Assembly: GCA_033582715.1 (NCBI GenBank)
Contig: JAVQZZ010000001.1
Location: forward strand, 118,431-182,430
Reading direction: 5' to 3'
Length of the DNA stretch: 64,000 nucleotides
Source of the DNA: Lysobacterales bacterium
GTDB lineage: Bacteria; Pseudomonadota; Gammaproteobacteria; Xanthomonadales; BPKI01
Shown piece after piece: positions 1-64,000 of the stretch; the stretch's first letter is position 1; each line of letters begins with the position of its first letter. The notes below the pieces were generated by a model. That model worked only from the letters and a program-made list of their open reading frames with translations, did not search any database and was not told the origin of the DNA. Position numbers and translations under genes: made by a program.

Positions 1-322
1 GCGCCGCCCTCGAGCTGGTCGGTCTCGGCGACCGCCTCGAGGCCCCGCCCGAACGACTCTCCGCCGGCGAGCAGCAGAGGGTCGGCATCGCCCGCGCGAT
101 CGTGCGCACCCCCGCGCTGCTGATCGCGGACGAGCCCACCGGCAATCTCGATCCGGCACTCTCCTTCGAGGTCATGCGCCTGTTCGCCTCGCTCGCCCGC
201 CACGGGATGGCCGGTCCTGGTGGCCACCCACGATCTCGCGCTGGTGGAGCGGCTCGGCGCCCGCACCCTGGTGCTGGAGCGCGGCCGACTGGTGGCCGAC
301 CATCCCGCCGGGAGACCGCTGA
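1..322 (+). CDS. ftsE: Cell division ABC ATPase FtsE, C-terminal part (runs off window start; frameshifted)
   Basis: [14 protein letters not shown] signature, [12 protein letters not shown] Walker B/D-loop, then VATHD in another frame after about 212; TGATG stop/start overlap at 320-324 with the next gene. Confidence 0.85.
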
Positions 323-1263
323 TGGCGCAGGCCCGTCGGAGCACTCCCTCTTGGCCGCCTCCGGGTCCGGCTGGCGGTGCTCGCCGAGGCCCACGCCGAG
401 GCCCTGCGCCTGAGCCTCCGGCTGGCCGGCCTGGACCGAGCCTGGCCTGCGTGCTCGTGCTCGGGCTGGTGCTGGCCCTGCCCGCCATCGCCCACTTCCT
501 GCTCGGCGCCCTCGCGACGCTCGAGGCGCGGCTCGCCGCCCGTCCGGAATGGCTGCTCTTTCCCGCGCCGGGCCGCGAGGCGGAGCTCGAGGCGCTCGCC
601 GCGCGGCTGGGCGCCGATCCCCGGGTCGCCGAGCTGCGGCGGCGCAGCGCCGAGGAGAATCTCGCCGAGCTGCTCGCGATGCCGGGCTTCGCCGGCGTCG
701 AGGAGCTGCTCGCCGAGAACCCGCTGCCGCCGGTGCTGCTGCTCGCGCCGCGCCCCGAGCTGGCGCAGGCCGAGCGGGAGGCGCTGCGCGCGGAACTCGC
801 CGCCCGCCCCGAGCTCGCGGGGTTGCTGCCCGCCGCCGACGGCCGCGAGGCCCTGCGGGCGCTGAGCGCGCGCCTGAGGCTGCTGCTCGCGCCCTTCGCG
901 CTGCTGGTGGGGCTCGGCGCGCTCGCGGTGCTGTTCGCGGTGCTGCAGGCTGTCGCTGCTCGAGCGCAGCGAGGAGCTCGAGATCCTGAGGCTGCTCGGC
1001 GCCGAGGCGAGCTTCGTGCAGCGTCCCTACCTCTACCGCGGGCTGTGGCTCGGCGCGCTCGCCGGGGCGCTGGCGGCCGCGCTCGCCCGCGGCGCCCTCG
1101 GGGCGACTCGGGGAGGGGCTCGCCGAGCTCGCCCGCGATGAGGAGCTCGGCGCTATGCTTAGCGCACCCACGCTGGGGGAGATGCTGGCGATGGTCGCGG
1201 TCGGCGCCGGCCTCGGCCTGTTCGCCGCCTGGCTCGTGGTCCGCGCCCACCTGGCCCGCCTGA
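322..1263 (+). CDS. ftsX: FtsX-like cell division permease (frameshifted)
   Basis: Follows ftsE; N-terminal TM ([11 protein letters not shown]), ENPLPP motif, C-terminal TM segments; [10 protein letters not shown]...[14 protein letters not shown] readable in a shifted frame. Confidence 0.75.
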
Positions 1264-1279
1264 GCTGAAGCCCGCAGAG

Positions 1280-2139
1280 ATGTCCGCCCAGATCACGCGC
1301 CACCTCACCAGCGAGGCTCCGCACATCATGGTCGTGGACGGCTCGCGCGTGGTCCGCCGGCTGCTCGAGCAGCTCCTCCAGCGCGAGGTGTCCGGCGGTG
1401 ACGGTGATCCCCTGCGAGTCCGGCCAGGAGGCGAAGGCGCGCCTGAACGAGACCGTGGTGGACTTCGTCACCACCGCGCTGCAGCTGCCCGACATGGACG
1501 GGCTGGAGCTCGCCCGCTACATCCGCGAGCACGCTCCGCAGGCCTACATCCCGATCGTGGTGGTGTCGGGCGAGGTCAACGAGCGCCTGCTCGCGCGCGG
1601 CTTCACCGAGGACGTCACCGACTATTTCGACAAGTCGCTCGGCATGGAGGCCCTCGCCGCCTTCATCCGCGGCTACGTGCACCCCGAGGAGGCGGTCACC
1701 GGCACCGTGCTCTACGTCGAGGACAGCCGGGTGGTGGCCCTGGCGACGCGGCGGATGCTCGAGAAGCACGGCCTCTCGGTGCACCACGTGATCTCCGCCG
1801 AGGACGCGATCGCCTTCGTCCGCCGCAGCCTGGAGCAGGCCGGCACCCCGGGGGCCGACGTGGTCCTCACCGACGTCTACCTCAAGGGCGGGCTGACCGG
1901 GAAGGAGCTGCTCCAGACCTTCCGCGGCGAGCTCGGGCTCAGCCGCGGCCAGCTCCCGGTGCTGGTGATGACCGCCGACGACAACCCGGCCAACCAGGCG
2001 GCCCTGATCCAGGCCGGCGCCAATGACCTCGTGCAGAAGCCGATCGAGGAGCGGCTGCTCGTGACCAAGCTCTGCTTCCAGCTCCGGGTCGGGACAGCTC
2101 CGGCGGCGGGGCAAGCTGCCGCGCACCGCCGAGACGTGA
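1280..2139 (+). CDS. Response regulator with two receiver domains (frameshift near 1398)
   Basis: [12 protein letters not shown]...LPDMDGLEL...IPIVVVSG...YFDK, then VLYVEDSR...VVLTDVYL...VLVMTA...ANDLVQKP; GTGA overlap with ung at 2136-2139. Confidence 0.8.
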
Positions 2140-3009
2140 GCGCGGCCGAGCGCGTGCGCCTCGAGGAGAGCTGGAAGCGCCGGCTGCTGCCGGTCTTCGA
2201 GAGCCCCGCCCTACAGGCCCTGCGCGCCTTCCTCGCCGCCGAGCGGGCGGCGGGCAAGACCATCTACCCTCCGGCCCGGGAGATCTTCGCCGCCCTGGAT
2301 GCCACGCCCTTCGAGCGGGTGCGGGTGGTGATCCTCGGCCAGGATCCCTACCACGGGCCGGGCCAGGCGCATGGGCTGTGCTTCTCGGTGCGCCCGGGGG
2401 TGCCGCCGCCGCCCTCCCTGCGTCAACATCTTCGCGGAGCTCGAGCGCGACCTCGGCATCCCGCCGCCCGACCACGGCTGCCTGCTGCCCTGGGCCTGGC
2501 GCGGGGTGCTGCTGCTCAACGCCGTGCTCACGGTCGAGCGCGGCCGGCCGGCCTCCCATCGCGGCCGAGGCTGGGAGTTCTTCACCGATGCGGTGATCGA
2601 GTGCCTGAATCGCGAGCGCGAGGGTCTGGTGTTCCTCCTCTGGGGCGCGGACGCCCAGGCCAAGGGCCGACGCATCGACCGCAGTCGGCATCTCGTCCTC
2701 GAGGCTCCCCATCCCTCGCCCCTCTCGGCGAATCGCGGCTTCCTCGGCTGCGGGCATTTCTCCAGGACCAACCGCTGGCTCGAGGCGCGCGGCGAGCCGC
2801 CGATCGACTGGCGGCTGCCGCCACGCGACGAGCTCAGGGCGCTGGAGGGGCGGGCCGAGGCGGGCGCGTCGCGTGCGGAAGGGAAGGCGGCAGCGGCTCG
2901 ATTCCAGCCGATCCTGAGCTCGAAGGGACCACGCTGCGACCGGTCGGGGTATTCCGTCGCGGCAGGATGGCTCGGCAGGGCCCGGCCCAGCTCGTTTCCC
3001 CCGCGCTAG
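2136..3009 (+). CDS. ung: Uracil-DNA glycosylase family 1 (frameshift near 2421; true stop may be earlier)
   Basis: [49 protein letters not shown] motifs. Confidence 0.92.
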
Positions 3010-3252
3010 GGGTGGCGAGGGCAGGATCGCCGGATGGCGCCGGGAGAGCGGCTGCGGATCCCTCCGCTCGGCCCCTCGCGACCGAGCGGCCTGCGCTGCG
3101 CCCTCCCGAGACTCGCTCGATGGCCGGGGCCGCGGCCCAAGGACCTTCGAGCGCGTCTTGGTTCCTGAGATTCGGGATGAGCAAACTCGCCACCCTGACT
3201 GTCACTCCCTCCGACGGGAGCCAGCCCGCGACCGCCGATCCCGTTCGCCGGC

Positions 3253-6081
3253 ATGAACGAGCCTGACCTCATCCTCTGCGCCAACCGCCGCCTGGCCGAC
3301 CGGATCGAGGCGGAGGCGCTCGCCTCGCGCGGCGAGCCCCGATCGAGCGGCCGCCGGCCTACACCCTCGAGCCGTGGTGCCTCCGGCGCTGGCAGGAGGA
3401 GCGCGACCGGGCGGCGCTCGCCGGCGAGGTGCTGCCGCTTCCCCTCGAGGACGAGGAGGCCCGCCTCGCGCTCTGGGAGCGGTCCCTCGAGGAGGCCGCC
3501 GCCGAACTGGCGGGACCAAAAGGTCCAAGAGCGAGTCACGCTCGCGCTGCCCAGGCTGGCCGAGGCCGCGGAGCGCGCCTTCCGGCTCGCCGCCCTGCAC
3601 GGCATCGGACCGGACGACATCGCCCAGGCGACGCCTGAGAGCGACGCCCAGGGGCTTTTCGTCAGGGGGCTCGGCAGGTATCGAGCCATGCTCGGCGAGC
3701 GTGGCCTCCTCGACCCCGCGGAGCTTCCCGAGCGGCTCCGCAGCGCGCATCGCCGAGGGCCGGGCGCTGGTTTCCGGCGACGGGTGGAGCTGCGCGGCTT
3801 CCGCGAGCCGGCCGCCGGCGCTCGAGCGGCTCTGCGCGGCCCTCGACGGCGACGGGGGACGACGATCGACCGGCAAGCCGCTCGCAGAGAGCCGGGAGCC
3901 CGAGGGCGTTCGCCCTCGAGGCGTTCGCGACGCCGCGGGAGGAGCTGCGGGCCGCCGCGCGCTGGGCGCGCGCGATGGCCCAAAAGCAGTCCCGAGGGCC
4001 GCTTCGCCATCGTGCTCGCCGACCTGCACGCCCGCCGCCGGGAGGCGCTTTCGGTGTTCGATGAGGAACTCTGTCCCTGGCGCAGGCCTGGGGAAACCGC
4101 GGCCCTATGGCATCTCGCTCGGCGTGCCGCTCGCCGAGTGTTTCCCGGTGCGCGAGGCGCTCGCCGCGCTCGAGTGGCAGCTCGCCGCGGAACGGCCTGC
4201 CGCCGCCCGAAGCCAGGAGCGCGCTGCTCGGGCTCGATCGGGGCTCGATCCGGCCGAGGGCGAGGCTCGCCGGAACGGAATGGAAGGAACGGGAGCGGCT
4301 TGCCCCCGCGCCTGCGGCCGGACGCACTCTCGCCCTCTCGGAAGCGCGAAGGAAGCGCTCGGGGAGCCGAATCACCGGCGGCCTCCCGCAGACTGGGCCG
4401 GGCGCTTCCGCGAGGCGCTTCAGTCCCTCGGCTTTCCCGAGAACCCTCGATTCCGCCGCCTTCCAGGCCCTGGGAGCGGCTCGAGGAGTGCCTCCGCCGC
4501 CTGGCCGCCCTCGGTCCGGCGCTGGGCGAGATCGGGGCCAGCGAGGCCCTCCGCCGCCTCCGGCGCATGCTCGCCCGCCGCCTGTTCCAGCCGCGCCAGG
4601 CGCCGCAGCGGATCGAGCTCCTCGGCCCGCTCGAGGCGGTGGGTCATTGACGTTCGACGGGGTGTGGATCGCGGGCCTGAATGCCGAGCGCTTCCCGCCC
4701 CGGCGCGAGCCGGACCCGCTGCTGCCCTTCGCGCTCCAGCGCAAGCACCGGCTGCCCGGGACGCGATCCGCGAAGCCGACGCCGAGCACGACCGGCGCTG
4801 GCTCGAGGCGCTGCTCGGGCTCGCCCCCGAGATTCGCCTGAGCCACGCCCTCGCCGAGGAGGACCGGCCGCTCACCCCCTCGCCCTTCCCGTGGCGGAGC
4901 CGGCAGAGCACAGCACCTGCATCCCTCCCTCCCGACGCCCTGGCAGGGCTGGCACGGGGAAAGCGCCGACGTCGAAGATCGGCGCCGCGCGCCTCTCGCG
5001 GACGGGACCCGGCTCGCACGGCGGGGCGCAGGCGGATCGCCGACCACCTCGACTGCCCCTTCCGCGGCTTCGCCCTGCACGAGCTCGGCGCCGGCCGGCC
5101 CTCCGATCCCGGCCCGGTGCCCGACGCCCGCGAGCTCGGCACCCTGATCCACCGACTGCTCGCCGCCCTCGCGCGGCGCGATCCGCAGGTTCTTCCGCCC
5201 GAGCGACGCGGTGGACCGTTCCGGCCACGCGCCGGAGGCCGGCAAAGCGGCCGGCGCGGGCGCGGGCCACGACACTGCCGCTGCCTTCGACCTCTCGCCG
5301 CAGCAGAAGGCGATCCTCGACGAGGAGATCGAGCGCCTGCTCACGCCGCGCCAGGACGCGACGCCCAGAGTTCGGCGCGCGCCCTCCCGGAGGCGGAACT
5401 TCCAACGGTATTGCCAGAGCGACCCGCGACGCCCCAGGGTTGGGCGCGCGCCCTTCCCGAAGCCCGCCCGCGACGCCCTGCCGGCGGTGTTGGAGCAGAT
5501 CGTCGCGCGACTTCTCCAGGCGGAGCGGCGCCGCGCCCCCTTCGAGATCCTCATGGTCGAGGGCAAGCCCCTGAACGGTGCCTCCCCGATCGCGCAGAGC
5601 CTCCGAGCTCGCCGGGCTCGAGCTCGAGCTCCGCTGCGACCGCGTGGACCGCCTCGAGGACGGCCGTCTCGTCGGTGATCGACTACAAGAGCGGCCGGGA
5701 GGCCAAGCTTCCGGGCAGCGAGGGCGAGATCCGCGATCCGCAGCTCGCGCTCTACGCCCAGCTCGACGAGAAGATCGCCGCGGTGCTCTACGCCCGCCTT
5801 CACCCGGGGGCGGGAGACGCCGTCTACACCGGCCACGCCGACGCCTCGGCGCCGACTCGGAATCACGCTGCGGAATGCGAGCGAGGGCTTTCGGGAGCTG
5901 CGCGAGCGTTGGCGAGAGCGAGCTCGAGGCTGCAGCCGGCGCGATCCGGGACGGCTCCTTCCCGGCGCGGCCGCGGAAAGGCGTCTGCCGGCGCTGCGAG
6001 CTCGCCGCGCTGTGCCGGATCGCCGCGAGGATCGGCGGCGCCACTGCCCAGGACGACGAGGATAAGGAGGAGTACGCATGA
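3253..6081 (+). CDS. AddB/RexB-like DNA repair protein with C-terminal PD-(D/E)XK nuclease (multiple frameshifts)
   Basis: Start [15 protein letters not shown]; [18 protein letters not shown]...VIDYKSG, PQLALYA, C-terminal [10 protein letters not shown] (Fe-S staple cysteines); ATGA overlap with downstream helicase. Confidence 0.75.
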
Positions 6082-9000
6082 CGACGCTCACCGAGAACGA
6101 GCACGCTGCCGACCCCCAACGGCCGGGACGACCAGTCGCCTCCGCGAGCAGGCGCTCGATCCGGCGCAAGAGCTTCCTGGTCGAGGCGCCCGCCGGGTCG
6201 GGCAAGACCGGGCTGCTCGTGATGCGCGCCCTGAGGCTGCTTGCCGGGATCGAGAAGCCCGAGCGCCTGCTCGCGATCACCTTCACGCGCAAGGCGGCGG
6301 CGGAGATGCGCGAGCGGATCCTGGCGGCGGTCGCAGCCCCCGCGGGGGGCGATGAACCGAGCGATCCCTTCCTGCGCGAGCTCGCGGCGCTCGGCAAGCG
6401 CGTGCGGGACGCGGGCGGACCGCGAATGGGGCGGGCCTGAGGGGCTCGCGGCGCGGCTTCGCATCGAGACCATCGACGCGCTCTGCCGCTGGATCGCGCG
6501 GCAGGCGCCTCTCGCCGGACCGCTCGGAGAGGGGACGCGGATGCTCGAGGAGCACGAGGCGGAGGCGCTGTTCCGCGAGGCGGCGGAGGCGGCGCTCGCC
6601 GCGCCCGAGGAAAGCGGACATGTCGCCGAGCTGCTCCGCCGCTATGGCGGCGATGCCGCCCGGCTGCGCGCCGACCTCGCCCGCCTCCTCGGAATCCGCG
6701 AGCGCTTCCGGGGGCTGCTCGGGACCGACGCGCAGGCCCGCGACTCCCTGAAGGACGCCCTGAGGCAGCACCTCGGGGCCGAACTCGGGGCGCTGGACAC
6801 GGGCGCTCTCGCCCTTCCGGGACGGGCTGCTCAAGGCGCTGCGCTACGCGGGCGGGAAGCTTGAGAAGCTTGGCAGGAACCACCCCTTCCGCGATCCCGG
6901 AAGCGCCTGGCCCGCGCTCCAGCGCCGAGGACCTCCCCAAGTGGCGCGCGCTCGCCGACCTCTGCCTCACCCGGGACGCGAAAGATCCCGACTTCCGCAA
7001 GCAACTCACCAAGCGCGAAGGCTTTCCGACCAAGAAGGACGGCGGCGACGAGAGGGTCAAGGAGTGCACGATGGGGCTGCTCGGCGCAGATGAGCGGCGA
7101 GCCGGGCCTGCGCGAGCGCCTGGCGCGGCTGCGGCTGCTGCCGGAGCCCGCCGTCCCGGAGGAGAGCTGGCAGGCGACGCGCGCCCTGCTCGGCCTGCTC
7201 CGGCGGGCGCTCGCCGAGCTCAAGCTCCGCTTCGCCGAGCGGGGCGTGGCCGACTTCACCGAGGTGGCGCTTGCCGCCCTCGAGGCCCTCGGCACGCCCG
7301 AGCAGCCGAGCGAGCTGCTGCTTCGCCTGGACCGTGATTTCCACCACATCCTGGTCGACGAGTTCCAGGACAGCTCCGAGCTCCAGGTGGAGCTCCTCGA
7401 GCGGCTCACCGCCGGCTGGCAGCCGGGCGACGGCCGCAGCCTGTTCCTGGTCGGCGACCCGATGCAGAGCATCTACCGCTTCCGCAAGGCGGAGGTGGGG
7501 CTCTTCCTCGGGCTGCGCGCGGCGGGGCGGCTGGGGTCGGTGGCGCTTACGCCGATCGTGCTCTCCCGCAACTTCCGCAGCCGGCCGCGGCTCGTCGAGC
7601 GCGTGAACGAGGTCTTTGCCCGGATCCTGCCCGGGGAGGACCGGATCGAGGAGGGGCGCGCGCGGATGCGGAGGGCCGGCGCGGCGCGCGACGGCGAGGG
7701 CGAGATCGCCATCCGCGCCATCCGGCCCGCGCCCGAGAGCGAGGCCGGGGGCGGTGCGGACGAGCAGGCGGCGCTCGCCGAGGCCTGCGCCTGGATCGAG
7801 GAGCGCCGCACGAGCGGCGGGGTCGCGGTGCTGGTGCGCGCCCGGGACCATGCGCGGCCGCTGCTCCGCGCCCTTGCCGCGCGCGGGATTCCGGTGCACG
7901 CCCCGGAGTTCGAGCCGCTCGGGGAGCAGCCGCTCGTCGCCGATCTCGCCGCCCTGGCCCTGGCCCTCTCCCACCCCGCGGAGCGCACCGCCTGGCTCGG
8001 GGTGTTGCGGGCCCCCTGGTGCGGCCTCGACCAGGCCGACCTCGCCGCGCTCTCCGCTTCCCTCCAGCCCGAGAAGCCGCTGTGGCCGCATCTCGTGGCG
8101 GCGGTCGAGGCGGCGAGGCAATCCTCGCTCCCGGCCGCGGCGGAGACGGCCGACGAGGCTCTCGCGGCTCCCCCGGCCGGGCCGGCGGCGGGGGTCGAGG
8201 CGGTGCGAGCTGCGCTCTCGGAGGCGGGCCGGGCGCGCCTGCAGCAGCCTCATCGAGACGCTTCGCCCGATCGTCGAGGCCGCTCCCGGGGAGCCGCTCC
8301 GCGAGCGCCTGGAGGCCGCCTGGCTGGCCCTGGGCGGTCCGGCCTGCGCGCGCGAGGCGAGGGAGCTCGAGGACGCCGAGCGCTTCCTCGCCTGGCTCGA
8401 GAGCCTGGGGGAGACGCCGGCGATCGCCGACGTCGAGGGGTTCCTCGCCGGCCTCGAGCGCCTGCGCGCGGCGGCCCGCCACCCGCCCGAAGGCGCCGTC
8501 ACCGTCCTCACCCTGCACCAGGCGAAGGGCCTCGAGTTCGATCACGTCCTGCTCTTCGGCCTCGGCCGCCGGGTGGGCTACGACACCCGCCCCCTGCTCC
8601 TCGCGAGCTCGGTGGTGATCACGGGTCACGAGCGGCCGCTGCTCGCCCTCGCCCCACCGCCGGGCAAGGAGGATTCCCTCTACGAGTTCCTCTGGAAGGG
8701 CATCGAGCGCCCGCGCGAGGCCGCCGAGCGCGAGCGGCTGCTCTACGTCGGCGTGACCCGGGCGCGGGAGTCGATGCTGCTCGTCCTCGAGCTCGAGGAG
8801 CCCTCGAGGCAGGAATCGAGGCGGAGGAGCCCCAGCGCCCGGCCCGCCCGGGAAGCCTCGGCGAGGCGCTGTGGAATGCCCTCGGCGATTCCGAGAGGGA
8901 AGGAGCTGCTCAGAGACGGGCTGGCTCTGGCGGCCGGCTTGGCTCCCGCAGGTCCGAGCCGATGCGCTTCCCGCGCCGGCGCCGAGCCCCGCCCCACCGC

Positions 9001-9691
9001 GGGGAACGGCGGACGGCCTCCCGCCCCTGCGCCGGATCTTCGGGGTCCGAGCGGCCGGACTATCGAGGGCCTCGCGGGCATCCCGCCGCGCGACGAGCCC
9101 GCCCCCTCCCGTCCGCCCTTCGAGTGGGCCGAGGAGCCCGCGCGCCTCGCGGGCGTGCTCTTCCACCGGCTCCTCGCCCGGATCGCGGACGACGGGGCTC
9201 AGGGCCTGCCGGAGCGGCTCCCGGACAGCCTTCGCGCGGCGCTCCGAGACCGAGCTCGGGACCGCGGGCCTCGCGCCGCAGGGAGGCGAAGGATGATGCC
9301 CTCGGGCGCATCGAGGAGGCGCTTAAGGCCCTGCGCTCGGACCCGAAATGCGGCTGGCTGCTCGCAGACCACGGCGGAAGCGGGCGCAGCGAGCTCGAGC
9401 TGCTCGAGCGCGGCGAGGACGGGGGACTGCGCCGCCACCGCATCGACCGCACCTTCGTCGATCGAGAACGGCGTGCGCTGGATCGTGGACTTCAAGCTCG
9501 CCCGCCACGAGGGCGGGAAGCTCGAGGACTTCCTCGCGAGCGAGCGCGAGCGCTACGCCGGCCAGCTCCGGCGCTACGCCGGGCTCTACGCGCACGAGGG
9601 GCGCCCGGTGCGGGCCGCGCTCGTCTACCCCCTGCTCCCGGAGGGGCACCGCCTGCAGGAGATCCCCCTCGACCCTCCGGGCCCGGCCTGA
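6078..9691 (+). CDS. AddA-like UvrD/SF1 helicase-nuclease (multiple frameshifts)
   Basis: [64 protein letters not shown]; RecB-type nuclease IDR...IVDFK...QLRRYA. Confidence 0.85.
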
Positions 9692-9799
9692 GCGCCGCCG
9701 CAGGCACCGCAGGCGGGGCTCGCCTCCCGCCCGCGCGGCTCTCGCCGCGAGGATGGGCGGAGGCGAGACCCGCGCGTCTGCGCTAAACTTCCGGCCTTC

Positions 9800-9876
9800 G
9801 CGCCCGTAGCTCAGCTGGACAGAGTGTTGCCCTCCGAAGGCAAAGGTCGCAGGTTCGAATCCTGCCGGGCGCGCCA
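9800..9876 (+). tRNA. tRNA-Arg(CCG)
   Basis: GCGCCCG acceptor stem pairs with CGGGCGC; D arm TAGCTCAGCTGGACAGAG; anticodon arm TTGCC-CTCCGAA-GGCAA; T loop GGTTCGAATCC; encoded CCA. Confidence 0.97.
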
Positions 9877-9913
9877 GCTTCCCGCGCCCGCACGCCCGCA
9901 CCGGTCCGCTGCC

Positions 9914-10432
9914 GTGAAGAACTACGACATCGAGTTCCTGAAGCGCTTCTCCGCGCTGATCGCGGGCCTCGATCGCCTTCACCGTGGTCCTGGTCCTGTT
10001 CGCGCTGTTCCTGCACGGCCGCCAACCGCGGGAACGCGAGTCCCGGAGCAGCTCGCCCGCACCGAGGCCCGGATCCGGCCGGTGATGGGGGTCTATGCCG
10101 GCGAGACCGGGCGCGCGGCGATGCTCGCCGCCCTCGAGGCCCAGCGCGCCGCCCAGACCGCGCAGGCGGCCTTCGGCGGCACCCTCGACGGGGGCGAGAT
10201 CTACCAGAAGCTCTGCTCGGCCTGCCACGGGACCGGCGCGGGTGGCGCCCCGCGGCTGGAGCGCGCGGCCTGGGAGCCCCGCATCGCGCAGGGCTTCGAG
10301 GTGCTGCTGCGGCACTCGATCGAAGGCTACCAGGGCCAGAACGGCCTGATGCCCGCGCGCGGCGGCAACCCCGCGCTCACCGATCAGCAGGTCGAGGCCG
10401 CAGTGCGCTGGATGCTGGACAACCTGCAGTGA
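9914..10432 (+). CDS. Cytochrome c5 family protein (probable compensating indels in the TM region)
   Basis: GTG start VKNYDIEFLKRFS; heme motif CSACH; GAGGAP, WEPRIAQG, MPARGG distal Met. Confidence 0.88.
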   Translation: MKNYDIEFLKRFSALIAGLDRLHRGPGPVRAVPARPPTAGTRVPEQLARTEARIRPVMGVYAGETGRAAMLAALEAQRAAQTAQAAFGGTLDGGEIYQKLCSACHGTGAGGAPRLERAAWEPRIAQGFEVLLRHSIEGYQGQNGLMPARGGNPALTDQQVEAAVRWMLDNLQ

Positions 10433-10445
10433 GGGAGCCGGTGGC

Positions 10446-12223
10446 GTGAGGGAGCCGCTGCGCCCGGCCGTGATCGCGCCCTGGCGCCCCGCGGCGCTCG
10501 CCCTGCTCGCCGCGCTCGCGGGCTGTGGCCGCGATCCGCTGGCCTGCGGCGGGGAGGCGATGCCGCTCGCCGAGGCGCGGCGGCTGGCGGCGGGCGGCGA
10601 GGCGCGGGGGCCGGTGACGGTCGAGGGCGTGGTCGCGGCCGACTTCGCCGGCGGTCTCGGCGGATTCTTCCTCGCCGCGCCGGAGGGCGAGCCCGAGGCG
10701 GCGCTCTTCGTCGCCGCGGCGATCCCGGGCCTCGCGCCCGGCACGCGGCTGCGGCTGTCCGCCGAGCCGGCGCGGCTCCCCCCGGAGATGCACGGCCGCC
10801 CGGCCCTGGTGCGCGTGAGCGGCCATCGCGCCTGCGGCACGGCGCGCCCGCCGGTGACGGAGCTCAAGGCGCCGCCCGAGGACTGGGAGGCGCTCGAGGG
10901 CCGGCCGGTGCGGATCGCGAGCCCGCTGCTCCTCGCCGGGCACGGCGAGCTCGCCGCGCGCGGCGAGCTGATCGTGGCCTTCGGCGGCGAGCGGCCCTTC
11001 CAGCCCACCGAGCTGTTTCCCCCGGGCGAGCCCGCGCAGCGCTTCGCTCGCGAGCAGCGGCGGCGCCTGCTGGTCCTCGACGATGGCCGGGAGGCGCCGC
11101 CCGCCGGCGGGCTGCCCTGGTTCTGGACCGAGCCACCGGCGCGCCTCCGCATCGGCGGTCGTCTCGACCGGCGCCGAAGGCGTGGTGGACCGGGGTGAGG
11201 AGGGCTTCCTGCTGCGGCTGACCGCTCCGCTCGCCCTCGCCGAGGCCGCCCCCCGCCCGCCGCCGCCGCCGCGGGACCCGGCGGCGCTGCGCATCGCCGC
11301 CTTCAACCTCGAGAACTTCTTCAACGGCGACGGCGAGGGCGGAGGCTTCCCGACGCCGCGCGGGGCGCGCGACCGGGACGCCTTCGAGCGCCAGGCGGGC
11401 AAGCTGGTGGCGACGCTCGTCGCGCTCGATGCCGATCTCCTCGCCCTCGCCGAGCTCGAGAACGACGGCTTACGGCGAGCGCTCGGCGGTGGCCGAGCTC
11501 ACCCGCCGCCTGAACGACGCCCTGCCCGAGTCCGGGCGCTACGCCTTCGTGGCTCCGGGAAGCGAGCGCCTCGGCGAGGACGAGATCGCGGTCGGGATCC
11601 TCTACCGGCCCGCCCGCCTCGAGCTCCTCGGCCGGCCGGCCTTCCTCGACGGCGCGCCCTTCAGCCGCGGCCTCAGCCGCGTGCCGCTGGCCGCGAGCTT
11701 CCGGGAGCGCACGGGCGGCCCGGCCTTCACCCTGGTCTCCGTCCACCTCAAGTCCAAGGCCTCCTGTCCGCAGGCTCCGGGGCCCGATGCCGACGCCGGC
11801 GACGGCCAGGGCTGCTGGAACGCCGCGCGCGCCGCGGCGATGCGCGCGATCCTCGACTGGCTCGCGGGCGATCCCACCGGGGCGGGCGTCGGCGAATGGC
11901 TGATCGCGGGCGACTTCAACGCCCACGCCGAGGAGGAGCCGCTGGCCATCGCCCGCGAGCGCGGCGCCCTCGACGCGCTGCGCGCCGGCTCCGGCGCCCT
12001 CGGGCTCTACAGCTACGTCTACCGGGGCCTCGCCGGACGGCTCGACCACATCGTGGTCAGCCCGGGGCTCGCCGCCCGCCTGCGGACGGGAGGCGCATGG
12101 CATCTCAACGCCGACGAGCCCGCGCTGCTGGGCTACGCCGGTGCCTTCGCCGAGGAGGCCTCGCCCTACCGCAGCTCCGATCACGACCCGGTCTGGGTCG
12201 AACTCGCCTCGGCGGCGCCCTGA
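10446..12223 (+). CDS. ExeM/NucH-family extracellular endonuclease lipoprotein (frameshifted)
   Basis: Lipobox LAGC; [11 protein letters not shown]-fold; [34 protein letters not shown]...LDH, RSSDHDP EEP-fold motifs. Confidence 0.85.
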
Positions 12224-13482
12224 GACCCGCGCCGCCGGCGGCGCCGCCTGCGGCGGCCCGCCTCCCCCGCCCCCTCGCCGGAGGGTCCGCGCGCCGGTGG
12301 CGCGGAGGGGGGCGAGAGCAGCTCGGCGGTGACCGGCGCGCGCGGAATCGTCATGCCGATGTAGCGCTCGATCTCCGGCAGGCTCATGGCGTAGAGATCG
12401 CAGGCGAAGCTGACCGCGTCCCCCTCGGCGCCGAGCCTCGCGGTGCGGCCGATGCGGTGCACGTAGTCCTCGGGATCCTGGGGCAGGTCGAAGTTGAAGA
12501 CGTGGCTCACCTCGGGGATGTGCAGGCCGCGGGCGGCGACGTCGGTGGCCACCAGGATCGCGAGCTCCCCGCGCGCGAAGCGCGCGAGCATGCTCTGGCG
12601 CTTGCGCTGCGGGACGTCGCCGGAGAGGGTGCCCACGGCGTGCCCGGCGCGCGCCAGCGCGGCGCTCACCCGGTCGGCGGCGGCGCGGGTGTTGACGAAG
12701 ACGATGCTGCGCCGCGGATCGGTGCGGGCGAGGAGGCCGGTCAGCAGCGCGAGCTTCTCCTCCGCGGCGGGAAAGTAGACGACCTGGCGGATGCGCTCGG
12801 CCGGCACCCGCTCGGGATCCACGCTCACGGTCACCGGGTCGTTCATGTGCTCGTAGGCGAGCTCCAGCACCCGGTGGCCGAGCGTGGCCGAGAAGAGCAG
12901 GCACTGCCGGCGCTCGCGCGGCGGCAGCCGGCGCAGCAGGAAGCGCAGGTCGCGGATGAAGCCGAGATCGAACATCCGGTCGGCCTCGTCGATCACCGCG
13001 ATCTCGACCGCGGCCAGCGACACCGCCCGCTGGCGGACGTAGTCGATCAACCGACCGGGCGTGGCGATCAGCACGTCGGCGCCCGCCCGGAGGGCCTCGC
13101 GCTGCCTTTCGTAGTCGACCCCGCCGTAGCAGAGCGCGAGGCGGAAGCCGAGGGCACGGTTGAGCTGCTCGGCATCGCGGTGGATCTGGATCGCGAGCTC
13201 GCGGGTGGGAGCGAGGACCAGCGCCCGCGGCTGCTCCGCCGTCCGCTCGGCGAGGGCGGGGCGGGTGGCCAGGCGCTCGAAGATCGCGGTCAGGAAGGCG
13301 AGGGTCTTGCCGGTCCCGGTCTGGGCCTGGCCGGCCACGTCGCGGCCGGCGAGCGCGGGCGGCAGCGCGGCGGCCTGGATCGGCGTGAGCCGCACGAAGC
13401 CCGCGCCGGCGAGGGCCGAGGCGACCCGTTCGGAGAGGCCGAGGGCCTCGAAGTACGTCTCGGTGAGGACGGCGCTGTGCAT
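12181..13482 (-). CDS. rhlB: DEAD-box RNA helicase RhlB
   Basis: [48 protein letters not shown]; divergent from trxA-rho; 3' end uncertain (overlaps the nuclease gene). Confidence 0.88.
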
Positions 13483-13654
13483 TCGTCTTTCCGGCGCGGG
13501 CGCTTGCAAAGATGGGGATGTTAGGCTGAAATGGAATGGCTCGTCTGCGAGCCTCCGATCGGCGGCCCTCCTCCGCGTGGCCGCCCTTCCTGCGACACCC
13601 GCTCCTGTGCCCACGCCCCGCCCCGCGCGCGGCTCGCTGCGTCTGGAGTTTCCC

Positions 13655-13985
13655 TTGAACGCGAAGATCCTCGAAGTGACCGACGGCGATTTCGCCGAAA
13701 AGGTGCTCAAGGCCGCAAGGCCCGGTGCTGGTCGACTTCTGGGCCGAATGGTGCGGTCCCTGCCGCATGCTGGCGCCCCTGCTCGACGAGGTCGCCGAGA
13801 GGTACCAGGGACGGCTCACCGTGGCCAAGCTCAACGTGGACCACAACCCGCACACCGCGCGGCAGTACGGGATCCGCGGCATCCCCACCCTGATCCTGTT
13901 CCGCGACGGCCAGCCGCAGGCGACCCAGATCGGTCTGCTCAGCCTCGGCCAGCTCGAGCAGCTGGTCGAGCGCCAGCTCGCCTGA
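13655..13985 (+). CDS. trxA: Thioredoxin (frameshift near 13720)
   Basis: TTG start with GGAG upstream; [22 protein letters not shown]; between rhlB and rho. Confidence 0.92.
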
Positions 13986-14018
13986 GCGCGGCAGCCGCGC
14001 GAGCGCACCGGACCTCCC

Positions 14019-15386
14019 ATGGCACGAAGAAGACGCGAACACGGACCGGCCCCCGCCCTCCCCGACATCACCGAGGCGGAGCTCGAGGAGGCGCAGCAGC
14101 AGCCGGAGGACCCCAACCGCAAGACGCTGCACCTCTCCGAGCTCAAGCGCATGCCGGCGCACGAGCTGCTGCGCATGGCGGAGGAGCTCGGGGTCACCGA
14201 GGGCGTGGCGCGCTCGCGCCGCCAGGACGTGGTCTTCGCGATCCTCAAGGCGCATGCCCGACAGGGGGGCGCCATCTACGGCGAGGGCGTGCTCGAGATC
14301 ATGCAGGACGGCTACGGCTTCCTGCGCGGCGCCGAGGCCTCCTATCTCGCCGGCCCCGACGACGTCTACGTCAGCCCGAGCCAGGTGCGGCGCTTCAACC
14401 TGCGCACCGGCGACCACCTCCGCGGCACCGTGCGCCCGCCCAAGGAGGGCGAGCGCTACTTCGCCCTGGTCCGGGTCGACAGCATCAACGACGAGCCGCC
14501 CGAGGCCTCGCGGCACAAGGTCCTGTTCGAGAACCTGACGCCGCTGTTCCCGCGCGAGCGCTTCGTGCTCGAGCGCGGCAACGGCTCGAGCGAGGACATC
14601 ACTGGCCGCATCCTCGACCTGATCGCGCCCATCGGCAAGGGCCAGCGCGGCCTGATCGTCTCCCCGCCCAAGGCGGGCAAGACGATGATGATGCAGCACA
14701 TCGCGCTCGCCATCCTCGCCAACCACCCGGGCGTGCACATGATCGTGCTGCTGATCGACGAGCGCCCGGAGGAGGTGACCGAGATGCGGCGCACGGTGCG
14801 CGCCGAGGTGATCTCGTCCACCTTCGACGAGCCCGCGGCCCGCCACGTGCAGGTGGCGGAGATGGTGATCGAGCGCGCCAAGCGCCTGGTCGAGCACAAG
14901 CGCGACGTGGTGATCCTGCTCGACTCGATCACCCGCCTGAGCCGCGCCTACAACACCGTGGTGCCGAGCTCGGGCAAGGTGCTCACCGGCGGCGTCGACG
15001 CCAACGCCCTGCAGCGCCCGAAGCGCTTCTTCGGCGCGGCGCGCAACCTCGAGGAGGGCGGCTCGCTCACCATCATCGCCACCGCCCTGATCGACACCGG
15101 CTCGAAGATGGACGAGGTGATCTACGAGGAGTTCAAGGGCACCGGCAACATGGAGGTCCACCTCGAGCGCCGGATCGCCGAGAAGCGCGTCTACCCGGCG
15201 ATCAACATCAACCGCTCGGGCACCCGCCGCGAGGAGCTGCTGATCGATCCCGACCGGCTGCAGAAGATCTGGATCCTGCGCAAGCTGCTCCATCCCATGG
15301 ACGAGCTCGCGGCGATGGAGTTCCTGCTCGACAAGATGAAGAACACCAGGACCAACGACGAGTTCTTCGCCGCGATGCGGCGCTGA
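14019..15386 (+). CDS. rho: Transcription termination factor Rho
   Basis: [65 protein letters not shown]. Confidence 0.98.
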
Positions 15387-15500
15387 GCGACCGTCGCGCG
15401 GCCGCCGCCCAGGCTGCGGTCGCTCCCGAAGAGGATGCGGGGCGGTGCGTCGGGGACGCACCGCCCCGCTGGCTTCAGGGCCGCCGCGTTCGGCCTCCGC

Positions 15501-18500
15501 TCAGCCGCGCCGCGCCAGGCCGCGGCGGGCCGCGCCGCCCGCCACGAGCATCGCGAGGGCGAGCAGGGCGAGCGCCGGCAGGCCGAACGCCGGGATCGCC
15601 CGCGGCGGACCCGCCCCGCGCAGCGTAACCACCGCCGTCGAGGTCGAGGTCACGATCACGTTGCCCGGCGCCGGACCCCGGCCCTGCGCGGTCGCGACGT
15701 TGGTGAGCGTGTTCCCGGCGATCACGTCGGCCGCGTTGATCACCCGGCTGCCGGTGCAGGTGAGCGTCTGCGTCGGCGCCAGCACGGCCGGCTGCGGCGG
15801 CGTGCAGGTGAGCGACGGCAGCAGCGGGTCGCTGATGGTCACGTTGCTCAGCGTCACCCCGCCGGTGTTGGTCGCGACCAGGGTGTAGTTCACCGTCTCG
15901 CCCACGTCGCCGAGCCCGTTGCCGTTGCTGTCCACCAGCGTGGCGGTCTTGACCAGCTGGATCGCCGGACCCGAGGCCGAGCTGGTGGCGGTGGCCGAGG
16001 CCGGCGGGGCGTTGACCTGCCCGCCGCCCGGCCGGGTCCCCGAGGCGTTCGCCGTGTTGGTGACGCTGCCCGCATCCACGTTGGCCTGGGTCACCGTGTA
16101 GCTGCCGGTGCAGGTCAGCGTCTGGCCCGGGGCGAGCGTCGCCGGTGCCGCCGGGGTGCAGCTCAGCGTCCCGAGCAGCGGGTCGGTGATGCTCACGTTG
16201 CTCAACGTCACGTTGCCGGTGTTGGTCGCGACCAGCTGGTAGCTGATCACCTGGCCGGCGGCGCTAAAGGGATTGCCGGCGGTGATGGACTTGGTGAGCG
16301 AGAGGCCCGGGTTCTGGTTGCCGGTCGCGCTCGCCGAGGCCGGCGGCGCACTCACCTGACCGCCGCCCGGTCGAGTGCCGGAGGCGTTCGCGGTGTTGTT
16401 CACCACGCCCGCATCGACGTTGGCCTGGGTCACCGTGTAGCTGCCGGTGCAGGTCAGCGTCTGGCCCGGGGCGAGCGTCGCCGGCGCCGCCGGGGTGCAG
16501 CTGAGCGTCCCGAGCAGCGGGTCGGTGATCGAGACGTTGGTGAGCGTCACGTTGCCGGTGTTGGTCGCGACCAGCTGGTAGTTGATCACCTGGCCGGCGG
16601 CGTTGAAGGGGCTGCCCGAGGTGATGGCCTTGGTCAGGCCGAGCCCCGGATTCTGGGTCGCCGTCGCCGTGGCCTGGGCATTCGCGCTCACCTGGCCGCC
16701 GCCGGGTCGGGTCCCGGTGACCGTGGCGGTGTTGTTGACGCTGCCGGCATCGACGTTGGCCTGGGTCACCGTGTAGCTGCCGGTGCAGGTCAGCGTCTGG
16801 CCGGGGGCGAGCGTCGTCGGCTGCGCGGGCGTACAGCTGAGCGTCCCGAGCAGCGGGTCGGTGATGCTCACGCTGGTGAGCGTCACGTTGCCGGTGTTGG
16901 TGGCGACCAGCTGGTAGCCGATCACGTTGCCCGGGGCACTGTACGGGCTGCCCGAGGTGATGGTCTTCAATAGGTTGAGCGCCGGGTTCTGGGTCGCCAC
17001 GGCGGTGGCCTGCGCCGGCGGGGCGTTGACCTGCCCGCCGCCCGGCCGGGTGCCGGAGGCATTCGCCGTGTTCGTCACCGAGCCGGCATCGACGTTCGCC
17101 TGGGTCACCGTGTAGCTGCCCGTGCAGGTCAGCGTCTGGCCGGGATTGAGGGTGGCCGGCTGCGCCGGGGTGCAGCTGAGCGTCCCGAGCAGCGGATCGG
17201 TGATCGTGACGTTGGTCAGTGTCACGTTGCCGATGTTGGTGGCGACGATCTGGTAGTTGATGACGTTGCCCGGGGCGCTGTACGGGCTGCCCGAGGTGAC
17301 CGTCTTGCTCAGCGCCAGCGACGGATTCTGGGTGGCCGTCGCGGTGGCCGAGGCGGGCGGGGCGTTGACCGTGCCGCCGCCCGGCGCGGTGCCGGAGGCG
17401 TTCGCGGTGTTGGTGACGCTGCCGTTGTTGACGTCGGCGACGGTCACCGTGTAGCTCCCGGTGCAGGTGAGCGCCTGGCCCGGGGCGAGCGTGGCCGGCG
17501 CCGCCGGGGTGCAGCTCAGCGTCCCGAGCAGCGGATCCGTGATCGAGACGTTCGTCAGCGTCACGTTGCCGGTGTTCGTCGCGACCAGCTGGTAGCCGAT
17601 CACCTGTCCGGCCGCGCTGTACGGATTGCCCGAGGTGATGGTCTTGGTCAGGCCGAGCGCCGGATTCTGGTTCGCCACCGCCGTGGCCGAGGCGGGCGGG
17701 GCGTTGACCGTCGCACCGCCCGGCGCGGTGCCGGAGGCGTTCGCGGTGTTGGTCACCGAGCCCGCATCCACGTTGGCCTGGGTCACCGTGTAGCTGCCGG
17801 TGCAGGTGAGCGTCTGGCCCGGCGCCAGCGTCGCCGGCTGCGCCGGGGTGCAGCTCAGCGTCCCGAGCAGCGGATCCGTGATCGAGACGTTCGTCAGCGT
17901 CACGTTGCCGGTGTTGGTGGCGACGAGCTGGTAGCTGATGACGTTGCCGGCCGCGCTGTAGGGGCTGCCCGAGGTGATGGTCTTGGCGAGGCCGAGCGCC
18001 GGATTCTGGTTCGCCACCGCCGTGGCCGAGGCGGGCGGGGCGTTGACCGTCGCACCGCCCGGCGCGGTGCCGGAGGCGTTCGCGGTGTTGGTCACCGAGC
18101 CCGCATCCACGTTGGCCTGGGTCACCGTGTAGCTGCCGGTGCAGGTGAGCGTCTGGCCCGGCGCCAGCGTCGCCGGCTGCGCCGGGGTGCAGCTCAGCGT
18201 CCCGAGCAGCGGATCCGTGATCGAGACGTTCGTCAGCGTCACGTTGCCGGTGTTCGTCGCGACGATCTGGTAGTTGATGACGTTGCCGGCCGCGTTGAAG
18301 GGGCTGCCCGAGGTGATGGTCTTGGCGAGGCCGAGCGCCGGATTCTGGCTCGCCGTCGCCGTGGCCGAGGCCGGCGGGGCGTTGACCGTCGCACCGCCCG
18401 GCGCGGTGCCGGAGGCGTTCGCGGTGTTCGTCACCGAGCCCGCGTCCACGTTGGCCTGGGTCACCGTGTAGCTGCCAGTGCAGGTGAGCGTCTGGCCGGG

Positions 18501-20693
18501 GGCCAGCGTCGTCGGCTGCGCCGGGGTGCAGCTCAGCGTCCCGAGCAGCGGATCCGTGATCGAGACGTTGGTCAGCGTCACGTTGCCGGTGTTCGTCGCG
18601 ACGATCTGGTAGTTGATGACGTTGCCGGCCGCGTTGAAGGGGCTGCCCGAGGTGATGGTCTTGGCGAGGGCGAGCGCCGGATTCTGGTTCGCCGTCGCCG
18701 TGGCCGAGGCGGGCGGGGCGTTGACCGTGCCGCCGCCCGGCGCGGTGCCGGAGGCGTTCGCGGTGTTCGTCACCGAGCCCGCATCCACGTTGGCCTGGGT
18801 CACCGTGTAGCTGCCCGTGCAGGTCAGCGTCTGGCCGGGATTGAGGGTGGCCGGCGCGGCCGGAGTGCAGGAGAGCGTGCCGAGCAGCGGATCGGTGATC
18901 GAGACGTTCGTCAGCGGCACGTTGCCGGTGTTGGTCGCGACGATCTGGTAGTTGATGACGTTGCCGGGCGCGCTGTAGGGGCTGCCGGAAGTGATGGTCT
19001 TGCTCAGGCCGAGCTGCGGGCAGCCCTCGAACAGGCTGAAGCCCGCGGTGGAGGTGACGCCGGGCGCCCCGTCGGTCGCGCCGTTGCGGGGGAACTCGGT
19101 CACGGCGGCCGAGGTCGTGGTGCCGCCGCTGCCGCCCGCGGCCTGGAGCGTGGCCCCGGAGAGTCCCGCGACCGCGACCAGGCCGCCGCCGCCGCCGCCG
19201 CCCGGACCCTCGCTCTCGTCGTTGGTGATGAGCTGGTTGCCGCCATCGCCGCCATTGGCGCGGACGGTGCCCGAGAAGCTCCCGCCGTTCGCCCGGAGCA
19301 GGACCGTGCCGCCCGCGCCGCCGCCGCCAGGCCCGTCGTTGTGCCCGGGAACCGAGTTCGCCCCGGCCGCCCCGTCGGCGCGGATCTGGCCGCTGCCGGC
19401 CACGCTGCCGGCGCGGATCAGCACCAGTCCGCCGCCGGCCCCGCCGCTGCCGCCGGCGTTGTTGTTCATCGCGCCCGCGCCGCCGCCGCCGCCGAAGAAG
19501 ACCCGGTTGGCGATCGTGTAGGCCAGCGGCCGGCCGCCCCAGCCCCCCTTGGCGCGGCGGAAGTCGCCGGTCCACGCGCTGTTGCCGGGGGGGAGGGTGA
19601 GGGCGTTCTGGTTCGAGAAGGCGAAGGTGTAGCCCCCGCGACCGCCGCCCACGTGCTGGGTGTGGGCGTTGCCGTTGGCGATGTAGGCCGGATCAAGGGT
19701 CCAGGCCGCGGCCCCCGGCACGGTCGTCGGCATGATCCCCTGGCCGCACCAGGTGATGGCGGGATTCGTGGCGTCGTAGGTCGCGGTGCCGGCGGTGCAG
19801 TAGGGGGTGAGGCTCGCCGCCACGTTGGCGCCGCCGCCGCCGCCGCCGTTGTGGCTGCCGCCGCCGCCGCCGCCATTGGCCGGCGCGGCCTCGTCGAAGC
19901 TCCCGCCGGGATTGGAGAAGGGGAGCGTCGAATAACTCGCACCCGGCGGCGCGACGCTCAGGCTGGCGATGCCCTCGCCCTTGTGGCCGCCGGCAGGATC
20001 GTCGTTGCTGCGGAAGGCGAAGGGGCTGGTGCCGCCCGAGGGACGGTCGTTGTTCTCCCGCACGCCGCCGCGGAAGCCGCGCCCGTCGGCGTGGACCGCG
20101 CCGTTCACGGTGAGCGTCTGGTTCACGAACAGGGCGACGATGCCCCCGCGGGCGCCGTCCCAGGCCTGCGCGACCACCGAGCCGCCGGCCTGGACGTCGA
20201 GGTTCTGGTACTGCGGGATGCGCACCACCTGCGTGTGGGCGGCGTCGAAGGCATAGCGCAGGCCGACGCAGGACGCGCCGTCGTTCACCGGCTCGATGCT
20301 GATCGTGTTGCCGCTTACCCCCGCCACCGAGCGGATCTCGTAGCGGCCGGCGCTGCCGTAATCCACGATCGAGCCGTAGAGGTGGCTCGCGCTGGTGTCG
20401 ATGGTCGCCCCGCGCGCCTGGTAGATCAGGATCAGGTCGCCGGCGGCGAGCGGCCCGCCGCCGACCGGCTCCGGACTGTTGAGATCGCTGATGTTGGTCA
20501 CCGTGATGGAGAGCGCGCCGACGCTTGCGCTCGCCGCGAGCAGCGCATACTGGTTGAGCACGGTGTTGGCCGCCGTCACCGTGCGGTTGCCGTTCTTGCC
20601 CGGCAGGAAGGCGAGGAGCTCGCCCGAGCCAAGCGCGAAGAGGGCCGCGGCCACGGCGGCCGAGCGAAGAAGGCGGTGCGCGTATGCCATCAC
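15501..20693 (-). CDS. 1730-aa secreted surface protein: signal peptide, Gly-rich head, ten DUF11-like Ig repeats, IPTL-CTERM-like tail
   Basis: Intact ORF; signal peptide; poly-Gly tracts; ten ~113-aa repeats LxKT..YQxVATNTGNVTL..ITDPLL..C..C..VTNTA; tail PPRAIPAFGLPALALLALAMLVAGGAARRGLARRG. Confidence 0.85.
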   Translation of the reverse strand: MMAYAHRLLRSAAVAAALFALGSGELLAFLPGKNGNRTVTAANTVLNQYALLAASASVGALSITVTNISDLNSPEPVGGGPLAAGDLILIYQARGATIDTSASHLYGSIVDYGSAGRYEIRSVAGVSGNTISIEPVNDGASCVGLRYAFDAAHTQVVRIPQYQNLDVQAGGSVVAQAWDGARGGIVALFVNQTLTVNGAVHADGRGFRGGVRENNDRPSGGTSPFAFRSNDDPAGGHKGEGIASLSVAPPGASYSTLPFSNPGGSFDEAAPANGGGGGGSHNGGGGGGANVAASLTPYCTAGTATYDATNPAITWCGQGIMPTTVPGAAAWTLDPAYIANGNAHTQHVGGGRGGYTFAFSNQNALTLPPGNSAWTGDFRRAKGGWGGRPLAYTIANRVFFGGGGGAGAMNNNAGGSGGAGGGLVLIRAGSVAGSGQIRADGAAGANSVPGHNDGPGGGGAGGTVLLRANGGSFSGTVRANGGDGGNQLITNDESEGPGGGGGGGLVAVAGLSGATLQAAGGSGGTTTSAAVTEFPRNGATDGAPGVTSTAGFSLFEGCPQLGLSKTITSGSPYSAPGNVINYQIVATNTGNVPLTNVSITDPLLGTLSCTPAAPATLNPGQTLTCTGSYTVTQANVDAGSVTNTANASGTAPGGGTVNAPPASATATANQNPALALAKTITSGSPFNAAGNVINYQIVATNTGNVTLTNVSITDPLLGTLSCTPAQPTTLAPGQTLTCTGSYTVTQANVDAGSVTNTANASGTAPGGATVNAPPASATATASQNPALGLAKTITSGSPFNAAGNVINYQIVATNTGNVTLTNVSITDPLLGTLSCTPAQPATLAPGQTLTCTGSYTVTQANVDAGSVTNTANASGTAPGGATVNAPPASATAVANQNPALGLAKTITSGSPYSAAGNVISYQLVATNTGNVTLTNVSITDPLLGTLSCTPAQPATLAPGQTLTCTGSYTVTQANVDAGSVTNTANASGTAPGGATVNAPPASATAVANQNPALGLTKTITSGNPYSAAGQVIGYQLVATNTGNVTLTNVSITDPLLGTLSCTPAAPATLAPGQALTCTGSYTVTVADVNNGSVTNTANASGTAPGGGTVNAPPASATATATQNPSLALSKTVTSGSPYSAPGNVINYQIVATNIGNVTLTNVTITDPLLGTLSCTPAQPATLNPGQTLTCTGSYTVTQANVDAGSVTNTANASGTRPGGGQVNAPPAQATAVATQNPALNLLKTITSGSPYSAPGNVIGYQLVATNTGNVTLTSVSITDPLLGTLSCTPAQPTTLAPGQTLTCTGSYTVTQANVDAGSVNNTATVTGTRPGGGQVSANAQATATATQNPGLGLTKAITSGSPFNAAGQVINYQLVATNTGNVTLTNVSITDPLLGTLSCTPAAPATLAPGQTLTCTGSYTVTQANVDAGVVNNTANASGTRPGGGQVSAPPASASATGNQNPGLSLTKSITAGNPFSAAGQVISYQLVATNTGNVTLSNVSITDPLLGTLSCTPAAPATLAPGQTLTCTGSYTVTQANVDAGSVTNTANASGTRPGGGQVNAPPASATATSSASGPAIQLVKTATLVDSNGNGLGDVGETVNYTLVATNTGGVTLSNVTISDPLLPSLTCTPPQPAVLAPTQTLTCTGSRVINAADVIAGNTLTNVATAQGRGPAPGNVIVTSTSTAVVTLRGAGPPRAIPAFGLPALALLALAMLVAGGAARRGLARRG
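15625..19020 (-). repeat. Intragenic tandem repeat, ~339-bp unit, 10 copies
   Basis: GTGATGGTC anchor recurs at 18991, 18652, 18313, 17974, 17635 (exact 339-bp period); central copies nearly identical at DNA level. Confidence 0.92.
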
Positions 20694-20800
20694 GGAATCC
20701 CCCGCGGGTGTTCCCCAACGCCGGCCGCTCCCCGGTGCCGTGGCGCCAGCCGCGGCGCTGCCGTCCGCGGGAGGATAACCGAGGCCATGCTTTCACGTCA

Positions 20801-20828
20801 GCAAACAATTGTTGCGAGATGAATCACG
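20801..20828. promoter_or_regulatory. AT-rich palindrome plus CRP/Clp-like site upstream of the large surface protein
   Basis: AACAATTGTT palindrome (20804-20813) next to TGCGA-GATGAA-TCACG (20813-20828; 8/10 match to TGTGA-N6-TCACA). Confidence 0.4.
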
Positions 20829-20853
20829 CTTCCCCGCCAGAGGCCGCGTTCCG

Positions 20854-21900
20854 GTGAGCGCGACCCGTCCGCCCGAGGGGAGGGGCGCGCCCGGCAAGCC
20901 CCCGGGGCGCTTCGGGACCCTCCTCCGCGCGCGCGACCCCGAGGCGGAGGCCGGGGACTCCCCCCGCGCGACCGGGCTCCGGACCGAGCTCGCGGGGGAA
21001 GTCCCGAGCGAAAACGATTCCCCGGACCTCCCCTTCGCGCGCGCCCTCGACCCCTCCCGCGGCCGCGAGCACGGCTGCATCGACTGCGACGCGCGGCCGA
21101 GCCACGCCGACCTCGGGCTCTCACCCGGCCTCGACTTCGAGACCAGGATCCTCGCGAAGGCCAATGCCGCCGAGCGCCTGCGCGCGGCCCTCGCCCGCCC
21201 GGGCGACCGGGTCCGCCCCATCCCGCTCGGCTCGAACACCGACCCCGACCGGCCGGTCAAGCGCAGGCTGCGCCTGACCCGGTCGATCCTCGAGGTCCGC
21301 GACGAGCACCGCCATGCGGCGAGCCTCCTCACCAGGAGCGCCCTCGTCCTGCGCGAGCTCGACCGCCTCGCCGCGACGGCCGCCGAGCGGCTCGTGCTCA
21401 CCGGGCTGTCCGTGCCCACCCTCGACCACCGCCTCGCCGCGCGCCGGGAGCCCCGCGCCGCCGCTCCGCACCGGCGCCTCGCCGCGGCCTCGGTTCCGGT
21501 CGGCGTGCGGGTCGCCCCGATCGTCCCGGCCCTCGACGACCACGGGTTCGAGGCGATCCTCGTCCGGGCCGCCGAGGCGGGGGCGCGCTTCGCGGGCAAC
21601 GGCCTGATCCGCCTGCCCCACGAGCTCGACGGCCTGTGCGAGGAGTGGCTGCGCGCGCACTTCCCGGAGCGGGCCGTGCGGGGGCGTGGCCGGATCCGGG
21701 AGGTGCGCGGCGGGCGCCTCGACGATCCCCGCTTCTTCGCCCGCCTGCGCGGCGCGGGACCCTTCGCCGCGCTCCTCGCCCAGCGCCTCCGTCTCGCCCG
21801 CCGCCGGCTCGGCCTCGCCGGGGGGAGGCCCTGGCGCGCCGGCGTCTCGATGCGAGCCGATTCCGGGCGCCCCATCCCCGGCTCGAGCTCTCTCCCCCTT
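20854..21900 (+). pseudogene. Degenerate PA0069/Rv2578c-family radical SAM gene
   Basis: Family motifs recognisable (NDSPDLPF, ARPSH, LSPGLDFET, LGSNTDP, RLPHEL) but NPYRGCEHGCxYC reads DPSRGREHGCIDC; no Tyr; apparent internal deletion; C-terminal frameshift. Confidence 0.78.
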
Positions 21901-21913
21901 CGCCCGGCGATCC

Positions 21914-22513
21914 GTGCTGATCGCGCTGCACAAGCCCTACGGGGTGCTCTCCCAGTTCACCGACCGGGCCGAGCCCCCGCGCCGCACCCTCGCCGAGTTC
22001 GGGCTCCCGCCCGGGGTGTGGCCGGCCGGCCGGCTCGACCTCGACAGCGAGGGGCTGCTGCTCCTCTCCGACGAGGGGGCGCTGATCCGGGAGATCACCG
22101 ACCCGCGCCGGCACTGGCCGAAGACCTACCTGGTCCAGGTCGAGGGGGAGATCGGGGAGGAGGCGCTCGAGCGCCTGCGCCGCGGCGTGCTTCTCCGCGA
22201 TGGCCGAACCCGCCCCGCGGAGGCGCGCAGGCTCTCCGGGCCGCCGCCCTGGCTCGGCCCCCGCGATCCCCCGGTGCGCTTCCGGCGCAGCGTCCCGGAC
22301 TGCTGGATCGAGCTGGTCCTGCGCGAGGGCCGCAACCGCCAGGTGCGGCGGATGACCGCCGCCGTCGGCCACCCCACCCTGCGCCTGGTGCGGATCGCCG
22401 TCGGCCCCTACCGGCTCGAGGGGCTGCCTCCCGGCGGGTGGCGCTTCCTCACTCCCCCCTCGCCCGCCTGGCGGCCGGGCCCCGCGGGTGCCGCCCGGCG
22501 AGCGCGAGGGTGA
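21914..22513 (+). CDS. rluE: RsuA/RluE-family rRNA pseudouridine synthase
   Basis: HKPYGVLSQF, AGRLDLDSEGLLLL, KTYLVQVEG, RDPPVRFR, EGRNRQVRRMTAAVGHPTLRLVR. Confidence 0.85.
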   Translation: MLIALHKPYGVLSQFTDRAEPPRRTLAEFGLPPGVWPAGRLDLDSEGLLLLSDEGALIREITDPRRHWPKTYLVQVEGEIGEEALERLRRGVLLRDGRTRPAEARRLSGPPPWLGPRDPPVRFRRSVPDCWIELVLREGRNRQVRRMTAAVGHPTLRLVRIAVGPYRLEGLPPGGWRFLTPPSPAWRPGPAGAARRARG

Positions 22514-24923
22514 GGAGGCCGAGCAGCGCGAGACCGCCGAGGCCGAGGAAGGGGATCGGGCGCGGCGGCGGAGAGCCGAGCGGCACCTCGGCGCTCGCCT
22601 CGCGGGCGAGAAGCTCGGCACCCGCGCGCGCCTCGCCCCGGGCGGTGTTGCGGAGCACCGCGCCGGACTGGAGATCGCTCGCCGCGATCGGGCGCTGGCC
22701 CTCGCAGACGAGGGTCGCGCCGGGGGCGAGCGCGGCCGGCTGGGGGGGCGTGCAGGCGAGCGAGGGCAGCAGCGGGTCGCCGATCGTTGCGCCGGTGAGC
22801 GGGAGCGTGCCGGTGTTCCTGAGCTCGATCCGGTAGCGGACGAGCTCCCCGGGCTCGCCGCGGCCGGAGCCGTTCGCATCCTCGAGGGTCGCGGTCTTGA
22901 CCAGGGTCATCGCGGGCGCGCCCGCGGGAGCGGCGCGCGCGAGGGTCTCGGCCTCGAGCGGGCCGTACTCTGCGCCCCCCTGGCGCAGCCCCGACAGCCG
23001 CGCGCGGTTGCGCACCAGCCCCGCCGCCACGTCCGCGGCGGTGGTCAGGTAGCTCCCCGTGCAGACCACGGCCGCGCCGGGCGCGAGGCTCGCGGGCAGG
23101 GCGGGGGTGCAGCTCAGGCCGGGGAGCAGCGGATCCGCGATCGCGCTCACCGTGATCGGCCGCTCGCCGGCGTTCTCCGCGCGGAGCTCGTAGCTCAGCG
23201 TCTGGCCGGGCGCGGTGAAGGGCTCGCCGGCGGTGACGCGCTTGTCGAAGCGCAGCCGGTCGCAGTCGGGGGTGAGCAGCGGACGGTACGGAGTCGCGGC
23301 CGCAGAAAGACCGAAGTTGCCGGGCGTGGCCCCGTTCTCCGGGAACTCGCTCACCGCCTGGGCCAGCGACACGCCGCTCGGCCCGCCCTCGACCGAGAGG
23401 TCGAGACTCGCCGGCAGGCTCTGGGTGGAGATGAACACCACTCCCCCGCCCCCGCCGCCGCCCGGACCGGCGCTCCCCGGGCCGCTCGGGCGCTGGTCCC
23501 CGCCGCGGCCGCCGCGGGCGCGGAAGCTTCCGGTGAAGTCTTGCAGATCGCGGAGGTAGAGGATCAGGCTGCCCCCGCCGCCGCCGCCGCCCGCGCCGCT
23601 CGCCCCGCCGGTGGCATCCTCCCCGCGCGCGCCTTCGGCCTCGAAGCGTCCGGAACCCAGCAGGCGCCCGACCTCCACCAGCACCACCCCGCCCCCGCGA
23701 CCGCCGCCGCCCGCCCGGCCCTCGGCGCTCGCCCCGGCCCCACCCCCGCCCCCGAAGAAGGCGACGCCAGAGTAGCTGGACCCGATCCAGTAGATCCCAT
23801 GCCCGCCCCAGCCGCCCTTGGGGCGTCGCCAGTCGCCGCCCCAGGCGGCCTGGGAGGGTCCCACCGAAAGGGCGTCGAGATCGGCGGTCGCGGCGCTGTA
23901 GCCGCCGCGCCCCCCGCCGGGGTGGCCGAAGCCGTTCGGCACCTGGCTCACCGGGTCAAGGGCCCAGGCCGGGGAGGCCAGGTCCGGATTCCCCTGGCGC
24001 GCGAAGAGGATCGCCGGCAGCCGAGGGTCGTAGGCGACGGCGGCGTGTGGCGTCCAGGGCAGGTCGATGTCCACGTGGGCACCCCCACCCCCGCCCGCGC
24101 CGTGGCTGCCGCCGCCCCCGCCCCCGTTGCCCGCCGGGGCCTCGTCGAAGTTGCCGCCGGGATTGGAGAAGGGGAAGCTCTGGCCCTGGTAGACGTGGGC
24201 CCCGAGGCTGCCCACGCCCTCCCCCTTGTGGCCACCGGCCGGGACGGCATCGCTTGCATACGCAATGGGCGTGGGCCCGCCGGGCGGACGGTCGTTGCCC
24301 TCCGCGGGGCCGCCGCGGAAGCCCCGCCCGCTCGCCGAGATCGCCCCATCCAGCACGAGCTCGCGCGCCACCAGGGCCGCCACCCCGCCGCGCTCCCCGT
24401 CCCAGGGCCGCGCCACCACCGCCGCCCCCGCCGCGACCGAGAGCCGGCGGTAGCTCGGCACCCGGATCACCTGGCTGTGCGCGGCCCGGAAGGGCTGGCG
24501 CAGGCCGAGGCAGCTTCCGGCCTCGAACACCGGTTCGAGCTCGATCCGGTTGCCCTGGACGCGGGCCACGGTGCGAAGCTCGTAGCTCCCGGCCCCGCCG
24601 CGGTCGGTGACGATCCCGTAGAGCTCGCCGTGGACGGTCCGGAGCTCCGCGCCCCGCGCCTGGTAGAGGAGCACGAGATCCCCGGCCGCGAGCGGCCCGC
24701 CGCCGACGGGCTCAGGGCTGGCGAGCTCGGCGATGTCGGTCACCTCGATCTGGAGATCCCCGGGCGCGGCATCGGCGGCGAGCCGGGCGTACTGGTTGAG
24801 CACGACCTCGCCCGAGCCGACGTGGCGATCGCCGTGCCGCGCGGGCAGGGCGAGCGCCGCAGGGGCCCAGAGCACCCCGAAAAACACCAGGAAGAAGGCA
24901 GGGAAGAAGGCCTCGCGCCGCAT
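22449..24923 (-). CDS. Secreted surface protein, short paralog of 15501-20693 (Gly-rich head, two DUF11-like repeats, IPTL-CTERM-like tail)
   Basis: Start MRREAFFPAFF; shares SPEPVGGGPLAAGDL.L.YQARGA, GRGFRGG, FSNPGG.FDEA, GGGRGGY with the long paralog; tail PPPRPIPFLGLGGLALLGLLTLALAGR. Confidence 0.82.
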   Translation of the reverse strand: MRREAFFPAFFLVFFGVLWAPAALALPARHGDRHVGSGEVVLNQYARLAADAAPGDLQIEVTDIAELASPEPVGGGPLAAGDLVLLYQARGAELRTVHGELYGIVTDRGGAGSYELRTVARVQGNRIELEPVFEAGSCLGLRQPFRAAHSQVIRVPSYRRLSVAAGAAVVARPWDGERGGVAALVARELVLDGAISASGRGFRGGPAEGNDRPPGGPTPIAYASDAVPAGGHKGEGVGSLGAHVYQGQSFPFSNPGGNFDEAPAGNGGGGGGSHGAGGGGGAHVDIDLPWTPHAAVAYDPRLPAILFARQGNPDLASPAWALDPVSQVPNGFGHPGGGRGGYSAATADLDALSVGPSQAAWGGDWRRPKGGWGGHGIYWIGSSYSGVAFFGGGGGAGASAEGRAGGGGRGGGVVLVEVGRLLGSGRFEAEGARGEDATGGASGAGGGGGGGSLILYLRDLQDFTGSFRARGGRGGDQRPSGPGSAGPGGGGGGGVVFISTQSLPASLDLSVEGGPSGVSLAQAVSEFPENGATPGNFGLSAAATPYRPLLTPDCDRLRFDKRVTAGEPFTAPGQTLSYELRAENAGERPITVSAIADPLLPGLSCTPALPASLAPGAAVVCTGSYLTTAADVAAGLVRNRARLSGLRQGGAEYGPLEAETLARAAPAGAPAMTLVKTATLEDANGSGRGEPGELVRYRIELRNTGTLPLTGATIGDPLLPSLACTPPQPAALAPGATLVCEGQRPIAASDLQSGAVLRNTARGEARAGAELLAREASAEVPLGSPPPRPIPFLGLGGLALLGLLTLALAGRHPRGPAARRARGE

Positions 24924-25033
24924 CTCCGGATCACTCCCCAAGGACCTGCGTCCGCCACCGCATCGCTCCGCTTCCGTGGCGGCGGTCACGATTTTACCAA
25001 AGGAGGCGGGACGGGAATCCTCCCCAGGGGCGG

Positions 25034-25852
25034 TCAGCGCTCCCGCCCGCGCGGCACCGGCCGGTATTCCACCCCCCCGCTCGCCCGCAGCGGCTGGGGG
25101 TAGAGGGTCATGAGCTGGAGGATGGCGGGCGGGATCTCGGTCGAGACCGGAAGCCCGAGGGCCTTGGCCGCCTCCGCGGTGATCGGGAAGTCGTGCGTCC
25201 AGGTGCCGCGCGCGAGGAGCCTCGCGGTCTCGGCCGCCCGCCCCGGGTCCATGCGGCGCCCGAGCAGCGTCCTTGCCAGCGCCTCGACCTGATCCAGGGC
25301 GCGCTCGCCGACGTCGGCGAGCACCAGGGTCTCGTCGTCGATCGCGGCGAGCGGCTTCTGCTCGAGCACCCGGACCAGGGAGGCGGCGGGCAGCCCGCGG
25401 ATCTGCGGGTCGATCGGCCCGAGCACGGCGTGCGGGCTCATCACGATCTCGTCGGCGGCGAGCGCGATCAGGGTGCCCCCCGACATCGCGTAGTGGGGGA
25501 CGAAGACCGTCACCTTGCCCGGATGATCGGCGAGGGCACGCGCGATCTGGGAGGCGGCCAGCACCAGTCCCCCTGGGGTGTGGAGCACGAGATCGATGGG
25601 CAGCTCGCGCTCGGTGAGCTGGATCGCCCGCAGCACCGCCTCGCTGTCCTCGACATCGATGTAGCGCACGAGGGGGAAGCCGAGCAGGCTCATCGTCTCC
25701 TGGCGGTGCACGAGCAGGATCACCCGGCTGCCGCGGCGGCGCTCGATCTCGAGGATCTTGCGCGAGCGCATGGCCTCGAGCATCCGCCTCGCCAGCACCG
25801 GCTGGAGGGCGGAGAGGAGGACGAACAGCCAGAACAGCTCGCCGAGCGACAT
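25034..25852 (-). CDS. SDH-family ClpP-fold serine protease with N-terminal TM
   Basis: IDLVLHTPGG, VPHYAMSGGTLIALAADEIVM, LGPIDPQ, WTHDFPI. Confidence 0.88.
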   Translation of the reverse strand: MSLGELFWLFVLLSALQPVLARRMLEAMRSRKILEIERRRGSRVILLVHRQETMSLLGFPLVRYIDVEDSEAVLRAIQLTERELPIDLVLHTPGGLVLAASQIARALADHPGKVTVFVPHYAMSGGTLIALAADEIVMSPHAVLGPIDPQIRGLPAASLVRVLEQKPLAAIDDETLVLADVGERALDQVEALARTLLGRRMDPGRAAETARLLARGTWTHDFPITAEAAKALGLPVSTEIPPAILQLMTLYPQPLRASGGVEYRPVPRGRER

Positions 25853-25860
25853 GGCACACC

Positions 25861-26605
25861 TCAGTCCCAGAACAGGCGCGGATCGCGCCGCCGACCGTGC
25901 GGCGAGAGGCCGAAGCGGCACTCGTCGCCATAGAAGCAGCGCCGCCTCCGCTCGCGCAGCCAGGGCGCGAGCAGCCAGCCGGCCGCGAATCCGCCGATGT
26001 GCGCCCACCAGGCGATCCCCCCGCTCATCCCCGCCCCGAGGGCGAAGAGCCCCGGCACGATCTGGGTGACCAGCCAGAACAGGGCGAAGACGATGGCCGG
26101 GACCTCGAAGAACCAGGGCAGGAACAGGATCGGCACGAAGAGCACGAGCCGCGCCGCGGGAAAGTAGCGCACGTAGCAGCCGAGCACCCCGGAGATCGCG
26201 CCCGAGGCCCCGATCGTGGGCACGGTCGAGAAGGGATGGAGCAGGGCGTGCGCCATGCCGGCCGCGACCCCGCACAGGAGATAGAACCCGAGGAAGCGCG
26301 GGCTGCCCGAGCCGGTCCTCCACCGCCCGGCCGAAGAGCCAGAGGGTCCAGAGGTTGAACAGGATGTGCAGCAGGTCGCCGTGCAGGAACTGGCTGGTGA
26401 GCAGGGTCGCCCAGGGCGGGAGGCCCGGCAGCGCCTCGGGCGCATGGAAGCGCAGGGGGACGAGTCCGAAGAGCTGCCAGAGCGCCTCGCGCCCGGCGGG
26501 GGGCAGCAGGCTCTGGAGGAGAAACACTCCCACGTTGACGGCGACCAGCCCGTAGAGGGCGAGCGGCTCGCGCCGGGTCGCCACGCCGTCGGCGACCGGT
26601 ACCAT
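25861..26605 (-). CDS. Rhomboid-family intramembrane serine protease (frameshift near 26305)
   Basis: FLHGDLLHILFN, FGRAVEDRLG, catalytic GASGAI and AWWAHIGGF. Confidence 0.88.
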
Positions 26606-26608
26606 CGC

Positions 26609-29314
26609 TCAGCTCAGGCGCGGATTGGGCTTGTCCGGGTCGATGCCGAAGAGCCGGATCGCGCGGGCCACGTCCCGGCGCGTCATCTCCCCCTCCTCGG
26701 CCAGCGCGGAAAGCGCCGCCACCGCGATGTGGAAGCGGTCCACCTCGAAGAAGCGGCGCAGATTGGCGCGGGTGTCGGAACGCCCGAAGCCGTCCGTCCC
26801 GAGCACCACGTAGCGCATCGGCACGAAGGCGCGGATCTGGTCGGCGAAGGCGCGCACGTAGTCGGTGGCGGCGATCGCCGGCCCGCGCCGGCCCTCCAGG
26901 CACTGCGTGACGTAGGGCTTGCGCGGCTCGGCCTCCGGATGCAGCCGGTTGAGGCGCTCGCAGTCGAAGCCCTCGCGGCGGAGCTCGGTGAAGCTGGTGC
27001 AGGACCAGATGTCCGAGGACACGCCGAACTCCCGCTCGAGCAGCTCGGCGGCGGCGATCGCCTCGCGCAGGATGGTCCCCGAGCCGAGAAGCTGCACGTG
27101 CGGGCCTTGGCGGGAGCGTCCACGGCCCCGGACCCCCACCCCAGAGTCCCGGAACAGCCACATGCCGCGGATGATCCCCTCCGCGGCCGCCTCCGGGACC
27201 GCCGGGTGGGGATAGTTCTCGTTCATCAGGGTGAGGTAGTAGAAGACGTCCTCCTGCTCGCTCAGCATCCGCCGCATCCCGTCCTGGAGGATCACCGCGA
27301 CCTCGCCGGCGAAGGTGGGATCGTAGGCGCGGCAGTTGGGGATCGCCCCGGCGAAGAGGTGGCTGTGGCCGTCCTCGTGCTGCAGCCCCTCGCCGTTGAG
27401 CGTGGTGCGCCCGGAGGTAGCGCCGAGGAGGAAGCCGCGCGCGCGCATGTCGCCGGCCGCCCAGGCGAGGTCGCCGATGCGCTGGAAGCCGAACATCGAG
27501 TAGAAGATGAAGAAGGGCAGCATCGGCAGGTTGTTGATGCTGTAGCTGGTGGCCGCCGCGAGCCAGGAGCTCATCGCGCCGGCCTCGGTGATCCCCTCCT
27601 GCAGCACCTGCCCGGCCGCGTCCTCGCGGTAGTACATGAGCTGGTCGGCGTCCACCGGGCGGTACTTCTGGCCGAAGGGCGCGTAGATCCCGAGCTGCCG
27701 GAACAGCCCCTCCATGCCGAAGGTGCGCGCCTCGTCGGCGATGATCGGCACCACGCGCGGCCCCACCGTCTTGTCGCGCAGCACGATCTGCAGGGCCTGG
27801 ACGAAGGCCATGGTGGTGGAGATCTCGCGCTCGCCGGTGGATTCGAGCAGGCGCTGGAAGGCGGAGAGCGGCGGCACGGGGAGCGACTCGTCGGCCTTGC
27901 GCCGGCGCTGGGGCAGGAAGCCGCCCAGGCGCTCGCGCCGGCTCTTCATGTAGCGCACCTCGGGGGAGTCCGGACCCGGGTGGTAGTAGGGCACCTCGGG
28001 GATGCGCTCGTCGGGGATCGGGATCTTGAAGCGGTCGCGGAAGGCGCGCACCGCCTCGTCGTCGAGCTTCTTGGTCTGGTGGGTGGGATTGAGCGACTCG
28101 CCCGCCTTGCCCATCCCGTAGCCCTTCACCGTCTTGGCCAGGATCACCGTGGGCTGGCCCTTGTGGTGCACCGCGGCGTGGTAGGCGGCGTAGATCTTGT
28201 GCGGGTCGTGACCGCCGCGGTTGAGCCGCCAGATGTCCTCGTCGGAGAGGTGGGCGACCATCGCCCTGGTCTCCGGGTACTTCCCGAAGAAGTGCTCGCG
28301 GGTGTAGGCGCCGCCGAAGGCCTTGTAGTTCTGGTACTCGCCGTCCACCGTCTCCATCATCAGCTTGCGCAGGATGCCCCTGGTGTCGCGGGCGAGCAGC
28401 GGATCCCAGTAGCTGCCCCAGATCACCTTGATCACGTTCCAGCCCGCGCCGCGGAACACGCCCTCGAGCTCCTGGATGATCTTGCCGTTGCCGCGCACCG
28501 GGCCGTCCAGGCGCTGCAGGTTGCAGTTCACCACGAAGATCAGGTTGTCGAGCTGCTCGCGCCCGGCGAGGGCGATCGCTCCGAGCGACTCGGGCTCGTC
28601 GCACTCCCCGTCGCCGAGGAAGCACCACACCTTGCGGTCGCTCGGCGGCAGCAGCCCGCGGTGCTCGAGATACTTCCAGAAGCGCGCCTGGTAGATGCAC
28701 ATGATCGGCCCGAGCCCCATCGACACCGTGGGGATCTGCCAGAAGTCCGGCATCAGCCAGGGATGCGGGTAGCTCGGGATCCCCCGCCCGTCCACCTCCA
28801 TGCGGAAGTGGTCGAGCTGGTCCTCGCTGAGCCGCCCCTCGAGGAAGGCGCGGGCGTAGATGCCCGGGCTCGAGTGCCCCTGGAAGGCGACCAGGTCGCC
28901 GAGGTGCCCGGGGTGCGGGGCGCGCCAGAAGTGGTTGAAGCCGACGTCGTAGAGGGTGGCGGCGCTGGCGAAGCTCGCGATGTGGCCGCCGAGCTCGCCG
29001 GGCCTGCGGTTCGCCCGCACCACCATCGCCATCGCGTTCCAGCGGATGATCGAGCGGATCCGCCATTCCATTGCCGCGTCGGCCTCGGCATCCGGCTTGG
29101 CCTCGAGGTGGGGCGGAATGGTGTTGACGTACTCCGTGGTCGGCTGGAAGGGCAGGAAGGCGCCCGCGCGGCGCGTGACCTCGACCATCCGCTCGAGCAG
29201 CTGGTGGGCGCGGCCGGCGCCGTCGTGCTCGATCACCGCCTCGAGGGCCTCCAGCCACTCGGCGGTCTCGGCCGGATCGGGATCGTTCTCGAGCAGTTCG
29301 TTGAGCGAGTCCAT
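26609..29314 (-). CDS. aceE: Pyruvate dehydrogenase E1, homodimeric type
   Basis: GGHIASFASAATLY, QGHSSPGIYARAF, SYPHPWLMP, TVSMGLGP, GDGECDEPE ThDP motif, NLQRLDGPV. Confidence 0.97.
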   Translation of the reverse strand: MDSLNELLENDPDPAETAEWLEALEAVIEHDGAGRAHQLLERMVEVTRRAGAFLPFQPTTEYVNTIPPHLEAKPDAEADAAMEWRIRSIIRWNAMAMVVRANRRPGELGGHIASFASAATLYDVGFNHFWRAPHPGHLGDLVAFQGHSSPGIYARAFLEGRLSEDQLDHFRMEVDGRGIPSYPHPWLMPDFWQIPTVSMGLGPIMCIYQARFWKYLEHRGLLPPSDRKVWCFLGDGECDEPESLGAIALAGREQLDNLIFVVNCNLQRLDGPVRGNGKIIQELEGVFRGAGWNVIKVIWGSYWDPLLARDTRGILRKLMMETVDGEYQNYKAFGGAYTREHFFGKYPETRAMVAHLSDEDIWRLNRGGHDPHKIYAAYHAAVHHKGQPTVILAKTVKGYGMGKAGESLNPTHQTKKLDDEAVRAFRDRFKIPIPDERIPEVPYYHPGPDSPEVRYMKSRRERLGGFLPQRRRKADESLPVPPLSAFQRLLESTGEREISTTMAFVQALQIVLRDKTVGPRVVPIIADEARTFGMEGLFRQLGIYAPFGQKYRPVDADQLMYYREDAAGQVLQEGITEAGAMSSWLAAATSYSINNLPMLPFFIFYSMFGFQRIGDLAWAAGDMRARGFLLGATSGRTTLNGEGLQHEDGHSHLFAGAIPNCRAYDPTFAGEVAVILQDGMRRMLSEQEDVFYYLTLMNENYPHPAVPEAAAEGIIRGMWLFRDSGVGVRGRGRSRQGPHVQLLGSGTILREAIAAAELLEREFGVSSDIWSCTSFTELRREGFDCERLNRLHPEAEPRKPYVTQCLEGRRGPAIAATDYVRAFADQIRAFVPMRYVVLGTDGFGRSDTRANLRRFFEVDRFHIAVAALSALAEEGEMTRRDVARAIRLFGIDPDKPNPRLS

Positions 29315-29410
29315 CAGGGCTCCCGCGCGGCGGAACCGGGCCGCGAAACCCGTTCACGGTAGCCCGTCGCCGACCGGCTTCGCAATCGCGCGGCGGCGCC
29401 GGCGCGGCGC

Positions 29411-31135
29411 TCAGCCGCCGGGCGCGGCCTCGCGCGCGGCGCGGCTCTGCTCGCGCACCGCCCGGAACTCGCTGCCGGCCAGCCACTCCGGCCAGCGCAC
29501 CTCGCTCGCCACCCGGCGCCCGACCTCCCTGAGCAGGATCAGGTCCTCGATCACGCCGCCCAGGTCCCAGCCGCGATCGAAGTCGTCGCCGGGCTTGTGG
29601 TAGCGGTTGGCGTTGTAGTCGTTGAGCTGCGCCTTGCCCCATTCCTGCCCGCGCTCGCGGTGGTCGGAGCCGCCCTTGGCGTAGAGCGCGGGCACGCCCT
29701 TCTTGGCGAAGTTGAAGTGGTCGGAGCGGTAGTAGTAGCCGCGCTCGGGGAACTCCTCGGGCACCACGATCCGGTTCTGCTCGGCCGCGGCCTCGCGCAG
29801 GTCGTCCTCGAGCTCGGAGTTGCCGTGGCCGACCACGACCACGTCGCGGGTCGGGCCGATCACGGTGAGGGCGTCCATGTTGATCACCGCCGCCGTGCGC
29901 TCGAGCGGGAAGGGCGGATTCTCGGCGTACCAGCGCGAGCCGAGCAGCCCGGACTCCTCCAGGGTGACGGCGGCGAAGACCACGCTGCGCCGCGGCCGCG
30001 GTCCGGCGGCGAAGGCCTCGGCGATCTCGAGCAGGCCGGCCACTCCGGTGGCGTTGTCGATCGCCCCGTTGAAGATGCCCTCGCTGCCGGGGCGCCCGAA
30101 GACCCGGCCGAGGTGGTCCCAGTGCGCCATGTAGAGCACGTACTCGTCGGGCGCCTCGCTGCCGCGCAGGATGCCGATCACGTTCGGCGACTCGGCGCGG
30201 CGGATGCGCTGGTCGATCTCGATGGAGGCCCGGAAGGGCAGCTCCACGGCCCGGAAGCCGCGGGTGGCGGCGGCCTTGGCGAGGGCGTCGAAGTCCTGCC
30301 CGGCGGCCGCGAACAGCCGCCGCGCGGCCTCGAGATGGATCCAGCCCTGGACGCGCAGGCGGCCCGGCGAGTCCGGGGCGTCGGGCAGCTCGAACTGCGG
30401 GCCGCTCCAGGAGTTCTGCACCACCTCCCAGGGGTAGCTCGCGGCCTCGGTCTCGTGCACGATCAGCGCCGCCGCCGCGCCCTTGCGCGCCGCCTCCTCG
30501 AACTTGTAGGTCCAGCGCCCGTAGTAGGTCATGGTGCGGCCGCGGAAGAGCGCGGGGTCGCCGGTCGCGAAGCCGGGGTCGTTGACGAGCACGATCACCG
30601 TCTTGCCGGCCACGTCGACCCCCGCGTAGTCGTTCCACTGGTACTCGGGCGCGTCCACCCCGTAGCCCAGGAAGACCAGCGGCGAATCCGCGAGCTGCAG
30701 CTTCTCCTCCGGCCGCGCGCTGCCCAGCACCACGTCGCTCATGTGGGCGAGGGCGATCTCCTGGCCGGCTCCCGTGACAGGCGCAGCGGCCGCTCGTCGG
30801 TGCGGGTGATCTCCACCATCGGCACCGGCTGGAGGTAGCTGCCGTCGAGGGCGGGCTCGAGCCCGATGCGCCGGTAGTGCTCGGTCAGGTACGCGACGGT
30901 GAGCCGCTCGCCGCGCGAGCCGGGGGCGCGGCCCTCGAACTCGTCCGAGGCCAGCCGCTCGACGTGGGCGGCGAAGTCCTCGGCGCGGATCTCCGGGGCG
31001 AAGCGATGCGCCGCCTGCGCCTGCGGGACCTCGCCCTGCGGAGGCGGGAGCCGGCGGCGGTGGCTCCGCCTCTCGGCCGCAGCCGGCGATCAGGACGAGA
31101 GCCAGGGACAGGAGTGGGGCGATGGCGGCACGCAT
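29411..31135 (-). CDS. M28-family metallopeptidase lipoprotein with PA domain (5' frameshifts)
   Basis: Lipobox IAGC; TMTYYGRWTYKFEEA; AHWDHLG, NGAIDNATG, LEESGLLGS, NMD, RSDHFNF, YHKPGD. Confidence 0.88.
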   Translation of the reverse strand: MRAAIAPLLSLALVLIAGCGREAEPPPPAPASAGRGPAGAGGASLRPGDPRRGLRRPRRAAGLGRVRGPRPRLARRAAHRRVPDRALPAHRARARPRRQLPPAGADGGDHPHRRAAAAPVTGAGQEIALAHMSDVVLGSARPEEKLQLADSPLVFLGYGVDAPEYQWNDYAGVDVAGKTVIVLVNDPGFATGDPALFRGRTMTYYGRWTYKFEEAARKGAAAALIVHETEAASYPWEVVQNSWSGPQFELPDAPDSPGRLRVQGWIHLEAARRLFAAAGQDFDALAKAAATRGFRAVELPFRASIEIDQRIRRAESPNVIGILRGSEAPDEYVLYMAHWDHLGRVFGRPGSEGIFNGAIDNATGVAGLLEIAEAFAAGPRPRRSVVFAAVTLEESGLLGSRWYAENPPFPLERTAAVINMDALTVIGPTRDVVVVGHGNSELEDDLREAAAEQNRIVVPEEFPERGYYYRSDHFNFAKKGVPALYAKGGSDHRERGQEWGKAQLNDYNANRYHKPGDDFDRGWDLGGVIEDLILLREVGRRVASEVRWPEWLAGSEFRAVREQSRAAREAAPGG

Positions 31136-31222
31136 GGCATCACGCTCCCGAGGGGCGACTTCGCGGCGGTGTGCGCGGCCTGCGATGCTAACGCCCGCAC
31201 GCCGCGCCGCGCGAGCCGGGGC

Positions 31223-31931
31223 TCAGGCCATCGCGATCCAGAGCACGACGCAGCCCGCCGCCCCGGCGCGCAGGTCCAGCGCTCCGCGCGCCTCGCCCGG
31301 GAGGCCCAGGCCGTCGCCGGCGACGAGCCGGAACCCGGCGGTCTCCAGCGATCCCTCGACCAGCTGCAGCCAGTGCGCTCCCCAGTCGCCGGCCAGCGCT
31401 GCGGCGCTCCTCGGGCGCGAAGCGCAGCACCGCGATCCGCGCCCGAGAGCGGATCGGCAGCCCTTCGCCGCCCTCCCCGGCCGCGATCACCGTCTCCGGA
31501 CGCGACCATGGCGCGCCCTCGGGACGCAGGGCGGCATGGCGTGGCGCGGCGTTGGCGACCTCCGGCTGCAGCCACAGCTGCAGCAGATGCGCCGGCTCGC
31601 GCGTCGAGGCGTTCCACTCGCTGTGGCGGATGCCGCGGCCGGCGCTCATGACCTGCGCCTCGCCGGCACGGACCAGCTCCTCGTGACCGAGCGAGTCGCG
31701 ATGACGCAGGGTGCCGGCGAGCATCACGGTGACGATCTCCATGTTGGCGTGGCCGTGCTCGGCGAAGCCCTGGCCGGGAGCGATCCGGTCCTCGTTGAGC
31801 ACCCGGAGCGCGGCGAAGCCGAGCCGGTCGGGGCGGTAGTAGTCGCCGAAGGAGAAGCTGTGGCGCGCGTCCAGCCAGGCGCGGCGGGTGCGACCGCGCT
31901 CGGCGTCGCGCACCAGGAGCGGGCCGCTCAT
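31223..31931 (-). CDS. Pirin family protein (YhhW-like; frameshift near the 3' end)
   Basis: WLDARHSFSFGDYY, LRVLNED, HGHANMEIVT, HRDSLG, MSAGRGIRHSE, LLQLW. Confidence 0.88.
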
Positions 31932-32503
31932 GGGGTCGCCGGGCGCCCGGCCTCGGCGTTGATCAGGATCCCGACCTCGTCGCCCACCGGACCGAGGGCG
32001 TAGTTCATGCCGAAGTCGCTGCGGCGGATCCGGCCCTCGGCGCGGAAGCCCACCCAGGGGATCTTGCGCATCGGGTGCTCGCCGAGCCGGTTGATCCGCA
32101 CGTCGAGGCTGAGCGGGCGGGTGACGCCGAGCAGGGTGAGCTCGCCATGCACGCGCAGCCGGTTGTCGCCCAGGTCCTCCACTCTGGTCGAGCGGAAGAG
32201 GAGCTTCGGGTGCTGCGCGACGTGGAAGAAATCCTCGTTGCGCAGGTGCTCGTTGAGGCCCTCGTGGTTCATGTCCACGCTCGCCGCCTCCACCGTCGCC
32301 TCGAGGCTCGAGCGCGACCAGTCCTCGGGATCGAGGACCAGCCGGGCATCGAACTTGCGGAACTGGCCGAGCATCTCGGTGAAGCCGAGGTGGCTCACGG
32401 TGAAGAACACTTGGGTGTGGGCGTGGTCGAGCTGCCAGGGGGCGGGCTCGGCGCGCGCCGCGAGCGCGGCGAGAAGGGAGGCCAGGAGGCAGGCGAGACG
32501 CAT
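31928..32503 (-). CDS. YceI family periplasmic lipid-binding protein
   Basis: Signal peptide; LDHAHTQVFFTVSHLGF, HLRNEDFF, GELTLLGVT, IRRSDFGM. Confidence 0.9.
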   Translation of the reverse strand: MRLACLLASLLAALAARAEPAPWQLDHAHTQVFFTVSHLGFTEMLGQFRKFDARLVLDPEDWSRSSLEATVEAASVDMNHEGLNEHLRNEDFFHVAQHPKLLFRSTRVEDLGDNRLRVHGELTLLGVTRPLSLDVRINRLGEHPMRKIPWVGFRAEGRIRRSDFGMNYALGPVGDEVGILINAEAGRPATP

Positions 32504-32608
32504 GGGGTCGCTCCGGAAGAGGACCGCCGGCGCGGCGGCCCGGTGGTGGATCCGAGGCGAAGGATAGGGGCGCGCGGCGCCGCCGCGGCAGGCGCCCAAG
32601 GCACGGTT

Positions 32609-32629
32609 TTGTTGCAGAATCCGCAACAA
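32609..32629. promoter_or_regulatory. LysR-type T-N11-A inverted repeat operator
   Basis: TTGTTGC-AGAATCC-GCAACAA perfect 7-bp inverted repeat ending at the LysR start codon, in the divergent yceI/LysR spacer. Confidence 0.7.
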
Positions 32630-33528
32630 TGGAGTGGTTGAGCGCCTTCCGCACCTTCCTCCGCGTCGCCGAGCTCGAGAGCTTCAGCGCGGCCGCCGAG
32701 CAGCTCGGCATCGCCCGCTCGCTCGCCAGCCGCCGCATCCGCGATCTCGAGCGCGCCCTCGGGGTCGCGCTGCTGCTGCGCTCGACCCGCCGCGTGCGGC
32801 TCACCGAGGCCGGCAACCTGCTGCGCGCCCGGCTGCTGCCCCTGCTCGCCGAGCTCGACGGGCTGATCGCGGAGGCGAGCGCCCGCCAGGGCGGCATCGA
32901 GGGGCTGCTGCGGATCTCCTGCCCGACCTCCTTCGGCATCGTCTATCTCGCCCCGGCCCTTGCCGCCTTCATGGCGCAGCATCCCGCGCTCAGCGCCGAG
33001 CTGATCCTCAACGACCGTGCGGTGGACCCGGTCGAGGAGGGCTTCGACCTGGTGCTCTCCGACGCCGAGCGGATCTCGGGGCAGTACCGCGAGGAGCCGC
33101 TGGCGGCGATCGAGCTCGCCTGCGTCGCCGCCCCCGCCTACCTCGCCTCGCGCGGCGCCCCCGAGAGCCCGGAAGCGCTGCGGCGCCACGCCGTGATCCA
33201 CTACCTGCATGCCGGCACCGGCCACGACTGGGTGTTCCTCGGGCCGCGCGGGCGCAGCAAGGTCACCATCCGGCCGCTCGCGACCAGCAACAACGGCGGG
33301 GTGATGCGTGCCCTGGCCCTGGCCGGCCTCGGCGTCGCCGTCCTGCCCCGCTTCCTGTGCCGCGAGGACCTCCGCGCCGGCGCCCTGGTCGAGCTGCTGC
33401 CCGGCTACAGGGTGCCGCCCGCGCGCCTGCGCGCGGTGCTGCCGAGCCGCGCCCCGCCGCCGAAGGTGGCGTTGCTGGTCGGCTTCCTGCGCGAGCACTT
33501 CCGCGCGCGCCTCGCCGAGGGGCCATGA
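32629..33528 (+). CDS. LysR family transcriptional regulator (CrgA/DmlR-like)
   Basis: ESFSAAAEQL...LERALGVALLLRSTRRVRLTEAG HTH; VDPVEEGFDL; divergent from yceI-pirin. Confidence 0.93.
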   Translation: MEWLSAFRTFLRVAELESFSAAAEQLGIARSLASRRIRDLERALGVALLLRSTRRVRLTEAGNLLRARLLPLLAELDGLIAEASARQGGIEGLLRISCPTSFGIVYLAPALAAFMAQHPALSAELILNDRAVDPVEEGFDLVLSDAERISGQYREEPLAAIELACVAAPAYLASRGAPESPEALRRHAVIHYLHAGTGHDWVFLGPRGRSKVTIRPLATSNNGGVMRALALAGLGVAVLPRFLCREDLRAGALVELLPGYRVPPARLRAVLPSRAPPPKVALLVGFLREHFRARLAEGP

Positions 33529-34478
33529 GGATCTGGGCGCTGGCCGATGCCGCGGCCGGGCACCTGCGCCAGGCCGAGGCCCTCGCCGCCGCCCTGGCCC
33601 GCGCGGTCGGCGCCGAGACCGAGACCCTGTGCCTGCAGGGCAGCCTGCGGGCGCGGCTGCTCGCGCCGCGCTTCGGCGACCTCAGCGATCTCCGCGCGGC
33701 CGGCCGCGCGCTCGCCCCGCCCTGGCCGGAGCTCGCCGTCGGCTGCGGCCGGCTGGCGGCGCTGGCCACCCGCCGGCTGCGCGAGCTCGGCGTGCGCACC
33801 GTGCAGATCCTCGACCCCCGGCTCGATCCGCGGCGCTTCGACTGGGTGGTGGCCCCGCGCCACGACGGGCTCGCCGGGCCCAACGTGCTCACCACCTTGG
33901 GCAGCCTCCACCCGGTGGACGAGGCCTGGCTCGCGCGCGCGCGCGCCGAGGATCCCGAGCCGGCCGCGCTGCCGCGCCCGCGCACCGCGCTGCTCCTCGG
34001 GGGCCCGAGCCGCCACCTGCCTTGGGGCCGCCGCGACCTCGGGCGCCTGATCGCGATCCTCCGGCACTGGCTCGAGCGCGACGGCGGCAGTCTGCTGGTG
34101 GCGCTCTCGCGCCGCAGCCCCGCCTGGGCCGAACGGCGGCTGCGGCGGGCCTTCCCGGGCGCGCGCTTCACCCCGGAGGGCGGCCGCAACCGCTATGCCG
34201 CCTTCCTGGCCTGGGCCGATCGGCTGGTGGTCACGGCGGATTCGGTGAACATGCTCTCCGAGGCCTGCGCGACGGGGGTGCCGGTGCGCCACTTCGCGCC
34301 GCGCCCGCCCTCCGCCCGGCTCGGTCGCTTCCTGCTCGCCCTGGTCGAGGGCGACCACGCCCGCCCGCTGCGCCTCGAGGCCGGCGCCGGCGGCGCCCGC
34401 CCCCTGCGCGAGACGGCAGCGGTCGCGGCGGCGCTCGGCCGCGCGCTCGGCCTCGGCGGTCCCGCTCAGGGCGACTGA
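33525..34478 (+). CDS. ELM1-like (mitochondrial fission ELM1 family) protein
   Basis: GHLRQAEALA, GCGR, VQILDPR...FDWVVAPRHD, LLLGGPS, VVTADSVNMLSEACATGVPV; ATGA overlap with LysR. Confidence 0.82.
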   Translation: MRIWALADAAAGHLRQAEALAAALARAVGAETETLCLQGSLRARLLAPRFGDLSDLRAAGRALAPPWPELAVGCGRLAALATRRLRELGVRTVQILDPRLDPRRFDWVVAPRHDGLAGPNVLTTLGSLHPVDEAWLARARAEDPEPAALPRPRTALLLGGPSRHLPWGRRDLGRLIAILRHWLERDGGSLLVALSRRSPAWAERRLRRAFPGARFTPEGGRNRYAAFLAWADRLVVTADSVNMLSEACATGVPVRHFAPRPPSARLGRFLLALVEGDHARPLRLEAGAGGARPLRETAAVAAALGRALGLGGPAQGD

Positions 34479-37126
34479 GGGAGTCCGGCGGCCCGCCAGG
34501 CGCGCTGGATCGCCGCCCGCGCCTCCTCGAGCCCCGGGGTCGCGCGCGGCACGATCCGCGGCGCGAGCCTGAGGTGGCAGCGAAGGGCCAGATCGAGCAG
34601 GCGGGCATGGGCGGCCCGCAGCGCCTCCGGCTCCTCGAGCGCGCCGCGCGCGCCGAGGGCCGCGATCCAGGCGGCGGTTCCGGTGCCGGCGGCGAGCGCC
34701 GCCTCGGGATCGAGGAGCAGCTTCGCCTCGAGCAGGAAGGCGAGGTCGACCAGGCCGCCGCGGCCCTGCTTGAGGTCGAAGCGCTCGCCGTCGCTGCGGT
34801 CGCGCTCCGCGCGCAGCCGCTCGCGCAGGGCCGCGAGCTCGGCCCGGACCCTCGCCGGATCGCGCGCCTGGCCGAGGGCCTCGGCCCGCAGCGCCGCGAA
34901 GGAGGCGAGCGCCTCGGGCGCGCCGAAGAGCGGCCGCGCGCGCAGCAGCGCCTGATGCTCCCAGAGCCGGGCGCGCTCCCGCTGGTAGCGGGCGAAGCCG
35001 GCGAGGGTCACGAGCGGGAGCCCCTTCGCGCCCTCCGGCCGCAGCCGCACGTCCACCTCGTAGAGCGGACCCGAGCCGCCGGGACTCGCGAGGTAGGCCA
35101 GGCCGCGCTGGATCAGCCGCACGAGGTAGCCGGCCGCCGGGAGCGGCCGCGGCCCGTCGCTGGAGGCGGCGAGCGCCTCCGGATCGCAGAGGAAGACCAG
35201 GTCGAGATCGGAGCGAAAGCCGAGCTCGAGCGCGCCCAGGCTGCCGTAGCCCACCACCGCGAGCGGCAGCCCTTCCGCCCGCAGCCGACCGTGACGGGCG
35301 GCGAGTTCCGCCGCCGCCAGCGCGAACAGGCGCTCGAGCAGCCGCTCGGCGAGGCGGGACAGCCCGGCGGCGCAGTCGATGGCGCCCGTCCGTCCCTCGA
35401 GCAGCGCGAGCCCGAGTTCGAGCTGGCTCTCGCCCTTGAGCTCGGCGAGCAGGCGCAGGCAGGCCTCGGCCATCGCCGGGGGCGGCGGCGAGGCGCCCGG
35501 CCAGGGCCTGCTCCCGCTCCTCGGGCGGTGCCGGCGGCGCGAGCAGGCGGTCGAGCAGCACCGGCTGCGCGACGAGCTCGCGGCCGAGGAGCGGGGCCTC
35601 GGCGACCAGCGCCACCAGACGCTCGCAGGCCGCCGGATGCTCGTCGAGCAGCGCGAGATAGGTGCTGCGGCGGAGCAGCACCGCGAGCAGCTCGGCCAGC
35701 GCCGCCGCCGTGCCCGCCTCGGCCCCGCGGCGCTCGAGCGCGGCGAGCAGGCGCGGGCCGATCCGGTCGAGCCGCTCGCGCGCCCGGGCCGAGAGGCGGC
35801 CCGCGGCAGGCCCGCGCAGCAGGGCGGCGAAGGGCGCGAGCCCGGGATCGGGGGCGGCCGCGGGACGCTCCGCGGCGGCGGCGGCTCCGCCGCGAGCCGC
35901 GCCCAGCGTCGCGCCTCCTCGGACTCGGGGCGCGGGGCGCTCGGCCCGGGGAAGAGGGCGAGGAAGCTCTCCCGAACCGCCGCCCGCGCCGCCGCGATCG
36001 CGGCCTCGAGCGCGGCCGCATCCGCGAAGCCGAGCCCGCGGGCGACGCGCAGACGGGTCGCGGCGTCGGCCGGGAGCCGGTGGGTCTGCGCCTCGCTCAG
36101 CATCTGCACGCGATTCTCGACCCGCCGCAGCAGGCGGTAGGCCCGCTCGAGGGCCTGCGCCCGCTCCGGCGGCAGCACCCGGCGCGCGGCGAGGGCGGGC
36201 AGCGCGGCGAGGATCGCGGGCGCACGCAGCTCCGGCTCCCGCCCGCCGCGCACCAGCTGCAGGGCCTGGACCACGAACTCGAGCTCGCGGATCCCGCCCG
36301 GACCGCGCTTGAGGTCCTCCTCGAGCCCGCGCCGGCCGACCTCGGCCGCGAGCGCCGCCTTGGTCCGCCGCAGGGCCGCGAGCGCCTCGTAGTCGAGGTA
36401 GCGCCGGAACACGAAGGACCGCGCGAGGCCGAGCGCCGCCTCGCCGAGCGCGGGATCGCCCGCCACCGCCCGCGCCCGGATCCAGGCGAAGCGCTCCCAC
36501 TCGCGAGCCTCGCGCAGGAAGTACTGCTCCAGCGCGGCGAGGCCGATCACCGGCGGGCCGGCCTCGCCGAAGGGCCGCAGCCTCAGGTCGACGCGGTAGA
36601 GGAAGCCCTCGTGGTCGGCCTCGGCGAGGGCGCGCGCGAGGCGGCGGGCGCGGCGCTGCAGCCCGGGCTCGTCGGCCTCGCCCACCAGCACCAGATCGAC
36701 GTCCGAGGAGAAGTTGAGCTCCCGCCCGCCGAGCTTGCCGAGGGCGAGCACGGCGAGCGGCGGCGCGCCTCCGCCCGCCTCGGCCTCGAGCCAGGCCAGC
36801 CCCACCCGGATCACGGCCTCGGCGAGCTCGCTGGTCTCGGCCAGGGTGCGCTCCAGCGGATCGCGGCCGAGGGCGTCGCGCCAGGCGAGGCGCAGGCTCT
36901 CCTCGCGCCGGATCCGGCGCAGTCCGGGCCAGTCGGGCGGCAGCGCCGCGAGCGGCTCGATCCGGGCGGCCGGGGAGCGCTCGTCGTCGCGGAGCGCGAT
37001 CAGACGGGCGAGCGCCCCGGGATGGCTGCGGAGATGGGGGAGCGCGAGGTCGCTCACCGCGAGGAGCGCGGCGAGCGCGGGGCGCTCCTCCTCCGGCAGC
37101 CCCGCGAGCGGCTCCTGCGCGGTCAT
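34466..37126 (-). CDS. glnE: Glutamine synthetase adenylyltransferase (internal compensating frameshifts)
   Basis: Two NT domains: LGKLGGRELNFSSDVDL/YRVDLRLRPFG/LKRGPGGIRELEF and GYGSLGALELGFRSDLDL/YEVDVRLRPEG/DLKQGRGGLVD. Confidence 0.92.
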   Translation of the reverse strand: MTAQEPLAGLPEEERPALAALLAVSDLALPHLRSHPGALARLIALRDDERSPAARIEPLAALPPDWPGLRRIRREESLRLAWRDALGRDPLERTLAETSELAEAVIRVGLAWLEAEAGGGAPPLAVLALGKLGGRELNFSSDVDLVLVGEADEPGLQRRARRLARALAEADHEGFLYRVDLRLRPFGEAGPPVIGLAALEQYFLREAREWERFAWIRARAVAGDPALGEAALGLARSFVFRRYLDYEALAALRRTKAALAAEVGRRGLEEDLKRGPGGIRELEFVVQALQLVRGGREPELRAPAILAALPALAARRVLPPERAQALERAYRLLRRVENRVQMLSEAQTHRLPADAATRLRVARGLGFADAAALEAAIAAARAAVRESFLALFPGPSAPRPESEEARRWARLAAEPPPPRSVPRPPPIPGSRPSPPCCAGLPRAASRPGRASGSTGSARACSPRSSAAGPRRARRRRWPSCSRCCSAAAPISRCSTSIRRPASVWWRWSPRPRSSAASSSRSRCCSTACSRRRHRPRSGSRPWPGASPPPPAMAEACLRLLAELKGESQLELGLALLEGRTGAIDCAAGLSRLAERLLERLFALAAAELAARHGRLRAEGLPLAVVGYGSLGALELGFRSDLDLVFLCDPEALAASSDGPRPLPAAGYLVRLIQRGLAYLASPGGSGPLYEVDVRLRPEGAKGLPLVTLAGFARYQRERARLWEHQALLRARPLFGAPEALASFAALRAEALGQARDPARVRAELAALRERLRAERDRSDGERFDLKQGRGGLVDLAFLLEAKLLLDPEAALAAGTGTAAWIAALGARGALEEPEALRAAHARLLDLALRCHLRLAPRIVPRATPGLEEARAAIQRAWRAAGLPQSP

Positions 37127-37950
37127 TGCCGCGGCAGGCGCGGATTGCCCGGCTCGATCCCGCGCAGGCTGGTGCGGAAGGGGTTGATGTCGATCCCGCC
37201 GCGCCGGCAGAACCGGCCGTACACGGTGAGCTCGCGCGGCTCGCAGCGTCGCCAGAGGTCGATGAAGATCCGCTCGACGCAGGCCTCGTGGAAGGCGCGG
37301 TGGCGCCGGTACGCGACCAGGTAGCGGAGCAGCGCCGCGCGCTCGAGCCGCGGCCCGCGATAGCGGATCTGGATGCTTCCGTGGTCGGGCTGGCCGGTCA
37401 CCGGGCACAGCGCGCGGAAGAGATGGCAGACCAGGGTCTCGGCGGCGGGATGCTCGGGATCGGCGGCGAGCAGCCCGGGGTCGGGGTCCTCGTAGCGATC
37501 GAGGGCCACCGGCAGCTCGTCGATCACCTCGCCGCCGAGGCTGCCGAAGCCGAGCTCGGGCGCGTCCGGCGAGACCAGCGCCACCGCCACCGGCGCGCCG
37601 CAGGCGCGCCCGAGGTCGGCCGCGATCCGCTCGCGCAGCGCATCGGCCGACTCGTGGCGGCTCATCGCGTAGCCCTGGAGGTAGAGCTTCACGCTCTTCG
37701 ACTCGAGCAGGCTCGGCGACTCCGCGGGCACTCGCCACTCGGCGATCGCCACCCGCGGCCGGCCTCGGGCATCGAGCCAGCCGAGCTCGTAGGCGTTCCA
37801 CAGGTCCTCGCCGCGGAAGGGCAGCGGCCCCTGCTCGAGACCGAGATCGGCGCGGACGCGGGCGCGCGGGATCGCGACCAGCAGCTCCGGCGCGGGCTGC
37901 TCCGGCGGCGCCGCCGGCCGGCCGAGCGGGGTCTCGGGCCAGTCCCTCAT
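37123..37950 (-). CDS. queF: NADPH-dependent 7-cyano-7-deazaguanine reductase, bimodular type
   Basis: DLWNAYELGWL, ESKSVKLYL QueF motif, CPVTGQPD, FHEACVERIF, RRGGIDINPFR. Confidence 0.93.
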   Translation of the reverse strand: MRDWPETPLGRPAAPPEQPAPELLVAIPRARVRADLGLEQGPLPFRGEDLWNAYELGWLDARGRPRVAIAEWRVPAESPSLLESKSVKLYLQGYAMSRHESADALRERIAADLGRACGAPVAVALVSPDAPELGFGSLGGEVIDELPVALDRYEDPDPGLLAADPEHPAAETLVCHLFRALCPVTGQPDHGSIQIRYRGPRLERAALLRYLVAYRRHRAFHEACVERIFIDLWRRCEPRELTVYGRFCRRGGIDINPFRTSLRGIEPGNPRLPRQ

Positions 37951-37958
37951 GCTCGGAG

Positions 37959-38680
37959 TCAGAAGTCGTAGGCGAGGTCGAGCGTGACCAGGGTATCGCT
38001 GCGGCGGCGTCCGGGCGGGGCCGTGGTGTTGTGGCGCAGCTCCGCCGCGGCCTTGAGTCCCAGGCGGTCGCTGGATCCGCAGTTGGAGCCCGAAGGTATT
38101 CTGGAGGAAGCGGTTGTCGGGGCCGGCCTCGAGCAGGGCCTGATCGAAGAGCTCCGCGTTCGCGGCCAGCGCCTGCCGCCAGCGCAGGGCGCCGCGGAGG
38201 ATCAGGTCCTCCTCCCTGGCGCCGCCGCCGGGCAGCGCGGCATCGCGGGTCCTCGCCCGCCGCCAGCCGGGCCCGCCCTCGAGTTCCAGACTCCGCCCCG
38301 GCCGGTCGACCGGCTTCCAGCCGAGCCCCGCCGAGAGCGTTGCCCTGCCAGCGGTAGGCGGCGAACTCGTCGCGCTCGAGGCGCAGCGCGGCGAAGCCGT
38401 AGCGCGGCGCCTCGCGCCGGAAATCGCTCTTCAGCGCCAGCTCCTCGCGGTCGGCCGAGTCCTCCCCGTCCCGGCGGCTGCGCAGCGCCGACAGGCTCGC
38501 CTCGTGCTGCCAGGTCGGCCCCTTGCGGCGCAGCAGGAGCCTGGCGTTGAGGGTGGTGGCCTCGCTGTTGCCGCGGGCGAGGAGCAGCCCGAGCTGGCCG
38601 CTGCCGCCCCATTCGCGGGGGGGCCGGGCGGCCGGGCCGTCGGCGGCGAGGACCAGGAGCAGCAGGATCGGGGCGGCCAT
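37959..38680 (-). CDS. DUF481/YdiY-family outer-membrane beta-barrel protein (frameshifted)
   Basis: WGGSGQLGLLLARGNSEATTLN, ERDEFAAY, C-terminal TLVTLDLAYDF* ending in Phe. Confidence 0.75.
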
Positions 38681-38768
38681 GCGCGAGGCGAAGTCGGGAG
38701 CGGGCACGGATGATACCCCTGCGCCGCCCGCGCTATCCTCGCCGCGGACCGACACCCGGCGCACCCCG

Positions 38769-40434
38769 ATGGCGCCCGAACCGCCTCGCCTTCCGCCCGG
38801 CGACAACCAGCCGCCTCCCTTCGAGCCGGCGGACCTCTGGGCCCTGGACCGACCGCTTCGGCGCCTGGTCGCGAGCCTCGGCGCCGGCTGGGCGGCCCCG
38901 CGGCTCGCCGCCTACGGCGCGCTCGCCGGGGGCGAGCTCCTCGAGCTCGGCTGGGAGGCCGAGCGCGACCGGCCGCGGCTGATCACCCACGACCGCTTCG
39001 GCCGCCGCCTCGACCGCGTCGCCTACCACCCCGCCTACCACCGGATCATGGCCCTCGCCGTCGAGCACGGGGTGTCGAACCTGAGCTGGCGCGAGCCGCG
39101 GCCCGGTGCCGAGCTGGCGCGGGCGGCGCTGGTCTACCTCCATCACCAGGCCGAGGCGGGCAGCAACTGCCCGCTGACCATGACCTTCGCCGCCTACCCG
39201 GTGCTCGCCCGCGAAGCCCCCTTCGCCGAGTGGGCGAGGAAGGCGATCGCCCCCCACTACGACCCCTCCGAGCGCCCGGTCGCGGCCAAGGCCGGGATCA
39301 CGCTCGGCATGGGCATGACCGAGCGCCAGGGCGGCTCGGACGTGCGCAGCAACAGCACCCGCGCCGAGCCCGCGGGCGACGACCGGAGCTACCGCCTCTT
39401 CGGGCACAAGTGGTTCTTCTCGGCGCCGATGAGCGACGGCTTCCTGGTGCTCGCCCAGGCCCCCGGGGGGCTGAGCTGCTTCCTGCTGCCGCGGATCCTG
39501 CCCGACGGGCGGCGCAACGCCCTGCGGCTGCTCCGGCTCAAGGACAAGGTGGGGAATCGCTCGAACGCGAGCGGCGAGGTCGAGTTCGAGGGGGCGCTCG
39601 CCTGGCGGCTGGGCGAGGAGGGCCGCGGCGTGGCCACGATCCTCGAGATGGTGGCGCTCACCCGCATCGACTGCGCCCTCGGCGCCGCCGCCGAGATGCG
39701 CATGGCGCTCGCCCAGGCGCTCCACCACGCCCGCCACCGCGTCGCCTTCGGCCGACCGCTGGTGGAGCAGCCGCTGATGCGCGCGGTGCTCGCCGACCTC
39801 GCCCTCGAATGGCTGGCGGCGCTCGCCCTGATCCTCAGGGTGGTGGCGGCGCGGGAGCGCGGCGCAGCGGGGGATGCGCGCGAGGCGCGGCTCGCCCGCC
39901 TCGGCATCCCGGTGGCGAAGTACTGGCTCGCGAAGCGCGCGGTGCCGGTGGTCAACGAGGCCCAGGAGTGCCTCGGCGGGGGCGGCTACGTCGAGGAGTC
40001 GCTGCTCGCGCGGCTCTACCGCGAGGCGCCGCTCAACTCGATCTGGGAGGGCTGCGGCAACATCCAGTGCCTCGACGTGCTGCGGGTGCTCGAGCGCAGT
40101 CCCGAGGCGCTCCCGGCGTGGATCGCCGCCGCCGAGGAGGCGTGCGGCCCCGCGGCCGCCGCCGCCCGAGCTCGCGATGGCGCTCGAGCGGCTCGAGCCG
40201 CTCGCGCGGCGGGCGCTCGCCGACCCCGCGGAGGCCCGCCGTCTCGCCGAGGCGCTGGCGCTCGCGCTCCAGGCGGCGCTGCTCGCCGGCCTCGCCGCCG
40301 AGGAACCCGAATACGCCGCCGCCGCCTCGGCCTTCGCCCTGAGCCGCCTCGGCGGCGAGCGCGCCGGTGCCTTCGGCTCCCTGCCCCGCGGGGCCGACCC
40401 GGGGCCGATCCTCGCCCTGGCACTGCCGCCCTGA
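38769..40434 (+). CDS. AidB-like acyl-CoA dehydrogenase (frameshift near 40165)
   Basis: NQPPP, CPLTMT, GMGMTERQGGSDV, GHKWFFSAP, LKDKVGNRSNASGEVEF, ECLGGGGYVEE, REAPLNSIWEG. Confidence 0.88.
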
Positions 40435-40493
40435 GCGCCCGCGGCGCGCGCCGGGAGCGGGTAGGATGGGCCGCCCCGACCCCGACGACGCCG

Positions 40494-41804
40494 ATGAGCG
40501 AGCCGAACCCGACCCCGCCCCCCTTCGAAGGCGGCCGCTGCCGCCCGGTGGCCGTGCTCGGCGGGATCCGCATCCCCTTCTGCCGCGCCAACACGGCCTA
40601 TGCCGAACTCGGCAACCTCGAGCTCGCCACCCGCACCCTCGGCAGCCTGGTCGAGCGCTTCGGGCTGCACGGGGAGGTGCTCGGGGAGGTGGCGGCCGGC
40701 GCGGTGCTCAAGCACTCCCGCGACTGGAACCTGGCGCGGGAGGCGGTGCTCGGCTCGGGGCTGTCCCCGCTCACCCCCGGTCTCACCCTCGCCCGCGCCT
40801 GCGGCACCTCGCTCGATGCCGCGCTGGTGGTGGCCGCGAAGATCGCCACCGGCCAGATCGAGGCCGGCGTGGCGCTCGGCAGCGACACCACCTCGGACGT
40901 GCCGATCGTGCTCTCCGAGCCGCTGCGCCGCCGCCTGCTCGCCGTCTACCGCGCGCGCGGAGCCCTCGCCAAGCTGCGGGCGCTGCTCAGGGGCTTTCGC
41001 CTGCGCGAGCTCAAGCCGGCCTTCCCGGGCGTGGCCGAGCCCCGCACCGGGCTGTCGATGGGACAGCACGCCGAGCGCATGGCGCGCGAGTGGGGCATCG
41101 GCCGCGAGGCCCAGGACCGCCTCGCCCTCGCCAGCCACCGGAAGGCCCACGCCGCCTACGAGCGCGGCTTCTTCGCCGATCTGGTCGAACCCTTCCGCGG
41201 CCTGAGCCGCGACGCGATCCTCCGCCCCGACACCACCCTCGAGAAGCTCGCCGCGCTCAGGCCCGCCTTCGACCCCGAGCGCGGCACGCTGACCGCCGGC
41301 AACTCCACGCCCCTCACCGACGGCGCAGCCGCGGTGCTGCTGGCGAGCGAGGACTGGGCGCGCGCCCGCGGCCTGCCCGTCAGGGCCTGGCTGACCGCGG
41401 CGCGGGTGGCGGCGGTGGATTTCGTCGGCGGCGAGGGGCTGCTGATGGCCCCCTGCTACGCGGTGGCGCGGCTGCTCCGCGAGCGCGGGCTGAGCTTCGC
41501 GGACTTCGACTTCTTCGAGATCCACGAGGCCTTCGCCGCCCAGGTGCTGTGCACCCTCGCCGCGTTCCGCGACGAGCGCTACTGCCGGGAGCGGCTCGGG
41601 CTCGACGGGCCGCTCGGCGAGATCCCCGAGGAGCGGCTCAACGTGGTCGGCTCCTCGCTCGCCTTCGGCCACCCCTTCGCCGCCACCGGCGCCCGCATCC
41701 TCGCCACCCTCGCCAAGCTCCTCGACGAGCGCGGCCGCGGCCGCGGGCTGGTCTCGGTGTGCACCGCCGGCGGCATGGGGGTGGCCGCGATCCTCGAGCG
41801 CTGA
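40494..41804 (+). CDS. Acetyl-CoA C-acyltransferase (thiolase, FadI-like)
   Basis: RACGTSL, TAGNSTPLTDGA, EIHEAFAAQ, GHPFAATG, VCTAGGMG. Confidence 0.92.
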   Translation: MSEPNPTPPPFEGGRCRPVAVLGGIRIPFCRANTAYAELGNLELATRTLGSLVERFGLHGEVLGEVAAGAVLKHSRDWNLAREAVLGSGLSPLTPGLTLARACGTSLDAALVVAAKIATGQIEAGVALGSDTTSDVPIVLSEPLRRRLLAVYRARGALAKLRALLRGFRLRELKPAFPGVAEPRTGLSMGQHAERMAREWGIGREAQDRLALASHRKAHAAYERGFFADLVEPFRGLSRDAILRPDTTLEKLAALRPAFDPERGTLTAGNSTPLTDGAAAVLLASEDWARARGLPVRAWLTAARVAAVDFVGGEGLLMAPCYAVARLLRERGLSFADFDFFEIHEAFAAQVLCTLAAFRDERYCRERLGLDGPLGEIPEERLNVVGSSLAFGHPFAATGARILATLAKLLDERGRGRGLVSVCTAGGMGVAAILER

Positions 41805-41842
41805 GCGAAGCCCCGCCGTCCGCCGCGACCGGCGGCGCGCCC

Positions 41843-43720
41843 TCAGTCGAAGTGGCAGAAGCAGTAGGCGTGCACGGCGAAGGGCCGGCGCTGGGCCGCG
41901 GCGAGATAGCGGAGATCGCGCTCGAGCGGCCACCGACCGCCGGATTCCGGGCCGCCGGCGCTCCCGCCGGCAGCAGGCGCGCGAGCCCCGCGTCGGCGAG
42001 GGCGCGGGCGAGGCGGGTCTCCATGCCCTCGAGGAAGGCCGCGAGGCCCTTGCGCTCGCGCTCGACGTAGCGCACCCGGTAGCCCTCGCCGAGCTTGGCG
42101 AGTTCCGCCGCGATGCGGATCGCGTCCTCGAGCCCGCCGAGCTCGTCGACCAGCCCGCGCGCCTTGGCCTGCTCGCCGGACCAGATGCGCCCGCGGGCGA
42201 TGGCGTCGACCGCCTCCGGCGTGGTGTTGCGGCCCTTCGCCACGCCCGTTCGAGGAAATCCTGGTACGACTTGGCGATCAGGCGCTCGAAGACCGGCTTG
42301 AGCCGCGGATCGAAGGGCCGCGCGGGGTCGAGCGCCCCGGCCCAGCTCGTGGTGCCGACGCCGTCGCTGCGCACGCCGAGGCGCTCGAGCAGCCGCGGGG
42401 CGGTCATGAACAGGCCGATCACGCCGATCGAGCCGGTGATGGTCGTGGGATCCGCGACGATGCGGTCGGCGCTCATGCTGATCCAGTAGCCTCCCGAGGC
42501 GGCGACGTTGCCCATCGAGGCCACCACCGGCTTGCCGGCCGCGCGCAGCAGCTCGACCTCGCGGCGGATCTGCTCGGAGGCGAAGGCGCTGCCGCCGGGG
42601 GAGTCCACGCGCAGCACCACGGCCTTCACCTGCTCGTCCTCGCGCGCCTTGCGCAGCAGGGCCGCGGTGCTGACGCCGCCGACGCTCCCGGGCGGCTGCT
42701 CGCCCTCCATGATCGAGCCCATCGCCACCACCACCGCCACCTGCGGCGCATCGGCGCGCATGCGCTCCCGCGCCCGCGCCCGCGCCACCTTGAGGTAGTC
42801 CTCGAACTCCACGCGGCGGAATCCGCTGCCCTCCTCGTCCGCGACCCCGCGCTCGCGCAGCCGCGCCACCGCCTGGTCCTCGCTCAGCAGCTCGTCCACC
42901 AGACCCTCCGCGAGAGCGAGGGCGGCGAGATCCCCGCCCTGGGCGACCAGCTGCTCGGGATAGCCCTCGATGCGACGCGCGAGCTCCTCGGGATCCAGCT
43001 TGCGGCGCTGGCCGAGGTCGGCAAGGAAGCTCCGCCAGCGCCCGTTCAGCACGTAGGCGTCGGCCTCCTTCGCTTCCGGCGACGCGCCGTCGCGGGTGTA
43101 GGGCTCCCCGAAGCTCTTGAACTCTCCGGCGCGGAACAGGTGCACGTCGAGGGAGAGCTTGTCCTCGAGCGCCTCGCGGTAGTAGAGGCGGTAGCGCCCG
43201 AAGCCTTCGAGGATCACCCCGCCCATCGGATGCAGCCAGATCTCGTCGGCCTGGGCGGCGAGGTGGTAGCCGATCTGGTCGAGGGCGTCGGCATAGGCCA
43301 CGACCTGCTTGCCCGCCGCGCGGAACTTGGCCAGGGCGCGCGCGATCTCGCGGGCGGTGGCGAGGCCGGCGACCATGCCCTGGGGCTTGAGGAACAGGCG
43401 CTCGATCTTGGGATCCGAGGCCGCCTCCTCGATCACCAGCAGCAGGTCGCGCAGCGCGATCTCCTGCAGGTCGTCCCCGCCGCCGAGGCGCTGGAGCAGG
43501 CGCTCGAAGGGCGTCGCCGGTGGTCTCCTCGACCACGGCCGCCTCGGGGGCGATCACGAGCGTGGTGCGCTCCTCGAGCTTCGGAGGCCGCGTCGCGAGC
43601 ACCGCCGCGACGATCAGGAGCAGCAGGCCGATGAAGACCAGGTTGAGCACCAAGCCGCCGCAGGCCGTCGAGGAAGCGGAAGAGCCGACGCAGGGGCTGG
43701 AATCCGGAGGAGGCAGCCAT
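41843..43720 (-). CDS. sppA: Signal peptide peptidase SppA (protease IV; frameshifted)
   Basis: N-terminal TM; [45 protein letters not shown]...GLVDELGG. Confidence 0.9.
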
Positions 43721-43730
43721 GGCATCTCGG

Positions 43731-45132
43731 TCAGGGGAGCGACGGGGGGACGATAGGCGAGACCGCCGCGGGGCGCCTCTGCTGGAAGTCATGCTCGAGG
43801 CGGAGCAGGGCGAGCGTCAGGCGGGCGAGGAGGAGCAGCGCCGCGGCGCGTGAGGCCGGCGGCGAGCCCGATCCACAGGCCGAGGATGCCCTTGCCCACG
43901 GGGAAGGCGAGCAGGGCGCCCACCGGCATCCCCACGCCCCAGTACGCGAGGGCGCAGAGTCCACATCGGCCCGCGGGTGTCCTTGAGGCCCCGCAGCAGG
44001 CCGTTGGCCGCGGCCTGGAGGCCGTCGGAGAACTGGAAGGCGGCGGCCACCCACAGCAGCGCCACTGCCTGCGCCTGCACCGCCGGATCGCGCGCGAAGG
44101 CGGCGGCCAGGCTGCTCCGGCGCGAGCAGCAGCAGCGCCGCGGTCAGCGTCTGGCCGAGCAGGACGATCAGGAGCACCGCGGCCGCGCTGCGGCGGAGCC
44201 GCGGCGCGTCCCGCGCGCCTAGGGCCTGGGCCACGCGCACGGTGCCCGCCATCGCCAGCCCGAGCGGGAGCATGAAGGCCAGCGAGGCGGCGGTCTGGGC
44301 CACCTGGTGGGCGGCCGCGGCCTCGGTGCCGAGACGGCCGGCCAGCAGAGCCGCTGGCGACGAAGAGCGCCCCCTCGAGCAGCACGGTCACCGCCATCGG
44401 CAGCCCGACGCGGAGCAGGGCGGCAAGCTCCGCGGCGGCGGGCAGCGACGGCCGGAAGCCGGCGAGGCCCGCTCTCCAGGCGGCGCGGCGGCGAAGCAGC
44501 CAGAGCAGCGACAGCGCCTGCAGCCACAGGACCAGCGCGTGGGCTAGGCCGAGGCCGGGGAGGCCGAGGCCCGGCCAGTCGCCGAGGCCGAAGAGCGCCA
44601 GCGCCCCGAGCGGCAGCAGCAGCGCGGCCCCCCCGGCCGCGGCGAGCAGGGTCGGCACGGTGAGCGACAGGCCCTCGGCGGTGCCGCGCAGGACCATGAA
44701 CAGCGCGGCGCCCGGGACCCCGGGGGCGAGGGCGCGGAGGAACTCCCCCGCGGCGGCGGCGAGCGGCGGCGCGATGCCGATCCACGCGAGCCAGGCGCCG
44801 GCGGCGCCGAGCAGCAGGGCGAGCGGGAGCGCGAGCAGCAGGGCCAGCCACAGCGCCTGGCCGAGCAGCGCCGGCACGCGCTCCCGCCGTCCCGCGCCGT
44901 GCGCCTCGCCGACGAAGGCGGGCACCGCCATCAGCACCCCGAGCAGGGCGAGGACCGCCAGCGACCACACCGCCGCGCCGATGGCGATCGCGGCCAGCGT
45001 CGCCGTGCCGTGCCGCCCGGCGAGCCAGGTCTCGACCACCCCCATCCCCATGAGCGCGAGCTGCGCGGCGGCGAGCGGCAGGGCAAGGCGCAGCACCGCG
45101 GCGAGCTCCGCGCGAAGCGAGGCGAGGGTCAT
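43731..45132 (-). CDS. MATE family efflux transporter (NorM-like; frameshifted)
   Basis: LALPLAAAQLALMGMGVVET, GLPMAVTVLLE, FMLPLGL, FQFSDGLQ...LRGLKDT. Confidence 0.85.
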
Positions 45133-45204
45133 CGGATCGGCTGCGGCGGCCGGGCGCGGTACCGGCGCTATCTTAGGGCGCCGCTGGGGCACGGGAGAGG
45201 CGCG

Positions 45205-45540
45205 ATGCTGCGCTACGAGGTCGAGCTCGCGGTCGAGCCGGGGACGGTCGCGGAGTGGCTGCAATGGATCCCGGCGCACGTCGCCGAGATCCTCGCCCTG
45301 CCGGGCTTCCTCGGCGCGGAGCTGCTGCGTCTGGAGGAGCCCGGCGGCGAGACCCCTGGCCGCGCTTCCGGGTGAGCTACCGGGCTCGCCGACGACGAGG
45401 CCCTCGCCCGTTACCTCGCCGAGCACGCGCCGCGCCTGCGCGCCGAGACCGCGCGCCGCTTCGGCGAGCGCCTGCGCCCCGCGCGCGCCGTCTGGCGTCC
45501 GATCGCGGCCTTCCGGCCGCCCGCCTCGCCCGAGTCTTGA
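45205..45540 (+). CDS. DUF4286-like small protein (frameshifted)
   Basis: MLRYEVELAV...WLQWIPAHVAEILALPGF...YL.EHAPRLR...RFG. Confidence 0.65.
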
Positions 45541-45679
45541 CAGCCGCAGCGCCCCGCTGCTCCGCCGCCCGCCGCCGAGGGGTTGCCGGTCGCTCCTCCG
45601 CCGACGTCTTGTGCACAGCGCCGCGATGCCGGGCCTGGCGTTGTCGTCGCGCCGTCACGAAGCGCCCCACCTGTTCGCG

Positions 45680-45692
45680 TAAGCCATTGATT
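45680..45692 (-). promoter_or_regulatory. IHF binding site consensus
   Basis: Reverse complement AATCAATGGCTTA is a perfect WATCAANNNNTTR match, with an AT-rich flank on its 5' side. Confidence 0.7.
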
Positions 45693-45779
45693 GTGGAGGC
45701 ATCTTTACAAATGGCCATTTTGTTTCCAGGAAGCCCCTGAGGCGCATCCGCGCGCGCTTCGGACGGCGCCGGGCGGGGC

Positions 45780-45814
45780 CAATCCACAGAGTTTTCCACA
45801 GGCGCTGTGGAAAA
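45780..45814. promoter_or_regulatory. DnaA box triplet (DARS-like core)
   Basis: CAATCCACA (45780-88, degenerate), 3 bp, TTTTCCACA (45792-800), 5 bp, TGTGGAAAA (45806-14, inverted); the last two match TTWTNCACA perfectly. Confidence 0.8.
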
Positions 45815-45913
45815 GCACTTTTCGTTCGACACGACAGCGACTTGAAGCCTGACTTCTGAGAAGCGTTCGAGAAACCGCCGGCAAGACCGCCTCGGCCGGA
45901 GACGGTCCTGCGC

Positions 45914-48066
45914 GTGGCGCTGCCGGTCGCGGTGGCGCGCTGCTTCGACTACCGCGCGCCCGGGGCGGGGCCGGACTGGATCGGCTGCCGGGTGCTCGTC
46001 CCCTTCGGCCGGCGGCGCCTGGTCGGGGTGGTGGTGGACTGCGGGCCGCCCGAGGTCCCGGAGCAGCGGCTGCAGTCGGTGCTGCGCCGGCTCGACGCCG
46101 AGCCGCTGCTCGATGCGCCGCTGCGCGCCGATCTCGACTGGCTCGCCGCCTACCATCACCATCCCCTGGGCGAGGTGCTGGCCACGGCGCTCCCGCCGCC
46201 GGTGCGTGCTTCCCTCCGCCCCGCCCGCCGGAGCGCGGCTCGCGCTCACGCCCGAGGGCCGGGCGCAGGCGCTCGCGTGCCCGCGGCGCGCGGCTGTCGG
46301 CGCTGCTGCGTTTGCTCGGCGGAGCGCGGTCCGCTCCCCGCCGGGGCGCTCGACCAGGCGCTGCCCGGCTGGACGCGCGATCCTCGTCCGCCATCGCGGT
46401 CGCGGCTGGCTCAGGTCTGAGGAGGATGAACCGCTGCCGCCCGCGGAGCCGGTGGTCCTCAATGCCGATCAGGAGCGCGCCCGTGCGGCGGTGCGGGAGG
46501 CCTTCGGCCGCTTCCAGCCCTTCCTGCTCGCGGGCGTGACCGGCAGCGGCAAGACCGAGGTCTACCTCGCACTCGCCGCCGAGCTCGCCGCCGCCGGCCG
46601 CCAGAGCCTGGTGCTGGTGCCGGAGATCGCGCTGGTGCCGCAGACCCTCGAGCGCTTCCGCCAGCCGGCTCGGGCGCGCGCGTCGCGGCGCTTGCATTCC
46701 GGCCTCCCCGCGGGCGAGCGTGCCCGGGTCTGGGCCGAGGCGCGGTCCGGCGCGCTGCTCGCCATCGTCGGTACCCGCTCGGCGGTCTTCGCCCCGCTCC
46801 CCCGGCGCGGGCCTGATCGTGGTCGACGAGGAGCACGACCTCGCCTACCGCCAGGGCGAGGGGCTGCGCTATTCGGCGCGCGACTTCGCGCTGGTGCGGG
46901 CGCGCCGGCTTGGCGATCCCGGTGCTGCTCGGCTCCGCCACCCCGAGCCTCGAGAGCCTGGCCCTGGTGCGCCGTGGGCGTCTGGTCGAGCTCCGGCTGC
47001 CGCGCCGCTGCGGTCGCGCGAGCGCCCGCCGGTGGTGCGCGTCGCCGACGTCGCCGGCCGGCCCCCGCCGGGCGGGATCGCCGGGGAGATCCTCGCCGCG
47101 ATCGGGACCGCGCTCGGGCGCGGGGAGCAGGCCTTGGTCTTCCGCAACCGGCGGGGCTATGCCCCGCTGCTGCTCTGTCGCGGCTGCGGCTTCCGCGCCG
47201 AGTGCGGGCGCTGCGGGATCGCGCTCACCTGCCATCGGGCCGAGGGCACGCTGCTGGTCTGCCACGGCTGCGGGGCGCGCGAAGCCGCGCCCGCGCGCTG
47301 CCCGCGCTGCGGCGAAGCCGTGCGCCTGAGCGGCTTCGGCACCGAACGCCTGGAGGAGACCCTCGCCGCGCGCTTCCCCGGGTTCCCCGTGCTGCGCGTC
47401 GACCGCGACAGCGCGCGCCGCCGCGGCGCCCTCGAGCGGCTGCTCGCTCCGGCGCGCCGCGGCGAGCCCTGCATCCTGGTCGGCACCCAGATGCTGGCCA
47501 AGGGCCACGACCTGCCGCGGCTCACCGTGGTCGCGGCGCTGCACGTCGATGCCGCCCTCGCCCGCGCCGACTTCCGCGCCGCCGAGCGCTTCGCCCAGCT
47601 CCTGGTGCAGGTCCGGAGGTCGCGCCGGACGGGCCGGCGCGCGCGGGGAGGTCTGGCTCCAGACCGCGCAGCCCGGCCATCCGCTGCTGCGCGCGCTGCT
47701 CGCGGAGGGCTACGCCGCCTTCGCCGCCCGCGAGCTCGAGCTCCGCCGCGAGGCGGGACTGCCGCCCTTCGCCCATCAGGCGCGGCTGTGCGCCGAGGGC
47801 AGCTGGCGAGCGCGCGCGGATCTTCCTCGCCGCGGCGCGCGAGATCGCCCCGCCGGAGCCGGGGCTGCGCCTCGACGGCCCGCTTCCCGCGCTCGCCGAG
47901 CGCCGGGCCGGGCGCCTGCGCTTCGAGCTCCTGCTCGAGGCGCGGGACGCGCGCCCCCCTCCATCGCTGGCTGGCGCGGGCGATGCCGGTGCTGCGCGCC
48001 GATCCGCGCGGCCGGCGTCTGCGCTGGTTCCTCGAGGTCGATCCGCAGAGCGCCGACTGGGAGTGA
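45914..48066 (+). CDS. priA: Primosomal protein N' (multiple frameshifts; start approximate)
   Basis: RVALPV...FDY, RVLVPFG, GVTGSGKTEVY, LVPEIAL, GTRSAVF, DEEHD, GSATPSLES, NRRGYAP, four CxxC pairs, GTQMLAKGHD, EVDP end. Confidence 0.93.
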
Positions 48067-48107
48067 CCTCGCTCCCGTAAGCTGAGGGACGGAGTCGGAG
48101 GACCGCC

Positions 48108-51057
48108 ATGGAGTTGCGCCGCTGCCTCGACTGCCACGCCCTCTCCTGGCATCCCGGCGCGCGCTGCCGGCGCTGCGGGGGCGGGCTCCGCCTCGAGGAG
48201 CTCTCGGCCCTGGTCGGCGAGCGGCTGGGGCGCTACCAGCTCGAGGCGCTGATCGGCGCCGGCGGAATGGGCGCGGTGTTCGAGGGGCGGCACCTCGGCC
48301 TCGGCCGCACCGTGGCGATCAAGCTGCTGCTCCCGGACAGCGCCGACGAGGCGGTCCTCGAGCGCTTCCGGCGCGAGGCGCGAACCCTCGCCGCGCTCGA
48401 CCACCCGCACGTCGTGCGCGTCCTCGACTTCGAGGAAGACGCCGCGGGGATCCCCTTGCTGGTGATGGAACGCCTGCGCGGACGCACCCTCGCCGACCGC
48501 ATCGCCGAAGGCGGAGCCTTGTCCCTCGCCGCGACGGCGGCCTGGCTAGTCCCCATCGCCTCCGGCCTGGCCGAGGCGCACCGGCTCGGCGTGGTCCATC
48601 GCGACCTGAAGCCCGCCAACATCTTCCTCGCCGAGGAGCGCGGGCGGATCGTGCCCAAGCTGGTCGACTTCGGCATCGCCCGCAGCGCCGCAGAGCGATC
48701 CGCGAAGCTCACCCGCACCGGCTGGGTGGTGGGCACGCCGCAATACCTGAGTCCCGAACAGATGGTCGGCGCCGAGGCCGGACCGGCGAGCGACCAGTAC
48801 AGCCTGGCGCTCGTGGTCGCGGAATCGCTGAGCGGACGTGCGGTGCGCGGCGACCGGCCGCTGGCCCAGGCCCTGGCGAACAGTCGCGGCGCCGGCGAGC
48901 TCGCCGAGTTCCTGGCCGCGACGCCTCTGCCCGCGCCCTGCGCCGAGGCGCTGGCGCGGGCGACGCGCCACGAGCCCGCGCAGCGCTTCCCCAGCATCCT
49001 GGACCTGGCCGCGGCCTTCGGCCCCTACGCGGCCACCGTCGAGGCGCCTCCCGTCGTGACCGGCCCCGCTTCCACGGTCGCGGTCGAGGCCCCGGCCTCG
49101 ACCTCGATCCCAACACCAGGCAGCGCCGCGCCGCCCGCGACGCGGCGCGGGCGCCGCCTCCTGCCGCTCGCCCTCGCCGCCCTCGGCCTCGCGCTCGGCG
49201 CGTGGTGGCTCGCGGTCCGCTGGCCGCAGGTCGCGCCCTCCTCCCTCCGGCTTCCCTTCGCCGCGCCCGACTTCGCCGCCACGCGCAAACTGCCGCTGCC
49301 CCCCGACGCGGGGCCATTGCTCGGCGTCGCCGCGCTGCCCGGAAGGCGCTTCGCCGCGGCCTTCGCGGTCGCCGGCGGGCTGCGCCTGCTCGAGCTCGGG
49401 GATGGGCGGGAGAGCTTTTCGGCGCTCTCGCCCGAAGACGAGCTGCTCGGCCTCAGCCGCGACGGCGCACTGCTGCTGCGGCGCGGCGACACGCTCCTCG
49501 CCCGCTCGCTGGTCAGCGCCAGCGACACACTGCGCCTTCGGCTTGGCGGACCGGAGGTCCGCGTCGCTCGCGCTCGATCCCGACGGGCGCATGGCGCTGG
49601 TCGAGAGCGAGGGCGAGCGCCGTCTGCTCGCCGCGCAGGTCGCGCCCCGGTCGCTGCCAGAGCTCGCCGGGCGGCCGCTCCGCGCCGCCGTCCTCGGTCG
49701 GAGGATCCTGGTGACCCTGCTCGACGCGCCCTCGGAATGGCTGGTCTACGACCAGGGCCGTCTGCGCTGGCGCCACCCCGCCGCCGGCTATCGCCCGCAC
49801 CAGCTCGCGCTGCTCGAGGACGCGGGCCAGGCGGCGCTCTGCGGCTTCGCCCCCGAGATCGAGATCATCGATTGGGAGCGGGAACGGGTGCGGCGCCTGC
49901 CGGTGCCGGTCAGCTGCAACGCCGCCCTGTGGCTCCCCGAGGGCGAGCGGCTGCTGGTGCACGCCCACGGTGCCCTGCTGCTGCTCGATCCCGCCTCCGG
50001 GGAGATCCGTGCCCAGCCCTGGCCGGAGGCCACCCAGCAGAGCCGCGCGCGGCTTCTGGCCTCGAGGGGGCGGATCCTGCTCGCCGAGCCCGAGAGTGCC
50101 GCCCTGCACCTGATCCCGCTCGCCGCCCCCCTGCCGGTCAGGCGCCTCGCCGAGCTCTCCGAACCGGCCTGGGATCTGGTTTCGGTCGGGGAGGAGGCCT
50201 ACGTCGCCGGAAGCACGGGGGAGCTGCTCGGCCTCACCGGCGACAGCCGCGTGCGCAGCCGCCGGATCCACGAGGCGGGAATCAGCCATCTGCTGCCGGT
50301 CGGGTCCTTCCTGCTCAGCGCCTCCGACGACCGCAGCATCGCGCTCTGGGATCGCCCCGAGCTGGAGCTCCGCTTCCGCAGCCGCGCCCACGAGTTCCTG
50401 GTCAACCACCTCGCCCTCGGCGGGCCCGACGCGGTCTGGAGCGCGAGCTCCGACGGCGAGCTCAAACGCTGGCGGCTGCCCGAGCTCCTGCCGAGCGAAA
50501 GGATCCCGCTGCGGGATGGCGAGGGCCGGCCGATTCCGCTCCACGCCCTGTGGATCGACGAGGAGACGGGCCGCGGCCTGGCCGGCTCCTGGAACCGGCT
50601 GCTGATCCGCCTCGAGCGCCGCGGGGGCGCATGGCAGCCCAGGATCGAGCCGGCGCCGGGCGTGCTCTACCGGATCCTGCCGCTGCCCCGGCTCGAAGCC
50701 TTGGTGCTGCTGTTCATCGAGCCCTCGAGTCTCGCGCTGCTCGATCTGCGGGACGGCCGCTTGCGGCCGCTCCCCGACCACGGGCGGCGCTGGCTCGGCC
50801 TCGCCGCCGGCCCGGATCCCGAGCGCTTCCTCGCCGCGGGCGTGGCGGCGCTCGGCCTGTGGCGGGTCGAACGCGCGCCGGAAGGCCTCGCCGCACGGCT
50901 CGAGCGCTTCCACGAGCAGGCGGCGCTCGGCGAACTGAGCGCCGCCGCCGCCCAGGCGTCGCGACGGCGCTGGCTCCTCGCGTCGGAGGAGGCGGTCCTG
51001 GCACTGTCATGGGAAAGCCTCGGCCCGCCCGAGCGCGCCGGGAGCGGCGAGCCGTGA
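48108..51057 (+). CDS. Hanks-type Ser/Thr kinase with N-terminal Zn ribbon, TM helix and C-terminal WD40-like propeller (frameshift near 49560)
   Basis: CLDC...CRRC; IGAGGMGAV, VAIK, HRDLKPANIF, DFG, GTPQYLSPEQ; TM LLPLALAALGLALGAWWL; WD repeats LLSASDDRSIALWD and WSASSDGELKRWR. Confidence 0.85.
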
Positions 51058-51836
51058 CCTCGTCACCGCAGGATCCGCTCCTCGCCCGCGCCGCCGCCTG
51101 GCTCGCCGAGGCGCAGAGCCTGTTCGTGCTCACCGGTGCCGGGGTGAGCCGCGAGAGCGGGATCCCGACCTTCCGCGAGGCCCGGAAAGGGCTCTGGGCG
51201 CGCTTCGACCCGGAGCAGCTCGCCTCCCGGGCCGGCTTCGACGCCGACCCCGCGCTGGTGTGGCGTTGGTACCGCTGGCGCAAGGCGCGCGTTCGCGCCG
51301 CCTCGCCCAATCCGGCGCACCACGCGATCGCCGCCCTCGAACGCCGGGTCGCGGACTTCACCCTCGCCACCCAGAACGTCGACGGCCTGCATCGCCGCGC
51401 GGGCTCGCGCGCGCCGCTCGAGCTCCATGGCAGCCTGGACCGGGTGCGCTGCGAGCGCTGCGGCCAGCGGCTGCCCTGGGAGGAGGTCCCCGAGGACCTT
51501 GCGGTACCGCGCTGCGCCTGCGGCGGGCGGCTGCGCCCGGACGTGGTCTGGTTCCACGAGCCGCTCGACACCGAGACCCTCGCCCAGGCCCTCGCCGCCG
51601 CCACCCGGGCCGAGCTTTGCCTCGCCGTCGGCACCTCCGGGGTGGTGCAGCCGGCGGCGAGCCTGCCGCTGGTCGCCAAGCGCGCCGGGGCGAGGCTGCT
51701 CGTGATCGATCCCGGGGACACGGTCCTCGGCCCGCTCGCCGATCTCTGGCTCCGGGAGCGCGCCGGCCGCTGCCTGCCCGCGCTCGCTCCGCGGCTGAGC
51801 GGCGCTCCCGGCCGGCCGCGCCGTGCGCTAGGATGA
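51054..51836 (+). CDS. cobB: NAD-dependent protein deacylase (class III sirtuin)
   Basis: TGAGVSRESGIPTFR, WYRWR (YxxR), TQNVDGLH, ELHG, CERC...CAC, RPDVVWF, GTSGVVQPAA; GTGA overlap with the kinase stop. Confidence 0.9.
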   Translation: MTSSPQDPLLARAAAWLAEAQSLFVLTGAGVSRESGIPTFREARKGLWARFDPEQLASRAGFDADPALVWRWYRWRKARVRAASPNPAHHAIAALERRVADFTLATQNVDGLHRRAGSRAPLELHGSLDRVRCERCGQRLPWEEVPEDLAVPRCACGGRLRPDVVWFHEPLDTETLAQALAAATRAELCLAVGTSGVVQPAASLPLVAKRAGARLLVIDPGDTVLGPLADLWLRERAGRCLPALAPRLSGAPGRPRRALG

Positions 51837-51887
51837 CGCAGCGCGGAGCGCGCCGCGCTCCGACGTCAGCCTGGGGGATTCCCGTCC

Positions 51888-54800
51888 ATGACCTGTCTCG
51901 TCCGCATTGCCCTTGCCGCCTGCGCGGCGTTCCTGCCTCTGCTCGCCTTCGCCACCCCGCAGCTCCTCGAGCTTCCGTCCGGTGGCGAGACCAAGGCACC
52001 CTCCGGCACTCCGCCGAACACCCCGAGCGGGGTCTTCGTCGCCCCTGACAGCCCCTTCGGCTACGACTTCTCGATCGCGGGCGAGCGCGAGCCGAACGAT
52101 GGGGCCGCGCAGGCCCAGCTCCTCGCGCTGGTGAACGACGCCTTCCGCCTGCGGGCGAACATCTACCCCGGCGGGGACGTCGACTGGTACGCGATCCCGC
52201 TCCAGGCCGGCGACCGGGTCTACGCCGCCACCAACACCACGAAGCCGGTGGCGAGCGGCGACACGGTGCTCACCCTGCTCGCCCCCGACGGCACCACGGT
52301 GATCGAGGAGGACGACGACGACGGGGGTTTCGGAGGCGTCGCCTCCAGCATCGCCGGCGCGACGGTGCCGAGCGCCGGAACCTATTTCCTTAGGGTGCGC
52401 GGCTTCGCCGCCACCACCACCATCCGCCCCTACGAGCTGCTGGTCCAGGTCCGGCGCGGCAGCCCCACCCCGGAGACCGAGCCGAACGAGCTCTCCGGCG
52501 GCGGCCAGCCGCTGCCGGCCTCGCGCTGGGTGAGCGGGGCGATCACCGGCGGCAGCGATGTGAACGACTCCTTCAACTTCAGCCTCGCCGCCGGCGACAC
52601 CGTGTTCCTCAGCCTCGACGCCGATCCGCAGCGGGTGGGCGGCGCGCGCTGGAACCCGCGCCTCGGCCTCGGCACCTTCGACGGTTTCGTGCTCCTCGTC
52701 AACGACGGGAATACCACCTCGCCCAACTCGGAAGCCTTCTTCTTCACCGTCGAGCAGGCCGGTTCCTACACGGTCTTCGTCGATGCCGCGGCCGGCGCCG
52801 GTCCCGCGGCCGACTACCACCTGAGCGTCACCGTGTTCCCCTTCCTCCCGGCCTCGGCGAGCTGCCAGACCTACACCTCGGCCGACACCCCGATCGCGAT
52901 CCCGACCGGGCCGGGTTCGATCACCTCCACGATCGCCGTGCCCGGAACGCCCCGCATCGCGGATCTCGACGTCGCGCTCGAGCTGCAGCACGACAACCCG
53001 CCCGACCTCGACCTCGTGCTCGAGGGGCCGGGCGGCAATCGCATCACCCTGCTCACCGATCCTCCGACCGCCGCCCCCAATCCGCGCCAGTTCAACCTCG
53101 TGCTCGACGACGAGGCGGCGCTTCAGCTTGGAACCTACAACCGCTACCAGGTGTACCGCGCCCAGCCCGAAGGCCCGAACCTGCTCTCCTGGTTCGACGG
53201 CATGAACGGCGGCGGCACCTGGCGGCTCACGGTGCATGACGATCTCGCCATGAACGGCGGGACGCTGCAGCGCTGGTCGCTGCGGATCTGCGAGGTGCCG
53301 GCGGCCCCGAGCTGCCCGGCCGGAACCCAGCCGGTGACCGTCTACCAGAGCGACTTCAACGCCGACAACGGCGGCTTCACCGCGAGCGGCACCGCCAGCG
53401 ACTGGCAGTGGGGCACGCCGAGCGCCGCCCCGCTCAACGACTGCGCCAGTGGAACCAGCTGCTGGGCCACCCGCCTCGCCGGCAACTATTCCAACAACGC
53501 CGACGAGACCCTGCAGTCCCCGCTCTTCAACCTGAGCGGCCTGGTGGCACCCGTGACCCTGAGCTGGGCGCAGAAGTACCAGATGGAGTCGGCGAGCTTC
53601 GACCGCATCTACCTCCGCGCCGAGAACGGCGCCGCGAGCGTGACCCGCCAGCTCTTCGCCTGGCTGGGCCCCACCATGCAGGAGGGGGTCGGCAACCCGA
53701 CCCAGACCATCGCCATGGCCGCCGGCTGGGGGCTGTTCCGCAGCGACCTCTCGCCCTTCGCCGGCGACTCGGTGCGCCTCAAGTTCCGCCTCGCCTCCGA
53801 TGCAAGCGGCAACTTCCCGGGGTGGGGCATCGACGACGTCCGCATCGACGCCTGCCAGCCCTTCGCCGACCTCGCGGTGACCAAGACCAACGGCGTCTCC
53901 ACGGTCCAGGCCGGGACGAGCACCACCTACACCATCGTGGTGAGCCACGCCGCGGGGGCCGCGACCACCACCGCCACCGTCTCCGACGCCGTCCCGGCGG
54001 CAGCGAGCGGCTGCACCTGGACCTGCAGCGCCGCGGGCGGGGCGAGCTGCGGCGCGGCCTCCGGCTCGGGCGCGATCAGCGAGACCGTGACCCTGGTCCC
54101 CGGCTCCTCGGTGACCTACCAGTTCACCTGCGCGATCCCGCTCAATGCAACGGCCGGACCGCTCAGCAACACGGTCACGGTGAGCGGCGTCGCCCCCGAT
54201 CCGAACGGCGCCAACAACACCGCCACCGACACCGACACCATCCAGCCGGTGGCCGACCTCGCGGTGACCAAGAGCGACGGCGTGAGCACGGTCGTCGCGG
54301 GCACGAGCACCACCTACACCATCCAGGTGCGCCACCAGGGCGGTGGGGCCACGGTGACCGACGCGGTCGTGGTCGACAACCCGCCGCCGAGCCTCAGCTG
54401 CACCTGGACCTGCAGCGCCGCGGGCGGGGCGAGCTGCGGCGCGGCCTCCGGCTCGGGCGCGATCAACCAGACCGTGACCCTGCCGCCCGGCGGCTCGGTG
54501 ACCTTCAGCCTGGTGTGCGCGATCGCCCCGAGCGCGACCGGCACGATCGCGAACACCGCCTCGGTCTCGAGCGCCACCGTGCCCGATCCCGTGGCCGGGA
54601 ACAATTCCGCGACCGACACCAACACGGTGCAGAGCCAGGCCGATCTCTCGGTGGCGATCGCCTACTCCAACACCACCCCGCCTGCGGGCAGCACGATCAC
54701 CAAGACCGTGACCGTGAGCAACGCCGGGCCCTCGACCGCAGTCAACGTGGTGGTCAACGACCTGATCCCGAGCGGCTACACGCTGGTGAGCGCCACGCCC

Positions 54801-55106
54801 TCGCAGGGCAGCTACAACCCCGCCACCGGCGTCTGGACCGTGGGCACGCTGGCCCCGAGCGCCTCGGCGACGCTCACCTTCCAGCTCCAGGTGCGCTTCT
54901 CCGGCAACTGGAACAACACCGCGAGCGCGAGCAGCGACACCCCCGATCCGAACGGGGCCAACAACCAGAGCACGGTCGGCGTGAACCCGACCGGCCTGCT
55001 GCCGCCGCCGCGGCCGATCCCGATGCTCGGCCTCGCGGGCCTCCTGCTCCTGGGCGGCGGCCTGCTCCTCGGGCTCGCCTGGATGCGGCGCGGCAACGCG
55101 GCTTAG
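51888..55106 (+). CDS. 1072-aa secreted modular protein: two PPC-like domains, proprotein-convertase P-like domain, jelly-roll domain, three DUF11-like repeats, IPTL-CTERM-like tail
   Basis: Signal peptide; ExEPND/E motifs; GTWRLTVHD...GGTLQRWSLRI; ADLAVTK...DP...NN repeats; tail PPPRPIPMLGLAGLLLLGGGLLLGLAWMRR. Confidence 0.8.
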   Translation: MTCLVRIALAACAAFLPLLAFATPQLLELPSGGETKAPSGTPPNTPSGVFVAPDSPFGYDFSIAGEREPNDGAAQAQLLALVNDAFRLRANIYPGGDVDWYAIPLQAGDRVYAATNTTKPVASGDTVLTLLAPDGTTVIEEDDDDGGFGGVASSIAGATVPSAGTYFLRVRGFAATTTIRPYELLVQVRRGSPTPETEPNELSGGGQPLPASRWVSGAITGGSDVNDSFNFSLAAGDTVFLSLDADPQRVGGARWNPRLGLGTFDGFVLLVNDGNTTSPNSEAFFFTVEQAGSYTVFVDAAAGAGPAADYHLSVTVFPFLPASASCQTYTSADTPIAIPTGPGSITSTIAVPGTPRIADLDVALELQHDNPPDLDLVLEGPGGNRITLLTDPPTAAPNPRQFNLVLDDEAALQLGTYNRYQVYRAQPEGPNLLSWFDGMNGGGTWRLTVHDDLAMNGGTLQRWSLRICEVPAAPSCPAGTQPVTVYQSDFNADNGGFTASGTASDWQWGTPSAAPLNDCASGTSCWATRLAGNYSNNADETLQSPLFNLSGLVAPVTLSWAQKYQMESASFDRIYLRAENGAASVTRQLFAWLGPTMQEGVGNPTQTIAMAAGWGLFRSDLSPFAGDSVRLKFRLASDASGNFPGWGIDDVRIDACQPFADLAVTKTNGVSTVQAGTSTTYTIVVSHAAGAATTTATVSDAVPAAASGCTWTCSAAGGASCGAASGSGAISETVTLVPGSSVTYQFTCAIPLNATAGPLSNTVTVSGVAPDPNGANNTATDTDTIQPVADLAVTKSDGVSTVVAGTSTTYTIQVRHQGGGATVTDAVVVDNPPPSLSCTWTCSAAGGASCGAASGSGAINQTVTLPPGGSVTFSLVCAIAPSATGTIANTASVSSATVPDPVAGNNSATDTNTVQSQADLSVAIAYSNTTPPAGSTITKTVTVSNAGPSTAVNVVVNDLIPSGYTLVSATPSQGSYNPATGVWTVGTLAPSASATLTFQLQVRFSGNWNNTASASSDTPDPNGANNQSTVGVNPTGLLPPPRPIPMLGLAGLLLLGGGLLLGLAWMRRGNAA

Positions 55107-55126
55107 GCCGCCCGGTCGCGATCGGC

Positions 55127-55162
55127 GAACGGGCGCGTCCGACAGGGCGCGCCCGTTCTCTT
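55127..55162 (+). terminator. Probable intrinsic terminator
   Basis: 14-bp stem GAACGGGCGCGTCC-GACA-GGGCGCGCCCGTTC (one G-U pair) followed by TCTT, 20 nt after the stop at 55106; U tail is short. Confidence 0.6.
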
Positions 55163-55226
55163 CGCGGCCCTGGCATTGCGCGAGGCGCTCGCGCAGACTG
55201 TCCGCGGCGTCTCACCTCCCCGACCG

Positions 55227-55901
55227 ATGGAGATCACCGCCGCCTTCGCCGTTCCCCTCGCCCGCTCGCGGCTGCCCGACTGCGAGGCGCTGAACGCGGA
55301 GCTCAGGGCGCTGTTCCTCGCGCGCGAGGCGGAAGGCGCCCGCTACCGCAACCCGGAGCCGCTGGTGGCGCGCAACCAGGCGCTCTACGAGAGCGTGTTC
55401 AACCTCTTCGACTGGCCGCATCCCGCGGTGCGGCGGCTGCGCGACTTCTGCCTCGGCGAGCTGTTCCGGCTGGTCGCGGAGCTCAACGGCCACGACGCGG
55501 CCACCGTGGCCAGGCTGCGCGCCCACGTCGAGTGCTGGTTCCACGTCACCCGCCGCGGCGGCTGGTTCGGCGTGCACAACCACGCGCTCCATTCCTGGTC
55601 GGGGGTCTACTGCGTGCGCCACGACGGCGACGACCCCGAGAGCGACAGCGGGCGGCTCGTGTTCATCAACCCGAACCAGTGCGCGGCGATGTTCGCCGAC
55701 CCGGGCAACGCCCGCATGCGCCCGCCCTTCGCGATCGCGCCGCTCAAGCTGCGGCTCAGGGCCGGCGAGCTGGTGCTCTTCCCTTCCTGGCTGCTCCACG
55801 AGGTGCTGCCCTACGAGGGCGACTCCGAGCGGATCACCGTCGCCTTCAACGCGCGCTTCCGCGATCCCGGGGTGCGGCCGCCGGAGCTGCCCCTGGGCTG
55901 A
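55227..55901 (+). CDS. Putative 2OG-Fe(II) oxygenase (TIGR02466-like)
   Basis: WFHV...HNH...WSGVYCV, GRLVFINP, GELVLFPSWLLHEV, RITVAFN. Confidence 0.8.
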   Translation: MEITAAFAVPLARSRLPDCEALNAELRALFLAREAEGARYRNPEPLVARNQALYESVFNLFDWPHPAVRRLRDFCLGELFRLVAELNGHDAATVARLRAHVECWFHVTRRGGWFGVHNHALHSWSGVYCVRHDGDDPESDSGRLVFINPNQCAAMFADPGNARMRPPFAIAPLKLRLRAGELVLFPSWLLHEVLPYEGDSERITVAFNARFRDPGVRPPELPLG

Positions 55902-55973
55902 GCGCAGCCGCGCTCGCCGCGCCCGCGCCGATCGGCGACAATAGCCGCTTCGCCTCGCCCGAGGACCGTCGCC

Positions 55974-56972
55974 ATGCCTCGCCAGCTTCTGCTCCTTGCC
56001 CTCCCGCTGCTCGCCCTCGGCTGCGAGAATCGCCGCGAGCCGACCGCATCGGCGCCGGCGGCGAAGGGGCCCGAGGCGCCCGCGGCGATGCCGGTGATCG
56101 AGTCGATCCGCTTCCGCTGCGGCGATCTCCCGCTCACCGCCCACTTCGGCCGCTTCGAGGTCACGGTGGAGCTGCCGGACGAGAGCTTCCGGCTCGCCGA
56201 GGTCGCGTCGGCGAGGGGGGCGCGCTACGCCAGCGGGGCCGACCCGGCCGAGGTCGAGTTCTGGCACGAGGGCGAGGAGGCGCTGCTCACCGTGCGCGGC
56301 ACGCGCTATCCGCCGTGCGCCGCGGAGCGCAGTGCAGCGCCGGGAATGCTGCGCGCGGAGGCCAGCGACGGCTCCTGGCGCCTCGAGTGGCGGGAGGCCG
56401 ACGGCAGCCTCACCCTTCACCGCGGCGCCGAGAGCGTGAGCGGCAAGGCACGCCGCGAGCCGAGCGAGGGCGGCTTCGAGCTCAAGGGCGAGCTCGGGGG
56501 CCGGCCGTTCGGCCTGCTCGTCGAACGCAATCGCCACTGCGTGCCGACGGCCGGCGGCTGGCCCCGGCCTCACCGCGCCCGCCTGCGTCATGGCGAGATC
56601 GACCAGGGCGGCTGCGCCGGCACGCCCGAGGAGCTGCTCCACGGCCGCCCCTGGCAGCTCGTCGAGGTCGACTTCGGCTTCGTGCCGGGGAGCCGCCTGC
56701 GTCCGGAGCTGGTCTTCACGCCGCAGGGACGGCTGTTCGGTCAGGCCTACTGCAACCGCTTCGCCGGCCGCTGGCGGCTCGCCGCGGAGGGCCTGGTGAT
56801 CGAGGAGCTCGCGGCGACCAAGATCGCCTGCCGCGAGCCCGAGCTCAACGAGGCCGAGCAGCAGCTCCTCGACTCGCTGCGCGCGGTGCGCCGCATCGAG
56901 CTCGATCACCGCGGGATGCTGCTGCTCACCAGTCCCGACGGACGGCGGAGTCTCCGCCTGGTGGGCGGCTGA
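55974..56972 (+). CDS. Lipoprotein with MliC-like and META/HslJ domains
   Basis: Lipobox LALGC; SARGARY...FWHEGEEALL (MliC-like); WQLVEV...CNRFAG...ATKIAC...EQQLL (META). Confidence 0.75.
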   Translation: MPRQLLLLALPLLALGCENRREPTASAPAAKGPEAPAAMPVIESIRFRCGDLPLTAHFGRFEVTVELPDESFRLAEVASARGARYASGADPAEVEFWHEGEEALLTVRGTRYPPCAAERSAAPGMLRAEASDGSWRLEWREADGSLTLHRGAESVSGKARREPSEGGFELKGELGGRPFGLLVERNRHCVPTAGGWPRPHRARLRHGEIDQGGCAGTPEELLHGRPWQLVEVDFGFVPGSRLRPELVFTPQGRLFGQAYCNRFAGRWRLAAEGLVIEELAATKIACREPELNEAEQQLLDSLRAVRRIELDHRGMLLLTSPDGRRSLRLVGG

Positions 56973-57038
56973 GCGGCCGGCGAGACGGCCTCCGCCCCGT
57001 TGAGCTTTCCTTCGCGCCCGAGCCGGCAGGCTGGGCGC

Positions 57039-57803
57039 ATGTCTTCCATCCTCGCCGGCGTCGAGGCGCCCCGGATCGTCCTCACCGGCGCGAGCGGCGG
57101 CATCGGCCTCGCCCTACTCGAGGCCTGCCTCCGGCGCTGGCCCAAGGCGCGGATCGAGGCCCTCGCCCGCCGACCCGAGGACTGCCCGCGGCTGATCGAG
57201 CTCGCCGCCGCCGAGGGCGAGCGGCTCCGCCTCCACCGCTTCGAGCTCCGCGACGCCGAGGGGCTCGCCCGGCTCGGGGCGGCGCTTGCCGCCGAGGGCC
57301 CGGTGCAGCTCCTGATCCACGCCACGGGCCTGCTCCACGGCCCCGGGATCGCGCCGGAGCGCACGATCGCGGAGCTCACCCCGGAGGCGCTCGCGCTCGC
57401 CTTCGCGGTCAACGCCTCCGGTCCGGCCCTGCTCACCCGTGCGCTACTGCCGGCCCTGCGCGGCCGGCATCCGGCGGTCGTGGCCGTGCTCTCGGCCAAG
57501 GTGGGCTCGATCGGCGACAACCGCCTGGGCGGCTGGTACGCCCACCGTGCCGCCAAAGCGGCGCTCAACCAGCTCTTCCGCTGCCTCGCCATCGAGCTCA
57601 GGCGGCTCAACCCCGAGTCCTGCGTGCTGCTGCTCCACCCGGGCACCGTGGCCACGCGCCTCTCCGCTCCCTTCGCTGGCGGCATGAACCCCCGCCTCGC
57701 TCCCGAGGAGGCGGCCACGAGGCTGCTCGAGCGCATCCTCGCCGCGAGCCCCGCCGACACCGGATCCTTCCTCGCCCCCGACGGCAGCGCCCTCCCCTGG
57801 TGA
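57039..57803 (+). CDS. C-factor/CsgA-like short-chain dehydrogenase (catalytic Tyr altered)
   Basis: TGASGGIG, FAVNASGP, SAKVGSIGDNRLGGWYAHRAAKAALN, LHPGTV, LPW end. Confidence 0.85.
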   Translation: MSSILAGVEAPRIVLTGASGGIGLALLEACLRRWPKARIEALARRPEDCPRLIELAAAEGERLRLHRFELRDAEGLARLGAALAAEGPVQLLIHATGLLHGPGIAPERTIAELTPEALALAFAVNASGPALLTRALLPALRGRHPAVVAVLSAKVGSIGDNRLGGWYAHRAAKAALNQLFRCLAIELRRLNPESCVLLLHPGTVATRLSAPFAGGMNPRLAPEEAATRLLERILAASPADTGSFLAPDGSALPW

Positions 57804-57861
57804 AGCTCGCCGGTCGCCGCGGGAGGGATAATCTCGCGAGTCCCGACGCTCGCCCGCACCC

Positions 57862-60459
<2,598 letters not shown>

Positions 60460-60460
<1 letters not shown>

Positions 60461-61636
60461 TGGACCAGCTACGCATTCCGGCCTGGTATCTGCGCGGCGG
60501 CACCTCGAAGGGGGTGTTCTTCCTCCGCGACGAGCTTCCCGCGCCCTGCCGGGAGCCCGGCGCGATGCGCGACAGGCTGCTGCTGCGGGTGATCGGCTCG
60601 CCCGATCCCTACGGCCAGCACATCGACGGCCTCGGCGGGGGCAGCTCCTCGACCAGCAAGGTGGTAATCCTCGCCCCGAGCGCCGATCCCGAGCACGACG
60701 TCGATTACCTCTTCGGCCAGGTGGCGATCGACCGCCCGCTGATCGACTGGAGCGGCAACTGCGGCAACCTCTCCGCCGCGGTCGGGCCGGTGGCCATCGC
60801 CCGCGGCCTGCTCCCGCCCGCACGCCGGGTGCGCGACGGCTGGCAGCTGGTGCGCATCCGCCAGTGCAACATCGGCAAGACCATCCTCGCCGAGGTCGCG
60901 GTGCGCGACGGGGAGGTGGTGGAGTGCGGGGACTTCGAGCTCGACGGCGTGCCCTTCCCGGCGGCGGAGGTGCGGCTCGCCTTCCTCGACCCGGCCGAGG
61001 GGGAGGGGGCGCTGTTCCCCACCGGCCGCGCGCTCGAGACCCTCGAGGTCGGCGGGATCGGCACCCTGCCCGCCACCCTGATCGATGCCGGGATCCCCAC
61101 GGTCTTCGTTCCCGCCGAGGCGCTGGGGCTCAAGGGCACCGAGGGCCAGCGCGAGGTCAACGGCGATGCCGCGCTGCTCGCCCGCCTCGAGGCGGTGCGG
61201 GTGGCGGGGGCGCTCGCCATGGGCCTGATCCGCGACCCCGCCGAGGCCGCGTCCCGCCAGCACACGCCGAAGCTCGCCCTGGTGGCGCCGCCCCGGGACT
61301 ATCTCGCCGCCAGCGGCCGCCCGGTGACGGCGGGGGAGATCGCCCTCAACGTCCGCGCGCTCTCGATGGGCAGGCTCCACCACGCGATGATGGGCACGGT
61401 GGCGGTGGCGATCGCGGCCGCGGCCGCGGTCCCGGGCACCCTGGTGAGCGAGCTGCTCGGCGGAGCGCGTCCGGAGCTTCGCTTCGGCCATCCCTCGGGA
61501 AGCCTGCGCGTGGGGGCGGAGGCAGCAGCCCGGGCCGGCAGGCTGGCGCATTCGGCGGGTCAGCATGAGCCGCAGCGCGCGGGTGCTGATGGAGGGCTTC
61601 GTGCGCGTCCCCGCGAGTCTGCTCGAGTCGCCCTGA
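60460..61636 (+). CDS. prpF: 2-methylaconitate cis-trans isomerase (frameshift near the 3' end)
   Basis: RGGTSKGVFF, GSPDPYG.HIDGLGG, SGNCGNL, SMGRLHHAMMGT, FGHPSG; MSRSARVLMEGFVRVP in a shifted frame. Confidence 0.93.
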
Positions 61637-61740
61637 GGCGATGCCGCCCGTCATCGCCGGCGCCCGCTCCCGCGCCGGGGGCGCACGTCGGCGGCGGGGC
61701 CCGCTAGGATGGCCGACGACCCTCGCCCGACGCACCCGCC

Positions 61741-62241
61741 ATGTCCCGGCTCACCCTCGGCCTCTCCTTATCCCTCCTCGGCCTCGCGGCCAGTTCCGCC
61801 GCCGGCGCCTGCGCCCCGACCTTCGACCTGTCGGCGACGCCCGAGTACCAGAACCTCGACTTCGCCGCCGACATCCAGCCGATCTTCGACGTCGCCTGCG
61901 TGAGCTGCCACGGCGTCCTCGGCAACCTCGACCTCTCCGCCGGCCAAGCCTACGCCAACCTGGTGAACGTGCCCTCCTTCAACCCGAACAATGCCATGGA
62001 CCGAGTGGAGCCCGGCGATCCCGGCCAGAGCTTCCTGTTCTGGAAGCTCAACTGCTCGAACCCCGGTGCCCTCGGCTGGGGCGCGATGATGCCGCTTGGC
62101 GGGCCGCCGCTCGCGGCCTCCGATCAGGCCCGGATCATGGACTGGATCCGGGAGGGTGCGCCGCCGGCGAAGGATGCCACGCGGGTCTTCCGCCACGGCT
62201 TCGAGGCCCGGCCGGCACAGCCGCCCGCGCCGAGCCCCTGA
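61741..62241 (+). CDS. Secreted monoheme c-type cytochrome-like protein
   Basis: Signal peptide; DIQPIF...CVSCH; VEPGDP..S.L..KL; MMP distal ligand; IMDWIREGA; C-terminal VFRHGFE. Confidence 0.72.
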   Translation: MSRLTLGLSLSLLGLAASSAAGACAPTFDLSATPEYQNLDFAADIQPIFDVACVSCHGVLGNLDLSAGQAYANLVNVPSFNPNNAMDRVEPGDPGQSFLFWKLNCSNPGALGWGAMMPLGGPPLAASDQARIMDWIREGAPPAKDATRVFRHGFEARPAQPPAPSP

Positions 62242-62251
62242 GACCGGCGTC

Positions 62252-63631
62252 TCACGCAGCCCGCCGGCGCAGCGCCCGCCAGCCGAGGAGACCGAGCAGA
62301 CCGCCCAGGCCGCCGAGCGCCCAGAGACCGGCGGCCGGAATCTGGCGCGCGGTCGGCAGTCCGAGGGTGACGTTGACCTGGAAGCTGCAGCTGCCCTGGT
62401 TCCCCGCCTGGTCGGTCGCGCGGCAGGTGACGGTGTGGCTGCCGACGGGGAAGAGCGAGCCCGAGGGCGGGGTGCAGAGCACCGAAAGCGAGGCCGTGCA
62501 GTTGTCGGTGGCCGGGACGGTATAGCTCACCGGCACCGGCGCCCCGCCCATCGACACCACATTCTGCGTCGCGGGGCAGGTGAGGGTCGGCGGCGTCTGG
62601 TCGACCACGGTGACCTGGAAGCTGCCGCTGTGCCCGAAGTTGCTCGAGCAGTTCACGGTGGTGGTTCCGAGCGGGAAGCTGCTGCCCGAGGCCGGCGTGC
62701 AGCTCGTGGTGATGCCGCCGCCTGCGCAGACCGCCGGGCCGATGGTCGGCGAGAAGGTCACCGTTGCGCTGCAGGCGGTGGCCGAGGCCGGCACGGTCTG
62801 GTTCGGCGGCACGCTCATGGTGCAGGCCTCGCCGTCGAGGACGAAGGGCGCATCCTGGCGCGGCGTGCCGGTGCCGCTGTCCTCGAAGTTCTGCCAGGAG
62901 CTGGTGCCGGGATTGAACTGCAGGCCGTTGGCCCCTGGTTTCCCGGGCTGGCCGAGGATGGTCACCGGCGGCTGCCAGGGGCCGCTCGTCAGGGTGCCGC
63001 CGAGCTGCCAGTCGAGCCAGTAGGTTCCCGGCGCGAGCAGGACGCCGGCGTTGCCGTTGATGGTCATGATCGGCCGGGTCTGGCCGCCCGCGACCGCACA
63101 GGTGGTGGTCTCGGTGTCGCGGTAGATGCCGCTGAAGGCGGTGCTCGCGAAGCGGTTGGTGCTGGTGTCGCCAAACACCACCGTGCTGGTGCCGACGTTC
63201 GGGGGACCGTTCCAGATCCGGAAGTTGACGTGATTGAAGGTCGAGGTCAGGGTCGAGCCGGTCTGGTAGGAAAAGAAGGTGACCGTGTTGAGGTACCAGC
63301 CGCCGGCGGGCACGGTGAAGTCGTCGGCAATGCGGAAGCCGCCGGAGAGCGAGACGTTGGCGCCAATGGTGCTGAGCCCGAGGGAGGTGTTCTGCACGCG
63401 GCTCGCATCGGTGTTGCTCGGGCAGACTCCGGTGTGGGTGACCAGCGGCCCGTTGTTGAGCAGGAGCGCGAGCGGCTGCACCCACAGCGGCGAGGCCGGC
63501 GCACTCGAGCTCGCAAGAGGCGGCTCGGGATCCCCCACGTTCTCCCGCGCCTGAGCGAAGGCCCCCTCTGCAGGGGCGAGCACGGGAAACAGCGCGCACA
63601 GCCAGACGTTCCGCAGCCTCATCGCTTCCAC
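62252..63631 (-). CDS. Secreted protein with beta-sandwich head, two HYR-like domains and IPTL-CTERM-like tail
   Basis: Signal peptide; SGSSFPLGTTTVNC and SGSLFPVGSHTVTCRATDQAGN HYR motifs; tail PTARQIPAAGLWALGGLGGLLGLLGWRALRRR. Confidence 0.8.
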   Translation of the reverse strand: MEAMRLRNVWLCALFPVLAPAEGAFAQARENVGDPEPPLASSSAPASPLWVQPLALLLNNGPLVTHTGVCPSNTDASRVQNTSLGLSTIGANVSLSGGFRIADDFTVPAGGWYLNTVTFFSYQTGSTLTSTFNHVNFRIWNGPPNVGTSTVVFGDTSTNRFASTAFSGIYRDTETTTCAVAGGQTRPIMTINGNAGVLLAPGTYWLDWQLGGTLTSGPWQPPVTILGQPGKPGANGLQFNPGTSSWQNFEDSGTGTPRQDAPFVLDGEACTMSVPPNQTVPASATACSATVTFSPTIGPAVCAGGGITTSCTPASGSSFPLGTTTVNCSSNFGHSGSFQVTVVDQTPPTLTCPATQNVVSMGGAPVPVSYTVPATDNCTASLSVLCTPPSGSLFPVGSHTVTCRATDQAGNQGSCSFQVNVTLGLPTARQIPAAGLWALGGLGGLLGLLGWRALRRRAA

Positions 63632-63742
63632 CTCCCGAAGTCGTCAGAAAGGACTCCCGGCACGGCTCATGCCGTCCGGCCCAAACGAAACGTTAATCTT
63701 TGCGCAGCGATCGGGCAAGTGCGGCGAGCGGGCCGGCGGGCG

Positions 63743-64000
63743 ATGGGCGAGTGGCTGCTCTATGGGGCGACCGGGTACACCGGTCGGCTGATCGCCGAGC
63801 GCGCGGCGGCGCGGGGACTCAAGCCCGTACTGGCCGGCCGCAACCCCACGGCGGTCTCCGCGCTCGCCGACCGGCTCGGCCTGCCCTGGCGCGCCTTTCC
63901 CCTCGAGGAGCCGGCGCGGCTCGCGGCCGGGATCCGGGGCGCGACGGCCGTGCTGCACTGCGCCGGTCCCTTCGCCCGCACGGCACCGCCGATGATCGCG
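63743..64000 (+). CDS. Saccharopine dehydrogenase-like NAD(P)-binding oxidoreductase, N-terminal part (runs off window)
   Basis: My translation: MGEWLLYGATGYTGRLIA...VLAGRN...VLHCAGPF. Confidence 0.82.
   Translation, partial: MGEWLLYGATGYTGRLIAERAAARGLKPVLAGRNPTAVSALADRLGLPWRAFPLEEPARLAAGIRGATAVLHCAGPFARTAPPMIA

What the first reader, a model, noticed from the sequence alone, without database searches (positions are those of the whole stretch)
45609..45814. DARS-like DnaA-box and IHF element upstream of priA
Seen: in the roughly 370-bp gap before priA, an AT-rich island holds a weak box TTGTGCACA (45609), a perfect IHF consensus (45680-92), a 12-bp palindrome AAATGGCCATTT (45709-20) and a triplet: degenerate box, 3 bp, perfect box, 5 bp, inverted perfect box (45780-814). 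Established: E. coli DARS1/DARS2 regenerate ATP-DnaA using a three-box core with one box inverted, and DARS2 needs IHF and Fis. As I recall the DARS1 core upstream of uvrB, its spacing is also 5 and 3 bp with a degenerate outer box. Inference: a DnaA-reactivating (or datA-like) site in a distant high-GC lineage, tied to the replication-restart gene, possibly coupling initiation control to priA expression. I know of no description of this at priA.
Basis: partly seen in the sequence, partly recalled or inferred. Interest (0 to 1): 0.8.

Follow-up and report, generated by a model that had tools for sequence, protein, structure and literature searches.

The report
DARS-type DnaA/IHF/Fis module before priA
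The gap in front of the replication-restart gene priA holds a conserved, self-contained docking site for the replication initiator DnaA and the DNA-bending proteins IHF and Fis. Its core is laid out like the E. coli sequences that recharge DnaA, and it is found next to many different genes in related bacteria.

Summary
The core (45780-45814) has the same geometry as E. coli DARS1 and DARS2, read here from E. coli K-12 itself: degenerate box, 3 bp, consensus box, 5 bp, inverted box.

It belongs to a module of about 240 bp:
- a distal DnaA box at 45609;
- an IHF site at 45680;
- the core;
- an unexplained downstream block.

Block spacing is fixed in 84 aligned copies from gamma- and betaproteobacteria. 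A three-box pattern occurs in 208 of 401 sampled genomes of the class, against 0 for a reversed control.

The module is not tied to priA. Only 25 of 80 copies precede priA; others sit at rpmE, yihA or xseA. This genome has one copy, 56 kb from dnaA, and it is not oriC.

A DnaA-recharging role is inferred, not shown. The IHF and Fis sites lie on the opposite side of the core from E. coli DARS2. DnaA Gln208, needed for DARS in E. coli, is absent in 20 of 20 module-bearing genomes.

Earlier notes of this scan describe the same module on other DNA.

Verdict: real, a new variant of a known kind, function untested.

The parts
45609..45617 (+). Distal DnaA box TTGTGCACA, 1 mismatch to TTWTNCACA
   Evidence: A DnaA-box-like 9-mer with at most 1 mismatch lies 160-190 bp upstream of the core in 78 of 84 aligned modules, 51 of them exact. 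TTGTGCACA is the variant seen in the same-order relatives and in named Lysobacterales loci.
45680..45692 (-). IHF-binding consensus (YAANNNNTTGATW as read on the + strand)
   Evidence: Only match in the window. It starts 100 bp before the core. In the 84 aligned modules, 22 have an exact match and 26 a 1-mismatch match starting 96-101 bp before the core. The consensus is as given in PMC11724364 (passage read).
45713..45727 (.).
   Evidence: Conserved block TGgtyAawwttTnncCA in the alignment. 36 of 84 are exact and 71 of 84 have at most 1 mismatch at 62-70 bp before the core, against 0-3 of 84 exact at six control offsets. Fis motif as in PMC6907758 and PMC11724364. Binding is not shown.
45780..45788 (+). 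Core box III-like, degenerate (CAATCCACA)
   Evidence: It is head-to-tail with the next box, 3 bp away, as in E. coli DARS1/2. The alignment consensus is tcATCCACA, though CCACA was part of the search pattern.
45792..45800 (+). Core box II-like, consensus DnaA box TTTTCCACA
   Evidence: It is TTATCCACA in the same-genus genome.
45806..45814 (-). Core box I-like, inverted consensus box (TGTGGAAAA on +), 5 bp from box II
   Evidence: Head-to-head with a 5-bp spacer as in E. coli DARS (PMC6868365 passages).
45835..45848 (.). Conserved downstream block (CAgcgACTTgaagc; family consensus CAnnnACTTAgc), function unknown
   Evidence: Alignment columns 297-308: C 61, A 53, T 71 and T 70 of 84. It is present whatever the downstream gene.
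45905..48080 (+). priA, read in several frames in this assembly
   Evidence: PriA_3primeBD domain, E 1.4e-24, on 45905-46417. PriA-like pieces lie in three frames. tblastn with the same-genus PriA gives three pieces. Short-read contigs of two runs lack single bases at 12 listed places, and the tool notes 31 more not shown.
45177..45540 (+). Upstream DUF4286-like gene, also frame-broken here; its stop bounds the gap
   Evidence: translations. The same-genus orthologue L004:1015-1344 matches DUF4286 at E 1.4e-16.

Best explanation
The gap holds one copy of an autonomous, widely conserved non-coding module. DnaA would bind one distal box and a three-box core. IHF would bind between them and bend the DNA, and a Fis-like site lies between IHF and the core.

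The core has the exact layout of the E. coli DnaA-reactivating sequences: two boxes head-to-head 5 bp apart, plus a third box head-to-tail 3 bp away. The most likely role is therefore control of the DnaA nucleotide state. ADP-DnaA, made by the Hda pathway that this genome encodes, would assemble on the core. The head-to-head pair would loosen its ADP, and apo-DnaA would rebind ATP.

IHF bending, about 100 bp from the core and about 70 bp from the distal box, together with Fis, would shape or gate the complex. E. coli DARS2 works in this way, but here the layout is different.

Shown: the sites, their geometry, their conservation, their independence of the neighbouring gene, and the presence of Hda, Fis and IHF/HU-family genes.

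Inferred: binding by these proteins, ADP release, and any effect on initiation or on priA transcription.
For: Geometry:
- It is identical to E. coli DARS1 (TTATCCACT, 5 bp, TGTGGATAA, 3 bp, TGTGTATTA) and DARS2 once one is read as the reverse complement.
- PMC6868365 passages state the opposite orientation of boxes I and II, the 5-bp space and a full-consensus box II.

Conservation:
- 10 of 15 priA loci in same-order genomes carry it.
- 208 of 401 class genomes match the looser three-box pattern, with 0 for the reversed control. The tally is 206 of 399 without the two unpublished genomes G154 and G298.

Architecture:
- Blocks that were not part of the search pattern sit at fixed distances: the distal box, the IHF site at 96-101 bp and the Fis-like site at 66 bp.

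Autonomy:
- The inner layout is the same beside unrelated genes.

Protein rather than hairpin reading:
- The W position of the two arms varies independently (for example TTATCCACA with TGTGGAAAA).

Copy number:
- There is one site in each of 5 complete genomes of the order, and it is the only such pair in this genome.

Cofactors in this genome:
- Hda-like gene, 190 bits; Fis homologue, E 5.5e-15; three HU/IHF-family genes.
- DnaA F239, K243, R285 and L290 are kept in 20 of 20 module-bearing genomes.
Against: [quoted passage not shown] It is Thr in this genome and Ala in the same-genus genome. It is not Gln in any of 20 module-bearing genomes examined.
- In E. coli DARS2 the paired IHF sites lie about 200 bp away on the box I side (L144 1229-1257). 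Here IHF and the Fis-like site lie 100 and 67 bp away on the box III side.
- The distal box, IHF and box-cluster layout, with IHF 97 bp from the cluster, is that of E. coli datA, which does the opposite job.
- Box geometry alone is not sufficient. A review says DARS1 and DARS2 were picked among 52 similarly arranged pairs in E. coli (PMC5835720 passage).
- The distance to dnaA is not conserved: 56 and 58 kb in the genus, 806-1147 kb in three other genomes.
- There is no binding, expression or activity data for any copy.
Confidence: 0.5

Rival explanations
1. It is a datA-like or titration element. The module would bind DnaA and, with IHF looping the distal box onto the cluster, promote DnaA-ATP hydrolysis or simply sequester DnaA. 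It would thus restrain initiation rather than promote it.
For: E. coli datA read here has box 7 (TTATCCACA), then an IHF site (TAACCTATTGATA) in the same orientation as in the module. A head-to-head pair follows, 97 bp after the start of the IHF site. The module has 96-101 bp between IHF and core and a distal box on the far side. The module is the densest cluster of near-consensus boxes in this genome. The lack of Gln208 removes one DARS-specific requirement.
Against: The datA pair is spaced by 3 bp, the module's by 5 bp, with a third box at 3 bp. That is the DARS core, and it is invariant in all copies. datA has no Fis-like site at the matching place by eye. The distal box to IHF distance differs: 65 bp in datA against about 79 bp.
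Confidence: 0.2
2. It is mainly a DnaA-controlled promoter region, an operator for priA and, elsewhere, for whichever gene lies downstream. It would couple expression of that gene to the DnaA level.
For: The core ends 91 bp before the priA start region. In 25 of 80 copies priA follows in the same direction, typically 90-180 bp away. rpmE or exbB also follow in the same direction in other groups. The review PMC5835720 (passage) places E. coli DARS1 and DARS2 in the uvrB and mutH promoter regions, so a dual role is known.
Against: The 240-bp architecture, including the distal box, IHF and Fis-like sites, is kept whatever the neighbour. This includes copies that face a convergent gene (yihA to module, then M48 peptidase on the opposite strand) and one at the 3' end of priA (L055). 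The consensus scan found no sigma-70-like promoter in the gap. An operator would not need a fixed three-box DARS geometry.
Confidence: 0.15
3. It is the replication origin or a second origin.
For: It is the densest cluster of near-consensus DnaA boxes in the genome, with an IHF site, and it lies only 56 kb from dnaA.
Against: The cumulative GC skew is lowest at about 195-230 kb, around dnaA at 220.4 kb, not at 164 kb. The dnaA-dnaN gap has 49% G+C in one 100-bp window and two boxes. The module has only four boxes, no A+T-rich unwinding stretch (lowest G+C 56%), and lies 806-1147 kb from dnaA in three other genomes of the order.
Confidence: 0.02

Closest known systems
E. coli DARS1 (bioD-uvrB gap) and the shared DARS core
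   Same: Three DnaA boxes in the same order, orientation and spacing: head-to-head pair 5 bp apart, third box head-to-tail 3 bp away, and one full-consensus box. It lies just upstream of a DNA repair or restart gene.
   Different: In the module both paired boxes are full consensus; E. coli box I is degenerate. The module has flanking IHF, Fis-like and distal-box blocks. I could not find these described for DARS1 in the passages I read. DnaA lacks Gln208. Activity is untested.
E. coli DARS2 (rppH/ygdT-mutH gap), activated by IHF and Fis
   Same: It combines a core with an IHF site and a Fis site. The cofactor genes are present. The spacer and core letters are very alike.
   Different: The E. 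coli IHF pair lies about 200 bp from the core on the box I side, with Fis beyond it (abstract of PMC11724364). In the module the Fis-like site (66 bp) and IHF site (about 99 bp) lie on the box III side, and a single distal DnaA box lies beyond them. The neighbouring genes differ. [quoted passage not shown] The species list is in a supplement that I could not see.
E. coli datA (DnaA-ATP hydrolysis locus)
   Same: A distal consensus box, one IHF site in the same orientation, and a head-to-head pair 97 bp after the IHF site.
   Different: The pair is spaced by 3 bp, not 5. There is no head-to-tail third box at 3 bp. The distal box to IHF distance is 65 bp against about 79 bp. The effect on DnaA is the opposite.

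Membership tests
DARS (DnaA-reactivating sequence) | Boxes I and II in opposite orientation with a 5-bp space | tested here: met
   Window 45792-45814, compared with E. coli DARS1 and DARS2 read from K-12. PMC6868365 passages.
DARS (DnaA-reactivating sequence) | Third box head-to-tail with the consensus box, 3 bp away | tested here: met
   CAATCCACA 45780-88, then 3 bp, then TTTTCCACA. E. coli has TGTGGATAA, 3 bp, then TGTGTATTA or GGTGTAAGA.
DARS (DnaA-reactivating sequence) | At least one full-consensus box in the core (box II) | tested here: met
   Two TTWTNCACA matches. They are TTATCCACA in relatives.
DARS (DnaA-reactivating sequence) | Promotes ADP dissociation from ADP-DnaA and raises ATP-DnaA | not testable with these tools
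   This needs purified proteins or genetics.
DARS (DnaA-reactivating sequence) | DnaA Gln208 at the head-to-head interface (required in E. coli) | tested here: not met
   Thr in G000 and Ala in G001. 0 of 20 module-bearing genomes and 1 of 16 pattern-negative genomes have Gln. This may be an E. coli-lineage detail rather than a family feature.
DARS (DnaA-reactivating sequence) | DnaA Leu290 (AID-2), Arg285, Phe239 and Lys243 | tested here: met
   Kept in 20 of 20 module-bearing genomes.
DARS2 subtype | IHF and Fis sites present in the element | tested here: met
   IHF consensus 45680-92. Fis-like 15-mer 45713-27 with 1 mismatch. Both are position-specific across 84 copies. Binding is not shown.
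DARS2 subtype | Order core, IHF, Fis, with IHF about midway, on the box I side | tested here: not met
   The E. coli IHF pair is at L144 1229-1257, about 200 bp from box I. In the module the Fis-like site lies between IHF and the core, on the box III side.
datA | Head-to-head boxes 2 and 3 spaced by 3 bp | tested here: not met
   datA has TTATTCACA, agc, TGTGGATGA. The module has 5 bp. No 3-bp pair exists in G000.
datA | A single IHF site between a distal box and the cluster | tested here: met
   97 bp against 96-101 bp from IHF to the cluster.
oriC | Lies at the GC-skew minimum and has an A+T-rich unwinding element and many boxes | tested here: not met

The most novel reading that the evidence does not exclude
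The module is the general form, across beta- and gammaproteobacteria, of a chromosomal DnaA-recycling site. On this reading, a DARS-type core is gated by IHF, Fis and a looped-in distal DnaA box. It would work through a head-to-head DnaA contact that does not use Gln208. The E. coli DARS1, DARS2 and perhaps datA layouts would be lineage-specific rearrangements of it. Nucleotide recycling of DnaA by DNA would then be a widespread rule rather than an enteric speciality. Its frequent place just upstream of repair, restart or ribosome genes (priA, rpmE) may add a link to their expression.
Probability: 0.35. Interest if true: 0.75.

Novelty: new variant of a known kind. Interest (0 to 1): 0.6.

Why it matters
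DnaA recharging by DARS and discharging by datA are worked out almost only in E. coli. The passages I could read limit conservation to E. coli-proximal species.

This module is fixed in architecture, mostly single-copy, and present in about half of the sampled genomes of the class. Its layout differs from DARS2, and its DnaA lacks the residue that E. coli needs. That gives a direct way to ask whether DNA-catalysed nucleotide exchange on DnaA is general. It also lets one ask which features of the E. coli model are essential.

For annotation, it explains a strongly conserved gap in front of priA in Xanthomonadales-like genomes. It also warns against calling such box clusters oriC.

Tried and rejected
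- RNA element: Rfam gave only two sub-threshold chance hits on the window region. It gave nothing at gathering score on 16 module-bearing loci.
- Promoter or terminator: the consensus scan found none in 45300-46100.
- Hairpin reading of the 10+10 inverted repeat: rejected, because the two arms vary independently at the W position in other genomes.
- Palindrome AAATGGCCATTT as a site of its own: not conserved in the same-genus genome.
- Origin of replication: rejected on GC skew and composition.
- Fis as a discriminator: a Fis homologue is in 15 of 15 module-bearing but also 12 of 15 pattern-negative genomes, so it is uninformative.
- Expression: no RNA holder was listed among the public runs. 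This is no evidence either way.
- Literature, nothing found: searches for 'DARS-like' (1 paper, on V. cholerae); DARS2 with betaproteobacteria or homologs; DnaA box with priA, rpmE and intergenic; 'DnaA-reactivating' with Gammaproteobacteria (0 papers); DARS2 with Pseudomonas, Legionella, Shewanella or Xanthomonas. A first search was badly framed and useless. None of these found a description of this module at priA or of this layout.
- Papers not seen: Fujimitsu et al. [quoted passage not shown] It is not held. Supplementary Figure S10A of PMC4245941 was also not seen. Either may already show some of these loci.

Full report
**1. The observation**

- TTGTGCACA at 45609;
- a perfect IHF consensus on the minus strand at 45680-45692;
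- the palindrome AAATGGCCATTT at 45709-45720;
- the triplet CAATCCACA, 3 bp, TTTTCCACA, 5 bp, TGTGGAAAA at 45780-45814.

The gap is 364 bp. It runs from the stop of a DUF4286-like gene (45538-40) to the priA start region near 45905. PriA_3primeBD matches 45905-46417 at E 1.4e-24. G+C falls to 56-67% in the gap, against 75-85% on either side.

The result is far beyond chance:
- The two perfect boxes are the only TTWTNCACA matches in the 64-kb window, with 0.03 expected.
- They are 2 of 5 matches in the 2.34-Mb genome, which is 73.8% G+C.
- The IHF consensus is unique in the window.
- In 200,000 shuffles of the gap alone, 2 gave two boxes, none gave the pair and 193 gave an IHF site.
- No other head-to-head pair exists in the genome with spacers of 3-6 bp and up to 2 mismatches.

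**2. Comparison with the real E. coli sequences**

I fetched the E. coli K-12 loci rather than rely on recall.
- DARS1 reads TTATCCACT, 5 bp, TGTGGATAA, 3 bp, TGTGTATTA.
- DARS2 reads TTATCCCAG, 5 bp, TGTGGATAA, 3 bp, GGTGTAAGA.

Read as reverse complements, both are a degenerate box, 3 bp, a consensus box, 5 bp and an inverted box. That is the window's layout.

Passages of PMC6868365 confirm three points. Boxes I and II are opposed. They are 5 bp apart. Box II is full consensus.

**3. What the element is**

In the same-genus complete genome G001 the gap aligns block by block. The core there is CCGTCCACA, 3 bp, TTATCCACA, 5 bp, TGTGGATAA.

Of 15 priA loci in same-order genomes (the window included), 10 carry the element and 5 do not.

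The record titles name these groups:
- Lysobacterales, Rhodanobacter, Dyella, Stenotrophomonas, Arenimonas;
- Woeseiaceae, Steroidobacteraceae;
- Chromatiales, Ectothiorhodospiraceae;
- Methylococcaceae, Thiotrichales, Cycloclasticus;
- the betaproteobacteria Sulfuritalea, Propionivibrio, Duganella and Nitrosomonas.

In an even sample of the class, 208 of 401 genomes match CACA-N3-TTWTNCACA-N5-TGTGNAWAA. Most have one to three copies. The reversed control pattern matched in none. Without the two unpublished genomes G154 and G298, both positive, the tally is 206 of 399. E. coli's own DARS cores would fail this pattern, so the figure is a lower bound for DARS-type cores.

I aligned 84 copies: 74 of the 80 stored loci plus 10 from relatives and the window. 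Six loci were dropped for lack of flank. Blocks that were not part of the search pattern are conserved at fixed distances from box III:
- A distal box TTaTgCACAg, usually starting 176-180 bp upstream. It is exact in 51 of 84 and has at most 1 mismatch in 78 of 84.
- An IHF consensus starting 96-101 bp upstream. It is exact in 22 and has one mismatch in 26.
- A 15-mer fitting the Fis pattern GNNYANNNNNTRNNC with an A/T-rich centre, starting 66 bp upstream. It is exact in 36 and has at most 1 mismatch in 71. At six control offsets, 0-3 of 84 are exact.
- A downstream block CAnnnACTTAgc, 21-32 bp after box I. I cannot explain it.

The window has all of these:
- distal box at 171 bp, matching the shorter spacing of its near relatives;
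- IHF site at 100 bp;
- Fis-like site at 67 bp with one mismatch;
- downstream block at 45835-48.

**4. Not a priA device**

Of the 80 stored copies, 25 have priA downstream in the same direction. One has priA convergent.

The others fall into recurrent contexts:
- 18 lie beside a HemN_C radical-SAM gene, its Ham1 neighbour, and/or rpmE.
- 6 lie beside a YihA-type GTPase and/or a convergent M48 peptidase.
- 6 betaproteobacterial copies lie between xseA and exbB.
- The rest have assorted neighbours.

The inner layout is the same in all.

In the order of the window, 4 of 5 complete genomes have priA downstream and one does not. The priA link is therefore a lineage habit, not a defining feature. 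A side effect on priA transcription remains possible. A review places E. coli DARS1 and DARS2 in the uvrB and mutH promoter regions (PMC5835720 passage).

**5. Not the origin**

- The cumulative GC skew is lowest at about 195-230 kb and highest at 1.445 Mb.
- dnaA lies at 220.4 kb.
- The dnaA-dnaN gap holds a 100-bp window of 49% G+C and two boxes.
- The module lies at 164.2 kb, 56 kb away.
- In G001 the distance to dnaA is 58 kb. In three other complete genomes of the order it is 806, 914 and 1147 kb.
- Each of the five genomes has exactly one such pair.

**6. How it most likely works, and the caveats**

The genome encodes an Hda-like protein (190 bits; the curated cut-off is 194.8). It also encodes a Fis homologue and three HU/IHF-family proteins. 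ADP-DnaA should therefore be produced, and the cofactors exist.

The DARS-type core argues for nucleotide release from head-to-head ADP-DnaA.

Three results argue for caution.
- First, Gln208 of DnaA is specifically needed for DARS function in E. coli (PMC6868365). It is Thr here and Ala in G001. It is never Gln in 20 module-bearing genomes. F239, K243, R285 and L290 are always kept.
- Second, the cofactor sites are arranged differently from DARS2. The E. coli IHF pair is two one-mismatch sites 3 bp apart, as the paper describes. It lies about 200 bp from box I, and Fis lies beyond it (abstract of PMC11724364).
- Third, the distal box, IHF and cluster layout, with IHF 97 bp from the cluster, is that of datA. 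datA's pair, however, is spaced by 3 bp.

I therefore put DARS-like reactivation at about 0.5, a datA-like or titration role at 0.2, a mainly transcriptional role at 0.15 and an origin at 0.02.

**7. What is known**

- PMC4245941 (passage) says the DARS2 core is conserved among gamma-proteobacteria related to E. coli.
[quoted passage not shown] I could not read that paper.
- PMC6090056 (passage) mentions DARS-like sequences in V. cholerae at the E. coli positions.
- My searches found no description of this layout or of a priA-linked copy.
- Supplements were closed and may list some of these loci.

Earlier notes of this scan describe the same module on other DNA (read after my own analysis). 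They place it at rpmE, at uvrC, in SAR86, and triplicated in a Nitrosomonas. They agree with my reading but are not independent evidence.

**8. Assembly quality**

priA, the DUF4286 gene and the neighbouring MATE gene are broken into several frames. Marker completeness is 70.75%.

Near-identical short-read contigs from two metagenome studies lack single bases at 12 listed places in 46207-47948. The tool notes 31 more places not shown. The frame breaks therefore look like insertion errors of the assembly, not gene decay.

One contig spans 45300-46045 with 7 substitutions, none of them in a box, and 12 gap positions whose places were not listed. The core spacing in the window equals the family's canonical spacing.

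**9. Verdict**

The DARS-like reading of the core and of the IHF site is supported by direct comparison and deep conservation. The priA coupling is not supported as a defining feature, and function is untested. This is an ordinary member of a large family that is barely described in the literature I could search. It is a new variant of the DARS/datA kind.

Noticed in passing
window 45177-48080 and neighbours: priA, the DUF4286-like gene and a MATE-type gene on the minus strand are each split over several frames. Short-read contigs of two runs lack single bases at 12 listed places in priA, with 31 more not shown. The assembly probably carries many 1-bp insertion errors. Marker completeness is 70.75%.
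   Followed up: partly
window 48108-51836: One 1242-aa frame carries a Ser/Thr protein kinase domain (residues 43-246) and a Sir2 domain (1010-1182). It is either a real fusion or two genes merged by the same kind of indel error.
   Followed up: no
G000:C1:221404-221700 (outside the window): The dnaA-dnaN gap has a 100-bp window of 49% G+C and boxes TGTGGATAA (221412) and TTGTCCACA (221458). It lies at the GC-skew minimum and is the likely oriC.
   Followed up: partly
L144 1571-1583 (E. coli K-12, DARS2-mutH side): A one-mismatch IHF-like site (AATCAGAGAATTG) lies 97 bp from DARS2 box III, on the side opposite the published IBS1-2. Its distance and orientation match the IHF site of the module. 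It could be chance or a vestige of the module layout.
   Followed up: no
L155 1245-1427 (E. coli K-12 datA): The datA IHF site starts 97 bp before its head-to-head box pair. That is the same distance as IHF to core in the module (96-101 bp). It hints at a shared looping geometry or common descent.
   Followed up: partly
window 45835-45848; alignment columns 297-308: A conserved block CAnnnACTTAgc lies 21-32 bp after box I, whatever the downstream gene. It has no known motif. On the opposite strand it reads TAAGT(T/C), which is -10-like.
   Followed up: no
L034 and L075; L055: One groundwater genome carries two copies, one before priA and one between rpoD and an ABC-F gene. In L055 the module lies at the 3' end of a convergent priA. 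In the class sample, many genomes have 2-5 copies.
   Followed up: no
window 45300-48200: Near-identical contigs covering the stretch occur in runs labelled hot springs metagenome from two studies (X1, X2).
   Followed up: partly
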